A stretch of 63,978 bases of DNA, the filler included, from Basidioascus undulatus (lineage: Eukaryota), in the NCBI GenBank assembly GCA_000826855.1. It is 4 parts of 4 records of this genome, joined end to end, with 100 filler letters (N's around TTAATTAATTAA, not from the genome) between each part and the next. Parts side by side here need not be neighbours in the genome. Positions count along the whole stretch, not along the records: positions 1 to 10,903 come from JTLS01001069.1; 3 more parts are not named here. The stretch is one strand, 5' to 3'. This document shows, piece after piece, positions 1-63,978 of this stretch (position 1 is the stretch's first letter; each line of letters opens with the position of its first letter). The notes under the pieces were generated by a model. That model did not search any database and was not told the origin of the DNA. It was given only the letters and a program-made list of their open reading frames with translations. Made by a program: the position numbers and the translations under genes.

Positions 1-1568
1 CTAGAGAGAGAAAGAGAAAATGAAGACGCACGGCCGTCCTTCCACCCCGCCGCGCTGGCGCTCGTGCCCGGCGCGCTCGGTGCATAGCGCGCATCCTCGT
101 CCGCATCCTCCGGCCACCCCTGCGCGCTCTCAACGCCCCACCGGAACATGCCCTGGCTCCGCCCGCTCCCACTGCTCCCGCGGCTGCCCGACGCGCGCGT
201 CCCGCCCGAAGCGACCGAGTGCGTTTCAGCCCAGCTCGACATGGAGTGCGCGGTCGCTAGCGAGCGACGCCAGGACGAGGGGGAGGGCGGGTCGGGTGGC
301 GCATCCGTCGCGCATTTGATGGAGAGGTTGTAGATCAGCGGCTCGACGCCGCTTGCGAATTCGAGATGGACGCGGATTGCGTACTGGATTGAGTGGAGAA
401 ATGCGGTTGTTTCAGTGTTGGGCAAGATCAGGCAGGGTGAGCGAAGAAAGCTCGGCGCACCGATATGACCACGAATGCGGATTCCGCGCTGGGCAGTTCC
501 CCCGCCGGGGAGAGATCGACAACGCCGTGCCAGCGCCCCTCGACATGCTCGAGCCGGAGCGCGTCCGTGCTCGAGAGCTTCTTGACGAACGGCTGGCGCG
601 GGTCCGTGAACGCCAGCGTGCGGTACAGGCCCAGCTTGACGCTCTGCGGCGGGATCGAGTCCGGCCCGAAGTCGAGGATGAGCGGGACGTGCGAGGAGAG
701 AGGGAAGATGCGCGTTTTGGGGATGAAGATCTGGGGAGTTGCGAGTTGTTAGTTTAGAGGAGAGGGTGGTGGGTGGGGAGAAGGGAGAAACGCACGCCGG
801 AACCTGGGAGGTCGTGCATCGGCATTGCGGACCACGCGGACGTGTCCTCCAGAGAGCGTGTTGGAGGAGCGAACGATCTCGGGATCAGCTGGATGGGCGC
901 CGATATACTGCATTGTCACCAGCGGACGACAAAGGCATTCAGTTTCGGGCTCTGCTCGACGGATAACTACGAAGGCACCTCGGGTACTTGTCGCCCAGGA
1001 ACTTGCTCCGTACCCACTTCACGGCGAGCTCGTACTCGACGTATACGTTCCTGCGCGTGCGGGCACCCTGGTCGTGATGGCGCTCGCTGCTGACGCTCGG
1101 CGGAAGTGGCCGCCCTGCGTCATCGCCCGGGGGGATCGCTAACTCGAAGGACTCGCCAGGGACAATGTCTTGGAGCGTGACCGGCTGGCAGACGGGGAAG
1201 ACAGCGGCGTGCGTGTGTTGAACGGAGTCCCAGGCGGTGAAGACGTCTTGCTTCTTTTCGGGCAGGTTGTTGTAGAAGCGGCCGCTGAACTGCAGGCGGA
1301 ACGCGAGATCAGCACCGCCCGCGGAGATCGAATGCTTCCATGAGCCGGAATTTACGGTGGCGGTGAGCTTCAGCTTAGAAGTCGATGGCTTAGAGCTGAG
1401 CAGCTCGACGGTGCCACGGAGGACATCGCCAGGCGCGAACCGGGCCTGGCCGGTTTGCGGACAGCGCTGGGGTGCGAAGAGCGTAAGTCGCGCGTGCCTC
1501 GTTTCGATGGAGACGGTGTGGACCGCTGGGTTGAGCGGAGCCGCGGCCGAAGGCGGCTGAGAGAACAT
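1..1568 (-). CDS. Arrestin-fold (arrestin N/C-like) protein, multi-exon; 3' end uncertain
   Basis: ATG at 1568. Beta-sandwich segments typical of fungal alpha-arrestin-like proteins: FAPGDVLRGTVEL, LPPS, VYVEYELAVKWVR, and later exons IFIPKTRIFPLSSHVPLIL and YAIRVHLEF. GT-AG introns. One frame stops at 226; another coding-like frame runs to the window edge. Confidence 0.6.
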
Positions 1569-2715
1569 CGAGAGAGGCTATGAATGAAGTGCGAGTGGCT
1601 GAATGATCGAGGTCCTGCTGCGGGACCGGTTCAGCTTCTTCCCCGGACTTGGATTGAAGGAGCGAGGGTGAGTACAAGGTAGGTCCGGTAAGTACTATTC
1701 ACAGTCGTCAGGAGGACGAGGGGGAGTGAGTGGGCGGAGGCCAAAGAGAGCCAGGCGCGGGCGCGAAAGCGATAGAACAAGTTTCAGGCACAGGGTCCGC
1801 GGCAGTGAGTGCCGAGCAAGCTGAAACGCTGAGTGAGTGAGGGAGGCCGCGCTGCTTTATGCAATTTCTTGCAATTATTCTGTCGGTGTCACTTTGAGGA
1901 GCGGATACCGGTGGATGTGGCCTATTCGGTGTAAATGAAGCAGCCACTTTACGAGTTGGTACGCAGGAAATGCAACAGGACAAATGCGCCGTTGCCTGGG
2001 CACGTCATTTCCAGCGGGTGGGGGCAAAAGGCCGCAGCATGATAGTACAGCCAACCATCATTGCCGAAGTCTAGCAAGCCCTTCGTCTGCTTTGAAAACC
2101 AATGATCAGGGGGCACAACATACCGGAGTAGCAACCGGGTTCTTACGATGATCAGGACAATCGAAACCGCATGACGAAAGGCCTGGGAGCGATGAATGAG
2201 GACAACGCTGTCCGAAATCCGGGACCCGGCTGCTGGACGAATACATCAACCCAAAGCTCCCAGCCAGAGCAGGAGAATGTGCTTGAGAGGACTTTTGCAT
2301 CTGTAATCATCTTGAATAAAAATGTCAGTAGCTGCTCTCGCGGCCGGCCAGATGCGAGGGACAAATGTGCAACGGACAACGAACCCGATGTTAACACTTT
2401 TTACTCATGCCAGCCAGTTCACATACAAGGCGACAGCTCTGAGCTTGCAAGTGGGTTTATTAATCTGCTCGAACTCATTGATCCAATGTGGTCTACAAAC
2501 TCGCAGGAAACCCTGCAAGCCTGAGTGACTGCAAGTTCAGCACTTGAACGCTTGCAACGACCTCCTGCCCCGGGCAACGGTCTCGAAGATGAGCTACTCT
2601 TCGAAATTGATCCTGAATAAAATGTTTATTTTGACTCATTTCAACAAGAACCCGTCAATGTGCCAGAAGACATGAAGCCTAAGTTTGAAAGTGCAACGTG
2701 CACTGGCTTGCTCAA

Positions 2716-3700
2716 CTAGGACCATGCCATGCTATCCGTGCTCAAGTCTACTGAGGCCGACTGTATCTGTGGTATTAAACTGAGAACTTTGCCCCTCAAA
2801 AGTATCTTGTCTTTCAGCTCCAGGGGCTCGGAAGGGGCTTCGGATTCCTCGGCTGCTTTGCTTGACCGTTGCCATGTGCATGGGACAACGGCCGCCTTGC
2901 TGTGACCCTTTCCTGAGGTCCGAAGAAAGATAATCACAATCGTGAAATTCAGAGCAAAACTATCATGCGAGATGCTTAGTCGAATATGTGGGGTCAAGCA
3001 CCGGCAGTCAAAGACGGGCAGGCGTGCCAGTTTTTCAACGCACCTTCCGCATGCTGGAGCTTCGTCGAGGTGCTACTAGAAACGATCAAACAAAAAGTGA
3101 ATGGATATTTTCCTTATAGTGTGTATTCGTATCTTCTTCTCCCTTAGTATGGTACCACGCATCACGGGTTTACAGCAAGATGCAGCAAACTTTTGCATCC
3201 AGCTCGACATCTGACTCCACCACCTAACCTTCTCGGCCCATTCAGCATACATCTTGCTGTCCGTTCCACAAGTTTCAGAGCCCACTCGTGTGTTTCGACG
3301 TACTCTTTGCGGTGTCGCACCGTACCTACATCTTGCAGTGTCAGAAGCAGGCCAGCTCGCAGATACGCCGAAGAACAACGTCCCCTCAAGCAATTGCGAG
3401 CGCCGCCCTCTTCCGTGACACTTTGCTATCTCACTTATCTCATCCTTTCCGTATACGCACGCCCACGAGATCGCCTCGTATTCTTGCCGTTGCGCCATCC
3501 TGCTTGAGCCTTTGCATACAACACACACTCCGGCGACGCCATCCGACTTCAAGGCGCTTGCCGATGATCCTAAACCGATGTATTCCGAGGAGAAACCGGC
3601 AACAAAACGGGCAGGCACAGCAACGATACAACACGGACAAATGGCAGTGACGAGTTCCGGGGGCAGCGGCGCGAAAGCTCGCACAAATTTGAAGATGGAA
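2716..3700 (-). pseudogene. Degenerate F-box/LRR-like gene
   Basis: FAPLPPELVTAIC...VCVVCKGSSRMAQRQEYEAIS resembles the basidiomycete F-box pattern LPxEL..I...LCLV.K...AQ..LY..I. No nearby ATG; downstream LRR-like pieces lie in other frames. Confidence 0.4.
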
Positions 3701-3848
3701 CCGGGGGAAAGCAGAAAAGAGAGTGGTGTGGCACGGTGCGGGTGGAGGGTGGTAAGGCAACCCGTCCTGCTTGACGGCCATGGGAAGGATGAAGAACCGA
3801 GATTCACAGAGCAGGCGGAGGAAACATGATCATTGGGAGACGGGCAAA

Positions 3849-4403
3849 TCACTGGGAGTCGGCCTGGGCAGGTGTTGACATGATCAGGACCACGCTCCAG
3901 GGAGCCAAGTGGGTGCTGCAAGCAGACTCACCTCGGCCTCACGCTTCCAGGTCTTTCCACCGCGCATGTCACCGGGCAGGCCAGAAGGCTCGTTCTGTTT
4001 CGCATGAGCAGTTCAGGTCAGCCAACAGCGACCTCTGGACGACATCGCTGATGAAAGAAGACGCACGTCCGCCTCACGCTTCCAGGTCTTGCCGCCGCGC
4101 ATGTCACCCGGGAGGCCCCACGAGGGCTCGTTCTGTTTTGTATTAGAATAAGGAAGGGAATTTTAGCGGCCAGGCGCCTCTGAACCACATAGCTGATGGA
4201 AGAAGACGTACGTCGGCCTCGCGCTTCTCAACCGCGACGTTCTCCACGGAGTTCTGCTCACACAGAACCATATCCCACAATCAGGAGCCCGCACACCCGA
4301 TGTTTCCACGCGCGCGTCGTCGCACCTGAGCAGGGGTAGGGGCGGCGGACACGCCAACCGCAAGGGCAGCGACTGCTACGGCAGCGGCGGTGAAGAAACG
4401 CAT
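3849..4403 (-). CDS. Secreted Kex2-processed repeat protein (KEP) precursor, 87 aa, 5 exons
   Basis: Exons 4403-4326, 4253-4212, 4132-4067, 3994-3932, 3863-3849, separated by four phase-0 GT-AG introns of 68-79 nt. Protein: MRFFTAAAVAVAALAVGVSAAPTPAQNSVENVAVEKR-EADNEPSWGLPGDMRGGKTWKR-EADNEPSGLPGDMRGGKTWKR-EAEADSQ*. Signal peptide plus three KR-EA sites. Confidence 0.9.
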
Positions 4404-7400
4404 GACGATGGTGCTGGTTCGGGTCGAAGGAAGAAAGCGGGGTAGGGAACGTGGGCCGTCTATCAGAGATCTGGCGTAGTAGTGGGGCTTCGAGGAGGAG
4501 CGGGTGGAGGAAAGGGAGAGTTGGGCCTGTCGCAGGGGCAAGGTCGGGCCTTCTTGTACTAGCGCGAGCGGGGCACGGCAAATCGGCTGCTCTCATCAAC
4601 GCGCGCGAGACGCCGCCGCGTCTCACTGCCAAGGCTCCGCTCGAGATCGCCCCGCCCTCCTCTTCGGCATACTCCAGCCTCCTTCGCCTCTGGTACGCTG
4701 ACACCACAGCTCATCTTGTGTTCTTGGCCGCCAGCAGCACTCATACACCCTCACCGAGTTGCTGGTGCTCGCTACACAACGAAATTGTTAGAAAAAGAGG
4801 CTAGTCGCCCGCCCAGTCGGACATTCACACTGATTCGCACACTCCAGCTGCGTCGAACGAGCGTGTGCTCTGCAGTGGCGCAAATCCGCCCAAGACACCT
4901 CCAGCGGCAAAGAGCAGATCAAGCACGCCGAGCCGTATCACAGGCTGCCCACACGTTGAGCTTCGTCAAACACACGAAAACGCCAACTACGTCCGACGGT
5001 GCTGTGCTTGCTAGCCGTAAAAGGCATGGGCGTGCCTGCACGCGTGCAATTAATGTCATAAATGTCGCAGTGCTTAGCGTTGTGCGGCTCATCCCGGCTG
5101 GACCTGAGCGAACCTTGCTCCAGCCTCTGGACAACGTGCCTGCAGGCAGCAGCTTTTCATTCAGACTGAGTCGCTGAGCTTGCGAAGCGAAACGGACGCA
5201 TGCCCTTGGTCTTATGCGCCCAGAAGCTCAGTGATTCTCGTGTTGTTGGAGTCGCGTACGTATCATCATCCAAGACGCATTCAATTGTTCGCTAAGGACT
5301 TGACGTCGAATGACAGGCGAGACACACAGCGCAGCGCCATATTAATAGTATCGACCTACATACCCGCCGCAATAATTATTGTGTTGATCTTCTTTGCCCC
5401 TCAAGAATAATCGAGTTACTCCGATTGCCGCAGCTTCCCAACAGAAGATTCTTTCCGCTTGCGCAGCGTCATGAATCTCTACGGCCGCCGCCAGTAGCCG
5501 CCACCCCCGTGAACGCGAGCAGTTTGGCCTGCTGTTACCCCTTGGGTGATGAGTTGATCGTGGAAGGTATCCTCGCTCGGCCGGGCCCCAGACTACTTGC
5601 TATTTGCTTTGAGTCTTTGCCGCAGGCTTTCACGACTGCCTTGAGCGCCCAGCACACTGCCATGTTATCTATCACTTTGGGGATGTAGCCCCTCGAAGTC
5701 GTTGTCGCTGATGACCGCGCGGAACAGCGCTGTCCCGAAGGATCAGTCCAAAATGTTGTAGAGCATGATGGTGAGCTACCTGCGGGTCCCATGGTGCATG
5801 GTGTTAAGCGGACGGCAGCGAAGAAGTATGCAAAGTGGAGCAGCGGGTCACCTGCCACTCGACTCGCAGAGATCTACTACATCATCCCCGGCTCTGCATC
5901 CTTTTCTCCGCGACCGTCGTCATTCTCATCGGAGTATAAAGGGCCCCCTTGTATTCCTATGGACATGCAAATCTCAGAATCCTTCAGAAATGCGTCTTGC
6001 GGCAACTGCGGTGAGCCTTTCACACGCAGTACAGCACCGGAACAGCATTTCCCGATATGCACAAGTCTGCAAGATGCGCCGTACCGGTACTGCATGATTG
6101 CAGTGTGCTCAGAGACGAAAAACACGTACCATCGCTTTCCAGTAAATGGGCTCTACTAGGTGTAGAGTGTACAATGAGCATCGTGAGGCCGCTCGTCGCA
6201 CAAGTTGAAAGATTCTGGCGCTGAATGCAGGCCGCAGCGGCCCGCACGCGCCGAGCATGTCACGCAAAACAGACACATCCCAAGTCAGACAATACATACT
6301 ACCAGGACTCATATGCATTCAGAAGACACTCGAAGAGAATGCCCCCGAATTACAGCTGACCATGCCAGACGTAGAGCCGGCTTTCCGATCTGCCGCTGCC
6401 CTCTAGCATGTCTGCAGAAGCTCAGTCCCAGAGGCCGTGTGATCCAAAGCAAGAGAATATTTGTTTGGGACAAGGGAGTTCAAAGAAGTAGCCTCTGATG
6501 GGCTTGTGTGCGAAGATGTATTTGTTGAATGGATGTGCGTCGGACGACTGCGACTTGCACAGCGTCACGATATGCACATCTACAACCTAGTCTCCCCGTT
6601 CGATCCTCGATCGATGACCCTAAACGGTTGTCAAAACATACACCTATGAATCGTGAAGGGTTTCCAGACCAGTCGTTGCACTGGTTGCTCCTGCCCTGGG
6701 ACGGTTATGACTTCGTCCTCAGACAGCCTTCTCCTGCTGAGTTTCTAATATATTGGTCCCAATGAAAACAAGTCAAAATATTTGATGTGTTTTGAAGTCC
6801 TGCGCTGCCTCTTCGGCCTCACCCGCAGGCAGTGATCGGTCGCCTTGGGGACCAGGTCGATCGGACTGAGGAACGAATCCCACTGCTCGTGCCATACCGA
6901 CATCTCCGGAGTCCCATTTGACTGTTCTACGTAGATTCCAAATGTACATGCATAAATATCCGTACTCCGCCAGTGGAGGGGCATCATCATCTCTTTGTCA
7001 ACACTCCCACTTCTCCTGCTGCACAACGATGCTCTTCACCCTACCTTCCCATGCCCGTCCGCGATCGTATCTCCAACCACACCTCTTTCCACCGAATGCA
7101 AGTAATGAGCGTGAATGTTCAGTCAACCCGGCCGTGCGAGGCGAGCGGCAAGGCGCCTGCGGCGGTCATGTGGCGCCGGCAAGGCGCTTTTGCGGCTGGG
7201 TGGCGCGGTGTGGCACACCGTCGAGGCTGAGCTGGGAGAACTTTGTTGCTTTCATTCGCTTTAGTCTTTTGTTCGTTCAGGTCGGCGAATTGCACTTGTT
7301 TGGTCCCGTCACACCCGGACGAACGGTACATAAACATCCGCGAGCGGTCGTGCCGGCGGACCTTCCGCCTGGTGAGCAGTCCTGGCTGACCCAGCGGGTG

Positions 7401-8287
7401 TAACAAAGAAATCGATGGCAAGGGCTGCAGAGGAGAAGATGTCGCAGGCACAGAACACCGGCCAAGACATGGAGGATTTATGTGAATGATGGAAGGCTGA
7501 GCAAGAGGCAGAGTGAAACTGCCAGTCAGACCGAGCTCGAGGACGGTCTGCAGCCCGCTACCATAGGGCATCTGTAGCAGGACCCCTACCTTGCTTGGGA
7601 CCACAGGTTAGAATGCCTCCCGGTGGTATAAGAGGAATGATAAGAGCTCAGGCAGGGTTGAATACGCCGGCGCGGTGTGAGAGTTTCAATTCGACTGAGG
7701 CAGAACAGTATATTCCACTGCGGGGAACACTACTGTACCACTACTCACAATTATTCCATAACCGCAAAGCGAAGGGAATACACACCAACTTCAACCACCG
7801 TCTCGATTTTTCATGATTCCCAGTGCTTCTCTCCGAAGAGAGTGAACTAGCACAGCGGCTGGATCACGTTGTATGCTTGCTACTGTCAGAGTAGCTAGCG
7901 CGGAAAACGGTTTTGGCAATATTCGGAAAGAATTTTGTGTTTTCTTCAGACTGTTCAAAAGCGTAGTTGGGCGAATAGGCTGTCGAGGTAGCACGACTCG
8001 GACTCGGAGCTCACTTCAGGGCAGTCACAGACGCACCCATGGGAAGCGATTTGAAGGAGTTTCAGGCCGTTAGTAGTACCGTTAGGGATTTCAAGGGAAT
8101 ACAGAATTCGGAAGCGAGCGGGAATAGCGGAATACGGAATGGGCTGTCGTCTCATCCATGCGCCCGTCGCCGTCTCTTCTTCCCAAACCATCACCATCCC
8201 AGACGCCCAGTCAGCTCGTCTGCGCAAGCCATTTTATAACTCCACCTAGATTTTCTCAAAGCCATCCGCATTTTCATCACCTCCACG

Positions 8288-9151
8288 ATGCCTGTTCACC
8301 AGCTCTCCCTCGATGTCCTCGGACTGATCGTGGACGCGGTCGCCACCCTGCCTCACCTGCGTGCCTACCGCTACGACTCCGCCTCGCTTGCGACTCTGGC
8401 CTCTCTCTGCCTCGTCATGGCGTCAAGGGGCTCGCCCAGCCCAAACTATACGCCTCGTTCAACTTCTCCAAGATCAAAACCCGTGATGCTCGCGGCCGGC
8501 AGACATTTGAGCGCTTCTAGTTCCGTGTCGGCAAACCCTGACCTCCTTCAGTACACTCGGTTCCATCTTCCTGCCTTCCGAGTCATTCTCAGGCATTCAG
8601 GTCAACGAAGAGGCATCTCTGTTCTGAGCACTGTGATCCAGTCCTTGAGCCATCATAAATCCAGTCTCGAGCGCTTTTCTATTCCTACAACGTACTCCAA
8701 GAGGTTGTTGACCTGATAGGAAGTTTCACCACACTCGAAGAACTTGCATGCCCGGAGATTCCTTTTCGCACTCGTCTTCTTCCATTTCGGCGGTACATAA
8801 GGCTTGCACGCTTGACTGTTTGGAAACACATCCTTCGCAAGCCGGACGTGGTCGATGCCATTCTCGTAATGCCATGCCTATAGCACGTTGCCATAGCTTC
8901 GGGATGGGCCTGGAAGTTTGACGGCTCTCCGATAGAGGTTATCCAGCAGCTTCTTATGGGCAGCTTGGCTCTGCGACGTGCCATTTTCGTGCTTCACTCG
9001 AATGCCTCCATGCTAAAAGCCGACTTCGAACATTCTCATCAAGCTCGAGCACGTGGCGGTCAACCTCGTGGTGGCTCCAGACAGCGTCTGGTTTGACCAA
9101 CGTATTGCTGACGGAACCATTTCGGATTTGGGGGCTGAGGACGAGGGTTGA
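8288..9151 (+). pseudogene. F-box/LRR-like pseudogene
   Basis: MPVHQLSLDVLGLIVDAV...LASLCLV, frameshift, KGLAQPKLY, frameshift, SVSANPDLLQYTR. Later LEELACPEI...MPCL*HVAI contains an in-frame TAG. Confidence 0.55.
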
Positions 9152-9557
9152 TGCGTCGCTCCATGGCGCTTCTCCTTGTGGTCCCCATTCTTGTTGTGGC
9201 AGGGGAGGACTGAGCAGGTTGTTGCAAATACCGGGGGGCGTTTACGCAGTGTCTGCACCATGGACATTTTGTTGCGAAGCTTGAACATCTTGCTGTTTCT
9301 CGCAATGCGAACTTGTCTGAAATCAAATAATCAAAGCGCCCGAGTGGTGTATCAACTGTGGCAATTTCCCGTACATCTCAAACCCAAGCTCCCTCGCTTC
9401 ACCATGAGCACGGGTGGGGGGCTCAGGGACTGTTCCCTTCCTGCTTCTGCAAGAAGGCTAGCGCTGGCATTCCGGCGCCGTTCCTTGTCATACCTAGTAA
9501 CCTGGCTTGACCAAAAGTACAGCTTGGAAGTTGGACAGATCGGCATCCAAAAAGAAG

Positions 9558-9639
9558 CTCTCTGGCCGGGAATTGAACCCGGGTCGCCCGCGGTCAGATG
9601 AATGACAAGCGGATATACTAGCCACTATACTACCAAAGA
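9558..9639 (-). tRNA. tRNA-Asp(GUC) with 10-nt intron
   Basis: Acceptor stem TCTTTGG/CCAGAGA; D-arm GTATAGTGGCTAGTAT; anticodon arm TCCGC-TT-GTC-A[ttcatctgac]C-GCGGG; T-arm CCGGG-TTCAATT-CCCGG; T5 Pol III terminator just downstream (9549-9553). Confidence 0.93.
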
Positions 9640-10602
9640 GTTGTCGCTGGAGTTGTTTTTCTACAAAAAGATATTTCAAGCCAGCCGTTGACAGGCTTTC
9701 GACCTTCACTTCGGTTCTCGCCTCTGTTTATGGTGTATATAATTGGCGGGAAACCGGCATTGTTTCCCCAAGCGTGTTCCGTTCCAAGGAACTTACTTGC
9801 CTTACCTGTTGATTGCGGGTCGCCTCTGCCTCTGCCTCTGGAAAGCTCCCTTGCTTCGTAGGCAGCTTGTGTGCTTTCGTCTGATGTACTCGGAACCTTC
9901 GTCCAAGGTGTAGATCCTGAAGTCCGGATACCAGGAGCAGAGGACACCCCACACATATCATAGCATCTTCTGTCCACCATCAGACTTCGCATATGTGGGG
10001 CTGCGCCGCTGGCTGAAGTTCTGTAAGAGATCACATATTCAAGTGTTAGGATAAGGTCTTATGAAAGAAAATGCTCTGCTTGTGTTACTTCGAGGCAATG
10101 CTTACTATCCGGTGCGGGCCGCTGCTCGCATCCTCGGCCTGCAACAAAGCTCGTGGCTCGCGGCGTCTTTCAACACTGCTCGAGCAGATTGCTTACTTTG
10201 CCCAGTAATACACATTGCGGCGCCAACGTACCAGACAGACTGCTGTGCCGTGCTCGCGGGATCCTGATGACTGGAGTTGTCCGCTGCAGCATTCCCAGTC
10301 CGCAGCGGTCACAGTCGCCTGCTTACATTGTGCACCGCTCGCCAGACTGGCATACTGGCATTCACAGAGTTTTTGCGGGCTCCGAACGTAGAGTTCTTGA
10401 TGAAGCGAGTCACATGCTATGAGTCGTGAAGCTCACAAGCGAGAGAGACGACCGCCTGAGGTCTCTTAGTCACACACACCCTGCCACTCGACTGGAGCGC
10501 CGTCAATGTTAGTCGCCAGCTTTTACCATGTTAGTTAGTTCTGGGCGGTCACTTAACAATGCTTCCCAACAGCCCAACTTTACATCTTTCTACACTGCTT
10601 CA

Positions 10603-10888
10603 ATGCCAAGCCTCCCCACCTTCCTCAAAAAGTCGAAGGCGCCCTCGCGCCGCTGCCCAACGAATCCACAGCGACACTCGTCCCACCAGCTCCGCACCTC
10701 CTCAGGCACATTCCACCCTGCCTTCACCCGTCGAATCGTCCGCGACGCTGATCAATTCGCCCGTGACCGGTCGGACCTCGCAGCAGATGGCGCAGCATGA
10801 GGCGACGATCAACAGGCTCATGGAACTCAACAAGAACCATGGGGTGGTGGGGTGTTACGAGTTTACGGGCGCGGTGATGGGGCGGTAG
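10603..10888 (+). CDS. Possible small hypothetical protein (needs a frameshift or unseen splice)
   Basis: MPSLPTFLKKSK in one frame and a GC3-rich C-terminus (HEATINRLMELNKNHGVVGCYEF) in another. No family recognised. Confidence 0.2.
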
Positions 10889-10903
10889 CTGGAGTTGGGG
10901 TAG

Positions 10904-11003
10904 NNNNNNNNNNNNNNNNNNNNNNNNNNNNNNNNNNNNNNNNNNNNTTAATTAATTAANNNNNNNNNNNNNNNNNNNNNNNNNNNNNNNNNNNNNNNNN
11001 NNN
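10904..11003. other. Artificial contig-joining linker
   Basis: N44-TTAATTAATTAA-N44; the core has stops in all six frames. Confidence 0.98.
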
Positions 11004-11612
11004 GACGCAGAGAAAGGTGCGGCTGAAGCGGGAGAGGACCATGAGAGGGTGAAGCCGGTTGCACAGGCGAGCTGAGGGGAAGCCAAACGCAGAGTTAGTA
11101 ATGCGAGCTTGGGGAAATAAAATATCGAAAAATGGACACACCTTCACCTCTACTTCCCGTACCTCGACGCCCACCCCACCCATGCTGAGCACAGTCCCCT
11201 CCCGAGCGCCGTACTTTTTCTCCTCAGGCACCACGTCCATCTCCCACTCATACTCGTCCCACGCGCCGCCCTCAGGAGCCTGGGGCCAGTCGACCTCGTC
11301 GCCCCACTGGACGAAGAACGTGCCCGCCTCGGACGTGCGCAGGGCCTGGAGGGCGAGCATGTAGTGCGCGTTGGCCGGGGCGGGGGCGAGGGAAAGGTAT
11401 TGCGTATAGGTGCGCGGCTCGCTTTTGGAGCCGAAGAGGAGCGGGCCGGCCGCGGGGGCGTGGAAAGGAGCGACCGAGGAGAGCCAGGGGGTTTGGAGGA
11501 GATTGGAGGAGGAGGGGGAGGGGGTGGTGAAAGGCGACTGGTGCATGGGGAGCGCCGTGGAGGACACGGCTGCTGAGGCCAGGAGCGCTAGGGCTGCGGT
11601 GCGGTGGTGCAT
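11004..11612 (-). CDS. Secreted protein, 5' part only (cut by contig end)
   Basis: MHHRTAALALLASAAVSSTALP signal peptide; strong GC3 bias; GT donor after VEVK. Family not recognised. Confidence 0.6.
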
Positions 11613-13266
11613 GATAGTAAATGAGTGTAGTATACTGAGGAACCTAGGAGGGAGCTGTACGTGGTAAGAAGACGAGGACGAGAGAAGGGGGGAACAAAAA
11701 CGCACCGATGGTTGAAACGTCTTCCTTCTCCGTTAGCGCTCCCAGGTCATGTACATGCCCCACCTAATGCATTCGGTGCATCTTTCACCCCCGGATCTGA
11801 TTCAACTGAGGCGCAGAAAAGAACGCGCCCGCCCTTGGGGGGTTCACGAGCACGCAAAGCCAGCGGAAAAGCACATGTCGGCAGCGCACCGCGGACTTTT
11901 GAGTCGCGCGTCAGCCATCGGCGCCACGAGCGCACTCAAGAACCGGAGGAACCGGCCGCGACCTTGTTTGATGAATCTTCTGCTTCTGTTGTATTAATTG
12001 TCTAGGTAGACAGACACCCACGGCTGGGAAAAGATTGGAAAAAAAAAAACCAGGAACGCACGTTCGACACAGCCGAAAGCGTCCAACGCTCACCAACTTC
12101 TCGGCCCACGATCGTTTCACAAACGTGATGCGACGTGGGTTAAGGTGTGCGGTGCATGCCGCCTGACCGCGAGAATGCGCCTTCGCCATAGTGAAAAGCT
12201 GAGGCACGATCGTCTTGGTCTCTTTGTACTTGAAGAGAGCGAGGAGGGTAAAGACACGATTTGAGCAGTTACAGACATTCCTCTTGCCTGTATCGGTATG
12301 CAACGCCTTTGATCAGCGAAGGGTCGCGGTCGAAGAGGAAAGCCTTGAAGCCGGGGATGGGGAAGCACGCGCACCTCCAGCGGCCACTTTGCTGTGGAAG
12401 TCAGATCTTGTGATGTAGTTGTGTAGAACCGCCTTGAGTGATCGCACCGGGCACCCACGGGTCTTAGTGAACGGAAGGATTCGCAAGATGGCACGATGCT
12501 GTTAAAAGAGTCAATCACTGTAGTTATACAAAGGGGTGCGGACGCTGAGGGTAACTCCCCAAAGAAGGAACGACAGCCTCAATATCGGTCTCAAGCATTG
12601 AGCGAGGACAGACGTGGGATGAGGCCTGTTCTGCTTAAAAATGGAAGTTCTCAGTGGAGCCGCCTGCACACTGTATATTCGAGTCCTTGCACTCGCGTGC
12701 GACTCTCGCATTCATTGCCACTGAAATTACCGTCACTGCGTTCGGAAACCATGGCAAGAGCGTCAAGTGAATGAAATAACTTGCCATGAGCTGTGACACA
12801 GCGCCGTCTCCGGGGTGTCTTTTCGTGAAGGTTGGGTGAAGTGAATAGTATTTAATGCGGCTATATTATCTTGGTAGGCTGGACTGTTGAACGAAGTACT
12901 TGCGTGTATGCATGCTATCTGGAGTACTGACACGTCGCTCCCGACTGCCTTGCGCGGCGCCCAATGCATACACTGCTGCACATAGATACATACTTAAACG
13001 GTCTACCACCTTCTTTCTCTTTTCTTCTTCTTTATTTGATAATGTGCATTAGGGCACAGATCACTGACGGTCCGTGGTGTTTGTCCATGCGATGTTCGCC
13101 TTCAGCACCCCCCCCTCCACCGCTCAACTGACCCATCTCACTGTGAGCATTGTCTCTTTCCGCAAGTTCCAAGTCCCCAAGGGAAGCGCGCCCCTTTCTT
13201 ATTGGTGTGTGGCACAATAGCTAGAGATATCGTCTATGTGTATCCGCCACACTTCACCAATGCGAG

Positions 13267-13812
13267 GTGGCACCCTCTCCCATCCGTCTCACTATCTGCG
13301 CTCCTCCTTTGCATCTCTTGCGTTTTCGTACGTCAGTCACTGTCCACCGCCCGTTTTGCTCAGCCACTCCTCCCCCTACGCCCCGCACCTGCGCAAGAAC
13401 ATTACCATTGTCCTATCATGTTATCCCCCGAACACCACTCACTAACCCGGTTCGTCTCAACCAAGCTCTCACTCTCCGGCCGCGCTCGACCGACACCGAG
13501 CCGCACAGCCTCATCTCCATCCCCAACTCCTTTCGCCAGCTCGACCTAGAGACCCAGCGTTTGAGCGCGGAGACCGAGCACCTCCACGCCGAAGCAGAGA
13601 AAGTGCGTCGGGAGGCCGCAGCGCTCCGCAGGGAGGCGGAGGTCTTGCGCAGAGAGGTGGATGGACATGGTTCGCGCGGGCACTACGACTGTGAGGGACC
13701 TGGCAGAGAAGGTGAGCGCGGATCTGAAGGATGGAGATTGGGGATGAAGGAATGGGGGAAGGCGAGGGGCGGTGGGCGTGAGGTCGCATGCATCAGTGGG
13801 GTTTGCGAGTGA
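13267..13812 (+). CDS. Hypothetical coiled-coil protein (start uncertain)
   Basis: Heptad-like RQLDLETQRLSAETEHLHAEAEKVRREAAALRREAEVLRREVD in a GC-rich ORF. No family recognised. Confidence 0.3.
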   Translation: MAPSPIRLTICAPPLHLLRFRTSVTVHRPFCSATPPPTPRTCARTLPLSYHVIPRTPLTNPVRLNQALTLRPRSTDTEPHSLISIPNSFRQLDLETQRLSAETEHLHAEAEKVRREAAALRREAEVLRREVDGHGSRGHYDCEGPGREGERGSEGWRLGMKEWGKARGGGREVACISGVCE

Positions 13813-14428
13813 GTGCAGCGGACCGAGTGCAGGAGTCTCCTGCGGGATTTTGAGCCCCTTTGGGCAAACCAGAAGATACTATGTCCTTAGGGCTGATACT
13901 TGTGGGAGATCGACGAGAAGTCGTTTAAATTGTAGCTGGCAGGTGCCGTTGCAGCAGCGTTGCTTGGAACGGAACACGCCGAAGCTGCCGCTGTCCAGGA
14001 AGCGACCTTAATTCAATGGCTCTTTATGATCAAGGAATTGCATTATTAGTCACTCTACCTGATACGTTATCCTATTGAACATCCTTAACAGAGACCTCGG
14101 ACGTTGTCTCCCTGCTGTGTGACCAGTCGCACCGCGCGCTTGCACAGCAGCTAGTGACTCCGTCCTGCTGTAAAACCGGCGTGTTTCACGATTCTATAAT
14201 GTGAGGTTCTGAGTACTTTTTCAAGTGCTGGTGGTCAGATTTTCATCAGAGAGCAACAGAAACAGGCTGCCATTCCCTGACTGCGAGGCGTCACCAGCCT
14301 TCCCCGCTCGGTCTTCACATGATAGTCTCGAACAGTCCCTCGCGTTGAGCTTGCGCTCCTTCTCCTCTTCCCAGCACGGACCCTCAACCTCGTCCCATTC
14401 ACCCTAATCTCCGTCAAGGCCGCTGGGA

Positions 14429-17400
14429 ATGTCGACCGCATCGTCGCCAACAGCCGCGACGTCGTCCTCGTCAAAGCCAGCCTCGGTCGCAACGCCGTCC
14501 CAGCCGCCGAGCTACCGCGTCCGCTGGCTGCACGCCGCTACCGGGCTCGGTGAGTCCAAGGTCAAGACGTCCGCTTGATTGGCATACCTTGTCTCTCTGG
14601 TTGGAGCTGCATGGGCCGATGAGGAGGCGGATGAAGCGCGCGGAAGGTCTCGATTGGTCCTGAATGCTGACCATCTCAATGCGTAGACCTGCATACCGCC
14701 CCCGTCCAGGGCAGCTCTTCCGTTGTCTGGGCCGCATTCTCATCAAAAGTGCGCTTTCAAGCCCTAATGCACAATCATGTGGAGCGCTAAATTTCCCCTC
14801 GGCACGCAGGAGTCCGACCGCCTCGAAGCCGCGTACCAGCTCCTCCCGCTCTCCGCGCCCTCGCGCCAGCCCGCCCCGCGCCGGCGCCCCAAGCAGCGCT
14901 CCGGCTCGCGCTCCTCCTTCCTGCGCCCCAAGTCCTCCCAGTCCAGCCTGCGCTCCGCCTTCTCTGCCACGCCCGCAGACAAGATCGTCCATGGCAATGC
15001 GGCGACCGAGGCGGAGCAGGAGCAGCGCGAGAGGGAGGAGGAGAGGAAGTGCGGCCCGGGAGAGGGCGTGCCGGTCGGCCTGGATGGGCTCTTTGAGGTC
15101 GATGTGGCGAGGATGGAGGTGCGTTCTCTGTTGCGGAATTGCTTGTGACGGAGGAGGAACAGTGGGGAGCTGATAGCGATCGGCGGGGTGTGCTAGCTCT
15201 ACCCAGCGTTCTGGACGCTTCCGCCATCGCAACCCCGCCCAACGGTAATGCGTTGCACGTGGATGTATACACCCGACAAGCCGTGCGAGCCTGATCTTGC
15301 GGAGGAGCTGGAAGAGGCTTATGTGTGAGTGAGCGGTTCCACTCCTTCGCACTTCCAATCATTCCCTCTGCTCTCGCGCGTCCATCTGCACGAACTGAAC
15401 TTGCCCGACAACTTAACAGCTCCATACGACCGTGGGAGGAGTCCTACCCAGCTGAACTGGCAGCTGCGACAGTAAGCATCTCTTTCCCCTTATCTGCCAG
15501 CCGTCTTCCGGCCTCCCATCTGCCGCTTCCGAACCAAACACACCCATCTCACCCATCCCACACTCTCGCGCTCACAGTCTGTCGGCCAAGCTGCGCTCGA
15601 CAAGCTGCGCGTTCCGGTCACGACCCTCGGCTCAAACGGGACTGTCCTGTTCGAAGATGCCCACTCAGCGCGGGTCTTCTCGTGCGTTCTCGCCTCCCTC
15701 ATAGCTCTTCCCAGGACACATTCGCTTAGTCAAGCCCCTGCTCCAGCGGCTCCCTCCCCTCCCGGCTCTCCACGACCCTCTGGTCCTCCCTCTCCGGCTC
15801 CTTCCGAGCCTCCTCCTCCACCACCGCCTCCTCCTCGCGCCTCGCAGGCGGCGTGCCCGTCTACCGCGGCTACTCCTTCGCCGTCTCCCACTCCTCTTCC
15901 CCCCAACCCCCCTCAAATCCGCAGCAGCCGCGCTCCCGCCGCGGCAGCGCAGCCAGTGCATCGGGCAACGGCGGCCGGCCGCGGAAGAGCAGCACGAGCG
16001 TCGTGGCGAGCGCGATCGACACGACGACGGGCGAGGCGGAGGTGCTTGTTGAGGGAGGCGAAGAGCTCGGCGAGGAGGAGGATCCGAGTGCGAGGGAGGT
16101 GGACGATCTGGTGTTGATCGTGCATGGGATCGGGCAGCAGGTGAGCCCTTGCCGATTGAGAGGGAGGTGAGGAGAGGGTTGGCGCTGATGAGGGGAACGG
16201 GGACAGCTCGCGAGCTCATGGGAAGCGTTCAACTTCACTTACGCTGTGAACCTCCTCCGCGCAGGAGCAGTGTACGTCCGCCGTTCTCCGTTCCCCACGT
16301 CCCGCACACTCATTCCCTCCGCCGAATCCTGGATCCCACCTACAATACAAACAGCAAGCAGTCCACCGCGAACCCCGCTCTCTCCTCCGTCGTGCGCGAG
16401 CACACCACGCAGTACCTTCCCGTGCAGTGGCGCGCATCCATAGGCCTAGGGGACGAGGACAAGGATGAGGACGAGGAGGAGGGCGGGAGGTTCACGGTCG
16501 AGGATATCACGCCCGGGGGGATACCGTGCGTTCTTCGTGCTACTCGCGGGTCGGGAAGGGATGTGGGGACGAGGGAAGAGGGCGGAGGAAAGAGGAAACG
16601 AGGGAATAGGGCGGAGGGAATAGGGCGGAGGGAAGAGGAAGGCTGACCTGCAGGGGGATGGGAACAGGTTGATCAGGGATCTGGAGAACAAGGTCCTGCT
16701 GGATATACCGCTGTGTGAGTCGGCGGGGTGGGCGACCGGGGCGGCCGTGAGCGTGGGAGGCTGAGTGGGTGGGCTACCGCAGACATGTCGAGGCATAAGG
16801 AGAAGATGGTCAAGGCTGTGAGTCTTTCTCTGAATATCAACTGCTTTGTCCGGCCTCTGATGGACTCGCTTGGACCGGCGCAGGTGTGCAAAGAAGCGTG
16901 CGTTGAGCTCCTACTGTCGTAGTGGGTCGCATGGGCGGGGCTGACGCCCGCTTTGCGTCGTGCAGGAACCGGATATATCGCCTTTGGGTAGATCGGCATC
17001 CGGAGTTTCCGCAGACGGGTCGGGTACACATCATCGCTCATGTGAGTAGACCTCCGTCTCTGCGTCGCGGAGAACGCAGCGCTGACGTCCCTTTACCCAG
17101 TCACTCGGGTACATACCACTCCCTCATCCACCCTTTCCCCACGCCTACTCACCCCCGCACACCCCGCAGCGCCGCCCTATCCACCGACATCCTCAGCGTC
17201 CAGCCCACGCACGTCCCTGCGGCCCTTCCTCCGCCCGGCGACCCAATCGAAGAGACCCGCTTCCTCTTCGACACCTCGCGCCTCTTCCTCCTCGGCAGCC
17301 CCCTCGGCGTCTTCCTCCACCTCGAGAGCAAGGGGATCGTCCCCCGCCGCGGGCGCGAGCGCACGACCGAGGATGAGGAGGCTGTGGAGGGCGAGGGGCG

Positions 17401-18120
17401 GTATGGGTGCCTGGCGGCCGATTGCCTTTATAACATCTTCTACACTGTGAGCCTTCTTTATGACACTATGCTCTCACAGACCTTCAACTGACGAAAGCTC
17501 ACTCGGGCCACACAGCTCGACCCCGTCGCGTTCCTCCTAAACCCCACCGTGTCCGCCTCCTTCGCGCATTCCCGCCCCCCGAAGAACCTCCCCGACCTCA
17601 CGCCGGGCTTCCACACGCCGCGCCCGCTCCCCGCGCCCGAGCCGTCCGAGCCGTCCACGAACGGCGGGCTCCTGGGCGGGCTCCTTGGCGGCGGCGAGGC
17701 GCGCCCCAAGCTCGGCAGGAGGGTCACGAGCGGCTTGGAACTGTCGTGGGAGGGGGATACGGCGGAGCGGCGCATGGGGGGGACGAAGGCGGAACGGAGG
17801 TGCGTTTCGTTCGCGCGGGCGAAATGGCTGGATGGGGAGGATGAAGACTGACGCTGGGATGCGCGCAAGGCTGGATGCCCTCAATCCGCACGGTAACCTC
17901 GACTTTGCGATCTCGCACACCGGCCTCGGGAGCGAGTACATGGCTGCGCTTACCGCGCATGCCGAATACTGGGCGGACGAGCGGCTCGCGGCGTTTATCC
18001 TAGTAAGTTTTGGATGGAGGGGCGGTGTTGAGAGCAGGAGAAGGGAGCTGATGCGCGAGGAGGGACGCGCAGACGGAGCTCTATGCGACTGAGGAGGACC
18101 GCAGGAGGATCGGGATCTGA
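14429..18120 (+). CDS. DDHD-domain intracellular phospholipase A1 (DDHD1/Ddl1 family), multi-exon
   Basis: Motifs DDLVLIVHGIGQ, YLPVQWR, VEDITP, VLLDIP, spliced HIIAH-SLG-AAL lipase nucleophile elbow, FLLGSPLGVF, LYNIFY..DPVAFLL, LNPHGNLDF, AHAEYW. Confidence 0.92.
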
Positions 18121-18341
18121 TGCGGATAGTCAGGGAGGGCGAGGCGATGGGGAGGCGAGAACGTGTTGCTCACTATTATATCTAATTATCTGAAATGCTG
18201 CGCCGAGTTATCTGAAGAGTATAACTGGTTTCGCTTTGGTAAGGATCGCTAGAGGACTGTCTGGCACAGCTCAACCCTGCCTCCGCTCGTGAACATGTTG
18301 TTTTACGTCATTGAGGGCTCTCCATCTTCCCCTTCCCCCAA

Positions 18342-18953
18342 CTACAATCGCACTTCCCCTCCGTAGTAACTCGCAGTCATTCTCATACCCCCGTTGCCTC
18401 TCTCGATGCCCGTCTGGTGCCGGTTGTGCCTGAAGGACGGCGGCAGTCGGAACTGCCGCTCGTAGATGTACAGCATGCCGAGGAGAAGTCCACCCAGCAA
18501 AAGCGAAAGAAGGACGAAGAGGAGGGCGATGACTGTGGAGGCGGACATCAGTTTCGTGCTCGCAGTGTGCGTTTGCATTGGAACAGCAAGCAATAGGAGA
18601 GAACATACCGGCAGAGGCAGAGAATCTGCCCGGAAGGTAGACGCAGACGTATGTCTCCTCGGCTTGAGGAACGAAGACCAGGTCGTTCGCGAGCTCGGCG
18701 TAGAGGTTCAGGAAGTTCTCGAGCGTCGTGCAGGACAGGTCGGAGAAGAGGCTGCCGTGCTCGGCGGCGATAGTCGAGGCGTGCGTGCGGAAGACTGAGC
18801 TGTAGCGTACGGAAGATGTGGGGGTTAGTGAAATACCTGATAGGTTCAAGTCTCTGGAAATTAGCCATACCCTTGTGCGTTTGCCGCTGAGCAAAGAAAG
18901 CATAAGACGAAGAAGACGGCTGAACCCGTGCGAGCGGATAGAATCGAGAGCAT
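18342..18953 (-). CDS. Small predicted single-pass membrane protein (cassette gene A, copy 1; appears intact)
   Basis: MLSILSARTGSAVFFVLCFLCSAANAQG, intron 18870-18800, SVFRTHASTIAAEHGSLFSDLSC...GRFSASA, intron 18608-18533, then VIALLFVLLSLLLGGLLLGMLYIY (TM) and a short basic tail. Confidence 0.6.
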
Positions 18954-19351
18954 CTTCACAAGTGAGAGAATGGGAGTGGGGCGGGTCAAGTTGCTCTCGG
19001 TAGGAATATAGCCCCTGCTAGTGTACAGGGCAACACCCACTCCCTGTAAACAGCTCGAGGCGTGAAGGGGCAGGGTGGGTCACGGGCTGCTAGTGGCTGG
19101 GCAAGCATGCTTGAAGGCGTTCGCTTAGGTGTTTCATCGATCCGTCTGGCCATTGGACATATCAATATGAATGAATCGAAAGCTTTTGTACCTGATTGTT
19201 CGGCGTTGCCAGGTGGTGTAAGTATCCGCACGCGAGCTTCACCGGCTACATTCACGGATCAGGATCACGGCGTGCGCCCTGCACGTCCTTCCTTCGCCCC
19301 AGCGACCCCGCCACAGCGTGACAATGCTGCCTGGACACTCATTCGGCATAT

Positions 19352-19755
19352 AGGAGAATAAGATTCATCGTGGCCCCCCTTTCGATCCGGAGACGCTGCG
19401 AAACGCGTAACCAGGAGAATAATGGGTCTCGCTGCGTCCGCACGTCCACATGGACGCCCACCTCGCCGCCGCCGGCCAGCACGTTCTCGGAGACGCTGCG
19501 AAGTGGCATATTTCGAACCGTCCAGGGTTTGTGACGAATGGATATGGTGGCACGTTCACAAGGGAGGCAAGTTGCCGGCGGTGAGATTGAAAGGTTGCTT
19601 CAAAGCCGCTGCTGACACAGGGTTGCGGACGAATCGCAACTTGTTTTGAACAACAGTTCCTCGACTGGCTCGCTGAGAGGGCGGATACGACAGACGAAGT
19701 CAAACGTTTCGAGAAAATGCAGTACTTCCATCTTCCGAAGTTTGCCGCTGTTTGA
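19352..19755 (+). pseudogene. Peptidase inhibitor I9-like pseudogene (cassette gene B, copy 1)
   Basis: PGE*WVSLRPHVHMDAHL...NGYGGTFTRE|FLDWLAERADTTDEVKRFE matches the I9/subtilisin-propeptide pattern. Two TAA stops and a lost ATG relative to the copy at 23637. Confidence 0.55.
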
Positions 19756-19877
19756 AGCACGAAGGGTAGCTGTAAAGTGTACATACCGATGAATCTTTGT
19801 CGCAAGCTCTTACGGCTTGCCCCAAAGCTTGAATTCTTCAGGCAGCATGCCGTCGTTAAAGGGCCCTCCTCCCTCTT

Positions 19878-20248
19878 CTATAGCTCCAGCGACTCAAGTG
19901 TCTTGAGCATCCAGCAAAACAGGAAGACAAACATAGGATCTCTGTTTTCATCGCCCTTGAATTCAAAAGCATCTCGTTTGAGGTCTCAGCGTGTAGGTTC
20001 AGGAAAGCTTGGTGTGTCGTGCAGGACAGGTCGCAGAAGAGGCTGTCGTGCTCTGCCGCGATGGCCGAAGCGTGCGTTCGGAAGACTGTGCTGTGTGGAA
20101 GAAGTATCCTATGTTATTTTTTATAATTGAATTTTTTTAGTGATATACCTTTGTGCATATGTGGTGGAGCAGAAAAAGCAAAGGAAGAAAGGACAGTTGG
20201 GAGCACGAGGCCGGTGAGGCCGGTGTGAGCGCACAAGAATCAGGGCGT
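19878..20248 (-). pseudogene. Cassette gene A, copy 2 (ATG changed to ACG, no TM exon)
   Basis: TVFRTHASAIAAEHDSLFCDLSCTT...FLNLHAE is clearly paralogous to the 18953 gene, with the same first-intron position. Confidence 0.65.
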
Positions 20249-20941
20249 CTTTACAAGCGAGAGAATGAGAGAGGGGATACAGTCTCGTCTAGAAGTGTTG
20301 TAGCACCTGATGGCAATGCGAACAACATCCCTGTGCTGTAAACAGCTCCGGGCGTGCAGGGGCAGAAAAGCTCATGCTGCAAAACTGCAAGTTCTCGAAT
20401 CATTTCTACACTAGACGCATGTCATTTGTACAATTAACGTGCTTAGTATAAGTAGAAGAGGAGGGGATTCGGTAAACACACCGTTTGTTAACTGCGTGCT
20501 CATTGGACGCATTGGACACGCAGGCGGACTGCACCCTTTTGTTCCTTTCTTGCATACAGAGTGGCCCTCGAAATATCTTGTTTTGGTGGATCTACTTCAA
20601 GTTTCAATTACTCACATCACGCTCAAGGCAGGGAGTCCTCAGGTTTTCAACCCACATTTCAACGATCGCTCACTTTGTCAACTTTCCTTCTTGGAAGCAT
20701 CATAATTCGAGCCTACCTCAAGAGCTGGTTTTGATTTGAGCAAATATAAGAAAGATCAAAGCATGAAGAATAAATTGCCCTACGAGGAGGTTTTAGGTCG
20801 GAACATTGAGGGCAGTTTCCTCAACGTCCCTCCCTCCTTCTTGCCCTCTTTGGGTTTCTTCTGAACTACTTAAATACCTGGGGACAGAAATTTAGGTTGA
20901 CCAACGTTCTATTTTTGATTCCGAAGGGGAGGCAAGCTCAC

Positions 20942-22435
20942 TTACTCTGGAGCTACCTTCACAATCAAATTTGCGCTGCCGGCCGCGTTAGGGAGCTTGT
21001 TCCGGGAAGCATACTCCAACATACGAAGGTCCCGGTGTTGCATACGGCGATATCTGTGAGGATCATTCAGGAGGAAAGTTATGAGAATGTAGGAGGGTTC
21101 AAGGTGGCAAAGCTTTCCAGACTTGCCGCGGATGAGACAGCAAGATCGCAAGGAGCCCCGCCGCATGCAGCGCAGCTTGTGATTCCCCGGATTGATTTAA
21201 TGCACAACCTGACATTGTGGCGAGTGGAGACCTGCACTTACAAAACTTGTCCCATCCAGAAAAGCTCTCCTTGGGGACACCACCCGTCCGGACTGCCTTG
21301 TGCATGTGACAATCTCGTACCCTGGTGCGAACTTAATGAAGAGCACAGGTCTGTTACTCCCTGTATTATCTCCAGGATAAATACCCCTGTCTAGGGTTAA
21401 GGTGGAAAACGCACCAAATCCACCGCCAGTCCAAAGTTGGAGAATGGAGCACGGACATCCCCAATTATGTATCACGATACAGTGGTGATGAGGATCTGAA
21501 CTACGGAAAGGAAGCATATTGTGAGCTTACGTGGACGCCCCTACTGTTGTGACTGTGCGCAGACACGCCGGAGTTTAACGGCTTGCATCCGAATTTCAGG
21601 CAAAAGGAACGTTAACGCTACTCCTCCGGTGAACCAAGTGAACCAAAGGACAGACCATCCCTTGATTGCCAGCTACCACGACAGTGTGTACACCCAGGCT
21701 CTCCAACTGTGCTGTGTCGAGCCTAAATCATTTAGACACACCCCAGCAAAAATTCATTTTGTCTCATGCCGGGAAACACAGTACGAAAACAGCAGAACAG
21801 CAGGCCGGTCAGGTTTGGATTGCACTTCATCATAAACGTAATAGAATCTTGTTACAACATTCTCAGTGAGTGAACAATATAAGCACGTCTAACGCTCTCA
21901 CCATAGACAAGTGCTGTTGATGAGAGTTTATTTTCATCAGCTGCTGTTTCCACAAAACAAGAAAAAGCTTGGCTTCGCACTTGAGGTGTCGAAGCGGGTG
22001 CCTTGACCCGTGACCCGTACACCGATCAAGTTGACCCACTGATGATCTACAAAGTAAGCCCCACGACTAGGACGATAATACAAAGCTAGTTTCACGGGAG
22101 CTACGCCATAGTCGTCTGAACCGAAGACGAGACGCCTGTGACTGCTGTTTCATGACCGTCCACCTGTAAAAGTACCAATTGGTAAGCTTGTACATCTACA
22201 ACCTGTTGGTAAAAGATAGGGAAGATACTGTGATTGTTGATCTTACGGCGGAAGTGGTATTTGAGAGTTCACGCGGTCACCAAGAGCCATCCATGACGCG
22301 CCCGTCTGCCGAACTTGGCGGGGTTGCAGTCGATCCCCGTGCCCACGACATATCCATCGACTCCCCGGCCGGTGCATAACGGGAAATGCTTACAGATCAA
22401 AAAGACAAAGTGAAGAATTTCCAGGCGATCCAGTA
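20942..22435 (-). pseudogene. Subtilisin/proteinase K-like (S8A) serine protease pseudogene
   Basis: Motifs in the correct order: GRGVDGYVVGTGI..FGRRA; DGHETAVTG; YGVAP; VNLIGVRV; GVHTVVVAGN; DASR*TPA..TTVGAST; RAPFSNFGLAVDL|FAPG; DGTSF|AALHAAGLLA. Has a stop (21575-21577), a frameshift, and catalytic Asp changed to Gly. Confidence 0.85.
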
Positions 22436-22439
22436 TTGG

Positions 22440-22755
22440 TGCCTTACGGAGTGCTAGCGGCTGTTTGGTGCACGAATGGCTCAAGGGTCAAGAACCGACC
22501 TGGGCAAGGGCACACCGCAGCGGGGACTACTTGGCAAGTGTGCTGGTTGGATGGGGACAGGACAAGAGAGCAAGCGCTGGACAGACTGGGGACTAGGGGC
22601 AAGAGAGGCAAGATCGGATGGAGTGTGAGGCTAGCTAACCAGGGGGCTTATATAGACAAGATAGAGGGGGTGGAGCGAAAACTGCTAGAACTATGGCAAT
22701 GGAGTGTAGGCTGCTAGAATGTGTGGCAATAGTGTTGCTGGCTTGGTTCATGACA
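22440..22755 (-). mobile_element. Possible solo LTR
   Basis: About 316 nt, starting TGTCATGAACC and ending ...TAAGGCA on the minus strand, with an internal TATATAAG. It abuts the 5'-most subtilisin remnant. No clean target-site duplication seen. Confidence 0.3.
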
Positions 22756-22900
22756 CAAGGGATGTCTGTACCGATGAGATTGATCATGCTTTCTACACTT
22801 GCTGTGATTTGACTACTGTCACTCTTGCGTCTTGTATCAAAGCTTTGGTTCTAGAGATAGCACTTGGTTGTCGGAGTGCCATCCTCAGCGCCCTCCCTCT

Positions 22901-23271
22901 TCATAGCTCGAGCGTCTCAAGTGTCTGCGTGTTGAGCAAAACAAGAATATAAACACAGACCTATATATTCTGGGCCTGCCGGACCTAGCTTGTTTCCGAG
23001 CTTGGTATGGAGGTTAAGGAAGTTCTCGAGAGTCGCGCAGGTGACAGGTTAGAGAAGAGGCTGCCATGCTCTGCTGCGATGGTCGAAGCGGCGCGCGGAA
23101 GACTGTGTTGTAGAAGGAAAGGGTCCTCTTACTTTGAAAGGTAGATTTTTTGGATGACCTGATACCCTTGCGCATGCAAACGTAGTGGAGCTCAAGGAAA
23201 CATGGCAGGAAAAGGACGGTTGAGATCACGATGGAGAGTGCGGCTGAGAGTGCGGCTCGGTTTGCAAACAT
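22901..23271 (-). pseudogene. Cassette gene A, copy 3 (frameshifted)
   Basis: MFANRAALS..., then VFR..ASTIAAEHGSLFSNLS [+2 nt] CATLENFLNLH, paralogous to copies 1 and 2. Shares downstream sequence with copy 2. Confidence 0.65.
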
Positions 23272-23636
23272 CTTAACTTATGAGAAAATGGGAGTAGGGC
23301 AGGACAAACTCCGTCGTTGAAAGGACATACCGCCGGCTATCAGACAACTCGGGGCAGGAGAGGGCAAGAAAGGGCAGGAAAGGTGCGACACTGCCTGTTG
23401 CAGGGCAAGCATGAAAGTGTTCGCTTATTGCTTCAATCCGACTGGCAATTTAATATTTGAATATAGTCAGGAATAAATTGTGTGGTCCCTGTTGTTTAGC
23501 ACGGCCCCGGCCCTATCATCTACGGTATCTGCTTTTGACACAGGCTTCAATATGTTCAATGACCGCTTGCACCGTCTCCCGTCTCAGCTTCCCCACCAAC
23601 CCTCAAACATGTTGCCCAAACCCTCCTTCGACATAG

Positions 23637-24026
23637 ATGACAGTTAAGCTGCCTCGTGATCCCCCGTTTGATCTGGAGAGGGTGCTGCGCGCGAAACCAG
23701 GGAAATACTTGGTATTCCTGCAGCCGCATGTCGATCTTGACGCCCACCTCGCTGCCGTCGACCCCCAGATCTCGGAGATGCTGCAAATTGGCGTATGCTG
23801 TACACGCCAGGTTTCCCGTCGAATTGGTGTGGCAGCGTGTTCATAAGGGAGGCAAGTCCCGGCGGAAGTTCAAAGAGGCCGTTGATTGGGGAGTGTGTCC
23901 GTTCATGCCCTCACTGATGCAGGGTGGGCACATTATTGGATTTGGTTCCAACAGTTCCTGGACTGGCTCGCCAATCGCGCCGAGAGAACTGACGAAGTCA
24001 AGAGCTTCACGTCAAACCAGTATTGA
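23637..24026 (+). pseudogene. Peptidase inhibitor I9-like gene (cassette gene B, second copy; 1-nt frameshift)
   Basis: MTVKLPRDPPFDLERVLRAKPGKYLVFLQPHVDLDAHLAAVDPQI [fs] LGDAANWRMLYTPGFPSNWCGSVFIRE|FLDWLANRAERTDEVKSF. The YxV.L...DLDAHL and F..WL....V pattern is I9-like. Confidence 0.6.
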
Positions 24027-24462
24027 TATCCTGCAGACTTCAGGTCATAGACCGGTAATAGAGGGAGCATTAAGATGCGTTTTTCGGTCATGTAGGGCCG
24101 CATTTGCACTTCAGTGCAGCGGGCTGCAGCAATAGCTCTCCTTGCTCGTCCGGTTGATTGAATGTTCTCTACGAGTTATTACTGCAATAAATTGGTTATT
24201 TTAAAGTCTCCCATAATTTCGAACGCAGTTGCATAGGCGTGATGGAAGAATCAGTATGGCCATTGCACCTTGCCAAGAGCAGAACAGCTCTGACAGTGGT
24301 TTTCACTGCCAACTTACGGTGTAGAGGAATGCCTTCTGTAATGTACTGGTATCTCGTGTGCTCATGTGCATCGTATCGCAGAACAGCCTCGAAAGGGAAT
24401 CGATGGCAAGGGTAAGAATGGGCTGTTTTGCGTGTCATATGAATGCTTATCTTTAAACGTTG

Positions 24463-24536
24463 TCTTCGGTGGCGCAAGTGGTTAGCGCGTCCGACTGTTA
24501 ATCGGGAAGTTGTGAGTTTAAGTCTCACCTGAAGAG
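24463..24536 (+). tRNA. tRNA-Asn(GUU), probably impaired or pseudo
   Basis: Acceptor TCTTCGG/CTGAAGA, GCGC D-stem, TCCGA-CT-GTT-AA-TCGGG anticodon arm, GTGAG/CTCAC T-stem, downstream T5. The T-loop reads TTTAAGT instead of TTCRAnT. Confidence 0.8.
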
Positions 24537-24904
24537 TTAATTTTTGCTTGCTTTGTGAAGCAAAGGTCATAACAGAAGGGCCTGGTCCCGAGCGCAACAG
24601 AAATCGATCGGTCGCCCCGGATCCACCTGGCACAGGCCGGTGCAAGTTGCTACGGACATTCTCCGCCTCCTGACAGCTGATGCTTGTGCCTTTACGTCTT
24701 CTATGCCCACTTGTGCTTGACGTTTATGCAACAGAATCAAGTAGAGTGAGTGTGAGTGTGTGCGTGTTGAAATCCTGCCAGGCAGCTGAGTCACTCTTTC
24801 TCACTCGACCGGCCGGTCGGCACGACCGAGCAGTCATCAATGCGATACCGCGTGGTTCTTCCTGGTCTTCCTCGAGCCGCCTTCCATTCTTAATTCCCTT
24901 CCAC

Positions 24905-27824
24905 ATGCTCCTCAGCGCCAGCGGACACACCCTCAGGCGCACTACTCCCGCTCTCCTGCAGCGCACTTTCACCGCAACAGCATCCAGAATGTCCAACGCC
25001 GACGGCGTCGTCGTCTTCACTCAAGACGGCTCGGTTACATCCTCCGAGCAGTCGTCGCTCCAGAAGCTCTGGGACGGCGCCAGGACCAAGAACAAGCCTG
25101 GCGAGGGGAGGGTCTTCTACAATGTTGACTGCAAGGTGAGTGCGCAAAGACTCCTGGCAGACAGTCCTAGCGTGCGCTGACCAGGAGCACTCCCCGTAGG
25201 GCAAGGTCGCGGCTGTCCAGTCGCTCGGCAAGCTCCCCGCCAATGCGTCCGAGAACCTCAAGGCCGAGCGCACTCGCAAGGTATACTTCTTGTCTCTTAC
25301 AGCATTTCTTCCAGATCTTGACCTTAACCGCCCTCTTCAGGCCGCCGCTCTCGGTGCTCTCGCGCTCCGCTCTTCCGGCGCGTCCAGCATCGCCGTCGCT
25401 CCGGGCTTGTCGCCGCACGCTGCCGCGACGGGTGCGAACCTCGCGCTCTTCAAATATAGCCTGAAGAGCAAGAAGGACGAGAGCGTTCCGGAGAAGGTCG
25501 ATGTCTCTCCGCTTGAGCAGACCAAGGCGGAGAGCGGTGGGCTCGGATGGGAGTCGGGCGAGGTCTACGCCAGGGCCCAGAACCTTGCGAGGGAGGTGAG
25601 TCGCTTCCGTGTTGTGTACCAGGGAATGAACCAAGCTGAATAGAACGGTCGGTGGGGAACAGCTTATGGAGGCTCCGGCCAACTTCGTTACGCCGACGGC
25701 TTTCACCGAGCGCGCGAAGAAGGAGGTGAGCCCGGATCACATCACCCCTTTTTGCCACATTTGCATTGATCCATCTCTTGTGATGCAGCTCGAGGGCCTC
25801 AAGAACGTTGAGATCCACGTTCGCGACGAGGGTTGAGTTGCACGCATGCCTTACCATTCAGAAGACGTCTTCTCAAGCTTCCCCTTTCTCGCAGCGTGGG
25901 CCAAGGAGAAGAAGATGAACAGCTTCCTCTCCGTCGCTGCGGGCACCGACGAGCCTGCGAAGATCCTTGAGATGTGCGCCATACATCTTCCGATTGCCTT
26001 AATCACACGCAGAAGCTTATGTCGCTCTTGCAAAACAGCTACTACAAGGGTGCCGCGGACCCGAACGCACAGCCGCTCGCGCTCGTCGGCAAGGGCATCA
26101 CCTTCGACTCTGGGGGGATCTCGCTCAAGCCTGGTGCGTGCATAGCTATCTGCTCATGTTTAAGCCTCGCCGGCCATTGTTGACCCTTCATTGTGACTCA
26201 GGCGCTGGCATGAAGCTGTGCGTGCCTTATGTTCTTGGCGGGTCCGCCTACTTTCTCATCCAACGAACGTCCCCTGTACAGCATGCGCGGCGACATGGGC
26301 GGCGCTGCGACCCTATTCGCTTCCACCTGGGCCATCGCCAAGGTAACTGTTGTTTCTATTGCCGCGTTGTGACCCTTTCTCAGTCTCGCCTGTCTGCTTC
26401 GCAGCTCCAACTCCCCATCAACGTCGTCTTCGTCGCCGCGCTCACCGAGAACATGCCCAGTGGCAAGGCGACCAAGCCGGGTGACATCATCACTGCGATG
26501 AACGGTGCGCGGTCCTCCTGCTTGACATGGCGTACTCGGGGGCTTATGCACGGGTGGAATGATACAGGCAAGACGATCGAGGTGGACAACACTGTGCGAC
26601 ATACCATCGTATGCGATGCGTAGACGAGTCATCGAGGCTAATCAGCGGATTGACAGGACGCGGAGGGTCGCCTTGTTCTTGCCGATGCGCTGTGGTGTTC
26701 GTTTGTCTGCTGTTATCTCCCGCCGCTGCGAGACTTACATGGCATCATTCAAATCCCACAGATGCGAGCAGCACCTTCAACCCCCACGTACACCAACCGT
26801 CATATCTTTCTTAGTCAGGTGCTTGATCTGACTTGACATGTTGCCTGACTTGAAATAGACCGTCATCGACGCTGCGACCCTCACGGGCGCGATCGTCATC
26901 GCTCTTGGCGAGGTGTACTCGGCCGTGTTCTCGTCGGACGACAAGCTCTGGGAGGACTTGAAGACTGCTGGTGGTCAGTTGCTATGTTGTTGAAACGCGC
27001 AGGTGACCACGGGTGCTTACCTGGCGAGGTGAATCTGCAGAGGCGGAGGCTGACGAGTTCTGGAGGATGCCGTGAGTAACTTTGTTCAACGCTATGTATC
27101 GGGACGGTGTTGCTGATCACGCGCCCTGGCAGCCTCAACTCTGTCTACCTCAAGCAGGTCCGTATCGACTGACAGACATGCGCGTTGATGGGTTGGTGCT
27201 CATTCTGATCGCGGCTGCAGATCGACGGCACCGCGGCGGACCTCTGCAACGTTCGTCTATTGCTTTCGCCTGAACCCAGCTAGCAGTTGACACAATGCCC
27301 CTTCAGACTGGCGGTCGCCCCGCTGGCTCTTGCACGGCTGCCATCTTCTTGCGCGAGATGTGCGTCACGTCATCTCGTCTGCTGAAAACCCTTGCTACGG
27401 GTGTTGACCCTTACGTGTGATATGAACAGGGTCGAGGGCCTGTGAGTGCTGTACTGCATGGCACGACGGAGGAAATCAGCGTGCGTGCCACTGATGATTG
27501 TTGATGGTTTTATAGCGACCTCGAGAACGACGGGGCGAATGCAAAGCGCACGTGGGCGCACGTTGACATTGCTGGTTCGATGGGTAAGCTGCACAACTGG
27601 CTCTTTGCTCCACTGGAATGTGGAAAGCAACCGTGCTGACCTATCTGCGTCTATGCAGAGTGCACCCGTCCCGAGGGCTACAACGTCCGTTTCCCGTCTG
27701 CGCTCTTACTGGACATCTCTGACATTTTTCCTTATGCTTCATGCAGACCAAGGGCATGTCCGGCCGTCCTACGCGTTCGATCATCGAGTACGCGCGTCGC
27801 CTCGGCCTGCGGGCGCAGAAGTAA
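24905..27824 (+). CDS. M17 leucyl (cytosol) aminopeptidase, about 22 exons
   Basis: [95 protein letters not shown]. Confidence 0.96.
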
Positions 27825-28074
27825 ACGGGAGCTGGCACGGCAGCGAAGAGCGAGGGGGTATCTGTGAAGGGTTGACGTGATGAATGATCTTGATGAATGA
27901 CTTTGAGGCTTCTTGTGGACGACTGCACGCGATCGTGTCTATGATGATTGAGTTAGCCTGTGCAACCCTTTTCAACGCCGATCTGTCCCAAATGCAGCGC
28001 TACTATTCCCTCGATGTAACACGCGCATGTTCGCAGCACAAACGAAGGAATTGATACATCATACACCGCGGCTC

Positions 28075-29440
28075 TCATTCCTCCAAGTCGACGTACTCAC
28101 TAAGCGAAATATCCCAGTACTCCATCGTGTCCGCGTCTCGTATGATGTAAAAGTATGACCTTGAAGAAGTGAAACGAAGACAGAGAAGCCCAGGGAGGTG
28201 ATTGCGAGGACTTGAGCGACGGTCCACAGCATCCGGACCCGATGAGGTCTCCACGTCCATCTCGAAGTTGAGGTATAGATGGCTCAGGTGTTTTAACTGT
28301 TTAAGATCTTCTGTGGCGCACTGCGAACCGGCGAAAATGCAAGCAGACGGTTGCGAAGCAGCCAGGTTGATCCTCTTCGTCACGTACCGAGGAGCTCAAC
28401 TGCCGTTTTACTTCAGTGCCCACGATGAGGAACTCGAGGTAAGGTGGGGGCTTGGCTATCAACGTCAGGCAACGTCCTGGGTCGCTGGCAGTTTCAGGTG
28501 AGTTCAGACTGACATCGTAGAGCCGTAGTTGCCGAACAGTTGCGGCAAGTGTGATAAAAAGTCGTAAAATTCGTCAGTAGTAGTTGTGCTACTTCGGGGA
28601 TATTCGTTGAACACGTTAACCTGATCGAGCGAATAATGCGATTTCATCGATCGACGCGAGAACGGCGGACGCATCATCGAAATTGCAGATGAGACGTTCG
28701 TGGCCGGGTAGAAGATCTGGCGCGACGCTGATTCCCGCAACGGGAGAAGATCAGCCATCGGTCGTGCGCGATGGATAAACATTGATGAAGATGAGGGAGC
28801 GATGGTGGGGTTGGCGTGCGATCAGCGCTGAGAGAACGTCTGGACTGCTGTGGACGCCTTGAAGCTCCAGGTGCGTCAGCCCGATGGGCAACGAAGCGGC
28901 TTGTCACAAGTCCATGATGTTGGACAAATAGGGGATGATTGCGCTTCCGAAGCTTGCGTATCCGGCGACGAGCGCAAGGTGTTTTAGGGAGGCGGAAGAG
29001 GCAACGACAGCACGAGCGCGCGACAAGCGGAGGATTGAGCGCTGTTGCCAGCGGTGAACGTTTGAAGGACAGTCATAGCGAGGTAGACGGCGCAGTGGGA
29101 GTCGGGTCTTCCTGGGGCGGAGCTCCTTTGAGTCTTTCGTGAGAGCGACCAGCGTGGCCGGCTCATGGCAAGATCGAGGAGATCGCCAAGAGCGGCAAGA
29201 GTGCTGTCCGAGGCGATATCGTCTTCCTCCGGTGGAAGTACTTGATTGAGAGCGAACGAAGGCGCGAAGTCTTGTCGGCAATCCTAATAACGGCTGAGCA
29301 CAGGACACTGCTGGCCGTGGTGCCAACAATGCGTGCAGACAGACTCCGCACGAGTGCGCCGAGCTCCCCCGTCTTTGCTCGAGCGAGCGAGCGAGCCACG
29401 CACATGGCAGCGTGTGAGACGTCGTCGTGATCGAGATCGA
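28075..29440 (-). pseudogene. Possible degenerate LRR/F-box-type gene
   Basis: Fragments RLRSLSIKY, SLKHLALV, FLSHLPQL and LKHLSHLYLNF in different frames separated by stops. Confidence 0.3.
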
Positions 29441-30218
29441 CATCTCGGTAGAGTGCGCTGATGGCGCTCGGATGAAAGTTGAAATCACCGTAAATTGAAG
29501 ACAGTCCCTGAGTGGGAGATAAGCGAAAATTTCCGTGAGGACCTCAGGCGGAAAGACGAGTGTTCGAGGAGGACGTCATGGTAGTGATATGCGTCTGGGT
29601 GACACGACCGAAAGGTGAGAGCAGCTGAGAAGGCGCAAAAACGATGACGAGTTTCAAAAACGACCAAGTTGTGTGTGTAACTTGGTGTGTGCGTGTGTGT
29701 TGATCGTGAGGAAGGTGGGTGTTGTGAGGAGGTCGAAGGTTGCCTAGGGTTGCCGTCCTACGCCCGAGAGCGTACGTAAACAATTACACCAACTGCGAGT
29801 AGAAAGCACAGGTTTGGTTGGCAGGTTGAAAAGGGGGAATGCTGCAGGAAAAACTTAATGATAGTAAAGTTATTGAGATGAACAACTCGACTGGCCGATG
29901 TGCGCACAGACGAGGAGTCTGGCAGGCAAGCACAGGCATGGCGCGGTGTAGTTGCACGGAGCTATGGGTTACAGTGCAGGGAAACGAGGGCGGAGCGAAC
30001 AGCGCGCGTTGAAAAAGCGCAGTTGCAGGCATGTAGTTGTTGTCCGCTTACGAGGGAGAAGTACAAGCGTGTCTCTTTCAGGCGAGCTTACTCTCGTCGT
30101 TTCGCACAGTTCCTACCACCTCGGATGTCGCTACCAATGGGGGATATAAAACTTCTCTGGCGGAAAAAGACAAGGTGAAAGCTACAAGTTGAGGGGCAGT
30201 TGCCCCGCCGCGAGGGTA

Positions 30219-30490
30219 GGTACCAGTTCGCAGGGCCCGACGACCGCCCGTTCCAATGGGTCAAGTCTCAAACGAACAGCCGGACTGTGAGTTCAACATT
30301 CACCCTCTCTTGGCTGGAGAATTCTCTTACACCCAAATTCTATCCAAGCTTGTGGATCCGAGTCAAACCATCCACATTGTAAACTATACCTTCGGCGTCG
30401 AACACTCATTCCATTCAGACGAACTGCGGCGCTTGCAGGTGGGGCAGTCCGGGTACGGCACGCTGCTGGACGCGATAGTCTTTAGGTACC
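30219..30490 (+). pseudogene. DUF6593-like exons (fragment)
   Basis: RYQFAGPDDRPFQW...|LVDPSQ...RLQVGQSGYGTLLDAIVF resembles the basidiomycete DUF6593 pattern F.G.DG..Y.W...LD.IV. No complete gene could be built. Confidence 0.4.
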
Positions 30491-31623
30491 AAGCTCTGTT
30501 TGATACGCACCGGCTCTCTCACATCAATGACGACTGACCTTTCCGTACCTCAACGCCATTATCATGCAAGCCGCGCGGACGGTCCAGGAGGAAGCCGACG
30601 ACACTGGGAACTGGTTGCTCAGCGGTAGCATTGTGGCGTCTCTGAACTAGGATTCGGCTACTGTTCAATATACAGGCGAAAGCCATAGAAGCGTGCAGTG
30701 ATCTTGACCGCAACCCTTCGGAACAGCGCGAGAGATTATTCAAGTGAATCATTTTGAAGCTCGACCTCCGCGCGCAGTGCCCTTCACCGGTGTCTGTTCG
30801 TGGTGATGTTTTTGGTAAGATACTTACGGGACCTGGCTAGTGCAAATTTCAGAGAGAGAGAGGAAAAGGAACACATCGTTTACCTCCGGTTCGCAGTCTG
30901 CAATGTGCTGTTGAGCGAGCAACACAACACGGGTTGTGGACCATGGCTCTGCCGATTTCAATGGGGAAAGGCACGAAAATACAAAGGGTCATGAGCTGGA
31001 CCATAAAAGTATGTTTCAAGGCGTCATGAGCCAGATGTTTTGCGAAAGCCGCGTTTGCGCCGGAGTCCTAGAGTCGGTCCTCCAGGCAGGTGTATCTATC
31101 GAGTGCCGTCCGTTACTCGAGTACTGGAGTTAGGTTGAGTACCTACTCTTCGAACGTTTCATGAATTATTCGGGGCACGGTTTGGCGTCCATGGAGCTTG
31201 CTCCGAGTGCTGCGTTTCATTCCCAACTGTTAGAGGCGACTTCTACGACGACGAATGGCAGTTTCTCGGTTGTCTTGCAGACATTGTGTACTCAGTATGT
31301 CCCAATCTGCGTCGATTTTGCTGGAGTCCAACACCATGAGCAAACCATGAGCATCGCCCAGCAGCGAAACGCGCGCCGCCTGCAAACAGGCGCTTGAAAA
31401 TTGCGACTGCGACTGCAAACGCGTCCAGGGCAGCGCGGGGCAACGGGCCGACTCCGCAACTCCTCCGCTTCGCCGGAAGGTGCTGCTGGCTTGTTGACGA
31501 TCATCTCCCGCTCGGACGGCCCTTTTTGCCTTCTCTTTTCTTCGTACACTTATCGGCTCCACCAGAGGAGGTCTGCGCTTCTACCCGGCCGCAAGCCGGC
31601 CTGTTCCTTGACCATCAACCGCC

Positions 31624-34600
31624 ATGTCCGCTCCTGAGACGCCCCGCCGTCGCTCGACTGGCACACCCTCCCGAATCAACCTGTCGCCCCGCTTCAACCC
31701 CCTCCTCGCGGACGAGTCGGCGCTCGACGACTCCGAGACACCCTCCCCGTCCCACCATCGCCCGTCTCCAAGCGGTGGCGGGCACACCATCAAGCGGCGC
31801 GTCTGGTCTGATGCGGCGCGGGGGCGGTCGGGAAGCAGGGTGAGTGGGCACCGCCCCAGCTTCAGCGTCGGGCGGCGCTTGGGGGGCGCGGACGACAAGC
31901 CCATCCTCCCCAACCCCATCGAGAAGAAGGGCGAGGAGAGCACGCCGCTCCCGCTCGTGCCGATGATTGTCCTGGCTATTGTGAGTTTAGGGCGTGCTCA
32001 GGCTAGGAGGCAGCGCGTGGCGGACTGACCGGCGGGACGCGACTTTAGTCTATGCTAAGCGAGTTCTTGAGCGCGAACGTCTCAGCGCCGTTCATCCTCT
32101 TCCTCGTGGAAAGCTTTGGCGTGGGCGGGCCGGAGAAGGACGCTGGCAAGGTCGGACTGTGGACGGGAATTCTGGGTGCCTCCTTCTTCTTGACCCAGTT
32201 CTCGGTGCGTGCTCAATGTGTACATCGTTTCCACTGGATTGCTGACGTTCCAGTACCTGCATGCAGACCTCCTTGCTGGTGCGTTTCTCTCATGTGAGGT
32301 AGAAGGCAATACGCGGGCTGAAACCGTCGAAACTCGCAGTGGGCCAACATCGGTACTTCCCAGCACCGAAATTCCTTTCGCTTCAGACGTTGATTAATGT
32401 CCCACAGCTGAGCATTATGGTCGGAGGACTGTCTTCTGGACCTCGTACGTCGATTGGGGATTCTCGCGCGCAAAGCACCGGCTGTTTACATGTTGCGCTT
32501 TCACAGCCTGCTCGGTCTTTCTGCCGCGACCACTGCCTTCGGAACCGCGTCGACGTTGGGGGAGGCGATCTGTATGCGCTTGATCCAGGGGTGAGGCTCT
32601 GATCTGATCATCCTGTGAAAGCGCTGGGCTAAGACGGGTGTCGCAGTGTCTTCTCCGGCGCGGTGGGCGTCAGCCGGGGCGCTGTCAAGGACGTCACGGA
32701 CAGCACGAACGAGGGTCGTGCGTACGCGATTTTGGGCTTCTGCTGGGGTATGGGAGGCATTGTCGGTCCTATCATCGGTGCGCCGCTCTCGCCCTCGCGT
32801 TTGTTGGGTGTCTCTGAGCATGCATTGCGCTCTCAGGTGGGACGTTCGAACAACCTATCAAGCAGCACCCTTCCTGGTTCGGCGAGCACCCGCCGAAGAT
32901 CCTCATCACCTACCCGTACCTCCTCCCCTGCTTCGTCGCCTCGCTCGTGACGCTCCTCGGCGCGCTCTTGTGCGTGTTCCTCAACCGCGACGGCGGTCCG
33001 CGCTGGGGCGGCATCCGCCTCGAGGGGCCGGAGAAGGACTTGGAGCCGGGCGTCGTGCGCCGCGTCAGCAGGAAAATCAGCGGGATCCTCCCTGGCGGCG
33101 CCCGTCGGCCGAGCACCACCACGGAGATGACCGGCAGCCCGCTCGCGGAGCGCAGGCCAAGCGGCAGCGCGTATGGGTACGGGCGCAGGCCCAGCAGGAC
33201 GAGGAGGACGTCCGGGGACTCGCCGACTCCCCTGGGGTTGGAGGACGGGGAGAGGACGGAGCAGGAGCAGGAGGAGCCGAAGCTCTCGTTCGCGCAGAGG
33301 CTGCTGTTTGCGCAGGAGGAGAACGTCATGTCGGTGCGTTTTGCGTTAAAGCTTCGGCTGTGGGCGGCTTGAACGACTGCTGAGTCCCTTTTTGCTCACG
33401 ACAGCTCACGGACCTCTGGGTCTCGTCTGCGCTCGCGGAGGAGTCGGCTGCGGCCCCGGAGGAAGAAGGCGAGTACGGCTCAGAGCTAGCCGAGGAGGAC
33501 GACGACATCGAAGACCGCGAGTCCATCGCCGAGACGGTCACGCCCGCCCCCGGCGAATCGAGCGAGCACCTGCGCGACCCGACCTCGACCACCCAGTCCA
33601 TCGCGTCCTCGCCCTCCCGCCCCTTGCCCGCCCGCGTCCTCTCCGGCGAGCGCTCTCCGCTCCTCGGCCCCGGCAGCGCGCGCCGGCCCTCACGCGGCAC
33701 AGAGTTCCGCGACCGCCTCGCGATGCTCGGCGCCATCCCGCGCGTGGGGCAGGGCGCACAGCTCCGCCGCGGGAGCCTCGCCGCTGCTTCTCGCCCGAGG
33801 AGCATCTTCTCTAACACCGGCTTGGAGAGCCCCGCGATGGCCCCGCCGAGTGAGGGAGGGTACTTTGGGGGAACGCCGGCGGACCAGGGCGGGTTGGCGG
33901 TCATCCAGGAGACCCACGGACAGCCGCAACAGCAACCGCAGCCGCAGCAGGAGCAGGAGTCCACCCCCGTCGTGTCGAAGGAGAAGCTGCCTTACATCAT
34001 CCTCTTCCAGTATGGCATGCTGGCGCTGCACAGTACGTCTTTCGTCCCGGCGCTTCTCCCACCTCGTCCCACCGCAAGACAGCTTACCGCGGACGCAATT
34101 GCAGACACCACCTACGACCAGCTCTTCCTGTGCGCTTCTCTACCACTTTTTGTGCTGGTCCAGCTCGTGCACTGACTGACTGAATTGGATTTCAGCTCGC
34201 TTCTCCTCACCGCCTTCCCCGGCGGTGGCCTGGGTCTTTCCGCCCCGCACTTCGCGCAGCTCATCGCCGTACGTTGGATCCCTTGTCGTCTTACCCTTGT
34301 TCTTGCGCTTACTCTCCCTCTTCTTCTCGCCTGCCAGATGATGGCTGCTGTCAGCATGATCAACCAATTCGTGCTGTATCCGTTCGTCGGCGTAAGTCCC
34401 AACTCCACGTCTCATGTTCGAGTATCGCCCGGTCAAGCCGAGCATGTTCTGATGGCGTCGTTGCACGCATGACAGCCCCCCAGAGGCAAACTTTCCCACT
34501 TGGCGATGTTCCGCCTCGGTGGGGGCATCTTCATCACCTCTTACAGTACGCCCCTTCCGCTTTCGGTCCAATGGCAGGCGTAGCTCGAGGGCTCATAATT

Positions 34601-35366
34601 CATTCGCCAGTTCTCACACCGTGGCTGAGGAGCCTTGCGCGGCCGGATGAGGAGAGTGACGCGTTGGTCATGACCGGTGCGTCATCTTGCCTGCCTGCCT
34701 CTTCGCTTCTTTGGCTAACGATTCCCGACGAACAGGCATGGCGCTCCTCACGTGCGCTGATCTCCTTCCGTAACAATATGCGATTGCAGCGCCTCATGCT
34801 GATGTTGAGCTCTTCACAGCGCATTCCGTTTCATGGGCATCACGGCGTCGTACACTGCGTGAGTCTTCAGTTAAAGCTTCTAGTTTTTCCGCCTGCTCTG
34901 ACCAATTTTATGTATTCCATTCTGCAGCATGATGGTCCTGATCAACACCGCCTCCCCGCCGGCATTGGTTAACACGGCCAACGCGCTCGGCCAGAGCGTC
35001 GTTGCGCTCTCGCGTTTCGTCGGCCGTACGTATCTTCCTCCAGCTGGACTCGTTCGGCTACCGCAGGCGGATATTGCTGAAGCTGCGGTCCTGGGACACA
35101 GCGATCCTCGGCGGCGTTCTTTGGTCCGTCTCCATCTCCGGTAACCTAGAGGGGTTCCCGTGGGGCTTCCACATTGTTTCGCTTATGGTGCGCACTACCT
35201 TCGTCTCGCGTCTTTGTGGCATCGGTTAACGAGCCTTCCCGTCCCTCCTCCAGGCGCTTTTCGTGAGTTGCCTTGGCTATTTCCGCTTGCAGGCCGCCTG
35301 CATGGACAACTCGACTGACTTTGACCTTGTCTCCAGGCTTTGGCGCACTCCTTCCTCATCCGCTGA
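31624..35366 (+). CDS. MFS transporter (YCR023C/ZIFL-like), many exons
   Basis: STPLP..MIVLAI, WANIAEHYGRRTV (motif A-like), FSGAVGVSRGAVKDVTDSTNEGRAYAILGFCWGMGGIVGPIIG, YPYLLPC, ANALGQSVVALSRFVG. Confidence 0.9.
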
Positions 35367-35942
35367 CGGCCTTTTTCGACGTGGACACCCTTGGTCTTTA
35401 CTTTCTGTCACGACTTACCATGTAGCATCCATTCTCACTGTCACGCTCTCGTCTCACATCTTGCTCGCATATACGTCTACTAACTAGCTCTGCATTCTCG
35501 TTGTCAATGTCAATGTTCTCGCAATTTTCACCTTGTCGTCATATAATACTGCATTTAGACCTTCATGTCTGTATACTCACTCTGCAGGGCAGGGCAGCGG
35601 AATCCTGTCGCATTTGAACGTGCAACGCGTTTCCTTACCGTATAGAGATCGGCATGTCCACCGTGTATAAACGTGAACGCTTGTTGGCCCTTAGGCTGGA
35701 GCAGGTCCGTGCTCTCCTTTGTCTCGTATCGCCGCATGTGTTGACCCAAACCATCAGTCGCAAACGAGATTGTCCTCCCCCAAACCTGCCGCCCAGCTCC
35801 CGTCGAAGCGAAAGCGCCCCACACCTACCCGCCGAGTATCGATCGAGCCCACGCGCAAGTCTGCGGACTGCAAACACGGAGAAGAGCGAAGCTACCTCGT
35901 TCGCTGCGCTCAGCACGCTGTATTGCGGAAATTGCAATATGA

Positions 35943-37363
35943 CTAGTCCACTTTGTATATGGTTGTCTGGAACTGCGGCGCGTCAATTGTTTCTCGAGTA
36001 AAACAAAGCAACCCAAGCAACCCCGCCAGAGTAAGAAGCGCTGCATTCTTGAAGTTCTCACACAGCATTCCAGCAAAGATAAAGTAATGCACATGCGTGC
36101 CAGAATGCTTCAAGAACTCAGCGCCGCCACGGAATTCGCCCGTCGCCCGCCAATCAACATGCTGGTGTCCAGGAACACTTAACACCCACGACATCAGCCT
36201 CCTGAAGCGGAACTCCATCTCGTATTAATGCCACACCGCCTGAGCGACCTCGACGACAGTCACGGGCTTTCCACTGCCTACCTCCCCGCACTCCTCGAGG
36301 TGACGGCTCATATCCAGACCGTCAATACAATACCTACCCTCAAGCAGGAGGTACTCAAGCGACGGTGCGGTCGGAAGCGAGTAGGCGAGAGGAGGGTGGC
36401 CCACAACGCAGGCGAGGATCTCCTGATATAGGGCCGGCGAGGACCGTCAGCCAGCGTATGGTGTCTCCGGCTCGAGGGGGTGAAGGACCCAGTGCGTGTC
36501 GTGAAGCCGTCTGGCTTGAAGACTTTTTGAGATGCGCCGCGTGCCCTGGCTTTTGGGAAAACTTGTACTGAGAACAACTGAGAACAAATCGAAATTTCAG
36601 TTGTGTGCCGGATTATGTGCTGCATGTATCATCGGTGCCCGTAAGCGTAAAGGTGCAGTTTCCAGAAAACAAAACTTACAGTAAATTCTTGGACTTTCAG
36701 GTCATGTGGTGGCTTCAACAGCGCGACGAGTGAGTGAAAGTGTCTTTACCTTAGTGAAGAGGTTACAAGAGTGACGGTTGACAATCTGGTCATGTAGAAG
36801 GAAGAAAAATCAAGAAGAAATCCAGTACTGAAAGCACGAGTCTCCTGTCGAAGAGAGATAGTTAGGCACCTGCGGAAGAAGCATTGGTCTGTGCATCTTT
36901 TGTGTCTTGATCGAGTCATTGCCTGTCTGTTTTCTGTGGCCTGTGGTGGAAGGGAAGTAACAAATCCAAACAGAGAAGAAGAAGCCAACATCAAGCTATT
37001 TCGGAGCGAGCACGACAGAGGGAGTCTGCCAGCTCGTAGTGTGAGAGAGAGGCAAAGGCGCACCATGTCGTAAGGGTAGTCCTCACCAGTCGGGGTGCAC
37101 GCTTCGCAGTGCAGCTGCAGGTGGAACATGATCTTGGCAGCGAGCTCCCCAGGCCCATGGTACAGCCCCTCAAAACCCTCCGAAACGACTCGAGGGCCGT
37201 GGAACCCGGCGCGCAGCAGCTTGTCGAGCCAGAAGGCAGCGTCCTCGAGAGGCAAAAGTGTGCCGAAGTGGCGGCAGGCCTTGGAAAGCGCGACGAGGGA
37301 GATTAGGTCCAGCTTAGCATATACAAGCTCGAATTTACTTCGGGAGGTAGGAGAGAGGTGCAT
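35943..37363 (-). pseudogene. F-box protein gene, probably disrupted
   Basis: FELVYAKLDLISLVALSKACRHF..L..FW is F-box-like. The C-terminal GKPVTVVEVAQAVWH is followed by an in-frame TAA with the frame continuing afterwards. Confidence 0.45.
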
Positions 37364-39286
37364 GTTTCGAGGAGCGCGGCGAGGAAGATGGTAGTGGGCG
37401 GACGACAACGACCGGCAGCGGTTGAGGGCGCGAAGGTGCAAATTCTCGTGTGCGGAACGACGCTGCGGACCGCACGGAGGGACGGGTCTCCCGTGATTCA
37501 AGATCTGTTGATTCCTGTCCATGACCCCTTGACTCTCGGGATGCCTTGTGAGAATGGCTAGCTTGTTGGCTGTGCGTTTGTCGTCCACGCTCGTCGACAG
37601 TCTCGATTCTGTCCGTGGGATACCCCGTCTTTAGAGAAGTCGGGACTAGGCGAACCAGAATGCTCGACGCACGGGTTCGCCAAGGTCGTCTGTACTTTGT
37701 GGATGATAGGTACAGGCGCTCTTGCTCGCATGTGCATCTTGTTCTGAGTCGACTCCCCCACTACCTCGCGCAGCGTGAGGTTTGGCCCTTTCCTAATTGG
37801 GGGACGTATTTCGCTTAACTTCCACTGCGAATGTGGCACCAAAGTGTACACGTGCAACGCGGCTTTGTGCCAGAAAACGCTGGCCGCGTGGGCTCAAGAC
37901 CGCTTAAACGTTCCTCCTGGGTGTGCAACTTCGACCTATCTTCGCTTAAACCTGTCGCCACTCCCGATTTAGGGCAAGGAAATCAGCCTTGTGGGATGAA
38001 AGCAGTCTGCGTTCTCTGGTTTCAGTGCCCTTAACTCCCAACGACTGCTTGAAATGCGGTAGCACAACGTATCGGAAGATGTCGCTCCACGCTGATAGAC
38101 GTTGGGAATGCTAAAGAGTCACATAATCCGATGGAATATGAAGCCGGACTGTGTATGTCGATGCCGGAGGCGCAGAGGCACGAGGCTGCATCGCAGCCTT
38201 TGTCACTTTTTCGACGTCGAGAGGGCATACCAAAGCTATCGGGCTAACTAAGACTGTAGCACTGTAAGTTTATATAGTGTGAATAAGAGTCTTGCTCCCC
38301 TGGGTCTGCGGTTGCTGTAGCTCAGTGCTGGACCAATGTGCTGGTAGGTGGTGTATTGCAGCAGTGGCGCCATGCGGCGTGAGCCCGAGCTATTGAAAGA
38401 CGCTCGAAAAAGATCATGGGACACAGCGAGACCACCACCTTTCTACTGGGTGCATAGAAACACTGCGAAAGTCTGCTTTCAGACACAGGGATATGTTGCG
38501 TATGGGCACTTGCATCTTACCGGATGTTGATAACTACAGCCAGCTCACTCTCGATGGTCTAGCACTTTCTTCTTGAGACCTGAAATGCCCTTATGCGCCC
38601 TACCGCTGGAAATGTTGCTGGCCGCATTCGGTATAGCGGTGTCGACCATAGCCGGCCTTGACCGCGTTTCATTTCAGTTCTCGTCTCCTCTCCACCCACA
38701 GAGAGTCCAGACGAGCCGGTGACATGCTTCGCATGGAGCTGCCCGCAGTGCCCAGAGCCTAAAGCGCCATGGAGCGGGTGCAACGCAGGGGACACGACCA
38801 GGCTAGACGGAGCCGATGCCGGCGACGCGCATTCGAAGCCGTTCGAACTTGGAACTGGTGAGCACCGCTGCGGCTGTGCCAACTGCTTACACTCGCCCTT
38901 ACACCATACTTTTCTGCTATTAGATTGCACATGTAGGAACCTGCGCAATTCTGCGATACAATCACGCTGTGCGATTCACGGAATGGAGCACTCAGCCGAG
39001 ACTTGAGCGAGCCCCAAGCGAGCCCTGAGTGACGGCGGCATTAGAAGCTTTCACGTGGCTGCGATCGACAGAGAGGGTCGTCATGCAGTCGCAGATGATG
39101 TCAGTTCGCCCCTGCAGCTCGCTCCCACTCTTTCCCACGCTCTCTCTCTCCATCTACAAAAGGCAACAATCCCCCGAGCCCCAACACTCTTTCCACATCA
39201 CCAGCACTCGTACCACTCTCCCACAACCACACACACATACATACACACTCCCACTCCCCACTCTCCCACCCAAACCAACAATCACC

Positions 39287-39755
39287 ATGTCCGAGTGCGT
39301 CTGCGCCGTTGCCGTTGTCCTCGACGTTCCGTTGCTGACTTCGACATCGATCTTCACAGCACCGGCCGCCAGAGCTTCACCGACAAGGCTGAGTCCGCGT
39401 TCAAGCCCGACTCTCAGAAGACGCTGAGCGAGCAGGCCGGCGACAAGGTGCGTTTCTGTCGATCATCCCTCTCCTCTACCGTGCCCACATCGACTGACCC
39501 ATCCTCCTCATCCCCACAGCTCAAGGGCACTTCCGACTCCATCGCGTCCACCCTTCAGCCCGAGGAGCAGAAGTCCAACACCCAGAAGGTTGGCGACACC
39601 GTACATCTCTTCTCTTCGCTTGGGTGATCGTGGGACAAAGGATTGATGGGATCGTCGCTGGGCAGTTCTCGAGCAACTCCAACGAGAACAAGGAGTCCCT
39701 GATGGACAAGGCCAAGAACGCTGTTGGCTTCGGCGGCAACAACACCACGCAGTAA
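39287..39755 (+). CDS. HSP12: Heat shock protein 9/12 (Hsp12), 4 exons
   Basis: MSD|TGRQSFTDKAESAFKPDSQKTLSEQAGDK|LKGTSDSIASTLQPEEQKSNTQKVGDT|FSSNSNENKESLMDKAKNAVG. Confidence 0.93.
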
Positions 39756-40377
39756 ACGCTTGGGGTTATTGTGACGACTCGGACGGTGACTTAGAACGAT
39801 GCCGAACACTTGTAATCTTATCATGAGCACACCGCATTGCGAACCGAACACGATTTAGAGGTTGATTGTGTGCCCGTCGGACATAGTGACTGAACGAATG
39901 TGAGCACTGAGCCACCGTATGCTTGTTCGGATTGCGTGGCGCGCGTCAGTCGGATAAGTCGAACTCATATACAGCATCACACTTAAATCGCGTTCGCACG
40001 GCTGCACCGTGTTGCAGTTGGTTGCAGGAAGGTGCGTCCGTGAGGCTGACCTTTGAAATGTAAGAAGGGAGCAGCTCCAAGAGTCGAAGCAGGCTGAGCA
40101 CTGGCGGGTCTCCTGGGGAATTAAGAAATCACGCATGCGCAGGCACAGCAACATACCTTTCGGATAGTGTTGCCCGCTCGAAATCCCGTCATTGTCGCTT
40201 CCACATCCTTCAACAAGTTGCGCCCACTCTCCATGAAGACCGATCGCCCACGGCGCATGCCTTTCTTATGCCTGTTCTTGGGCGTCGGCTGCACGACGCA
40301 CACGCCACAGCCGCAATGCGCTCCTCTATGCAATTAATGCTCCTCTAATCCGTAATAAGCGTGCACAGCGTTCCCAT

Positions 40378-42001
<1,624 letters not shown>

Positions 42002-42003
42002 TA

Positions 42004-42103
42004 NNNNNNNNNNNNNNNNNNNNNNNNNNNNNNNNNNNNNNNNNNNNTTAATTAATTAANNNNNNNNNNNNNNNNNNNNNNNNNNNNNNNNNNNNNNNNN
42101 NNN
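42004..42103. other. Artificial contig-joining linker
   Basis: N44-TTAATTAATTAA-N44. Confidence 0.98.
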
Positions 42104-42530
42104 TTGGCGTGCGAGGTCGAGTACTCTGTGCGTCGTCTTCTCGTCCCACTCTTTCGCTGCGATTCGTGTGCTGGGCTGACTTGGGATGGGATGCACGCAG
42201 AGTGCGGTCTTGACGCTCAATATGGGCTCCGAAGGGATCTATGTCATCAACAAGCAGCCGCCCAACAAGCAGATCTGGCTGTCCTCCCCGAAATCGTGCG
42301 TCCCAGCCACACATTCTACTATCCTCCCTCCCTCCCTCTCCAGCGCACACTGACATTCCGTCCGCTTGCTGGCCAGTGGTCCGAAGCGCTACGACTACTC
42401 GCCGAAGCTGCACACGTGGGTGAACAACCGGGACGGGTCGACGCTCGAGAGCCTGCTCGATGCCGAGCTCGGCGCGATCACGGGGAAGGAAGTGCGGGTC
42501 GGGCAGGGGTGGGTGGACGAGGAATCTTAG
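42104..42530 (+). CDS. YFH1: Frataxin, 3' part (5' cut by contig start)
   Basis: [44 protein letters not shown]...W...RDG..L..LL is the frataxin signature. Confidence 0.95.
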
Positions 42531-42989
42531 ATTTTTAGGGTATGGACAGGCTGGACAGAGAGTTTGTGGGTGATTGTCGAGGGTTGATGCACGGGTTCAC
42601 CGCTTGATGAGAGAGACGAGAGAAGGGCGAAAACGTGCTATGCGAGGAGGGTATCGTGTTGCGCACGGTACATGGAGGTTCTAAGCGATAAAGGAGAAGC
42701 GTCGTGGGCAATGGACGGGGATGAAGAAAGGCAGGATGAGGAAAGGATGAAAGCGAGGTGGTCACGCAGGGGCGGAGATCGTGCGTGTGAGGGTTGAATG
42801 TATAGAATGTGAGTCTCGGGAAATGAAAGGTATCGGAAGAAGAATATGTCAGCAAGTCATAGCGAATGGTCGTGTGCCCAGTCGTGAACGCGTCGGCTGA
42901 GTTCCCATCCAGATCTGCGAGCGTCTCCTGGGACGATTAGTTCCCAGCTTCCAGGCTCTTTCAGATCCCAACCGAAAGTGAAACACACC

Positions 42990-43493
42990 TCATGATCCCC
43001 CCTCGTCCCACTCCTCTCCTCGCATCCGCTCCCGAACCGCCATCCCCAGCATCCGATTCCGCTCCTCATGCCACGCGCGGACGCGCTCCTCCTCCTCCGC
43101 CCGTCTCCGCTCCTCCTCCATCAGCCCTGCGCCGCCCGCACCGCCCCCATTTCCACCCCCACTTCCCCCCAAGTGCGCATGCCGGTGCGCAGCAAAGTGC
43201 ACGTTCCGGAGGAGGGCGTTCGTTTGCTCGTATGGATTGAGGGGGGGCGTCTCGGCGGGGGGAGGGGTGAACAGGGTGTGTGGCTGTTGTTGCGGGAGAT
43301 GGATGTGCTGTGGGTGCCGGTGGTGGTGGTGGGGTGGTTGGGTAAAGGGAAAGCCGGAGGAAGGCCCAGCGCCGTCGGTGAGGGGGGAGGAGAGGTCCAC
43401 CGCGGAGAGATGGTGTACGAGGTCGCCCATCCGCGCGCGTTTGGATGGCGGTGGCGGGGACAGGGACCGCCCGCGCTTGGAGGAGGTTGCCAT
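42990..43493 (-). CDS. Hypothetical low-complexity protein with NLS-like and YxxxNxLLxxxH motifs
   Basis: MATSSKRGRSLSPPPPSKRAR, YEQTNALLRNVHF, EERVRAWHEERNRMLG; intronless ORF (could start at upstream ATG 43535). Confidence 0.65.
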   Translation of the reverse strand: MATSSKRGRSLSPPPPSKRARMGDLVHHLSAVDLSSPLTDGAGPSSGFPFTQPPHHHHRHPQHIHLPQQQPHTLFTPPPAETPPLNPYEQTNALLRNVHFAAHRHAHLGGSGGGNGGGAGGAGLMEEERRRAEEEERVRAWHEERNRMLGMAVRERMRGEEWDEGGS

Positions 43494-44349
43494 GGGGTGG
43501 AGGATGTGCGGGAAGGGAGGGTAGGGCTCGTACATCGAAAGGATGGATGATGGGATAGGGGTGGATGGTGAGTGTGAAAGATCAGGCTGGTCGAACAATA
43601 ATGAGAGCGCGACGCTCGCGTGCGCGGCGGGGTCTCGGACTGACGCAAGCTAGCTGACGCGATGGCAGGCCGGTACGCGAAGCCTGCCGCACTCTCAAAT
43701 GCCATACGCACCGCATCTCCTTTAAGGTATTGTTGAGTTCGGTTGAAAGAAATTATTGACTTGAAGGTGAAGAGGGATGGCTGGTACGAGTCCGGTCGCG
43801 AACCCCCCGCTCGTTGCCCGTGGCCGTCACTGTTTCCGGTCAGTCTGTACGGTATCTGAGAGACCTACATGTAAAGAACTGGATTAGGACTGTCTTAGAC
43901 AGAATACTTGAAAATAAAACGGCTGGCAGAATACCTCGTCCTTCCAAGATCCCTAATTCCAAACTGCTATGATGTTTCTCGTACTGGCAGCCACATCCGT
44001 CGAGTCGTTGAAGGTGCAGCGATCGCAGCATAGAAATGCAAGGCTTGGTCGTGGTTGTGCACTCCCATATGAGCATTAACAGCCGACATCTCAAAGGAAT
44101 GAAACCTCCTGAAAGATCCTTTTCCATAATTTCTTCTCCTGGCAATGTGAGCCCTTCACGCTGCTTGTGAGTGTGTGTATTTTGTTTCCCGACATTGGCA
44201 GGAGCAATGAGCGACCTCCACACTTCCCGCGCAGGATCCGCGGGTGTTCCGGATGCCCACTAATGCCGAGATGGAACCGAGTCGACATCATTTGGCCGTT
44301 GCCATCGTCTTCTTGTTCCACGACCATCACCATCTCTATCTTATCCAGC

Positions 44350-45444
44350 ATGTCCGTATCCACCCAAATCGCACGCAGCGCAGCTCGTGCCCTCCGTTCT
44401 TCTGTCGCGCCGAAGGCGGTCCCCGCCGCAATGGTCGGCTCGAGCCGGACGTTCGTCGCCACTGCCTCCCGCTCGACGCCGCTTCGCGCGCACGGCAAGC
44501 GGCCAACTGCATGGGACGCGCGGGATGCCCTCTCTTCCAGGGCGCCTGCAGCCAGTGCGTTTCTTCTTACTTTGGTAGTGAGCGGGCCAGAGCTGAAGGG
44601 GTGTGCTACCCCCACCCGCAGTCCGCTCCATGTTCATCCAGACCGAATCTACCCCCAACGACGACTCGCTCAAGTTCATCCCTGGCGTGCCTGTGCTCTC
44701 CTCCGGCGGGACAGCAGAGTTCCTGGACACGCGCGCCTCCCTCGGGTCCCCGCTCGCGCTCCGCCTCTTCGGCGTCGAGGGCGTCACCTCCGTCTTCTAC
44801 GGGCCCGACTTCGTGACCGTCTCCAAGGACACCTCGACGCCGTGGAACGTGATCAAGCCCGAGGTGTACTCGATCCTGATGGAGCACTTCTCGTCCGGCC
44901 AGCCGCTCTTCCGGGACGCGGCGGCGGAGGCGGCCGCGGGCCCGCAGGACACGAAAATCCTCGACACCGACTCGGAGACGGTCGCGATGATCAAGGAGCT
45001 GCTTGACACGCGCGTGCGCCCCGCGATCATGGAGGACGGCGGCGACATCGAGTACCGCGGCTTCGACGAGGAGTCCGGCCTCGTCCAGCTCAAGCTCAAG
45101 GGCAGCTGCAGGGGCTGCGAGAGCTCGAGCGTCACGCTCAAGAGCGGCATCGAGCGTATGTTGATGCACTACATTCCAGAGGTGAAGAGCGTCCAGCAGG
45201 TGCGTCGGCTTTCTGACACTGCGTTGGCTGGAGGTCGGTGCTGAATGGGAGGGTTGTTTTCAGGTTCTGGACGTCGAAGAGAAGATTGCCCTCTCAGAGT
45301 TCGACAAGCTGGAGAAGAAGCTGGCGGAGAAGGAGAAGCGGCGTCAAGAGTGCGTCTTTGTGTGCTTCTTGCTCATACCCATATCACTGCGATGCTGACT
45401 AGTAACCCCTTCCTCTCAGTCTCTCTCAATACCTTTCCGTTTAA
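44350..45444 (+). CDS. NFU1: Mitochondrial Fe-S carrier NFU1 (NifU-like)
   Basis: Arg/Ser/Ala-rich presequence, MFIQTESTPNDDSLKF, SPLA..LF..GV..VFYGPDF, IKELLDTRVRPAIMEDGGDIEY, GSCRGC (CxxC), GIERMLMHYIPEV. Last exon uncertain. Confidence 0.96.
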
Positions 45445-45611
45445 TATACTTCTAGACATAGCATTGCATGCATGACCTTTGATGACACGAAGTTCACCAG
45501 GCTTGCTTCACTTACGCGCCCGTTCGGTTCCTAACACCTCGGCTTGCAGATGCTTAGGCGCGCACTTACTGACTAAAAACTCACGACACCTGTCATGACA
45601 TTCGCTCAGCC

Positions 45612-45669
45612 ATCAGCCGGTCCACTCCAGTCGTGCTTCGATCAGTCGGTCCACTTCAGTCGTGCTTGT
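45612..45669. repeat. 29-bp tandem duplication
   Basis: ATCAGCCGGTCCACTCCAGTCGTGCTT followed by ATCAGTCGGTCCACTTCAGTCGTGCTT. Confidence 0.8.
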
Positions 45670-48600
45670 GGACCTAAGCCTTGTGTGCTTGCCACACGGT
45701 GACCGTCGCTCATGTCGACAAAGGTCAATCCTTTTCGTGTCTTGGAATCCCTCGTCTTGTCCGTTCTTATCGAATTAGACTTCCCATGCTAATACCTCGT
45801 GTCATCTCGCTCATCGTACTGCAGAATTCCGTCTTCCGTTGCTCCGGCTCGCTGGCCGCTCTGTTGGTCACTGGCCTAATGTACCTCGCACGGACTCTCA
45901 TTTTCGGTGGACGTTTCCTATATTCCCCTCTTCGATTACTCTACACTCACACGATGCCATCTCCTCTTCCGAATCCCCGCCGCCGCAAGAAGTCGGGGGA
46001 GCGCGCTTAGGCAGCGCACACAGCCGCGCAGACCCCGTAACCCCCGCAACTCGAATGAGACGCGCAGGAGTGCAAAGCATGATGATTCATATCGTGGTGT
46101 TCCTGCCGTTGAATAACAGCGAACTGAGAAAGAGGGCGAGGCAGGCGGAAATGCAGTGAAACTCTGTCCCGCGGCACCTTAACGTTACTCTCCGGACTCA
46201 TTCGTGACAGGGTGGGACCCATTCCTGAGCGTAAATTAGGCTGCGAAGGAAATTCTATGAATGATAAGGCCTTGAATACACCAACACCGAGGTGCTCTTC
46301 CCATGAGCTAATGGTGGGAAGGGCTGATTGACCCGCTTGAAAGTGTATGCAGTCACATCATTGACTTTGACATTTTGACTTTATGGCACACCCCGTGACA
46401 TGAAGATCCCTTGAGGAGAGTCTCAGTTGGCCCAATCTGATCAAGAGAGTCGTTGAGGGAGCCGGGACGCAGTCGAGCCTCAGCAACGAGTTTCCCCTCG
46501 AGTGTGTCAAGTTGCATTGAGTCAGAGCATTTGCCAAGGGTCAGCACTTTCTCTTTTCATGAAGAAGTTTCAAATTGAGAAACTTCCATAGCTTATTGCA
46601 CACATCAGACAGACAGTGGCGATTGAGCAGAGAATGCAGCGTTGGGTATCATGCAGGAGAGGTACAAGATGTGGGTATGCTTGCTATGCAAAAATGAGTC
46701 AAATGAGGTGTGCTGTGCAATGTGAGGATAAAGAAATAGAAGAGCGGCGCCCGCTTGCAACAATGCGTGCCTATTCATGAGACAGAGTTTGAAGCAGACT
46801 GAAGACGAGGTCCAAGTCTTCCTCTACTGATTGCCATGCTTCCTTCACCACGAGTAGGTGCATACTGATCACACACAAACACACACATGGTGTAAATCTA
46901 GTGGTATTGGCATTGAACCATATCGCTGCCTGGTCCTCTGGTTCTCACTGCTTTCACTCCCTGAAACATGTTCAATCAGTGCACTGCATCCAAGCCAAGC
47001 ACAAGTGCAGACAGCCGAGTGAGCCCTCCCAACATCTAAGAAGCTTCATTTATTCAGAAGATACAGCACATCAATCATTTCAAATCATTGCTCCCTTGTC
47101 TCAATGCCTGATGGAGGTGAAGCAAGCTGCTCACCCTTTCACCCTCTCATCTCCCACCCATCCACTCAATCCTTACTTCCCAACCTCTCCCCCCCAAAAC
47201 ATCAATAAGTCAAGGGTGTGGGGGTTGGAAAAGAAGTAAGGCAGTGGACCCACCTGGCAGACAAGAGAATGCATGGGAGAAGTCCAGCCAGTTGTATGCA
47301 TGCAGTGCTTGCTCAAAGTGCACTTACATAAAGAAGGCCATGTTGCCATGAAATTAAATACAGTGGTTGATACCACTCCATTAATACTTTCATAGACTGT
47401 CTAACTTCAGGAGTCTTTGGGTTCTGAGTTTGAGTTCCGATTTCCAGATTCTCATGGCTTCTGATGCTGGTTTCCAACTTCACAAGTTCTGTTTTTCCGC
47501 TCTCCATCTGGAACCGGAACTACGATATCTGTGTTTTGGATTGTGTGTTGATTTCCAGATTCTGCTTTCTGCTTTCCCAATTATGGTTTCTGAAACCCAG
47601 ATTCTGGCTTCTGCTTTGGAGGTCACATATAACTTGTCACGCTGGTAGTCCTTACAAACTTGCTCTGTACAAGGATATCTTTCTGATCAGAAATGTGACA
47701 GCAAAAGCTCGTTAGCAAATACGCACCAGTTCAAACATGCTCTTGTGCAGTGTTAACGCACTGCTGCAGCTCAGTGCTCACGGCCAAATAGCCCCGGAAG
47801 ACCTTCTTGAACTTGCCCTTCATTCAGTTGTATGTGTCCTCAATGTTGCTGTCGCTGTGCCCACCGCAGCCTTATTCGTGAGCCAAAGAATGGCATACAT
47901 GCACCCTCATGGTTGAGCAGCTGAGGCAGAGTGGGACACTGTGTGGTGGCAGGGGTGATGCATGTGTTTGGTTCAGAGGGTGACACAAGTGAGTGAGGAA
48001 GTGGTAGCTGGTTTTACCCCCAGAGGGGCTCAGGGCAGGGGGATCTTCGGGGGTGGCGGTGGCGGAGGCAGAGATGCCGGTGGCGGGGCAACGCACTGCA
48101 GTCACCGAGGGCGGCAACGGCATGCAGCCAGGCCTGCCTCAGCTCATCCATCCAGATCAGTAGCGGTGGTCTGCTGGTCTTTGTTTACAGATGGCCGATA
48201 TAGAGGCTGGTAGATTGAGGTGAGCAAGGGTGTGATTTTTCTAGGAGAAGGAAACAGCCCATCTACACATATAGTATCTGCATATTAGGCACACTCAGTA
48301 GTCACCACCACACCTGTCTGCACGTTGCGCAAGCGACTCGGACCAAGAAGGGTGCATATCGCGCTCGACATCCAGTCAACACCGGTCGCGTCAGTGCGGC
48401 GGTACAACGACGCCGTTAACTGGTCTGATAGACTGCCAGCCATGCGACACACATCGCCTGCCCGCAATGGGAAATAGCGAGTTCACATCATGGCGGTAGA
48501 CTTGAAGAGAAGCAATCTACCTCATGGTTCAGTGGGATCTGTGGGGAGGATTGATCTTGGACAGGTCCCCCCGGAACACAGCTGAGGAAGACATTCACTT

Positions 48601-51344
48601 CCTCTGCATGAGGTAACGGGCCATCGAGATAGCCGGTGGTGCTACCCCAGAAGTTGTTTCCGCGCGAACCCGCTCCGCTGTCAACCTTCGCCAACATTTC
48701 GTGAATTTCGGGCATCGGCTGAGGGCAAGCTGTCAGTGTGATTTCAAGGCTTTAATAGATAGGAAAGGGAGAACACACAAGTTCACCTCGTATATGCTCA
48801 AAGTTGGGCTCCGAGAATTGCCATGCGGCCTTCCAAACGGGAGGTTTCGGGGCCGAAAGTAAGGACGTGACCCGCTGTCCGGACAGTCCGGCGTTGACAA
48901 TGGCGAAAGGGCGCCCTTCGACGTTTTGTCGGGCGAAAGGTTTCGATTCGACAGTTCGAGAAGCACCCGAGGGGCTCAATGCAATGAAGACCGGTGCATA
49001 TACTGGATATGCATGAACCGGTGGCTCGAAAAGAGACTCCCTCAAGTCGAAGAGCGTCTCACGAAGCACCATTTTACGCCCCCTCTTTGGTGTAGGACCA
49101 TTCGTGAGGTTGGGGCACGAGGTAACCGGGAAGCCAGAGGCGCTCGAGGTCGGCAGTCGAGCACACCGTACGATGATATGTGGGACCGCGAGGAAGCTCG
49201 AGAGCGGTTCTACAAAGCGACAAGTTTTACCTCAGAGCATGTTAAAGCGGGTCAGGGGCGTGGATTGAAGCGGACTGACGAGGGAGGAAGAACGTTAGGA
49301 GCAGCGAAGGAAACCCGGGAAAGATCAGCAGAAGGTCTTGTCGAGACCGCAACACATCGCCGTGCATCGAGCGTAGACTGCAGCGATACATTGCCCACGT
49401 TGGACACGAAGGTCGCTTTAAGCTGAAAGTCTGGTGGTGTCTGCTGACTCACGCCCTGATTAGTGTTTCGTATACAGTGTAAATGATACAGTGTTGTCGC
49501 ACCTTCTCGCCGAGATGAGATACAATTGCTTCGCGCGCTGACCATTCAGACTGCACGAGCGGCAGGAACGAGATCCGATCGAGGAGGCCTTGCGGCAGTG
49601 AGGGCAGTACGCGAGTGGACTGCGAAGCTGGCGAGCTGATGCCACGGCCGATCGAATGAACTATACGATGGAATGAATTCCGGGTTAGTGGAAATATTAG
49701 CATGTTTAGCAGTATGTGGAAGGTGAGGAGAGACGAGGAGCAGACGGACACAAGGCGAGCTTACGGCTGAAAGCCCGGCGGCCGGGTTTCGTGGTTTCCG
49801 ATAACCCGCACTACAAACGACCAATCACCTTGGCGCTCACATTTTGGATGATGGATAGAAGTGCTCTGATGGTCAGGGAGCGCCTGAAGAAATACTTTTG
49901 TTGGTAGGCCTGACAAAGGCAGCGGCACACCTTAAGAGTCTGGCCGTGCGTGTCACTCAGTACCTGCGCGTTGAATCTCAACACTTTCCGACTGTACAAA
50001 ATACACCAAAAGTGTGTAGCCTTCCTCTCATACCATCTCCGGGGCTGCTCTCAGAGCCTTTCTTTCAATACCACATACGTTTTCACATCGCAAAGCCACA
50101 ACCCGTTCGTCCAACAAGGTCTTCATCAGGACACTGTTGTGACGTTGAAACGCAATCATACGTATGTTTGAGCTTTCTATACCCGGCCGGAGGGCTTCAG
50201 GCGTCAGCAGAGTGGCATAGCACATGCAAGCCAGCCGTAGTCTTTTAAAGACGCAGTCATCTTGAAAAGATCTGCTCCGCCAGTCATCAAAGACACTTTC
50301 CGAATGATCCCAAACTTTTACACCACAACTTATTCCAACGGAGTATATCTGGACGACTCAAACAAACAAGAGAGTCTCCCACAAATCCTGCGCGAACAGG
50401 TCCCATTCGTCCGAGCCATCATGCGGGGCTATCAGCAGCCTTGCTGTTCCCGCGACCGGGACGCTCGAGTTCGGATTGTCCGCAGATGTTCGATCAATCG
50501 GCCAGAGATGCAAGGTCCGTGACGACGCGATAGACACGCGAAGGTCGTGCTGCCAGCGCCTACGCATTCGCGGGACTCCGTGCGGGATCGTGAGCCCACG
50601 TCCCTTGGTCTAGATTATCCGAAACGATATACCCGAATTCCTGTAGCTGCGGGAAGCGGACGATATGTCCGGCGAGACGCACGGACTGCAGAACAAGTAG
50701 TCGGGTCAGAGTTCCCGTCGCAGCGCATTGGGGACAAAGAGAGATGAAGGGTTACCATCTATTCTTCGCGGATATCGGGTAGAAACGAGTGAAGCACGAG
50801 TCTGAGTCTGTACAGATTACGCAACGACGAAGACAAGGGCGCGAGGAAATCGAGGGGCGCGATGTTGGAAGAGAAGAGCGACTGCACAGCGACAATTCAG
50901 GCGGCTTGAGTGGACCATGCCGCTCGGCTTAGACTCACTAAGAGTTGAAATACACTGTTCGAGATGTCTGTGGAATTACAATAACGAAGCAGGGTTCCAT
51001 CAGGATGATGAGACTCTGTAAGCTTCCATCCAGCTCAGCGAGCCTGCGATGCTGCCTTGATGAACGCGTCACCCAACTCCAGCTAATCCCCCAAGACTGG
51101 AACAAAATCCTCCGTAAGCGGATCTCAATAACAACGGGAACGCCATCCCAAAATCCACAATCAGCCCGACGCCCCCCATCTCCCAACCCTCTCCTCTTAC
51201 CGCACCCCGCCGTACACGCGCACGCCCTCGCTCTTTAAACTAATCCAATACTCTACACGTCAAACAAAAAAGCAAAACAGTCCAGTCCAGTTCAAAAAAG
51301 CGGTGTATCCTCCCCTCCCCTCCCTCTCAACGTCCCTTGCTTCT

Positions 51345-52997
51345 CTACTGCTTCTGCGCCGCGGCCTGCTTCTCCGCCTCGCGCTTAATCTGCTCGAGCG
51401 CGGCGGGCGGGGGGAGGACCATGGTGGGCGGGAGGGAGGTGATGGGCGGGAGGAGGGCGGCGGAGGCTTGGCGGGAATTTTGGAATTTAGGGCGAGGGCG
51501 AGCGCGAGAGGCTGCGCGACGACGGCGTCGAGGGCAGGTCCTCTGTGATTGCATGGAGGGACGGGGCGGGGGAGACGAGCGACTGGCGGCGCGTAGGTGC
51601 GGAGCCGGGAAGGGGCGGGGCGCCGGAGGTGTATTCCAGGCTCTGCATATGCCAGGACAGACCGAGCGGAGTGAGCTTGCGGGCGGTCGGGCGGGCGGGC
51701 TAGAGACGGAGAGGGGAGAGACGCACGTCGAGAAGCCGCCTCAGGTGCTTAGCGTACGAGCGCTCGGTGCTCGCAAACTCGCGCACGACGAACCTGAACG
51801 CCCAACACATCCGTCAGCAGCAGCACGATCGGCAGGAATCGGAAAGGACTCCTCACATTCTCCGCACTTCGTCCTTCCAGTCCGGGTCCCTGACCTCCCA
51901 CTCCTCAAAGCCGCCCTCCTCTGTGCTCCCGCCGCCGCCGCTCATCGTCTCGCAGTGACCATCCTCGCTCTTCTTCCAGTCGCGCAGCGCCTCGAGGAAG
52001 AGCTGGTCGTCCGAGATCAGGTGGATTGTCTTCGGGCGCTGGAGCGGCTGTCTCCCCGGGGTGGGCGGACCGGTGGTGGACGGCGAGGAGGGCGTGAGGG
52101 AGTGGGAGAGCGAGGGCGTGCGGGAAGGAGCTGCGGACGGCGGTGACGTGGAGGAGGAGGCCGCTGCCGTCCAGTCGAAGGACGGGTCGAAGAGGAGCGG
52201 CGGCGACGAGAGAGCGCGGCGGTGCTGCGAGAGGATGGGGGACAGCTGAGGGATCGGCGGGAGGGGCCCCAGTGCCAGCTCGGCTGAGGACGGGAGTGGG
52301 GTCGGGGGCGGCGGTGGGTGGAAGGCACGGATGGAGGAACCCGCGGGGAGACTGGGGCCGGTGCTCTGCAACTTGCGTTGCCAGATCGACCGCTTCGAGA
52401 GCTTGTGCGGCTTGCGCGGAGGCGCTGGGAGCGGGCCTGCCTTGAGGACCTCGGGTGGGAGAGGAGGGACGGAGGACGCCTCCTCGAGCGCCAGGGACGT
52501 GTGCGTCGATAAGGGCGGGCCGGTCCAGACGTGGCCGAGGCTCGGGCGGCGCTCAGGCCGGGGAGGGCAAGCTATCGAGGGCAGAGAAGGTGCGGGGGCG
52601 GAGGCGGGGTTCGCGGACTCGAAGTACTCGTCAAAGACGTCCGACGCGTGCTCGACGGGTGTGGGGCCGCTCGCCCCGAATGGGGGGTGCTGCTCCGGAG
52701 TCGGAGGCGTCGGCGACTGTGCGTGCGGGGGCGGCGCCCAGATGTCGCCCGTCCAGGGCCGCACGACGGGGGAGATGCCGTACAGCTGCTCGAGCGCGGA
52801 GGGGTGGGGTTCAGCGACGCCGTCTGGCGCTGCGCCGCCAGCAGCGGCTGCGGAGCGCCTGGAGGCGGATTGTGGACCCCAGGTGATGACGCGCCACCAT
52901 GGCTTACAGGACGTCGGCGCGGGGGGGACCAGCCGGGACTTGGGGAGCTTGCGGGGTTGCGCAGGGGCGGCGTGTGGCTGGAAGAGGGCGGGATGCC
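51345..52997 (-). CDS. Pro/Ser-rich protein with a RhoGEF (DH) first-helix-like motif; 5' truncated, 3' end uncertain
   Basis: Long GC-rich ORF, then spliced DEVRRM|FVVREFASTERSYAKHLRRLLD, matching the DH CR1 pattern E...TE..Y...L. The spliced frame stops at 51487. Confidence 0.55.
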
Positions 52998-53097
52998 NNN
53001 NNNNNNNNNNNNNNNNNNNNNNNNNNNNNNNNNNNNNNNNNTTAATTAATTAANNNNNNNNNNNNNNNNNNNNNNNNNNNNNNNNNNNNNNNNNNNN
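52998..53097. other. Artificial contig-joining linker
   Basis: N44-TTAATTAATTAA-N44. Confidence 0.98.
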
Positions 53098-53194
53098 CTC
53101 CCTCTCCTTCTCCCTCTCCCTCTCTCCCTCCCCTCGCCATTTCCACTTCCCCCCCTCCATCTTCCCCTCGAATCCTGACCTCCCCCACCCACAG

Positions 53195-53435
53195 CGGCCG
53201 AATCTTCTCCATCTCCCTCATCCTCCTCGGCTCGGTCCTCTACACCTGGTTCAAAAACCAGGAAGCCCGCGCGGTGGCGGCCACGCACGCATCACAGAAC
53301 TACACGCCGCTCAGCTCCGTCGTCACCCAAGGGGTGCAGGAATCCAAGGGGGGGGACGTAATGTTCGATGCCGACGCGCGCAGCCCGACGCGCAGTGGCG
53401 CGGGCGGGAGGCGGAGTGGGGAACTGCCCCGCTGA
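53195..53435 (+). CDS. Last exon of a nucleotide-sugar transporter (GDP-fucose/TPT-like)
   Basis: After a CAG acceptor: GRIFSISLILLGSVLYTWFKNQE...*, the typical final TM of SLC35C-like transporters. Confidence 0.7.
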
Positions 53436-53506
53436 GGGCTGGGGGTCCTGCGGGAGAGGGGAGGGGAGGGGAGACGCTGAGGCCGAAGCTTGGGGGGAGA
53501 GCGCAG

Positions 53507-53714
53507 GATGGCGACGATCAGCGACGCCGGCGGGAACGTACCCGGCTGGGTCGCGGAGAAGACTATCCCGGGAGAGATCGCGGAGGTGCGCTCTTGCGTC
53601 TTCTTGCGCATGGCGGAGGGCCAGGATCTGATGCCTTTCTTGGTTCCGCGCACGCAGGACGTCCCGTTGTTCTTGAACTGGGTTCGGAAGCGCAAGCAGG
53701 ACGGGGCCTGGTGA
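53507..53714 (+). CDS. Last two exons of a DUF3074 (START-like) protein, orphaned
   Basis: MATISDAGGNVPGWVAEKTIPGEIAE|DVPLFLNWV matches the DUF3074 C-terminus (MAT.SDAGG..P.W...P..IA.DV..FL.W). Confidence 0.7.
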
Positions 53715-55154
53715 AGCTGTCATGGAGGACAGGGGGGGGGGGGGCTTGCTTTATTCTGGACACTCTGCGGACTAATGTGGATACTCTATAAGGGCCGATC
53801 GAATTCTATTCTATTTCCTTGACATTTATTTGATCGGTGATGCGTACGATCCAACGCGCCGTTCCGCGCCGCACTCCCGCACTCGTCCCTTTTGCCGCCC
53901 TCCCTGCCTCTCGACGTCAAGCGCACTCGCTCGAACGAGCTTCTCTCACCGCCGCTCGCTTTCGAACACAAAGCGGCCCTTCACGTCTCTCGCCGCTCGC
54001 ACTCCTGCTTTGCCGCCGCGCCGCCGCGCCGGCAACCCACGGCGATGGTTGTTCCCTTTTGCACTCGCTCATCTACATTGCACGTCCATACTTCTCTCCC
54101 ACCAGCTTTACCCGCAGCGCTGTCGCCCGTCACTTACTCCTTTGCGTGTCCAGGTGCGGCTCACCGTCCCCTCTGCCCTCGCTTCCGCAAGCCTTCCCCA
54201 ACAGCCTTCAGCCTCTCAGCTTCGCTTTCGTTTCAACCGACAGCGCGCTCGCCTTCGCCTCTCTCACTCATACTGCGAACACACCTAGCATCCCGGGCAA
54301 TGAACAACCCACAGCCCTCATTCATTTCACTTCATTCCAAGCCCGCACCTGCACAGTAAGGGACGGACCGCCTGCAACTGCCTCCCAGTCCTCCGCGTCT
54401 GTCCGTGCACAGAACAACGCTGTCTCCTTCACGTCCGTCGCGCAGCCTGAGCCACGGTATCTTTTGGTTCTGGTTCCTGGTTCCTTTCCCTTACTGACGA
54501 GCACTGCCGCCTTTCTGTATCTTCACCGAAAGCTTCTGGGGCTCGCGGCCTCAGTGACGATGCAGGCAGGCCCTCTGGCATCAAGGGAAAACGCTGGTCA
54601 GTCATTCAGCATCATCAGCCTTTAAGCTGAAGGCAGCGGCTTAGTAGTCGGTTGACCGCCTGAGGGCAACCCGGATATTGGGGCGTTCTCCTGCCTAAAT
54701 GAAGGATAAATGCCACGGGGAAGAAGCATGTAAGGGAGGTACATATTGGCAGCAACCTGACATGAAGCAGGAAACGCTGCCGCCGACGCATAGTTATGAA
54801 TTGTACGGCCATGTGAGGATCATGCTGTTCGGAACACGCCATCAGGAGCGACTGTAAGGGCGGCACGGGCGGCCCGGTTCTTACGCAAAGGGGGGCAACA
54901 TCCATAGAAAGGGAGACGCTTTGTCAGGGCGACAGCCCGACTCCGTGAGCGGTGGCCCTTCCCCAGTGATTCCCCCGCCAGTTACCAGCCATATGGCGTT
55001 CTGTCCTCTGATTTTTGCAAATACCGGCTCCCCACCACACGCATGCTATACAGACTTCTGGCCTGGAACCGGGCGTTGTACTTCTTATACGTGCAACTGT
55101 GAAGCCTGCACCGCATTCATCCCGCTCCTTAGGTCACTCACGCCCACCATCATC

Positions 55155-58100
55155 ATGTTTACCCATTTGCCCCTTCTGCTTCGCGCCATCTTCTTGTTTC
55201 CCAGCCTCAATGCAGTGGTCGTGAACGACACTTCATATCATCTGACCTTCAGCAACAACCATCTTTCCTTCGAGTGAACTAACTGGCACATTCTGTCTGT
55301 GGAGGCCCTCATGCTAACGTCAACGTTACAGCCTCGTCAAAAGCAATGGATACATCCGGAACCTCTTCTACGGAGGTGTCCCAGTACTGGGATCAGTTTC
55401 AGGCAATGCCAGCCAGCTGTATACTGGTCCGAATCTTAAAGGGCAGGTTGCAAAGTGGTCCGAAGCTGATGCAAGCCTTACTTGGGGATGGCCGGGGCAG
55501 ACTGCCCTTCGAACGGCTTATCACTCACCGGCAACACTACGCACGAGATCTTCACCGGCACTGACTGGGCTGGGATTAGTCGCCTCCCTTTTAGCCGCAA
55601 GTGCTTCGGCTTACAAGAGTGACCGCCCCTTACAACCTAGAATACAGCGCTTCTGGTTTCTCAGCGATTCCGAGAGCGGCCTTTACAGCTTTGTCCGTCT
55701 CGCTTACCACAATGCAATCGGGCCTTCTCACGGCACGCTGGGCGAGCTCCGGACCATGTTCTGACCAAATGACGAGCCGTGGACTCATCTGGTTACCAAT
55801 TCAGAGCAATGGGCGAGTGAGCGGTCAAGCACCGCAGCAAGCCTGGATCCTGCGACTAACGGGCAATGCACAATAGGTCCATGCCGTCAAGCGAGGCGCT
55901 CGCCGAAAAAGTCAAGGTTCAAGATGCGTGGTCTTGGCTACGCTTTCAACTTTGGAAGGCGGTCAAGTTTATTTTGTTTTGGCCTTCTATAGAATTTGGT
56001 ATCTCGACCTCACGCCCGAGGATCCCTACGTTGTTCAGGTGCGTTCGTCGCCTTGCCGCTTCACCAGCTTGTGATCCTGACTCACGCCGACTTTGATACA
56101 GGAATCCGATTACTGGACAAAGGTGAATAAGAGCGCCGCTATCTTTCACAAACGAAGGCTTTGCTTATTGCTCCGTCATTTCCTCTAGTACACCTTCGCC
56201 GACAACCAAACCAACAAAGCTCACGACCTCTCTGCAAGCCTGCGACAGCGCCCTGGGCGCTTGGTGGTGGTGAACCAGAAGGACACGCTCTTTGGCGGTC
56301 CGGTAATTACTTACTTCTTTCACTTTGATCGATAAAAGAGGGGTCGCTAAGTTCATTATTCATACAACCACAGAATCATGTCGACCTGATGGTTGACGGC
56401 ATCATCTAGTAAGGCTGAAGCTCCCTACTACCACAAAAATCCAGCTGACCTCCCGTGTTTGTTCAGCAACAAGCTCTCTACTGGGTCAGTTTGTGACTGT
56501 CCTCACTTTATCTGACCAGAATAGGTAAATTAAAACATCCCATCACTCAGCCACGGCGGTGCCACGTCTGTTTTCTGCCTTTTCTTCCTTGCCGCCCTTC
56601 CTTCTCACACTGAATCTGTTGCTTCGTTCCAGTTCCCTAGAGATCACGGACGGTTTTGATCGGACGTTCGGACCTCAGGTGCCCAGCGTCGGGTCTCCTC
56701 CATGACACGATAGCCCCTTCTCTCATCCACCTTTATCCAGTTCCTCAACAAATACGACGGGGCCAGGTAACAGCGGGGGATAAAAGCATTTCATCCTTGC
56801 GGGCAATGCATTCTACGCTCCTCCATCTTTTGCAGCATCACGACCTGCTCGCGGACGCCGAGAAATTTGCCGACCCGTCCTGGAACGCCGATTTCTACGA
56901 CGAGATTGCTCTTTATGTGGGCTCTGCGATCCATATTCTTCTTGAGTTTGAATAAGGCAACGCAACTAACTGGCTCGACGAGCGGTGTGTTGCAGGCTAC
57001 GTCCCGTCCGCTCGCCGAGGTTAATTCCACGCCAACCTTTCTATGTCCGGAGCAGGAAAGGTTGTCGCAATCCTGAGTACAATGGGTTCCATTACAAGGT
57101 GTGTTTTTTCTTGCGCATTCGTGATCAAACTGATGAGAAGCCTGAGCTGATGGATTTTTTGGAGCATTCAGGACAGCACCTTGGACCCAACAGCATACGA
57201 GTAGGGTGGTGGATGTGGAGTACGGTATTGTCGATATCTCGCGGGTGAAGGCTGGGACGTACCGCCTGACTGTCTATGCTGAGGGTTCGTGCAGTTACAG
57301 GCCGAAATCAGAAAGGTGGGTGAACAAGGGCTGATAGGAATGTTCCCTCCCGGATAGGCATCTTTGGCAACTTCGCACAGGATTGGATCGAAGTCAAGGC
57401 CGGCGACACTACCTCGATTGTCCCCGAGTGGGTGCCGGGATCTGCGGGTGAGCTGTCTGCCCCCCTTGTAACCCAAATTCTTACTCCCTGCGGGAACTCG
57501 GCTCCTGCTTTCAGGTACCGAGCTCTGGCGTATTGGAATTCTGGACATGACGTCTGGTAAGTAGTGTACCGCTCAAGTCTCCGGCTTCCCAGTCGCTAAA
57601 CTCTTCTGCTGATTCACATTCTCCTTTGCAAGGCGAGTTCCGGAACGGCTACGAGTGCGACCAGACGCACCCCAACCGGCCTTCCAGTACGTTAACTCAC
57701 TTCCTTCCTCCCCCCTCTTCAAACCTATGTTACTAAATGGTAACGTCCCGCAGAATACCGCATCTACTGGGGTGACTGGGACTTCAGGTCCCAGTTCCCC
57801 GGAGGTGTGAACTTCACTATCTGACAAAGCAACGAAACCGTTGACTGAGTAAGCGTGCTATATGCCAACCTCGCATTTTTTAAATTCTTTCTCTGCACAC
57901 CAAGCTGACCACCGTAACGACCACTTTCTGTCTACCAGAACTATGTCCACTGGTCGCAATACGGCCCCACCTACACTCGCAACGACACCGTCAACGGACA
58001 GTGCCCTTTCTTGTGCTCTCATCTCTGATAGATATCAACCGCTGGCATATCAACTTTCACCTCACCTCCTCACCATCTGAAAACGCCACCGCCACCTTCA

Positions 58101-58175
58101 CCGTCCAGCTTGCGGGCGCAAAGACCACCTCTGGCAACACGGATGAGATCAAGGGCAGCTTACCCGACTTTCCCG
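55155..58175 (+). pseudogene. Rhamnogalacturonan lyase (polysaccharide lyase family 4) pseudogene
   Basis: Signal peptide, then ordered exons: LVKSNGYI..; QRFWFL.D.ESGL..F.RLAY; ELRTMF*PN..WTHL; VQDA; DPYVVQ|ESDYWTK|YTFADN; QKDTLFGGP; DLMVDGII; GFDRT; PSWNADFYD; GYVPS.RRG*; RVKAGTYRLTVYAEG; ELWRIG; YRIYWG.WDF; NYVHWS; ATFTVQLAGAKT. Stops at 55762, 57022 and 57822. Confidence 0.88.
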
Positions 58176-58962
58176 GTACGCCCATGATCTTCACACAAGC
58201 CTTCCAGTCCCTTTATATCTGCGTGACTGACTGAATACCTAATATCTATCGATATGAAGATACATGTGGGGTCCCTCACAGACCACGTGGACCAGCTGAA
58301 TACCTTGCCAGTTTCGGCACACATGCATGGCACATTGAGTGGATGCTGGCATCAATTTCCGCTGATATCCCTTCATTGACACTGTTCCCGGGCTATTTTA
58401 AACAGTTTTCCGCGGTATTCTCATGGTATATAGCCAAAACGCCGCTCAGAATAGAGCCACGAAAGCTCACTGGCAGAGTACAAGTTGCGAAAGCCAGAGA
58501 TGCAGCAACTGCGAGGCGGCCGTCCGATCCCAAGCCTGGCACTCAACTTCTTGCACCTCAATTGATCTTTTCTGAAGACATACAATCTATCAAGAAGCAC
58601 ACACTTTGAATCAGATTGTTGGTGCAGCAAGGCAAGCCAATCTGGCAGGCAGCAGCGCAACAATACATGTTGAGACGCTGCCAACCCGCTTTGCGAGTCG
58701 ACCTCGACGAAGGACAACGACACGCGAGAAGTGCGCACCAATTTTGCTTACGTGCGCACGCTGTTCGTGCGGGGTTCGCCCGCGAACCGCCTGTTCGTGC
58801 TGCGCTCTAGGCCGAAAGCACGTGTGCTTTCGTGCTGTTCTCGCTGTCGAATGTTCCTCATCTCTTCGCCATCTCCATGATGCTCAAAATTGTCTGGAGA
58901 ACAGATACTTATTGAAGAGCTGAAAAGATAAGAAGCTGTCTCAAAAGCTCCGCGTCTACAGC

Positions 58963-60711
58963 CTACAGTCCCCCGCTGAGCGAAGCCGGGCGGAAAGGCC
59001 CCCTCGGCGTCGCAACCGTGGCGGCGTTGCGTCCGCCTGTATCCAACACCAAGTCAGTACCCACCTCACAGGCGTCTCAAAAACCAAGAAAGACACACCG
59101 CCCCTCGAAGGTGTCCCCGCAAACGCTCCGGCCGGCCTGCCCTGCTGCTGCTGCTGCTGCTGCTGCTGCTTCCTCGCCTGCTGCTGCTGCTGGGCCTGCT
59201 GCTGCTGCGCGTAGATGTTTGTCGCGGCCGCCGGTGCGGAAATCCCCTGGCGTTGCTGAGTCGGCTGGAACGCTTGGTGCGCCTGGTGGTGGATGCCCTC
59301 TTGCGAGCTCGTCGACCCCCCCATGCTTCCGCGGGGCTGGCCAAACGCCTTGGGGCCGACGTTATGCGCCCCCGCGGGACCGTGACCGGGGCGCGGGGTG
59401 GGCGGGTCGCCAGAGCCGAGCGCGAGGAGTGCGCGGCGCTTGAGCTTGTCGTGCGAGGCCTGCGGGCGGGGGTGGATAAGGATGATGAAGTGAGGATGAG
59501 GATGAAGACCGAGATGGGGATGGGGATGAAAATGGTAAGACGGACCTTGAGCTTCGTGTACTCCCGCTCGCGCTCACGCTGCGCCTCGGCGAGGTCGCGA
59601 ACCTTGCGGCGCTCGAGCTCGAGCTCGAGCTCGACGGAGGCGAGCTTATTCTGGAGGACTGCGGCGCTCTGCCCTCTGTAAGGAGCAGCAGTTCTTCCAC
59701 GGCGCGCCTGGACGTTAAATACGCACTGTTGATCTCCCCGTTGGCTGTGCAGAGTGTTGAAAGGTGGAAGGATTCTAAGCCCATGGTAACGAGCAGGCGG
59801 AAAGAAGGAAGACGCACCCTCGCGGACGATGTTATGGACCTGCTTCTCGAGCACCGCGAGGCGCTCCTGCGTGTTCTTGAGAAGCATCTGCTGGAACGTC
59901 CTGTTCGGCGAAACAGCCTTAGCGGACGCTCTTGGGAAACCCAAGTGGATAGGGACGCACGACTCCTGCGACATCTGATACTGCCAAAACGAGATTGACC
60001 TGCCGGAGCATCGTCAGCTGCGCGGCTCATGAGTGGAGAGCGAGAAAGCCTACCGAGTGCAGACCTCGAGGATGATGTTCGGGGAAAGCCCGGCAAGGAC
60101 GGACTGGTTGAGCCTGCGTGTGTCAGTGGACAGGACGAAGGGATGTGGACTGGGTCCGACTGCGAAGGCGAAGGCGAACGGTCTTGTAGTCGTTGGTCGG
60201 GTTGAGAGCACAGAGCTGTCGGTGGGTATGGGGGATTTCAATGAATCAGGGAGGATGTGAGGTTCGAGCAACGTTGGAGGATAGACGCACTACGATGTCG
60301 TCCGGCTCGGTCAGCGTCGCCTCGCATGCCGGGCACGTCTGCGAGTCGTTGAAGAGGACGTTCGCGCATTCGACTGGTATATAGATATGAGATCAGCTAA
60401 TTCTGACTGTGGATGCTGGCAACGAGTGCTTACCGCAGAAGATGTCTGCATCGCATTCGGTCTGTCAATTCTGGGTTTCTTCCCCTCGAACCGGAGCGCA
60501 CCCACGAGAGCAGGTGGTGGTCACTGGGAAAGAAGAACTCCTTGTAAAAATCAGAGGATCTCCTGAAGCCACTGCGACGACGAACCTGCCCGTCCCTCGA
60601 GCGAGAGCTGTTTCCTGCAGCGGAGCGAGTTGCAGCGGAGGTCGGTCTCCTGCCCGCCCGCCACTGACGTTCATCTGCGTTTCTCCACAGTGTCGGATGA
60701 GAGTGTACCAT
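58963..60711 (-). CDS. HEI10: HEI10/CCNB1IP1-like meiotic RING E3 ligase, multi-exon
   Basis: M|ETDLRCNSLRCRKQL...AV|TTTCSH|IFCV|ECANVLF..CPACEATLTEPDDIV|LCALNPTNDYKT|SVLAGLSPNIILEVCTR|SISFWQYQMSQE, followed by a coiled coil and a Q-rich tail. Confidence 0.9.
59143..59208 (-). repeat. CAG microsatellite (polyQ) in the HEI10 tail
   Basis: (CTG)n tracts on the plus strand encoding QQQQAQQQQQARKQQQQQQQQQ. Confidence 0.85.
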
Positions 60712-61792
60712 AGTGATCGTGGTGCTCCTAGATGGATTGGAAACTACGGACGCTGGAAGATGAGGGTGGATGGGAAGATGGTGATCGTGGTTCGAAGGAG
60801 ACCTCCGCTGGGCGAGCCGCGTCGACGCCGGACGGGCTGTGGACGGGTCGCCCAACGCCGCCTCGGCACCCAATTGACACTGCTTTTCTAAATCACAGCA
60901 TGCAGAGAGCTTCCGAAGCCTGCCCTACTGCAAACATCGTAAGCAAACCGGGCTTCCCGTCGTAGATCACATACTGTATGAGAATGCATCACAGCATCAC
61001 CCGCGGTCGCCTCTGTATAAGAGAATCGGCGAGTCTTTTTAAAATCTCTGAACGCACAGATCAGCTCACCTGGTAAAGAAGGAGGCGATTGCTAGTTTCC
61101 TCACTATTCTTCGCGAAGCGAGAGACAGCGGCCTCTGGGGTCAAACGTCTTATGCGACATCGGTGAAGTACAGCTCCCTCCAACTCTCCAGCCGCAATCT
61201 CTTCATGTGGGAAGTCCAGCGTCACCAGCATGTGGTTGGCCTGAGCGAGCGCAGGGCACATCGCACCTCCTCCAACCGCCCTGGGGGGTACCGGCTCCTC
61301 AGTAAAGCACCGCCCGCAGGGCAAGTCTACCCATACCACTTCCCGGGCGGCCGCGTCGAAGAAATCCTGTCGGCGTTAGTTCTAGTCCTGCCGGAGGTTC
61401 ATCCCACCATGAGCCTCTGTGGACCAAGGGGAACAGTATGCCAGCGACCCAGATCCTTCAGGCGTTGCTCGCGGCGCGTCCAAAGGTCTAAAAACATTCC
61501 ACCCAAGTCGGTCCCCCCACGGTTGTGAGCATCACTGCACGCTCCGGCCAAGATTGTTCAGCGGGGCAAGGTGACTGTTTGCCTCGCGACGACGCACCCA
61601 ATTGCGCCTCTGCCATCTTCACGTACAACAGTTACGCCTCATAGTTGGCCCACCAGCCTAGGAAGTACCGATTACTCGAGAAACACAGGACCATTTCACC
61701 CGCCAGCAGACCGCCGCCGATCTGCAGCGTGACTGGCGCATACTTTTCATGAATCAGGAGCACCGAGGATATGCGAACTCTCGTATCGGGTA

Positions 61793-62530
61793 TTACAAAA
61801 GCGCAACGCCGAGCGCGACGACCACCACCGGGACGAACGACATGGCGGGAAGAACAGAGACGGCCGTGTTGTCAGAAGAACCTTCTCCGACGGCGGTGGA
61901 CGATGGCTTGGACGCCGATGACGGGGTCTGCGCCGAGCTCGAGGAAGAAGCAGAGGTCGTCGTCGGAAGGTCAAGCGACGCTCCGCCGGCGCAGGCGGCC
62001 TTGATATCGGTCACTGGGATAGAGACGAGTTGCCCAATGGCTCGCTCAGCATCGGTGACAAGACAGTTTATGGAGGAGGTGAGAGGATGGGTGGCGTGAC
62101 GCACGTAGAACGTCCGTATACACCGCGCACTGGAAGCAGGCCAGGTTCCCTTCGACGGCGGCGAAGTGGCAGACGCAGTACGTGTAGTATTCGTAGATCT
62201 GGGTTTCCTCGCAGGACTAGGTAGAACATGCCACCATTGAGCCACACTCAGCAAAAAGCACCGTTCGAGCCGCCCACAAGCAAGATCAGGACAGACCGCG
62301 AGCACCGACTGCTGAGCGGTGCTGCACTGGCTCTGACACTTGTCGACCTGGCGCTTGCCGAACCGCCCGAGATCAGACAGCTCGGTCTTGGTCTGCGCCG
62401 CCGAAGCGAAGGTGACTGCATACTCAGAACCTGTGGTAAGACGCAAGACCTCACGAGCGCATCCAGGCCACGCACAAAGACCGTCGAAGCAGACCGCAAG
62501 AACGAGGAGAAGGCTGGACGCGCGGCGCAT
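61793..62530 (-). CDS. Cys-rich secreted, probably GPI-anchored cell-surface protein
   Basis: Signal peptide, KR-Q site, Cys-rich domain (C...C, YCVC..ACFQC, C), Ser/Thr-rich stalk and hydrophobic C-terminus FVPVVVVALGVALL*. Confidence 0.75.
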   Translation of the reverse strand: MRRASSLLLVLAVCFDGLCAWPGCAREVLRLTTGSEYAVTFASAAQTKTELSDLGRFGKRQVDKCQSQCSTAQQSVLAVCPDLACGRLERCFLLSVAQWWHVLPSPARKPRSTNTTRTASATSPPSKGTWPASSARCIRTFYVRHATHPLTSSINCLVTDAERAIGQLVSIPVTDIKAACAGGASLDLPTTTSASSSSSAQTPSSASKPSSTAVGEGSSDNTAVSVLPAMSFVPVVVVALGVALL

Positions 62531-63333
62531 GTCGTCGTGGCTGTAGCAACGAACAGGTGGATGTTACAGTTCAGTTGTATTGTGGAATGAAAGTGAGCAG
62601 TTTGGAGGGAAGACGGTAAAAAAAGCTGAGAGTAGGAGTGAGAGTCGGCGGAGGGGTTTTATGCGCGAAGCAGCAGATGCGGACGCAACGAGGCAACGGG
62701 GGATCAGATGGATGGGGCACGGCTGAGTGTGTGCGCATGGAGGACTCTTGCTTGGCAGCAGCTTGCGTGTGGCGGCGGACGCTCCTCGTCCCGCTTTCCT
62801 TCCAGCCAATTTGAAATGATACATTCCCAGAAAACCAATCAGACCCCAATTTACACAAATACCAGTGATTCTCGCTGGCTCAATTCGGCTGTTGTATGGC
62901 TCGAGGACCAGCTCGGTGAGAAGACCAACGCGCATTGCGCAATTTGGCGCTCCCTTCGCCCCCCCGCGAAAAAAGGAACGCTTCTTGCGTGGCGCTGTTC
63001 CTGCCCCACACTCCCCACACATCTTGACCACCCACCCTCATCACCTCCTCCTCCTCCTCCTGCCGCCTCTTCCATCCGAATTCCTAGGCCCTTCCACCTC
63101 CTAGTCTCACACAGACCAAGGAGCATCCGCCCCCGACAGTCTTTACGGCCGGCGCCGAATCCCCCAGTTCCGCATAGACACAGGCAGGCGCACACTTTGC
63201 TACACGCCTTCAACAGATCGTCCGTTACAGCTTGGACAGCAACAGCAGCAGCACAGCAGCATATAGAATCCGGCTCTTCTCTCTCTCGCTCTCGCTCGCT
63301 CTTTTGCATTTAGAGGAAGTATAGATTATCAAG

Positions 63334-63978
63334 AGTGCGTGGATCCCTCTTCCATCTTTCGCAGTGGCCAGTCTGACGATGTCACACAGTGGCCCTCACC
63401 GAGCTCGAGCTTCTCCTCGCGCGCCTTAACCTGCCCGCCTCGACGCCCCCGGCGAAGCTGCTCTCGATCCTCCATTCGGCGCAGCAACAGCCCGCCGAGC
63501 CCGCGTCGCTCTCCACGCTCCCCTCCGAGCTGCTCAGCTCCATCCTTACGCACCTCCCGCAGTCCTCCCTGCGCGCCTTGCACCTCACCTCCTCGCACCT
63601 CTGCGCGCACGCCACCGCGCACCTCTTTCACTCCGTGCGGATCGCCTCCCCGGCAGACATCCCCCTCCTTCACCACATCGCACACCAGCCGCGCTCGTCC
63701 GTCGCGCGAGCCGTGCGCGACCTGCACGTCGCCCTCGCGGGCTTCCCGGCAGGCGCGGAGGACGAGGTGGATGACCTTTTGCGCCGCGCCCTGCCGGGCT
63801 TGCGGAAGCTGCGCGCGTTTGCGTACACGTGCGCGGGGAAGGCGCAGACGCTGGGGGATGAGGAGTGGAGCCTGTTTCTTAAGACGGGCGAGACGCCGCG
63901 CCGGGCGGCGGAGGACGGCGTCCCTGTGGGGCTGGTCGACCTCCTCGGGGATAGGGTGCAGGGCCTGGAGCTGAGCGT
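63334..63978 (+). CDS. F-box protein (3' truncated by window end)
   Basis: LSTLPSELLSSILTHLPQSSLRALHLTSSHL...LFHSV F-box, then AVRDLHV and LPGLRKLRAF LRR-like segments. Start codon inferred as A|TG across intron 63335-63389. Confidence 0.8.

Follow-up and report, generated by a model that had tools for sequence, protein, structure and literature searches.

A probable intron-split KEP gene encoding two conserved, tryptophan-ended peptide cores in Basidioascus undulatus

We describe here what is, with a probability that we put at about 0.7, a real and probably unannotated intron-split KEP (Kex2-processed repeat protein) gene of Basidioascus undulatus, whose 87-aa pre-pro-protein would be processed to two peptides. 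The gene lies on the minus strand of the window (i.e., the whole stretch of DNA that was analysed, 63,978 nucleotides). Its model had been proposed by a first-pass annotation of this DNA, and scripted splicing of the minus strand between 3849 and 4403 reproduced the coordinates, the strand, and the splicing exactly: read from 4403 to 3849, five exons and four phase-0 GT..CAG introns give a 264-nt coding sequence for an 87-aa predicted protein (Table 1). Its N-terminus resembles a signal peptide; a short pro-region, two cores, and a short tail come next. The two cores, NEPSWGLPGDMRGGKTW (core 1) and NEPSGLPGDMRGGKTW (core 2), are each followed by KR-EA. Our results support the proposal of a spliced precursor of secretion type, in which E-A comes after each of three KR pairs and two nearly identical cores end in Trp. 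Precursors of this type are already known as common in mushroom-forming fungi, and the present gene is a further example.

Table 1. Parts of the predicted precursor gene and its upstream region, in window coordinates
Feature	Coordinates	Strand	Description
Exon 1	4326..4403	-	78 nt, 26 codons, ATG at 4403; encodes MRFFTAAAVAVAALAVGVSAAPTPAQ (translation)
Intron 1	4254..4325	-	72 nt, phase 0, GTGCGA...CAG; CTGAT 27 nt from the 3' end; stop after 14 codons on read-through
Exon 2	4212..4253	-	42 nt, 14 codons; NSVENVAVEKREAD; pro-region NSVENVAVE, then the first KR-EA-D
Intron 2	4133..4211	-	79 nt, phase 0, GTACGT...CAG; a paralogue of intron 3
Exon 3	4067..4132	-	66 nt, 22 codons; NEPSWGLPGDMRGGKTWKREAD; core 1 NEPSWGLPGDMRGGKTW, then KR-EA-D
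Intron 3	3995..4066	-	72 nt, phase 0, GTGCGT...CAG; donor shared with two M17 peptidase introns of the window
Exon 4	3932..3994	-	63 nt, 21 codons; NEPSGLPGDMRGGKTWKREAE; core 2 NEPSGLPGDMRGGKTW, then KR-EA-E
Intron 4	3864..3931	-	68 nt, phase 0, GTGAGT...CAG; junction the least certain of the four
Exon 5	3849..3863	-	15 nt; ADSQ and TGA stop (predicted)
Pyrimidine-rich (CT) tract	4491..4520	-	88-117 nt upstream of the ATG, within about 190 nt devoid of any ATG

All five exon lengths are divisible by three. Each of the four introns contains an in-frame stop if it is read through, so that only splicing unites both cores in one frame, and a single branch-like CTRAY motif is found in each, at 10-27 nt from the 3' end. 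When the retention of intron 4 is computed, the protein ends 15 residues past KREAE and both cores are unaffected. Upstream of the proposed start, no other in-frame ATG is present within the open frame (ORF 4281..4592). CT tracts are marks of fungal transcription starts, and the one found upstream of the gene is possibly a core promoter or part of the 5' UTR. At the other end of exon 1, the leader reads as MR followed by 16-17 hydrophobic residues and a VSA/AP small-residue site; its 9-residue Kyte-Doolittle mean reaches 2.82, and sites obeying the -3/-1 rule are found after residues 19-21. By these simple rules, the exon 1 product is signal-peptide-like.

One line of evidence for the gene comes from the comparison of its two core exons. 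Exons 3 and 4 differ by eight base substitutions and by one 3-nt indel, which corresponds to a Trp codon. All eight substitutions are located at third codon positions; seven are synonymous and the remaining one is a D/E change (binomial P 2e-4; Fisher P 5e-5). The numbers of synonymous and non-synonymous sites being 14.5 and 48.5, respectively, dS is 0.77 and dN 0.021 (dN/dS 0.027). It follows that the duplication is an old one, after which the two copies have long been kept to one and the same peptide. In other words, both cores are under purifying selection. Two other processes that could shape such copies were considered and are excluded: gene conversion between the cores would have erased the synonymous differences as well, and RIP-type mutation does not account for the substitutions, only two of the eight being transitions.

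The introns associated with the core exons are also related to each other. Introns 2 and 3 are identical in 67% of their alignment columns, against 47% +/- 3% (maximum 57%) in 200 shuffles, and they are far more diverged (67%, with indels) than their exons (85%). The repeat unit is visible in two blocks, 3914-3982 / 4049-4117 at 86% identity and 3984-4008 / 4122-4146 at 84%. Among the three repeat families of at least 25 nt within the surrounding 9.7 kb, this exon-plus-intron unit is the only direct repeat with at least 84% identity. Tandem Repeats Finder did not detect it, because there are only two copies and the introns have diverged. The presence of one repeat per exon, each with a paralogous phase-0 intron, points to growth of the gene through tandem duplication of an exon-plus-intron unit.

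Codon usage was assessed with a model trained on the Pfam-anchored exons found elsewhere in the window. The coding sequence scores +34.8 bits in its frame, against -55 and -43 bits in the shifted frames and +5, +4, and -56 bits in antisense; the introns score negatively. The short exon 2, with 12.2 bits, is by itself coding-like. Among 5000 random 261-nt segments of the window, 0.8% reach the per-codon score of the gene. The GC content of the coding sequence is 67% (GC3 77%), that of the introns is 55%, and the Pfam-anchored exons of the window have a GC3 of 82%. A gene on the plus strand was rejected: what is read there is the repeat in mirror image, rich in Arg and Ser, and no antisense codon score exceeds +5 bits. 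A 283-aa open frame at 3076-3927 was likewise rejected, as it has neither a Pfam match nor a coding-like segment.

The splice sites and the small exons of the model conform to what is found in the other genes of this assembly. The window includes an M17 aminopeptidase gene in which a 16-nt micro-exon lies between two GTGCGT...CAG introns of 68 and 64 nt. Once these introns are removed, the reading frame is restored unbroken, the flanking exons match Pfam Peptidase_M17, and the stretch restored across the micro-exon is what we take to be a conserved M17 motif. By eye, the OYE, DDHD, and Nfu1 genes have junctions in which the donor is GTAAGT or GTGAGC and the acceptor CAG, with introns of about 55-70 nt. 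It is therefore normal in this assembly to find tiny exons and introns of about 70 nt. Selection, intron divergence, codon usage, and intron style all say that the gene is translated.

The window joins at least four contigs through N44-TTAATTAATTAA-N44 linkers, located at 10904-11003, 42004-42103, and 52998-53097, and the precursor gene is carried by the contig that covers window positions 1-10903. Codon usage and intron form tie this contig to the others of the window. On the precursor contig, the sole other clearly coding-like gene is found at 24-1574 on the minus strand; Pfam gives no match for it, and for its largest exon (984-1574) the PDB sequence matches are at chance level only (E 0.13 or worse). 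From 1.6 to 10.9 kb (i.e., about 9 kb), the GC content is lower (0.49-0.61) and there is nearly no coding-like segment besides the exons of the precursor. Genes of fungal type (HSP9/12, Nfu1, OYE, and DDHD) are found on other contigs of the window. With its best 120 matches, the Nfu1 frame shares 73-83% identity, no closer relative appearing among them, and all the organism-named ones among these belong to Basidiomycota (Wallemia and many Agaricomycetes). A basidiomycete source is therefore likely for the precursor contig too, on the evidence of this neighbouring contig.

This gene-poor, lower-GC setting, together with the lack of any homologue in the searches made and the one sub-optimal donor site (intron 1, whose GTGCGA, with A at +6, is less canonical than the other three donors), could suggest that the locus is unexpressed, either as a chance frame or as the decaying remnant of a longer repeat gene. 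We hold this to be very improbable. Eight differences out of eight at third codon positions, a dN/dS of 0.027 at a dS of 0.77, a frame-specific codon usage, and four in-phase introns carrying branch-like motifs speak against it. Moreover, the start, the signal-like leader, and the stop are all intact.

We then come to what a functional precursor would release. KEPs are recognised by similar short sequences between dibasic Kex2 sites and by an N-terminal ER signal peptide; here, three KR sites delimit two near-identical fragments, and the signal peptide is present on a rule-based reading. In-silico cutting at KR after the leader produces four fragments: a 15-aa pro-piece (plus KR), a 20-aa unit (EAD and core 1), a 19-aa unit (EAD and core 2), and a 7-aa tail (EAE and ADSQ). 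The 20- and 19-aa fragments are identical apart from one Trp. E-A directly follows all three KR sites and is doubled (EAEA) after the last one, across the join of exons 4 and 5. Hence, the X-A/X-P dipeptide after the dibasic site, by which the Basidiomycota alpha-pheromone-like KEPs are defined, is found at three sites out of three. This arrangement follows the Kex2/Kex1/Ste13 logic common to alpha-factor precursors and to the KEPs of Le Marquer 2019, Umemura 2020, and Vogt 2022 (PMC6339444, PMC7329392, PMC9769878).

In the mechanism that we propose, the first 20 or so residues would route the protein to the ER and would be removed near VSA/AP. A Golgi kexin would then cut behind each of the three KR pairs, a Kex1-type carboxypeptidase would remove K and R, leaving both cores with a ...GGKTW end, and a Ste13-type dipeptidyl aminopeptidase would strip the leading E-A. 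The expected products would be two secreted linear peptides, an 18-mer, D + NEPSWGLPGDMRGGKTW, and a 17-mer, D + NEPSGLPGDMRGGKTW. Their predicted monoisotopic masses are 2001.900 and 1815.821, respectively, the sole difference being one Trp; both are predicted to have a pI of about 4.6, a GRAVY of about -1.4, a net charge of -1 to -2, and no Cys or Tyr. The corresponding predicted [M+2H]2+ values are 1001.957 and 908.918, or 1101.997 and 1008.958 with the E-A dipeptide retained. A shorter GGKTW piece may also be produced, because some cleavage after a single Arg was observed by Vogt et al. (PMC9769878).

Alternatively, the gene could be real and spliced, and its product could escape cleavage: it would then be a small protein, secreted or associated with the wall, whose KR pairs are incidental. 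Domain-less small secreted proteins are indeed common in fungi (PMC7105643). We nevertheless regard this as quite unlikely, as the three KR pairs, with E-A behind each of them, coincide exactly with the repeat boundaries, selection keeps the cores together with their KR-EA flanks, and cleavage of precursors with this layout is known from Pichia and Coprinopsis (PMC9769878).

A processed precursor could also lead to cyclised or heavily modified peptides of the dikaritin or ustiloxin type, whose precursors have the KEP layout too (PMC9769878, for dikaritins). The first-pass annotation had reported no DUF3328 or other tailoring gene on this contig and had expected linear products. Both statements hold: no DUF3328 or other tailoring family was found in any of 214 ORF translations, with the precision that the contig in question spans only window positions 1-10903 (10.9 kb), and the cores, devoid of Tyr and Cys, point to linear peptides. 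The 214 translations comprise 67 ORFs of at least 170 aa window-wide, 106 ORFs of 70-169 aa starting before 14 kb, and 41 coding-like segments window-wide; beyond 14 kb, ORFs of 70-169 aa were included in the DUF3328 scan only if they were coding-like. According to the KEP survey of Umemura 2020, DUF3328 lies beside only 6.1% of the Basidiomycota KEPs (PMC7329392). A modified product of this kind is thus highly improbable, and processing to two linear peptides is the reading that we retain below.

We also searched for relatives of the precursor. The homology queries were 42-49-aa exon read-throughs with intron-coded flanks, not the spliced protein, and fungal genome collections lay outside the scope of these searches. 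Because of these flanks, the protein and metagenome searches were insensitive. The 49-aa frame around exon 3 gave four word-sharing candidates among longer proteins, none of them scoring, and no candidate among proteins of similar length. A profile of the two core-exon frames retrieved none of 1,835,955,588 representatives at E<=0.001. In the metagenome scan, 233 stretches fitted the pattern and seven passed tblastn, none of the seven being KEP-like; these seven loci, which we rejected, belong to one unrelated long ORF family that has only GLPGDMRG in common with the query. Exons 1, 3, and 4 and the 49-aa exon-3 read-through, scanned singly against Pfam, gave no match at E<=10, MF_alpha and MF_alpha_N included. 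For comparison, stand-alone KEPs lacking homologues account for 2560 of the 7878 published KEPs (PMC7329392).

As to the role of the peptides, we can only be tentative. If the rest of the explanation holds, the products may be peptides that diffuse outside the cell and act on the producing fungus or on its neighbours, the odds being clearly below even. The predicted peptides are anionic, soluble, rich in Gly, Pro, and Trp, and strictly conserved, features that would suit a ligand better than a product with lytic or surface activity; as they are anionic, Gly/Pro-rich, and non-amphipathic, a cytolytic or structural role seems less likely. A narrower proposal is that the GGKTW-ended peptides are a basidiomycete self-signal (related to density, stage, or mating), sensed by import or by a surface receptor, and belonging to an unseen KEP lineage. 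We consider it unlikely.

On the other hand, the gene may encode a genuinely processed KEP whose peptides are not signals and act instead in hyphal aggregation, at surfaces, or in interactions with other organisms (as proposed for MiSSP8 and for the Rep1 repellents), or else have no strong role. This is a serious contender, if short of an even chance. Knock-down of MiSSP8 blocks the formation of the mantle and of the Hartig net, and Kex2 cleaves the MiSSP8 repeat in vitro (bioRxiv 10.1101/218131); furthermore, six KEP knockouts in Coprinopsis cinerea had no phenotype, and their authors favour roles in the biotic environment (PMC9769878). Against this, the predicted peptides are hydrophilic and anionic, being neither hydrophobic nor cationic in the way of repellents or antimicrobial peptides, and the motif found here is TW-KR, twice, and not the four DW[K/R] of the MiSSP8 family.

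Whatever the role of its products, this locus is informative for the search of such genes. Basidiomycete KEP peptides are numerous and almost none has a known role; the gene described here adds a well-supported KEP example with unusually long, strictly conserved cores, and the exact mass predictions make its peptides directly testable. As the first-pass annotation had noticed, the gene is hidden from ORF tracks, and it is probably missed by gene callers too, because its exons are so small (15-78 nt). KEP censuses probably undercount such genes, because they are based on annotated proteomes. The detection thresholds matter as well. The first filter of Le Marquer 2019 cuts at KR/RR and asks for no fewer than four fragments measuring 2 aa or more, motif similarity being considered at a later step (PMC6339444); the precursor yields four. 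Umemura 2020 used a cut-off of at least three tandem repeats of at least 8 aa (PMC7329392), and Vogt 2022 a fragment similar to at least two others (PMC9769878); with only two full repeats, the precursor stays below both. A two-copy precursor therefore falls under the thresholds of at least three repeats applied in two out of three published KEP screens. If the self-signal proposal were true, this two-copy, one-repeat-per-exon build would hide a KEP lineage from ORF tracks and from these two screens.

The closest known systems are the Basidiomycota alpha-pheromone-like KEPs (PMC9769878; PMC6339444, Fig. 7b group). The idea that KR-EA secreted precursors would be unexpected in basidiomycetes, where the mating pheromones are a-type lipopeptides (PMC9769878, PMC6339444), was a premise of the first-pass annotation and is outdated, many such precursors being documented (PMC6339444, PMC7329392, PMC9769878). 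Le Marquer 2019 described clear Ste13 signatures in Basidiomycota KEPs (PMC6339444), and many of these KEPs combine such signatures with C-terminal Trp cores (PMC6339444, PMC7329392, PMC9769878). Umemura 2020 counted 5.3 KEPs per basidiomycete strain; the same survey relates 76 KEPs to a set of six 'Basidiomycota pheromone' precursors, its criterion being BlastP E<1e-10 to one of the six (PMC7329392). In the C. cinerea KEP 490115 (..QYKAPSW-RR-EPEP..), the precursor is cut and Ste13-trimmed in Pichia as predicted (PMC9769878). Further examples are given in the supplement of PMC9769878: L. edodes GAW01176.1 (..GNAPDW-KR.., with a C-terminus ..PDWKREAE), P. ostreatus 171464 (..WPPSW-KR-EAEAEPEAWRADW-KR.., where PPSW-KR is followed by EAEA), and P. 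ostreatus 1091723 and 1070124.

The present precursor has in common with these KEPs a signal peptide, a short pro-region, W-ended cores, KR or RR sites, and E-A or E-P dipeptides, and in both cases no tailoring genes are needed. By eye, its leader, ..VSAAPTPAQ.., resembles the ..VSALPTPE.. of C. cinerea 490115, and its NEPSW resembles the APSW, PPSW, and APDW cores of the published KEPs (PMC9769878 and its supplement). In the comparison with published KEPs that had been suggested, the layout is thus shared, whereas the core strings themselves were found neither by a literature text search nor in the KEP-paper supplements searched, a set outside of which lie Le Marquer Table S2 and the bioRxiv supplements. 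The precursor also differs from the alpha-pheromone-like examples described in these papers by its two repeats, where they have 5-10, and by the length of its cores, which at 17-18 aa include an additional GLPGDMRGGKTW half and exceed the 4-10 aa of the published ones; the profile search described above revealed no sequence homology to them. Unlike these examples, it has one repeat per exon and an intron in each unit. From the likeness seen by eye, the gene may be a diverged member of the 490115-type family whose core gained a second half, GLPGDMRGGKTW.

Among other systems, MiSSP8 of Laccaria bicolor is similar as a small secreted agaricomycete protein with Kex2-cut W-[K/R]R repeats and few homologues; it is needed for hyphal aggregation and is the nearest phenotype-bearing relative in kind (bioRxiv 10.1101/218131). 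Its family pattern consists of four DW[K/R] motifs, 2-20 residues apart; the present protein has two T-W-K-R and no D-W, and its expected 17-18-mers are unlike the 3-4-residue peptides (DSDW) that MiSSP8 releases according to the same preprint. The Saccharomyces MFalpha1/2 precursors share the signal peptide, the pro-region, the KR-EA(EA) spacers, the Kex2/Kex1/Ste13 logic, and a Gly/Pro core with Trp, but the exon translations of our gene lack a Pfam MF_alpha or MF_alpha_N match. In Ascomycota, the repeat number of alpha-factor precursors goes down to one (PMC6339444).

The Cryptococcus neoformans peptide Qsp1, to which the first-pass annotation had likened the cores on the basis of the Qsp1 sequence that it gave, is also short, secreted, Gly/Pro-rich, and Trp-ended. 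This resemblance turns out to be compositional only: PMC7537855 describes for Qsp1 a secreted pro-peptide that Pqp1 matures outside the cell to one peptide of 11 residues, which Opt1 imports, an account in which it has no Kex2 repeat architecture, whereas the present gene encodes a two-copy KR-flanked repeat. Finally, a KEP of Trichosporon (Cutaneotrichosporon) oleaginosus carries a Ste13 signature and a repeated QSWGGCGGRGTPCW (PMC6339444); KLT43581.1, one of six C. oleaginosum KEPs in a table of PMC7329392, may be this QSWGGCGGRGTPCW protein. Like the cores described here, that of T. oleaginosus starts with xSWG, contains RG, and ends with W; it differs from our Cys-free cores by its two Cys and its PCW end, and it comes from a tremellomycete yeast (PMC6339444).

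The window consists of at least four contigs, artificially joined at identical linkers, so that genes lying past 10.9 kb need not adjoin the gene of the two-core peptide precursor. On the precursor's own contig, the roughly 9 kb of window 1600-10903 have a reduced GC content (0.49-0.61) and are nearly devoid of coding-like segments besides the precursor's exons. The sole other clear gene on this contig, outside that stretch, had no match in a Pfam scan, and its largest exon matched PDB entries at chance level only.

On a separate contig, a coding-like frame, also without a Pfam match, begins with the signal-peptide-like MHHRTAALALLASAAVSSTALP, and may encode a further small secreted protein.

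Features located in the window (bits, codon-usage log-odds score)
Feature	Position	Strand	Remark
Linker N44-TTAATTAATTAA-N44	10904-11003, 42004-42103, 52998-53097		
Other clear gene, precursor's contig	24-1574	-	
Coding-like frame	11163-11615	-	57.6 bits
Micro-exon (16 nt), M17 aminopeptidase gene	26202-26217	+	within 26134-26281

The seven metagenome loci (L001-L007) confirmed by tblastn in the search for precursor relatives, on contigs of 53-61% GC, all share one long conserved frame with EPGFGLPGDMRGMIVEDEVDRG; this frame was rejected as a relative, being unrelated to the precursor.

In the M17 aminopeptidase gene, one of our comparisons for intron style, the micro-exon is flanked by two GTGCGT...CAG introns (68 and 64 nt), and removal of both yields an unbroken protein stretch, which we take to be conserved and part of the catalytic domain.
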